Shown here: positions 1 to 30,926 of the stretch, in pieces | Layout: the number at the start of each line of letters is the position of its first letter | Numbering within the stretch: position 1 is the first letter of the stretch | NCBI GenBank assembly: GCA_903897205.1 | Contig: CAIUAS010000218.1 | Coordinates: 1 to 30,926, forward strand | DNA from: an uncultured Gammaproteobacteria bacterium | GTDB taxonomy: Bacteria; Pseudomonadota; Gammaproteobacteria; CAIUAS01 | Direction: 5' to 3' | DNA: 30,926 nt | Made by a program: the position numbers and the translations under genes | The notes under the pieces: model-generated | Told to the model about the DNA's origin: nothing | The model's database searches: none | The model's input: the letters and a program-made list of their open reading frames with translations, nothing else

Positions 1-9200: not shown

Positions 9201-12200
9201 TGTTGCCGCCATTAATGGTGACATCGTGATAGAGTAAAATGGGGCTGTTGGATAAAAGGCCGTCAGTGACCGTGATATTACTAAGGCCAAGCTTGGTAGT
9301 TCCTAGACTGTTGGCGAGACTAAGGGAGTTAATGTCTATGTTGCCATTGAGGGAAACTTCGTTACTTGAATTTATCGTAAGGTCCCCAGCACCATTGACA
9401 GTGGTGTCGAAGGTAATATTGCCGGTGCCGCTATTGATTGTGATGTTACCAACGATGTTTACAGGGCCTTGAAAATTGATATTGCCATCGTCAGTTGTTA
9501 AATTTCCGTTAAGTGTATAGGTCGTGTCATTGCGAGTCAGGAAATTAACATTATTATTATTGCTTAAGGAAATATTAGAGCCGCTGCCTGTATATAAAAT
9601 GCCACTATCGCTCAAGCTTCCTTTGGCGGTAATTAAACTGCTATTCGATAAAGTATTGGAAGGATACCAGCCGATAACGGTGTTCCCGTAAATATCGAAT
9701 CCAGTTATATTTGGGTTTGTACTAGTAGCGCCAGCAACCGATGTGCCTTGTACGCTGCCGCCGCTGGGAATATAGGCTAATAAAAGATTGCCGCTGCTGA
9801 AGGTGCCGTTGGGTGCTAGGTAATAATAAGCGCCATTAGCGCCTGACATAACACTGGTCAGGCTGACACCATTTTTGGCAATAGCCACAGTTTGCCCGGC
9901 ACTTGACGTTAAGCCTTGGTCGGAGTAAATGGTGCCAGAAATTACTTGTGGAATGCCTGTATAAGAGGCTTGCAAGTAAGGATAAGAGTTGCCTTCAATA
10001 ATCGCCCAGATATTACTAAAATTCCATGTGCTAAAGCTGCTTTGAGTCATCATTTGGCTGGTGTTTAAGCCTGTGATGCCGCTTGGGCTTGAGTCTCCGC
10101 CAACCCCATTGGTTGGGCCAGAGGTTTGCTTGTCCCAAAAATTATTGCTGAAACCAGAAGTGGTAGTCGTAGAACCAATCAGTCCTCCTGTATAAGCATC
10201 GCCTCCTACTACGTAACCTGCATTGTAGTTATTGCTGATTGTTGCAGCGCTACCACCAATTGCTGGATTTACTAAACCGATTAAACCGCCAACACTACTT
10301 GTTCCGACTACATAACCTGTATTGTAGTTGTTGTTGAGTGTTAAGTTAGCCCCGCTATTTGGATTCGCTAAACCAATTAAACCGCCAACATCACTTGTTC
10401 CAGATACGTGGCCAGTATTATAGGAACTACTAATCGAGCCGCCATAGGCTAATCCGACTAAGCCACCGGCATAAATAGTCCCGTTTATGTTTCCGGTATT
10501 AAAAGATTGGGTGATAGTGCCATTGTTAAGTCCTGTTATACCACCAGCACTATTGCCGTCTTCGTTGTTTGTACCTCCGGTTATGCTGGTGACAGTGCCT
10601 GTGTTATAAGCGTTGCTGATTGAGCCGTTGTTTTCACCTGCCAGGCCACCAATCTCATTTCCGCCTTGTATCGCGCCGGTATTATAGGAGTTTGAGATGG
10701 TCGAAGCATTCGTTAGAACGCCGACTAAGCCACCTACTCGTCCATCATCAGCATTAACGGTCGCAGCATTATAGCTGTTGGTTAAGGTAGAAGGACTTCC
10801 TTCGCCTTCAAGCATTCCAATAATACCGCCAACCGCATTGAAACCACTGACATTACCGGTAACATAAACATTGTCGATGGAATTACCGTTATAAGCGTTT
10901 CCTATTAAGCCACCTACATTATATTCCCCCGTGATATTGACATTAGTCAGGCCAAGATTTGCAATAGTTGCATTGTGGGTGTAACCAAATAAGCCGACGT
11001 CGTCAGAGTTGCTGTTAATGGTTAAGTGATCGATAGTATGGTTCATACCATCAAATTTACCGGTGAACCGTACAGTACTGTTGCCAATAGGGCTAAAATT
11101 AGAGATGCTACTTAAGTCAAGATCGGTGGCTAAGGCCAGGTTTTGGTTCCAGGTGGTGGATATCGCGCTGATATCTGTTAGTTGTTGTACGGTATTAATG
11201 AGCATATAGGCAGTCAGTGTAGCGCCACTGCTGCCAAGGTTAACATTGCTGCTGAAATTAGTCGGTGAGCTATAGTTATGATGAGTAGGATTATAATAAA
11301 TGCTCACGTTTCCTGTGCTACCGCTAAAGTTAACATTTTGTCCACTGAATGTTACTGTGCCTTCGTCTAAAGAATTAGCTGCTCGGCCTGCTTGTAAAAC
11401 CAAGTTACCACTACCGGCTGAGTGCGTAATTGTAGCCCCTGAATTAAATTGCATTTGATCAGCTACCAGGCTCAAACTAGTATTGCCTGTCCAGCTAATA
11501 GCTACCGCACCATCAGTAGCACTGGTGCCATTGATAGTCATTCTTTCAATGTTGCCGGGGCCTTGTGTCGTAGAGTCATAAGTGCTAATGACTAGATTGT
11601 TAGTTAATAATTGCTTATTGATATAGCCATCTGTAACAGTATCCCAACTGGTTGGAGTAGCGATGCTTGCATTGTGCATGATAGTTACAACGCCTGGATC
11701 TAATAATAAGGTGCCGGCGTAACCATTCGGTGCACTTAAATCAACAGTTTGACCGATCCACAAATGATTGGCGCTGGAAATTTCAGCATTACCGCCATTG
11801 CCGCGTAAGGCGCCTCCACGAGCAGACAAAGCACCATTAAACAGGGTTTCTTGATTTGACCAGATGCTGATATCGCCACCATTGCCGGAAGTAATGGTAG
11901 AAGCATCAATCACACTGCCATTTTCAATTGTTGTGGTGTCAGCATTTGGCACAGGGCCTGAACCTTTATGATTGCCACCGATAACGATAGAACCACCGCT
12001 CGCATCACCAGTTGCTTTTAAGCGTGCGGTGCTAGTGATATGTACATGCTTGCCAGTGACTTGTATTGTTCCTGCCGTTTCTCCCTGATTTAAGCCAGAC
12101 ACATCAAGCGTACCCGATACGCTGGTAACCCCTTCGTTTCCACCCGCTAGAATAATACTGCCTTTGTTGCCAGCTAAGGTTTTTGCCTCAATGACGCCGT

Positions 12201-12996
12201 CCATATTGATAGCGTTATCGACTATATTTTCTGCGGTTTGAGCAGTAAGTACTACCTTGCCACCGTTAGCATAAATCTGGCCACTATTGGCTACCCCACT
12301 TTTCATTAATTGGCCATCAGGTGTAAAAGTAGCTTGGCTGACTTTGGTGCCTGTGGCGAATTGAATGGTTTCATCGCCTTGTAAATCAACGGTAAACTCA
12401 GTGCCAGAAGCCAAGGCAACCGTGCCAAGGTTGGCTACAATTTTGCCGTTATTTTGTACGCTGGGAGCGACAAGTGCTGTCAAGCCACGATCGGCTACGG
12501 TAATGGTACCTTCGTTTACAATACCTTTATTAAAATTAGGATCTTGTACAAAATGATAATTACCATTTAAGAAATCGTTGTCTTTAATATTGGCGGTCGA
12601 TGCAATAAGGCCAGCGACATCGACTTGGCTATTAGGCCCAAAAATAATGCCCGAAGGGTTAAGCAGCATAATTTTACCATTAGCAGATAATTTACCCATA
12701 ATGCGTGAAGCTTGATTGCCAGTGACGCGATTTAAAGTAATAGAGCTGCTGCTAGGTTGCTGAAAGTGGGTGTGTTCATTAGTGTCTATGCTAAAGCCTT
12801 GCCAATTAATAATGGCTTTATCAGTGCTTTGATTTATTTGCGTGAGGCCAGGGCTTTGATTAATCGTTGCTCCGCCGGCGATAACTACGCCATTTTGAGG
12901 ATTAGCGTAGAGCGGATTTATAAAAATCGTGTAGCTGAATAAGGTGACACAGCTTAATGTCAGCAATTTTTTCAAAATAATGGCGCGCATAAACAT
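6280..12996 (-). CDS. TpsA / filamentous haemagglutinin-family adhesin (HMW1/CdrA-like), ~2238 aa
   Basis: Likely start ATG 12996 with GGTG 6 nt upstream. Signal peptide ends LYA|NPQNG. TPS domain (LNRVTG, LLNPSGIIFG), GLUG-type repeats, autotransporter-type beta-strand repeats (NTYTGSTTLNSGTL), G/N/T/S-rich beta-helix. Cognate TpsB is adjacent. Confidence 0.92.
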   Translation of the reverse strand: MFMRAIILKKLLTLSCVTLFSYTIFINPLYANPQNGVVIAGGATINQSPGLTQINQSTDKAIINWQGFSIDTNEHTHFQQPSSSSITLNRVTGNQASRIMGKLSANGKIMLLNPSGIIFGPNSQVDVAGLIASTANIKDNDFLNGNYHFVQDPNFNKGIVNEGTITVADRGLTALVAPSVQNNGKIVANLGTVALASGTEFTVDLQGDETIQFATGTKVSQATFTPDGQLMKSGVANSGQIYANGGKVVLTAQTAENIVDNAINMDGVIEAKTLAGNKGSIILAGGNEGVTSVSGTLDVSGLNQGETAGTIQVTGKHVHITSTARLKATGDASGGSIVIGGNHKGSGPVPNADTTTIENGSVIDASTITSGNGGDISIWSNQETLFNGALSARGGALRGNGGNAEISSANHLWIGQTVDLSAPNGYAGTLLLDPGVVTIMHNASIATPTSWDTVTDGYINKQLLTNNLVISTYDSTTQGPGNIERMTINGTSATDGAVAISWTGNTSLSLVADQMQFNSGATITHSAGSGNLVLQAGRAANSLDEGTVTFSGQNVNFSGSTGNVSIYYNPTHHNYSSPTNFSSNVNLGSSGATLTAYMLINTVQQLTDISAISTTWNQNLALATDLDLSSISNFSPIGNSTVRFTGKFDGMNHTIDHLTINSNSDDVGLFGYTHNATIANLGLTNVNITGEYNVGGLIGNAYNGNSIDNVYVTGNVSGFNAVGGIIGMLEGEGSPSTLTNSYNAATVNADDGRVGGLVGVLTNASTISNSYNTGAIQGGNEIGGLAGENNGSISNAYNTGTVTSITGGTNNEDGNSAGGITGLNNGTITQSFNTGNINGTIYAGGLVGLAYGGSISSSYNTGHVSGTSDVGGLIGLANPNSGANLTLNNNYNTGYVVGTSSVGGLIGLVNPAIGGSAATISNNYNAGYVVGGDAYTGGLIGSTTTTSGFSNNFWDKQTSGPTNGVGGDSSPSGITGLNTSQMMTQSSFSTWNFSNIWAIIEGNSYPYLQASYTGIPQVISGTIYSDQGLTSSAGQTVAIAKNGVSLTSVMSGANGAYYYLAPNGTFSSGNLLLAYIPSGGSVQGTSVAGATSTNPNITGFDIYGNTVIGWYPSNTLSNSSLITAKGSLSDSGILYTGSGSNISLSNNNNVNFLTRNDTTYTLNGNLTTDDGNINFQGPVNIVGNITINSGTGNITFDTTVNGAGDLTINSSNEVSLNGNIDINSLSLANSLGTTKLGLSNITVTDGLLSNSPILLYHDVTINGGNSNLAFTNIDSDPNSSPHSLTLNASGTTILNGDIDVKSLTLSNSQGTAELALRNINVTTGFSSDSSILLYHDVTINGGNSDLTFTNIDSAPNSSPHSLALNTSGTINLHGGAGWNNALSSLLISNQNGSTILGNTVVTNAGATFNAPVTLNGSIPITVNDTTGNNFFNSSVDLNGHTLTLNGSGTTTFNGQVEGTGSMVQSAGTALFNYDNHDYSWTTTLNDGTLELGVSSGALGSGTVTLNGGTLLANTSASLANQIIVGGDVTLGGDNDLTLSGPITIGTVNAPSVGLDVTNSAHTTLSGIITGTGSLSNSNGTLTVSNSNTYTGSTTLNSGTLQGNAANNPFGTGSLVLKGGTVESLFNGESIFGNNSFIVSGTPTIGGDNDLTLSGPITIGTVNIPSTTLDVTNSAHTTLSGIITGTGSLSNSNGTLTVSNNNTYTGSTILNSGILQAGNDNAFGTGTLTLKGGELQASVSPGVTLPNLIDITNDSTMSGENGLSFTNTVTFADNTTLSLSTPLVDFQGTLQGPGNLVSSASILKLNNISDSDPLNSITTTQASTTYFINNGVINTINDQTYNGAIHLLANSTLTSNNGNLTFGGTIDDAHDLTLNATNGHITFDSNVGNNGSPLTSLTINGLSAYLNGNIIHTSDTQQFNAPIILGANVTLSSNHGFISLKQVNDDALGMHSLSIDNTGITYFTADIGGQVPIYALNTDTGGTSYLGANITTYSHINLNDNVLLTTDTIRLTSLAGNININNKLDGLHNLILTANHGDIYFGNLVGSNTPLTNLIINNAHNVSSAALLQVGNFTQYQGNGTTNLSHGLMASDDISVTNNAIIGTIQGDNIYLNGLNKLALHITAQTLLLDGKNGGELYGSIAGVNTEFAAMLARLATDALGDFVFNGCLIPGGCVAPIINNAATTSISDETNQPYEKKTLACTVAGSAKENGGSDCDNTIAIKPEAIASNLVNSSELKL
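7880..8412. repeat. Intragenic direct repeat in tpsA, period 342 bp
   Basis: 7880-8070 vs 8222-8412: 16 mismatches in 191 bp by manual alignment. Confidence 0.9.
8912..9242. repeat. Intragenic direct repeat in tpsA, period 234 bp
   Basis: 8912-9008 vs 9146-9242: 7 mismatches in 97 bp; encodes ILLYHDVTINGGNS...NSSPHSL twice. Confidence 0.9.
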
Positions 12997-13090
12997 GGTT
13001 TTCACCGTTATTAACCATGCTGGCGCGCACACATCCATCCAGCAAATTAAGCAGCTCTACATCCAAATTGTAAGCCGCTATCTATTTATT

Positions 13091-13108
13091 GTTATATAAC
13101 TAGTTATA
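13091..13108. promoter_or_regulatory. Overlapping palindromes upstream of tpsA (candidate operator)
   Basis: GTTATATAAC (13091-13100) overlaps TATAACTAGTTATA (13095-13108); both are perfect palindromes. Confidence 0.35.
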
Positions 13109-13150
13109 GCCAATTTTGAAAAAAATGCCAGTCAGATAAAAGTTTTTAGA

Positions 13151-13186
13151 GATCATAAAAAAACTCGGCCGTAGGAGGCCGAGTTT
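13151..13186 (-). terminator. Intrinsic terminator after tpsB
   Basis: Minus strand AAACTCGGCC-TCCTAC-GGCCGAGTTT followed by further T residues, 7 bp after the tpsB stop. Confidence 0.8.
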
Positions 13187-13193
13187 AAAATTA

Positions 13194-15206
13194 TTAATTG
13201 GTGAAAGAAACGTCGGTGGGCGTTAAGCCTTCATATTTAGCTTGAGGTAAGGGACTTTTCGGTATTGAGGATGTGGATGGTTCTTTATTGGATTGATTTT
13301 TTTGGGTCGCTGCCTCAATGGGGCCTGAGTTAGCTGATTCTGTTGGAATAGCTGTGGGTTTTACCGGAGTCAGGCCCGTATAAGGTGCAATGGCTTTAGC
13401 CATAAGAGGCATGCTGGGTGGCGCTGGATTAGGGTTGTTATTGCTTGGGGTATCGCCAGCTAGTGCTACTGAGAAAAATACACGAGCATCTTTATCGCTC
13501 ATGGTAGCAACGGTTCGAGTTAAAGGTTTGGCGAGCTCTAGGGTGCTAGAGAAATATTTCGTAAAGTAAGCCCGTACGCCAAGTCCCGTCGAGCTGCCGC
13601 TTTGATTAGCTGTCTGCCCATTATTATGATCAATGTTCCATACTTTGCCGATATCATAGAAAGTATAGTACTGCACATTGTTTAAAACGCGTAAGCCAGG
13701 ATAAGTGTCATAACGTATTTCAACTTTTGCAGCAATCCCTCGATCACCAGTAATTTCAGAAGGATCATAAGCCTGGCCAAATTGGCTACCACCATAACTA
13801 AATTGTTCTGCGGATAACAAGGGAGTCAAGGCGTATTGCGCTGTAACCGCTGCTAATAAAGAAAAATTCTTCGGAAGTCCTTGCAGGCGAGAGAGATTTA
13901 AGTTGGCTTTCGTATAATCACTGCGTCCATCAGGCCTTGAATTTAAAATTGAATTATCTTTACTCGCATCAAATATTTTCAGACCTTGTGATAACTGACC
14001 GCCAAGCTCGTTGATGCCTAACCAACGATCGGCTTTGTCATAAGTGGCGCCTATACGTAATGAACGAATATGATCCTCATAAAGTTTAGCATTAAAAGCA
14101 GCGAGGTCTGTTTTGTTATTTAAGGCATCTAAAGACGTGTTTAAAAATAAGCTTTGATTGCGCTCTCTAATGATGGGATAGCTAATTCCAGCTGAGACAT
14201 ATTCACTACGACCTTGCACATCAAAGGGTTCTAAATGAAAACCTGGATTGGTACGTGTGTAGTTGGCGGCAAGGTTAAAAGTAGCACCATTGGTGCCCAG
14301 CGGCGTTTTATGCGAAACATTAATATATTGTAATTCATGAGTATGCTCGGTCACCAAGCCTTGTATGCTTGTTTGATCGCCTGAGCGGAAAATGGAATTA
14401 ACACTGCTGCCTAAAGTAATTTGTTCTGGGCCTAAATATTTAGTGCCGTGATTGTCATAAGAAAGATAGCCGCTGGCAGTGTGCTGCGATGCTATAAAGG
14501 TTAAATCAGCGGCGCCAGAGGTAATATCAGAAGGTGCCATCACGTTGGTGGGCGGTTGCGCGGCACTAATAATAGTTTTGATATCCATGCCAGGGATGTC
14601 GTTAGCAAGTAAAGCATAACGTTCAAGGGTTTTAATATTCAGCGGTCGGGCTGCTTTGATATGATCACCGTAGGCTGCCAATAATTCGCGCGCACCCTTA
14701 GGGTCTCCTTGAATATCAACGCTATTAACATAGCCTTCTACTACTCGAATGTTAACAACACCACTCTTAATTTGTTGAGCGGGAATGACGGCTTTTGAAA
14801 GAATATAGCCATCACGTCTATATTTTAAAGTAATGGTATCGGCAATTTGTTGTAAATCGGCTAATGAGATGACGTGTCCTAAATAATTTTGAAACAAATT
14901 AGCAATTTGTTGGTCACCATAAACACTAGAACCGCTTACCGCTAAGCGATCTAGCTTAAAAGTAATGCGGGCAGCATCGGGTGAAATAGGCTGTGGCGTA
15001 AATTTAGGCGTTGCTGGGCCGACTGTGGCTTTAGGCATAGATTCAGGGTTAAGCATCTGAGCCACACGGGAGGCATCTACACTCGCAGGAAGTGGAAAAA
15101 CGGGATCGGCTTGAACGGCAAGCGGCAGGCTTAAGCCAACAGCAAGGTAAATTGCTGTGCGTAAACGCTGTTGAAGAATAGTTGGTTTAGTGAATTGTAG
15201 TGACAT
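13194..15206 (-). CDS. TpsB / ShlB-FhaC-HecB family Omp85 translocator with a C-terminal extension
   Basis: Signal peptide (…LPLAVQA|DP), POTRA domains (LQQIADTITLKYRRDGYILS, IRVVEGY), beta-barrel with FYDIG, last strand RVFFSVAL. AAGGA RBS. Confidence 0.93.
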   Translation of the reverse strand: MSLQFTKPTILQQRLRTAIYLAVGLSLPLAVQADPVFPLPASVDASRVAQMLNPESMPKATVGPATPKFTPQPISPDAARITFKLDRLAVSGSSVYGDQQIANLFQNYLGHVISLADLQQIADTITLKYRRDGYILSKAVIPAQQIKSGVVNIRVVEGYVNSVDIQGDPKGARELLAAYGDHIKAARPLNIKTLERYALLANDIPGMDIKTIISAAQPPTNVMAPSDITSGAADLTFIASQHTASGYLSYDNHGTKYLGPEQITLGSSVNSIFRSGDQTSIQGLVTEHTHELQYINVSHKTPLGTNGATFNLAANYTRTNPGFHLEPFDVQGRSEYVSAGISYPIIRERNQSLFLNTSLDALNNKTDLAAFNAKLYEDHIRSLRIGATYDKADRWLGINELGGQLSQGLKIFDASKDNSILNSRPDGRSDYTKANLNLSRLQGLPKNFSLLAAVTAQYALTPLLSAEQFSYGGSQFGQAYDPSEITGDRGIAAKVEIRYDTYPGLRVLNNVQYYTFYDIGKVWNIDHNNGQTANQSGSSTGLGVRAYFTKYFSSTLELAKPLTRTVATMSDKDARVFFSVALAGDTPSNNNPNPAPPSMPLMAKAIAPYTGLTPVKPTAIPTESANSGPIEAATQKNQSNKEPSTSSIPKSPLPQAKYEGLTPTDVSFTN

Positions 15207-15218
15207 AGCGAGATCCTT

Positions 15219-15282
15219 TTTTACAATGCGGCCGACTCTTATTTCTACTTTTTCAAAATTCTGAATAAGTGATAGTTGTCAT
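15219..15282 (-). pseudogene. 5' remnant of a CsaA / tRNA-binding (MetG C-terminal-like OB-fold) gene with a +1 T frameshift
   Basis: AGGAG RBS, then ATG 15282. MTTITYSEF* becomes MTTITYSEFEKVEIRVGRIVK if one T of TTTT is removed, matching the CsaA N-terminal pattern I.(F/Y).DF.K.(D/E)IRVG.IV. Confidence 0.7.
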
Positions 15283-15402
15283 ACTGTTTTACTCCTGTGC
15301 GCATTTTGTCAGTTTATGGCGATGATAACAAGATGAGGTCGGAATTTTCTAAAGAGAAGTAGCTTTCATAGCTAAATAATTTATCAAAAATGTAATAAGT
15401 GA

Positions 15403-15432
15403 TTGACTAGCTTTGCTCGTAATAGCTATACT
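15403..15432 (+). promoter_or_regulatory. Sigma70-type promoter of the atp operon
   Basis: TTGACT (15403-15408), 18 nt, TATACT (15427-15432). The ORF-track TTG start at 15403 is this -35 box. Confidence 0.75.
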
Positions 15433-15459
15433 CGCCCAGCCATAGTGAACGTGCAAAGT

Positions 15460-16640
<1,181 letters not shown>

Positions 16641-16684
16641 ATGAGAGCGTTGTTTTTTTAAAAATTGTCATCACTAAACTATAA

Positions 16685-17005
<321 letters not shown>

Positions 17006-17030
17006 ATTTTATAATGAGTAGAGTGAACTG

Positions 17031-17501
17031 ATGGAAATCAATATCACATTATTGGGGCAGCTTATTACGTTTGCAATATTGGTATGGGTCACGATGAAAT
17101 ATGTGTGGCCACAAATTACCAAGGTCATGCAAGAACGTGAGCAGCGCATTGCTGATGGTTTGGCGGCCGGTGAACGTGGCCAGCATGAATTGGAATTGGC
17201 GCAACATAAGGGCGCTGAACAATTGCGTGATGCAAAGATTCAAGCGGCTGAGCTGCTAGATCAGGCCAATAAGCGCGCGAACCAAATGATAGAAGAAGCT
17301 AAAGAACGCGCTCGCGAAGAGGGTGAACGCTTATTAGTGATGGCGCGTGCTGATATTGAGCAAGAAGTACAAACTGCACGCCAGAAATTACGCCAAGATG
17401 TAGCAACACTCGCAATTGCAAGTGCCGAGAAAATCTTAAGCCGAACCATTGATAGTACTATTCAACATGATTTAGTTGAAAAAATGCTGACTGAGATTTA
17501 A
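17031..17501 (+). CDS. atpF: F0 subunit b
   Basis: MEINITLLGQLITFAILVWVTMKYVWP then a long charged helix (RQQ-type IADGLAA). Confidence 0.96.
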   Translation: MEINITLLGQLITFAILVWVTMKYVWPQITKVMQEREQRIADGLAAGERGQHELELAQHKGAEQLRDAKIQAAELLDQANKRANQMIEEAKERAREEGERLLVMARADIEQEVQTARQKLRQDVATLAIASAEKILSRTIDSTIQHDLVEKMLTEI

Positions 17502-17528
17502 TTACAACTATAGATTTGAAGAAGGTTT

Positions 17529-18065
17529 ATGTCTAAGCAAACAATTATAGCCCGCCCCTATGCAAAAGCTGTGTTTGAGTTGGCAATGCAGCAAAAAACC
17601 ATAAAGGCGTGGTCTGAATTATTGCAAGTTGCAGCTTATGTGGTAACTCAGCCGGTGGTGCAGGCGTTACTTGATAATCCACGGAATACAACGCAGCAGG
17701 CTTGCAATTTTTTACTTGGTGTTTGCAAAGCCTGCTTAACAACGGAAAGTGAAAACTTTCTAAAAATATTAGCGCAGCGTAATCGTTTTCCTGTTATTCC
17801 AGAGATTGCCGAGCTTTTTGAAGAATATCGCGCCGAGCAAGAAAAATTAGCAAAAGTACATGTAACGGTTGCTTTACCGCTTAGCAAAGAAGAGCAAGAA
17901 CATTTAATGCAATCGCTAAAAAAACGCTTGCAGCGTGAAGTGGTTCTAGAGTGTTCAGTAGATAATAACTTAATTGGTGGCTTGATCATTCAAGCTGATG
18001 ATTTGGTTATTGATGGTTCTATCCGTGGTAAGTTAACACGGTTACAAACAGAGTTATTAAGTTAA
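17529..18065 (+). CDS. atpH: F1 subunit delta
   Basis: IARPYAKAVF, LIGGLIIQADDLVIDGSIRGKL. Confidence 0.96.
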   Translation: MSKQTIIARPYAKAVFELAMQQKTIKAWSELLQVAAYVVTQPVVQALLDNPRNTTQQACNFLLGVCKACLTTESENFLKILAQRNRFPVIPEIAELFEEYRAEQEKLAKVHVTVALPLSKEEQEHLMQSLKKRLQREVVLECSVDNNLIGGLIIQADDLVIDGSIRGKLTRLQTELLS

Positions 18066-18140
18066 TTCCTTGCCTTTACTAAATAAAGGGAAGGACGACA
18101 AAGATCTCATTTTAAATTAATATTGAAAGAAGAAATGCCT

Positions 18141-19694
18141 ATGACAACTCAAATGCAAATTAGCCCAGCAGAAATTAGCGAGCTTATTAAGCAGCAAATT
18201 TTAAATTTTAATGCAAAGTCTGAAACCCGTACGGAAGGAACTATCGTTAGCATTAAAGATGGTATCGTTCGTATTCATGGTCTTGGCGATGTCATGCTAG
18301 GAGAAATGATTGAATTTACTGGCGGCAGTTATGGGCTTGCATTAAATCTTGAACGCGATTCAGTCGGTGCGGTTGTATTAGGTCCTTATGGCCACTTAAC
18401 AGAAGGTCAAGTTGCTAAATGCACGGGCCGAATCCTGGAAGTACCCGTCGGCGAAGCTTTATTAGGACGTGTGGTGAATGCTTTAGGTCAACCTATTGAT
18501 GGTAAAGAACCTATTGTTACAGCAACTACTTCACCTGTTGAAAAAGTAGCGCCTGGCGTAATCTGGCGCCAATCGGTTTCACAACCGCTGCAAACAGGCA
18601 TAAAAGCTATTGATACCATGACGCCGATTGGCCGTGGTCAGCGCGAATTAATTATTGGAGATCGCCAAACGGGTAAAACTGCCATTGCTGTCGATGCCAT
18701 TATTAACCAGCGTAATACGGGTGTTAAATGTATTTATGTTGCGATTGGCCAGAAAGCTTCTTCTATTGCTGCAATAGTGCGCAAATTAGAAGAGCACGAT
18801 GCGATGAAACACACTATTATTGTGGCTGCGAGCGCTTCTGATTCTGCAGCATTACAGTTTATTGCCCCTTATGCGGGCTGCGCTATGGGTGAATATTTCC
18901 GCGATAACGGTGAAGATGCCTTAATTATTTATGACGATTTAACTAAACAAGCGTGGGCTTATCGCCAGATTTCATTATTATTACGCCGTCCTCCTGGCCG
19001 TGAAGCCTATCCAGGTGATATTTTCTATTTGCATTCACGTTTATTAGAACGTTCGGCGCGCGTTGATGCAAAATATGTTGAAAATGCAACACAAGGTAAA
19101 GTAAAAGGCCGTACCGGTTCATTAACAGCATTGCCTATCATTGAAACCCAAGCAGGCGATGTATCGGCTTTCGTTCCAACCAATGTTATTTCTATTACAG
19201 ACGGACAGATATTTTTAGAAACCGATTTATTTAATGCAGGTATCCGGCCCGCTATTAACGCAGGTTTGTCAGTGTCTCGTGTCGGTGGCGCAGCACAAAC
19301 AAAAATTATTAGGCGTTTAGTAGGTGGTATTCGTGTTGGTCTTGCGCAATATCGTGAATTAGCCGCTTTTTCCCAATTTATGTCTGATTTAGATGAAGCT
19401 ACTCGTAAGCAATTAGAACGAGGCCAGCGTACCACTGAAATTTTAAAACAAAAACAATATGCGCCGATGAGTGTTGCAGAAATGGCAGTAAGTATGTTTG
19501 CGGTTGACCGTGGCTATTTAGATAATGTTGAATTAAATAGAGTCATTGCGTTTGAGCAAGAATTGCAAGCTTATATGCGAGCTCATGAACGTGATTTATT
19601 AAGCAAGATCAATGAAACGGGTGATTATAACGATACCATTGCCAGTGAACTAAGTGCAGCAATCGAAAAGTTTAAAGCAACTCACACGTGGTAG
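18141..19694 (+). CDS. atpA: F1 subunit alpha
   Basis: [38 protein letters not shown]. Start uncertain among ATGs 18135, 18141 and 18153. Confidence 0.97.
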
Positions 19695-19777
19695 AATTAA
19701 ATCCATATTTTAAAACAGAAAACTATTTCCACTACGGAAACAAGTGATCGTTTAGTATCGATTAGAAAGAGAAAAGA

Positions 19778-20638
19778 ATGGCTGTAGCAAAAGAAATACG
19801 AAGCAAAATTAGCAGTATTAAAAGTACGCAGAAAATTACGCGGGCAATGGAAATGATTTCAGCCGGTAAAATGCGTAAAGCCCAAGACCGTATGACATTA
19901 TCGCGTCCTTATGCGATTAAAATTCGCCAGGTAATTAGCCATTTAGCCAGCGCACATCCTGAATATCGTCATCCCTATTTAAATGTACGTGAAAATAAAC
20001 GTGCAGGCTTTATGATTGTGACATCGGATCGTGGCTTGTGTGGCGGCTTAAATTCTAATCTATTAAAAACCGCACTCGTTGAAATGAAAGCATTGCAGCA
20101 AGACGATGTTGAACTTGATTTATGCTTGATTGGTAATAAAGCCGAGGCTTTTTTTAAACGCTATGGCGGCCATATTGCAGCAGAAGCTAATCACTTAGGG
20201 GATGCGCCAAAAGTAGAAGATTTAATTGGCATCGTTAAAGTCATGTTAGACCGCTATGATGCGGGCACTCTAGATAGCCTGTACATTGTTTATAATGAAT
20301 TTGTGAGCACAATGAACCAAAAGCCGCGTGTTTTGCAATTGCTGCCTATTATTGCAACAAAAGAACCCGAGATGGCTCATCATTGGGATTATATTTACGA
20401 ACCTGATGCTAAAGAATTATTAACATTATTATTAAAGCGCTATATTGAATCGCAAGTATATCAAGCAGTAGTAGAAAATATTGCTTGTGAGCAGGCAGCA
20501 CGCATGGTTGCTATGAAAAATGCAACAGAAAATGCGGGTGAACTAATTAGTAATTTACAATTGGCATACAACAAAGCGCGCCAATCAGCTATTACTCAAG
20601 AGCTGGCAGAAATTGTAGCTGGCGCCGCAGCTGTTTAA
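19778..20638 (+). CDS. atpG: F1 subunit gamma
   Basis: [43 protein letters not shown]. Confidence 0.97.
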
Positions 20639-20708
20639 TCATTTAGAAATATAGTGCATATAATTAATCATTAAAATTTAAGTTGGTTTTTTTAATTAAA
20701 GAGAGTAG

Positions 20709-22091
<1,383 letters not shown>

Positions 22092-22104
22092 AGAATAAAT
22101 TATT

Positions 22105-22557
22105 ATGGCAATGACAATGCATGTCGATATCGTTAGCGCGGAAGCCCAAATTTTTTCGGGCATTGCTGAACATTTAATCGCTACAGGTGTATTAGGCGAA
22201 TTAGGTATTTGGCCACGACATGCACCTTTAGTAACATTGCTCAAACCAGGACAAATTAAAATTGTAAAACCGGGTAATGAAGAAGAAATCTTTTATATTA
22301 AAGGCGGTATATTAGAAGTCCAGCCTCATATTGTCACTGTACTTGCCGATACCGTAATGCGTGCGACCGAATTAGATGAAGCGGCGGCATTAGAAGCTAA
22401 AGAACGCGCGGAGCAAATTTTACAAAAACGCGCTGAATCGGGCGCCGCTCGCCAAGCTGATATTGATTATGCAAAAGCCGCTGCAGAACTTGCTGAAGCA
22501 GTAGCACAGCTTGAAACCATCCGCAAATTAAGAAAGAAACTTAAGATAAAAGAGTAA
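22105..22557 (+). CDS. atpC: F1 subunit epsilon
   Basis: [41 protein letters not shown]. Confidence 0.96.
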
Positions 22558-22654
22558 ATTTTTGTTCTAAGCCATACTTTAAAACGTTTTATTCTTAGAC
22601 TAGGCACAGCGCGCCTTGAGTAACCTTAAATCACTGATCCATCAACAATCTCTT

Positions 22655-24031
22655 ATGTCACTTAATATCGTTATCCTCGCTGCCGGTCAAGGTAAGCGCA
22701 TGCATTCAAAGCTGCCTAAAGTGCTACATCACTTAGCGGGAAAACCTTTGTTAGCTCATATTGTCAATACGGCGCAACAGCTTAATCCCGCAAAAATATT
22801 TATTATTTATGGACACGGGGGCGAGCAAGTACAGGCACAGCTAGGCGATTTACCGGTGCAGTGGATTGAGCAAACTCAACAATTAGGCACAGGACATGCC
22901 TTAAAACAGGCCATGTCCTTTATTCAAAATGATGCACGCGTACTCGTATTATTTGGCGATGTTCCCTTAATTTCAGCGAAGACATTACAAGAATTATTAG
23001 CGATAACACCTAATAATGCGGTGGGTGTATTAACCGCCCAGATGCCAAATCCAGCAGGATTAGGGCGCATCATTCGCAACGCGAAAGGAGAAATGATTGC
23101 GGTAGTTGAAGATAAAGATACCACAGCGCAACAAAAAGAAATTAAAGAAATTAATACTGGTATTTTAACGGCGTCAGCAAGCGATCTAAAACGCTGGTTA
23201 CCAGCACTTAATAATAATAACGCACAAAAAGAATATTATTATCCAGAAGTTATTACCCTGGCTGTCGCAGAAAAAATGCCTGTTTACACCACCCAACTCA
23301 CAGAAATTGAAGAAGGGCAGGGCGTTAATGATCGTATTCAATTAGCTCAATTAGAACGTTATTATCAGCGTCAACAAGCGAATAAATTAATGCTAGCAGG
23401 AGTTACCTTGCTCGATCCAACCCGCTTTGATTTACGTGGCGAAGCGCAAATTGCCAGTGACGTTACCATCGATATCAACGTTATTTTAGCAGGAAAAGTG
23501 ATTATCGGTGCGAACACTTATATTGGCCCTAATACACTATTGCGCAATGTGACGATCGGACAAAATGTAATAATAAAAGCAAATTCCACCATAGAAGATG
23601 CTGTCATTGACGATGCTTGTGAAATAGGCCCGTTTGCTCGAATTCGGCCTGGTACTAAATTAAAAAATAATGTTCACATAGGCAACTTTGTTGAAATAAA
23701 AGAATCAGAAATTGATGAAGGCAGTAAAATTAATCACCTGAGTTATATAGGCGATACCATCATTGGAAAAAAAGTGAATATTGGTGCCGGCACGATTACC
23801 TGTAATTACGATGGCGTCAATAAACATCAAACCATCATTGGCGATAATGCTTTTATTGGCTCCAATTCTTCCCTGATTGCCCCGCTGACTATTGGTGAAA
23901 ATTCAACTGTAGGCGCAGGCTCGACCATTAGGCGCGATACACCCGCAGAATCGCTGGCGCTTGCGCGTGCCGAGCAACGCATTGTCGACAATTGGCAGCG
24001 TCCTAAGAAAAAAAATAACCAAGAAAAATAA
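22655..24031 (+). CDS. glmU: Bifunctional UDP-GlcNAc pyrophosphorylase / glucosamine-1-phosphate acetyltransferase
   Basis: [23 protein letters not shown], hexapeptide repeats, [22 protein letters not shown]. Start moved to ATG 22655. Confidence 0.97.
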
Positions 24032-24046
24032 TTTCCTATTAGATAA

Positions 24047-25063
24047 TTAATAAAGTCGCGCTTGAAATCCCATTAAAGTTAAAGCACCGCCTGAATGAAT
24101 AATTAAAACATTACCAACCAAGTTTTCTTTTTGAATAATATTTTTAGCTTCGAATAATAATTTCGCCGAATAAATTGGATCAGTAAAAAATCCTTCTTCG
24201 CGCGCGATAGTTTTAATAAATTTAAAAAGGTTAGCATTAATAGCGCCGAATGATTTAGCTTGTTTGGGTGTGTATAATTTCAATAAAGTGATCATTAAAT
24301 TTGAGTCTATGTTTTCATTGATTAATTGTTCAAATATAATTTGAAATTGCGCTAACTTATTCAAAAAAGCGCTTTCATCATCAGCCAATAATAAAACATG
24401 TATCTGTATTTTTTTATTTAACCAAGCGAAGGCAAGTATCACAGCAATCGCCGTTAAACCAGTGCCAGCATCAATAAAAACATGTTGAAATTGCTGCTGC
24501 AATTGTTGCTCATTTTTTAAAATGTCTAAGGGCAGTGAGAGCGCGCCCAATAAAGCTTCTGGCATACAAGCGCCTTCTGGAATTATTGTGGCGCAAGCTG
24601 AATGCGTTTGTTGATACTCAGCAATAATCGATTCTATCAAAGGCCAGTTTTTACGTGCAACCCAATGTATTTGTTCGTCTGCGACCAGAATAGAAGTTAA
24701 TAATAAATTACCTTGGCGTGGTTGAGTCGCATCGCCTAATAAAAATAAAATAGGTTTAATCGAATTTTCAATTAGTAATTGGCTGATGCCGAGCACATTA
24801 TTAGAATAAGCCCCACCGATAACAAGCACTGCTTTAACAGAATTTTCTAATAAATAGGGAACCAGCGACGCATATTTGCGAATTTTTGATCCGCTGACGC
24901 CAAAACCTAATTCATCCTCGCGCTTAAGGTAGCTGTTCGCTAATGAAGTATTAAACGAATTTAATGCATGCACCCGTGAATGTAACGAATACGGTGCTAA
25001 TGTCTGCATTTTTTGCTGTAAAAGTTGAATTTTATCCATATTGCCTATTTTGTCTAAAAGCAT
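24047..25063 (-). CDS. PLP-dependent D-cysteine desulfhydrase / ACC-deaminase family protein (DcyD-like)
   Basis: KRED...SGSKIRK (PLP Lys), GGAYSNN, IPEG, DAGTGLT, DPIYSAK, IHSGG. Alternative start ATG 25039. Confidence 0.82.
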   Translation of the reverse strand: MLLDKIGNMDKIQLLQQKMQTLAPYSLHSRVHALNSFNTSLANSYLKREDELGFGVSGSKIRKYASLVPYLLENSVKAVLVIGGAYSNNVLGISQLLIENSIKPILFLLGDATQPRQGNLLLTSILVADEQIHWVARKNWPLIESIIAEYQQTHSACATIIPEGACMPEALLGALSLPLDILKNEQQLQQQFQHVFIDAGTGLTAIAVILAFAWLNKKIQIHVLLLADDESAFLNKLAQFQIIFEQLINENIDSNLMITLLKLYTPKQAKSFGAINANLFKFIKTIAREEGFFTDPIYSAKLLFEAKNIIQKENLVGNVLIIHSGGALTLMGFQARLY

Positions 25064-25078
25064 TAATTATGCTATTTT
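25050..25078 (+). promoter_or_regulatory. Candidate glmS promoter
   Basis: TTGTCT (25050-25055), 17 nt, TATTTT (25073-25078) with a TGn extension. Confidence 0.4.
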
Positions 25079-25115
25079 GCCCTACAAGTTTAAGACATGA
25101 TAGAGAGGTATGCTT

Positions 25116-26951
25116 ATGTGCGGTATCGTCGGAGCAGTGGCACAGCGTGATGTAGCACCCATTTTATTAGAAGGTTTAAAACGCTTAGAATATCGCGGTT
25201 ACGATTCGGCTGGTATGGCCGTTATCGATCCGCAACAACAGATACAGCGTCATCGTGCAGTAGGTAAAGTTAAAGAGCTGGCAGATAGGTTAGCGGCGCA
25301 GCCTTTATATGGTAATACAGGCATCGCTCACACCCGCTGGGCAACGCATGGTAAACCATCCGAACAGAACGCCCATCCGCTTATTTCACACGATGAAGTG
25401 GTAGTTGTGCATAATGGTATTATTGAAAATCACGAGATTTTAAGAGCAAATTTATCAGCCGCCGGTTATCAATTTACTTCAGAAACCGATACCGAAGTAG
25501 TTGCCCATTTACTCCATCAACAACTAACCACAGGCAAAGATTTTTTAACTGCGGTGCAGTATGTTGCTAAAGAATTAGAAGGCGCCTTTGCGCTGGTATT
25601 GATGTATCGCAAAGCGCCTGGCCGCTTAATCGGGTTACGTCGTGGTAGTCCGTTAGTGATTGGAATAGGGATTGGTGAACATTTTTTTGCTTCTGATCAA
25701 TTAGCCTTACTACCCGTTGCGCAAAAATTTATTTATTTGGCTGAGAATGATCTCGCAGACATCACGCGTGAAAAAGTAACTATCTATGATCATGACGGTA
25801 ACATCATTCGCCGCCCCATCCAAACCTCTAGTTTGTCCCATGATGTAGCCGATAAAGGCCATTATCGCCATTTCATGCTAAAAGAAATTTTTGAGCAACC
25901 TGAAGCGATAGCCGCCACGTTACAAGGGCGCATTAGCCGCAAGCAAATATTAACCAATGTATTTGGTGCGCGGGCTGAGGCTTTATTTCCAGCAGTAAAG
26001 CGGATCCACATTGTTGCTTGCGGTACTAGCTATCACGCGGGCATGGTGGGGCGTTATTGGCTAGAAGAAATAGCAGGGATTCCTTGCCAAGTTGAAATTG
26101 CCAGTGAATATCGCTACCGCCATCCAGTCGTAGAAAACAATACGTTATTTATCACGCTATCTCAATCAGGCGAAACCGTCGATACCTTGGCGGCTTTTCG
26201 TGCGGCAAAAACAGCGGGTTATTTATCCACGCTGGTTATTTGTAATGCACCTGAAAGTTCGTTGGTTCGCGAATCCGAATTAGTATTTTTAACGCACGCC
26301 GGCCCTGAAATTGGCGTGGCTTCCACAAAGGCATTTACCACGCAATTAGTAGCATTATTATTACTGACTATTGTGCTGGGTCGTTATAATCAAAAAATAA
26401 AGTTAGAACAGGAGCAAGTTTTTGTTGAATCTTTAGAAAGTCTACCAAAGAAAATTCTACAAACACTCGCCTTGGATAAACCCATTAAAAAATTGGCGGA
26501 TTATTTTAAAGATAAACGCCATAGTTTATTTATTGCACGTGGAATACATTATCCCATCGTATTAGAAGGCGCATTAAAATTAAAAGAAATTTCTTATATT
26601 CATGCAGAAGCTTATCCGGCGGGTGAATTAAAACATGGTGCATTAGCCTTGGTTGATCAAGAAATGCCAGTCATCGCTTTGGCGCCTCACAATGAATTAA
26701 TCGAAAAATTAAAATCCAATTTACAAGAAGTATGTGCACGTGGTGGAGAAGTTATTTTATTTTGTGATGAACAAATCAACATCGAAAATAATGCAGGCAT
26801 GCGGATTATCAAATTGCCGACTGTTGAAAAAATATTATCACCTATTATTCATACGATCCCTTTACAATTATTAGCTTATTATGTTGCTGTTTGTAAAGGT
26901 ACCGATGTTGATCAACCGAGAAATTTAGCAAAATCAGTTACTGTGGAATAA
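25116..26951 (+). CDS. glmS: Glutamine--fructose-6-phosphate aminotransferase
   Basis: Met-Cys start MCGIVG at 25116 (GAGAGG RBS 7 nt upstream), [41 protein letters not shown]. Confidence 0.98.
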
Positions 26952-27041
26952 CTTACTTCTATCAGCATAACGTTATTAAAATCCGCTAAAGTACGATTTC
27001 ATATAAAAGAATTTGGAAAATATTTTTTAGGAGAGATTGAG

Positions 27042-27554
27042 ATGATTAAAACAATTACACCAACCGAATTAAAAAAACAACTTGAGCAAAATAAAGTTTT
27101 GCTTATTGATGTGCGTGAGCCCGCGGAGCATAAATCTGAATGTATCGATGGGGCGTGCTTAATACCATTGGCTGAAATTTCTTGTGAAAAATTACCCTCC
27201 AAATCACGTCCTATAGTTATTCACTGCCGCTCTGGCAAGCGCAGTGAAGCAGCCTGCAAAAAACTATTGGCGCAAGATCCTAATCTTGAAATATATAATT
27301 TAGAAGGCGGAATTATGGCCTGGAAAGAATCTGGTTGTGCCATAAAAAATTTGGGACGGAAGGTGTTGCCTTTAGATCGACAAGTACAATTAACCGCTGG
27401 AGTTTTAATATTTTTAGGCGTTATTTTAGGCGCACTGGTTAGTTCGTGGTTTTATGCCTTGTCAGGTTTCGTGGGGCTTGGGCTTATATTTGCAGGATTA
27501 AGCGGATGGTGTGGTATGGCGAAACTGCTCGCTAAAATGCCCTGGAATCAATAA
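27042..27554 (+). CDS. Rhodanese-domain protein with C-terminal DUF2892 membrane helices (YgaP-like)
   Basis: LIDVREPAEH, active-site HCRSGKRS, LEGGIMAW, then PLDRQVQ...GLIFAGLSGWCGMAKLLAKMPWN. Confidence 0.9.
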   Translation: MIKTITPTELKKQLEQNKVLLIDVREPAEHKSECIDGACLIPLAEISCEKLPSKSRPIVIHCRSGKRSEAACKKLLAQDPNLEIYNLEGGIMAWKESGCAIKNLGRKVLPLDRQVQLTAGVLIFLGVILGALVSSWFYALSGFVGLGLIFAGLSGWCGMAKLLAKMPWNQ

Positions 27555-27595
27555 AAGGAAGGCTTATGCCAAAAAACATTTTAATTAATAATTAT

Positions 27596-27621
27596 AAACT
27601 CGGCCGCTTGCGGCCGAGTTT
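27596..27621. terminator. Bidirectional hairpin between rhodanese and pyk
   Basis: AAACTCGGCC-GCTTGC-GGCCGAGTTT flanked by A/T runs; same arms as 13161-13186. Confidence 0.8.
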
Positions 27622-27627
27622 TTATAT

Positions 27628-29055
27628 TTATTTTAAGGTAACCGGCATAACTTTTAAGGTATTAGTCCCACCATGCATACCCACTTGATCACCAAAACTT
27701 AATAATACCCAATCACCGAGTTTAATAACGCCATGTTGTAAGCACTCATTAATGGCTAATTTATTCAACTCATGTTGATCGCTGGTTTCTATGGTGAAAT
27801 ATAAAGGATAAACACCGCGATAAAGCATCATTTTACGATGAGAAGCAAGATTGCGAGTGAGGGCGTAAATGGGAATGCCTGAGCGTATGCGCGACATCCA
27901 AAGCGGCGTTAAGCCAGATTCGGTTAAGGCAATAATCGCGCTAATATTAAAATGATTAGCGGCATACATGGCTGACATGGCAATTAATTCATCAGGGCGA
28001 TGAAACTGACATTCAACACGATGGCGTGAAATTTGTGTAATAGCTTGTTTTTCTGCACCTAAACAAATGCGTGCCATGGCAGCAATGACTTTAGCAGGAT
28101 GATCGCCGGTCGCTGTTTCAGCTGATAACATCACCGCATCAGTCCCATCAATAACCGCATTGGCAACATCAAAAACTTCAGCGCGTGTCGGGATTGCGTT
28201 ATGGATCATCGTTTCCATCATTTGAGTGGCCGTAATAACAGCTTTATCTAAACTACGACAACGATGAATAATATGTTTTTGTACCGCTGGCAATTCTGCA
28301 TCACCAATCTCAACGCCTAAATCGCCGCGCGCTACCATCACTGCATCGGATGCCCGTATGATATCATCAATTTCATCTACGGCTTCAATGCGCTCAATTT
28401 TAGCAATAAGACCGGCGTGACAATTAAAACCTTGTAATAATCGCCGCGCTTCTAGCATATCGTCGGCACTGCGTGGAAAAGAAATGGCGACATAATCCAC
28501 GCCGATTTCTGCCGCTGTTTTCATGTCAGCAATATCTTTTTCAGTGAGTGCTTTAACAGTTAAACCGCCACCTTGGCGATTAATGCCTTTGTTATTAGAA
28601 AGCTCACCGCCAACAATTACTCGGCAAATAATGCGATTATTTTCAATTTTATCCGCCAGCAGAACTAAGCGGCCATCGTCTAATAACAACATGTCGCCGG
28701 CATGAACATCATTAGGTAGATTTTTATAATCAATCCCTACGCAGTGTTCGTCGCCGGCATCCGTTGCTAGGTTAGCATCCAAAATAAAAGTCGCATTTTC
28801 TTTTAATTCAATTTTACCGTTTTTAAAGCGAGCAATACGGATTTTAGGACCTTGCAGATCAGCCATAATGGCTATTTCTTTATTTGCCGCTTTGGCGCAA
28901 GCACGTGCTAACTGCGCACGCCGTTTATGCTGTTCAGCAGAACCGTGAGAAAAATTTAGGCGTACAACATCGACCCCAGCTGTTACCATTTCTTGAAAAA
29001 TAGCAGGATCATCAGTGGATGGGCCCAGAGTAGCGATAATTTTTGTTCGGCGCAT
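27628..29055 (-). CDS. pyk: Pyruvate kinase (PykA/type II-like)
   Basis: RRTKIIATLGP, RLNFSHG, DLQGPKIR, IAKIER, MVARGDLGVE, TATQMME, DAVMLSAETA. Confidence 0.97.
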   Translation of the reverse strand: MRRTKIIATLGPSTDDPAIFQEMVTAGVDVVRLNFSHGSAEQHKRRAQLARACAKAANKEIAIMADLQGPKIRIARFKNGKIELKENATFILDANLATDAGDEHCVGIDYKNLPNDVHAGDMLLLDDGRLVLLADKIENNRIICRVIVGGELSNNKGINRQGGGLTVKALTEKDIADMKTAAEIGVDYVAISFPRSADDMLEARRLLQGFNCHAGLIAKIERIEAVDEIDDIIRASDAVMVARGDLGVEIGDAELPAVQKHIIHRCRSLDKAVITATQMMETMIHNAIPTRAEVFDVANAVIDGTDAVMLSAETATGDHPAKVIAAMARICLGAEKQAITQISRHRVECQFHRPDELIAMSAMYAANHFNISAIIALTESGLTPLWMSRIRSGIPIYALTRNLASHRKMMLYRGVYPLYFTIETSDQHELNKLAINECLQHGVIKLGDWVLLSFGDQVGMHGGTNTLKVMPVTLK

Positions 29056-29101
29056 AATAATCCCTTCAAGTTTTTATTTTTTGATCAAATAATAGAAATT
29101 A

Positions 29102-29130
29102 AGTGTAACAGTGTAGTCTGTTTGGGGCAA
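29102..29130 (-). promoter_or_regulatory. Internal sigma70-type promoter for pyk
   Basis: Minus strand TTGCCC, 17 nt, TACACT with a TGn extension in the pgk-pyk gap. Confidence 0.5.
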
Positions 29131-29151
29131 TGCAAGTATATTTGATTTAGC

Positions 29152-30327
29152 TTATTTACCGCGCTCTTGTAATATTTTAACAGCTGGCAATTCCTTGCCT
29201 TCGACAAATTCTAAGAAAGCGCCGCCGCCTGTTGAAATATAGGAAATCTGCTTAGCAATAGCATATTTTTCGATAGCGGCTAAAGTATCACCACCGCCAG
29301 CAATTGAAAAGGCGCTACTTTGTGCAATGGTATGCGCTAATGATTCGGTACCCTTTGCAAAAGCATCAAATTCAAATACACCCACAGGACCATTCCATAA
29401 AATGGTGCCGGCCTCTTTTAAAGCGACTGCATATTCTGCTTGTGTGGCGGGGCCAACATCTAAAATCATCTCATTTGCAGCGACGTCCATGGCTTGTTTT
29501 AATAGAGGTTTTGCCGAGGCGGAAAATTCCTGTGCGACAACGACATCGCTAGGCAATAAAATAGTTACTTTTTTTTCTTTAGCTAAATGCCAAAGTGATT
29601 GAGCGGCAGGAATTAAATCTGCTTCATATAATGATTTGCCTATGGGGAAACCTTGAGCTGCTAAAAAAGTATTGGCGATACCGCCGCCCACAATTAATTT
29701 ATCCACTTTATTAATTAAAGCATCTAACACCGTTAATTTAGTAGAAACTTTAGAACCGCCAATAATGGCGACTAAAGGTCGAGCCGGATTTGCCAACGCT
29801 TTTTCTAAAGCAACCAATTCAGCGGCGAGCAGTAAACCGGCACAAGCAAAGGGTGCGAATTGGGCGACGCCCATCGTAGAAGCTTCTGCGCGATGCGCCG
29901 TTGCAAAGGCATCCATAACAAAAACATCAGCTAACGCCGCTATTTTTTTTGCAAGGGTAGGATCGTTTTTTTTCTCGCCTATTTGCATGCGAACATTTTC
30001 ACATAAAGCAATTTCACCGACATTTAATTCAACACCATCTAACCACTGGCTAATAAATTTTACGGGCTTATTTAATAATTGCGATAAACGCTCTGCCACG
30101 GGCGCTAAAGAAAATTCTGCTTTAAATTCACCTTCGGTTGGGCGTCCTAAATGCGAAAGTAAAATAACTTTTGCATTGGCTTCTAAAGCTAATTTAATCG
30201 TCGGTAAGGCCGCTTGTATGCGTGCGTCTGAACTTATTTTTCCGTCTATCATGGGTACATTAAAATCTTCGCGAATTAACACCCGTTTGTTAGTTAAATT
30301 AATATCGGTCATTTTTAAAATTGACAT
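29152..30327 (-). CDS. pgk: Phosphoglycerate kinase
   Basis: [61 protein letters not shown]. Confidence 0.98.
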
Positions 30328-30456
30328 ATCGTTATTCCTACAAATATTTTGTTATTACAATGTTACATAACTTAGTTAGAATAGTAGACGAAGCTTTCAG
30401 AAAAAAGCCTACATTAGCTTACGCCCTCAAAGACTATGGTGCAATGCGAAAAATTA

Positions 30457-30485
30457 CTATACTAAAAATTCCGAGTAACTATACT
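30457..30485 (+). promoter_or_regulatory. Two CTATACT boxes (sigmaS-type -10) upstream of the BON gene
   Basis: CTATACT at 30457-30463 and 30479-30485, 22 bp apart. Confidence 0.4.
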
Positions 30486-30508
30486 TGTCTTACCATGAGG
30501 AAAAAATA

Positions 30509-30826
30509 ATGATTATTATCCGCGCTAAAAAACTGATCTTAACTGCTGTTTTAGTGGGTTCAACGGTTTTAGCAGGCTGTGCAAGCACTAGTAAACAAGA
30601 AAGCACAGGTCAATATGTCGATAGTTCCACTATCACTGCAAAAGTTAAAACAAATCTGATTAGCGATCCAGATATTAAAAGCCTACCCATTTCTGTTAAA
30701 ACCTATAAAGGCACTGTCCAACTGAGTGGTTTCGTTGATAATTATGAACAAAAACAAAGAGCCATTGCAGCGGCTAGAAGTGTCCCTGGCGTAACGGCCG
30801 TTACCGATTCACTGGTTGTTAAATAA
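30509..30826 (+). CDS. Single-BON-domain lipoprotein (OsmY-like)
   Basis: GAGG RBS, ATG 30509, lipobox LAGC, BON signature DSSTITAKVK...ISVKTYKGTVQLSGFV...A.SVPGV..V.D.L. Confidence 0.92.
   Translation: MIIIRAKKLILTAVLVGSTVLAGCASTSKQESTGQYVDSSTITAKVKTNLISDPDIKSLPISVKTYKGTVQLSGFVDNYEQKQRAIAAARSVPGVTAVTDSLVVK

Positions 30827-30926: not shown

What the first reader, a model, noticed from the sequence alone, without database searches (positions are those of the whole stretch)
15207..15330. TPS locus sits behind a decapitated csaA-like gene: an insertion or promoter-capture scar
A strong AGGAG RBS and ATG 15282 give MTTITYSEF(EKVEIRVGRIVK), matching the start of CsaA/YgjH-type OB-fold proteins. 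Similarity stops abruptly at ~15219, where the tpsB RBS begins. No remaining csaA sequence is visible at the far end of tpsA. A TGnTATCAT extended -10 lies at 15330-15322. Inference: the TPS genes replaced the body of a resident gene divergent from atpI and inherited its promoter. CsaA is itself a secretion chaperone, which makes the juxtaposition curious.
Basis: partly seen in the sequence, partly recalled or inferred. Interest (0 to 1): 0.65.

Follow-up and report, generated by a model that had tools for sequence, protein, structure and literature searches.

The report
Stump of a deleted csaA gene
Just upstream of a two-partner secretion operon lies the first 23 codons of a deleted CsaA/YgjH-type gene; it is an ordinary gene-loss scar, and the secretion operon was the long-term resident at this site, not an insert that displaced the gene.

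Summary
On the minus strand, AGGAG (15296-15292) and ATG 15282 open a 9-codon frame (MTTITYSEF, TGA 15255-15253). One extra T in a T4 run shifts the reading to EKVEIRVGRIVKKDLA, which runs in frame into the tpsB ATG at 15206. The repaired 25-mer matches positions 1-23 of free-standing CsaA/YgjH tRNA_bind proteins. The scores are NCBIfam E 3.9e-5 and, with my own 28-sequence HMM, E 1.3e-4 against all genome ORFs. All six metagenome hits to the degenerate EKVEIRVGRIV pattern are heads of ~110-aa CsaA genes. No body of the gene remains in the window or in the genome.

All six of the nearest TpsB homologues I checked (48-57% identity), from organismal relatives (AtpB 70-76%), also sit divergent from atpI. 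None of them has csaA there. The TPS-atpI adjacency is therefore ancestral.

The only congener lacks this 9.2-kb stretch. Four other genomes with close TpsB relatives, one of them holding an atpI-adjacent TPS locus, keep an intact csaA elsewhere, in variable neighbourhoods. No csaA-atpI adjacency was found in any locus examined.

Most likely a csaA gene came to lie upstream of tpsB and was then deleted down to its head. The stump now forms part of the tpsBA leader. It is ordinary and of low interest.

The parts
15213..15282 (-). 5' relic of a CsaA/YgjH (Trbp111-type tRNA_bind) gene: start codon plus about 23 codons, with one extra T in the run 15258-15255
   Evidence: sequence and frames. (NCBIfam E 3.9e-5, model positions 1-22). 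(own HMM, 24.8 bits, positions 1-23). (motif is specific for CsaA heads).
15253..15282 (-). The 9-codon open frame that remains (MTTITYSEF, then TGA); a possible upstream ORF of the tpsB leader
   Evidence: Function as a uORF is inferred, not shown.
15292..15296 (-). AGGAG Shine-Dalgarno of the relic, 9 nt before ATG 15282
15322..15351 (-). Promoter-like site TAGAAA-18-TATCAT with TG (extended -10 TGTTATCAT at 15330-15322); candidate promoter for the tpsBA operon
   Evidence: A consensus match only; no transcript data.
15207..15220 (-). Deletion junction zone: CsaA likeness ends here. AAGGA (15219-15215) serves as the tpsB Shine-Dalgarno, 7 nt before the ATG.
   Evidence: Relatives use AAGGA/AAGGGA at similar spacing before tpsB.
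13194..15206 (-). tpsB (670 aa; POTRA_2 + ShlB barrel; lacks the C-terminal SPOR domain of its nearest homologues)
6280..13038 (-). tpsA (2252 aa, TPS secretion domain)
15403..15432 (+). atp operon promoter TTGACT-18-TATACT, conserved in the congener and in the TPS-bearing relatives. The true atpI start is ATG 15460.

Best explanation
Window 15213-15282 (minus strand) is the head of a dead CsaA/YgjH-type gene. It keeps its Shine-Dalgarno, start codon and first ~23 codons, broken by a one-base insertion. The remaining ~88 codons were removed by a deletion whose junction lies within about 14 nt of the tpsB start. It makes no OB-fold protein.

The tpsB-tpsA operon divergent from atpI is the ancestral arrangement of this freshwater gammaproteobacterial lineage. 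A csaA gene therefore came to lie between the atp promoter and tpsB, co-oriented with tpsB, and was then lost during genome reduction. Today the stump is probably just part of the 5' leader of the tpsBA transcript, which would start from the extended -10 promoter at 15330-15322.

Shown: the homology, the truncation, the frameshift, the ancestral TPS-atpI linkage, and the absence of csaA in this genome and its congener.

Inferred: the order of events (arrival, then deletion), and transcription of tpsBA through the stump.
For: Homology of the stump:
- NCBIfam E 3.9e-5.
- Own HMM of 28 class CsaA proteins, E 1.3e-4 genome-wide, aligned from model position 1.
- N-termini of class CsaA proteins, e.g. 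IITYEEFEKVEIRSGTIIK.
- 6 of 6 metagenome matches to the motif are CsaA heads.

Truncation: no other CsaA-like frame in the window or the genome.

TPS is ancestral here:
- P0002-P0007 all lie divergent from atpI.
- The four of those loci with DNA that I compared have AtpB 70-76% identical to the window, against 58-66% in the three other class genomes compared and 86% for the congener.
- L055 also has class I aldolase beyond tpsA.
- None of the further 79 TpsB loci of species representatives is next to atp.

Loss of csaA in this genus:
- The congener G001 has clpB-fba-cbpA-cbpM-atpI, with 223 bp in place of window 6160-15385.
- G001 has no csaA.
- The four other genomes with close TpsB relatives (G401-G404; G401 holds the atpI-adjacent locus L055/L103) each keep an intact 111-112-aa csaA elsewhere, in variable neighbourhoods.

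No signs of a mobile element: no flanking repeats and no compositional step.
Against: - No relative with an intact csaA upstream of tpsB was found, so the intermediate state is hypothetical.
- The order contains only two species genomes, and the nearest TPS-bearing relatives are distant (TpsB at most 57% identity).
- The junction cannot be placed more finely than 15207-15220.
- The promoter is a consensus match only, and no RNA data exist.
- The unrepaired frame alone is not significant genome-wide (E 0.084 as an isolated peptide; E 7.4 inside the 694-aa open frame).
Confidence: 0.75

Rival explanations
1. One reading: csaA was the resident gene divergent from atpI. A TPS island inserted into it, replaced its body and took over its promoter.
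For: The stump abuts tpsB and has its own SD, ATG and a promoter-like site. The congener lacks the TPS locus at this site.
Against: All six nearest TpsB homologues checked are already divergent from atpI in related organisms, and none has csaA there. None of 32 csaA loci in the class has atp, TPS or cbp neighbours. The congener's spacer holds no csaA trace. There are no repeats, IS ends or compositional step at the borders.
Confidence: 0.07
2. csaA-tpsB-tpsA divergent from atpI was the ancestral operon of the whole clade. csaA was lost or relocated independently in the other lineages and only half-lost here.
For: Four genomes with close TpsB relatives, one with an atpI-adjacent TPS locus, all possess csaA, so the gene is old in this group. 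Its neighbourhoods differ from genome to genome.
Against: This needs several independent clean removals from the same spacer. Five relatives have spacers of only 93-180 bp with no CsaA-like frame.
Confidence: 0.1
3. The stump is functional. Either the 9-codon ORF acts as a regulatory uORF, or the UUU-UGA site allows +1 frameshifting that yields a TpsB with a 25-residue N-terminal extension, because the shifted frame runs into the tpsB ATG without a stop.
For: The remainder is in frame with tpsB. tRNA-Phe could re-pair after a +1 slip on U-UUU-GA. Three ENA assemblies show the same gene spacing.
Against: In-frame status has a one-in-three chance. There is no SD-like stimulator before the slip site, no RNA structure (z +0.84) and no Rfam match. 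All TpsB homologues start at the aligned M1 with a signal peptide. The assemblies are of one species, so conservation cannot be judged.
Confidence: 0.04
4. Chance resemblance: an AT-rich leader that merely looks like a CsaA N-terminus.
For: Only 23 residues are involved. Pfam gives no hit. The frame had to be repaired to reach significance.
Against: E 3.9e-5 and E 1.3e-4 in two independent profile tests, aligned from model position 1 with an SD and ATG in place. The 11-residue motif occurs in metagenomes only in CsaA heads.
Confidence: 0.03

Closest known systems
Free-standing tRNA_bind OB-fold proteins: CsaA (B. subtilis, T. thermophilus), YgjH (E. coli; NCBIfam PRK10089 models NF007492-NF007495), Trbp111 (Aquifex aeolicus)
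   Same: The first 23 residues follow the family's N-terminal signature (M-x-T-I-[ST]-[YW]-x-[DE]-F-x-K-V-[ED]-[IL]-R-[VS]-G-x-[IV]-[VI]-K), starting at model position 1. According to PMC11286949, CsaA is a homologue and close structural analogue of Trbp111, reported as a secretion chaperone that also binds tRNA.
   Different: Only about a fifth of the gene remains, and it is frameshifted. No OB fold can be made, so it is a relic and not a member with function. Any link between CsaA's chaperone role and the adjacent secretion genes is unsupported: csaA was next to TPS genes in none of 32 csaA loci and 80 TpsB loci of species representatives.
Gene remnants left by deletion in reduced bacterial genomes (pseudogene stumps that become leaders of downstream genes)
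   Same: A 5' fragment with intact translation signals, an indel in a homopolymer run, an abrupt end, no paralogue elsewhere, in a 2.1-Mb genome whose congener has lost even more at this site.
   Different: Nothing unusual, apart from the incidental in-frame junction with tpsB.
Two-partner secretion loci (FhaC/FhaB, ShlB/ShlA type)
   Same: TpsB has POTRA_2 and a ShlB barrel. TpsA has the TPS domain. Gene order is tpsB then tpsA.
   Different: In this clade the locus is fixed divergent from the atp operon, and most TpsB members carry a C-terminal SPOR domain. The window's copy has lost that domain.

Membership tests
CsaA/YgjH/Trbp111 (PF01588 tRNA_bind; NCBIfam NF007493, TIGR02222) | N-terminal beta-strand signature F-x-K-V-[DE]-[IL]-R-[VS]-G-x-[IV], a few residues after the start codon | tested here: met
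   (E 3.9e-5, positions 1-22 of 112). (24.8 bits, positions 1-23). (direct comparison with 28 + 6 family members).
CsaA/YgjH/Trbp111 (PF01588 tRNA_bind; NCBIfam NF007493, TIGR02222) | Complete OB-fold domain of about 110 residues | tested here: not met
   Likeness ends at residue ~23. No further CsaA-like frame in the window or genome. Pfam gives no hit. All scores lie far below the curated cut-offs (23.7 against 160 bits).
CsaA/YgjH/Trbp111 (PF01588 tRNA_bind; NCBIfam NF007493, TIGR02222) | Uninterrupted reading frame | tested here: not met
   TGA after codon 9, caused by an extra T in the run 15258-15255. The same base run appears in Logan's separate assembly of run X1, possibly the source sample.
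Two-partner secretion system | TpsB with POTRA and an Omp85/ShlB barrel, next to a TpsA with an N-terminal TPS domain | tested here: met
   (PF08479, PF03865; PF05860).
   The locus is present at the same site in 6 of 6 nearest relatives checked. No flanking repeats. GC is 0.38-0.48 in the TPS genes against 0.34-0.45 in the flanks, without a step.

The most novel reading that the evidence does not exclude
The stump is kept because it now controls the secretion operon. Its SD, ATG and 9-codon ORF, with the U-UUU-GA slip site, would tune tpsB translation or occasionally produce an N-terminally extended TpsB by +1 frameshifting. That would be a regulatory leader recruited from a dead gene.
Probability: 0.04. 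Interest if true: 0.5.

Novelty: new member of a known kind. Interest (0 to 1): 0.15.

Why it matters
It matters mainly for annotation and for the history of this locus. The short frame upstream of tpsB should be marked as a csaA pseudogene fragment, not as a gene. The TPS operon should be treated as an old, vertically inherited neighbour of the atp operon in this uncultured freshwater lineage, not as a recently acquired island. The suggested functional link between the CsaA chaperone and two-partner secretion has no support. The relic is one more datum of gene loss in a 2-Mb genome: both species of the order lack csaA, while four other genomes with close TpsB relatives keep it.

Tried and rejected
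- Pfam scan of the repaired peptide gave no hit because it is too short.
- A genome-wide six-frame HMM scan without repair ranked the stump frame third, but only at E 7.4. Significance needs the frameshift repair or treatment as an isolated peptide.
- A DNA search of the own genome for a second copy of the stump found only chance matches of 19 nt or less.
- tblastn and HMM searches for a csaA 3' part beyond tpsA, and anywhere in 105 loci of relatives, found nothing.
- Aligning the atpI-tpsB spacers of relatives showed that only the atp promoter is conserved, so the junction and the origin of the promoter could not be fixed.
- The relatives' tpsB promoters are not recognisable by consensus.
- Same-sequence assemblies (ENA ERZ18640064 and others) are 100% identical or lack DNA, so they are not independent.
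- Only Logan contigs, not raw reads, were available. Run X2's low-depth contig (depth 2.4) stops at 15205, which says nothing either way.
- RNA fold and Rfam searches of the leader found nothing.
- The search for repeats, a target-site duplication or IS ends at the borders found only internal tpsA repeats.
- The congener's TpsB (47% identity) lies at another locus, next to a 428-aa membrane protein that I did not run through any family search, and is not the orthologue.

Full report
**What is there.** The window is contig C218 of a 2.13-Mb, 376-contig, 94%-complete metagenome-assembled genome. It comes from a lake-water metagenome.

The gene order around the finding is:
- clpB;
- a two-gene ADP-ribosyltransferase cassette;
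- class I fructose-bisphosphate aldolase (-);
- cbpA-cbpM (+, ends 6199);
- tpsA (6280-13038, -);
- tpsB (13194-15206, -);
- a 253-bp spacer;
- atpI and the atp operon (+), then glmU and glmS.

The true atpI start is ATG 15460. It lies behind a TTGACT-18-TATACT promoter (15403-15432) that is conserved in relatives.

**The observation.** On the minus strand, AGGAG (15296-15292) lies 9 nt before ATG 15282. The frame reads MTTITYSEF and stops at TGA 15255-15253. From 15254 the +1 frame reads EKVEIRVGRIVKKDLA and continues without a stop into the tpsB ATG at 15206. A single extra T in the run 15258-15255 separates the two frames.

The evidence that the repaired 25-mer is a CsaA head is as follows:
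- In NCBIfam it hits eight families, and all eight contain a tRNA_bind domain. The best hit is the free-standing YgjH-type model NF007493 at E 3.9e-5, aligning residues 1-22 to model positions 1-22 of 112.
- Pfam gives nothing for so short a peptide.
- I extracted 28 free-standing CsaA proteins from genomes of the same class. Their heads read, for example, IITYEEFEKVEIRSGTIIK and MTISYDEFEKVDLRSGTIVK.
- An HMM built from those 28 scores the repaired peptide at 24.8 bits, E 1.3e-4 with Z set to all 120,279 six-frame ORFs of the genome. The alignment runs from model position 1 to 23.
- The unrepaired frame alone scores 15.7 bits, E 0.084.
- As a specificity test I searched 241 million JGI metagenome records for the degenerate DNA pattern encoding EKVEIRVGRIV. 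All six matching stretches are N-termini of ~110-aa CsaA-type genes.

The likeness is therefore real homology. It ends between 15220 and 15207, where AAGGA (15219-15215) serves as the tpsB ribosome-binding site.

No other CsaA-like frame exists in the window or the assembly. The only tRNA_bind domain found is the C-terminus of MetG, at the end of a contig. No second copy of the stump DNA exists either. Logan's separate assembly of run X1 shows the same T4 run, but X1 may be the source sample and no raw reads were available.

**The surroundings in relatives.** The GTDB order holds only this genome and one congener, G001.

In G001 the order is clpB, aldolase, cbpA, cbpM, atpI. Nucleotide homology with the window stops at 6159 and resumes at 15386. 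In between, G001 has 223 bp with GC-rich palindromes instead of 9.2 kb. Taken alone, this looks like an insertion in the window.

The nearest TpsB homologues in 5.8 billion proteins say otherwise. They are 48-57% identical, and most are 758-870 aa long with a C-terminal SPOR domain.
- All six whose contigs I looked up (P0002-P0007) lie divergent from atpI of a complete atp operon.
- Five have spacers of 93-180 bp. The sixth has a 209-aa secreted protein of unknown function in between.
- The four of those contigs with DNA that I compared encode AtpB 70-76% and AtpE 81-88% identical to the window. The three other class genomes compared give AtpB 58-66%, and the congener gives 86%. These are therefore organismal relatives, and TpsB divergence matches that of AtpH and AtpI.
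- In L055 the gene beyond tpsA is class I aldolase (75% identical), as in the window apart from cbpA-cbpM.
- Among 80 TpsB loci of GTDB species representatives, only the closest one (the same MAG as L055) is next to atp.

The tpsBA-atpI arrangement is thus ancestral to this lineage. G001 has lost it. Its only TpsB (47% identity) sits at another locus, next to a 428-aa membrane protein that I did not classify.

**Where csaA belongs.**
- Free-standing csaA is patchy in the class: 46 of 400 sampled genomes have it.
- Four other genomes with close TpsB relatives (G401-G404) each have an intact 111-112-aa copy. G401 is the MAG that holds the atpI-adjacent locus L055/L103.
- Those copies lie on other contigs, in neighbourhoods that differ from genome to genome and mostly have no counterpart in this genome.
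- None of 32 csaA loci has atp, TPS, cbp or aldolase genes within 1.5 kb.
- None of 105 loci around atpI or tpsB in relatives contains a CsaA-like frame at E <= 10.
- G000 and G001 have no intact copy.

The tallies include G040, an unpublished genome. It contributes only a negative count, and no specific claim rests on it.

**Most likely history and present role.** The TPS operon was already divergent from atpI. A csaA gene came to lie between the atp promoter and tpsB, co-oriented with tpsB. Such insertions into this spacer do occur, as the 209-aa gene in L055 shows.

A deletion then removed csaA from about codon 21-24 onward, up to the tpsB ribosome-binding site. A one-base insertion in a T run broke the remaining frame, either before or after the deletion. 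The congener lost the whole block.

Nothing marks a mobile element. There are no flanking repeats, no compositional step and no integrase or IS.

What remains most plausibly acts only as part of the 5' leader of tpsBA. That transcript would start from the extended -10 site TGTTATCAT. Whether that promoter came with csaA or is the old TPS promoter cannot be decided, because beyond the atp promoter the spacers of relatives do not align. The leader has no significant RNA structure (z +0.84) and no Rfam match. The steps from 'arrival' onward are inference.

**Comparison with what is known.** The relic descends from the CsaA/YgjH/Trbp111 family of dimeric OB-fold tRNA-binding proteins. PMC11286949 describes CsaA as a homologue and close structural analogue of Trbp111, reported as a secretion chaperone that also binds tRNA. 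The stump meets the family's N-terminal signature but fails the tests of a complete domain and an open frame. It is a pseudogene fragment, not a member with function.

The 'curious' pairing of a secretion chaperone with a secretion system has no support, because csaA and TPS genes were never neighbours in the loci examined.

**Verdict.** This is an ordinary gene-loss scar of low interest (0.15).

The most novel reading not excluded is that the stump's short ORF and its UUU-UGA site modulate tpsB translation or yield an N-extended TpsB. I put that at about 4%.

Noticed in passing
window 13194-15206 (tpsB); L055, L057, L058, L059, L064: The tpsB-tpsA operon is fixed divergent from atpI in a whole clade of uncultured gammaproteobacteria (6 of 6 nearest homologues checked). 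Most TpsB proteins of this clade carry a long Pro/Thr-rich linker and a C-terminal SPOR (peptidoglycan-binding) domain (PF05036). I do not know of such a domain on a TpsB transporter.
   Followed up: partly
window 13194-13454 (TpsB tail): The 86-aa tail of the window's TpsB aligns with the linker that leads to the SPOR domain in its nearest homologues (the GLTP motifs are shared), but the SPOR domain itself is missing. The tail therefore looks like the remainder of a lost SPOR extension.
   Followed up: partly
L003 1292-1500 (G001:C1, cbpM-atpI spacer): At the site where the congener lacks the 9.2-kb TPS block there is a GC-rich (against a ~40% GC genome), palindrome-rich element of about 150 bp that resembles a REP or MITE.
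   Followed up: no
L055 9345-9974: In one relative, a 209-aa Cys-rich protein with a signal peptide and no Pfam match sits between atpI and tpsB. This shows that the spacer accepts gene insertions.
   Followed up: no
window 2418-3236 and 1636-2304: A Scabin-like / enterotoxin-A-like ADP-ribosyltransferase (272 aa, Pfam E 2e-11) followed by a 222-aa orphan, between clpB and the aldolase. The congener shows no tblastn match to either protein in the 2.4 kb it has at this position.
   Followed up: no
G000:C274:1235-1561: A second AtpI-like frame (33% identity) lies on another contig, which suggests a second ATPase operon in the genome.
   Followed up: no
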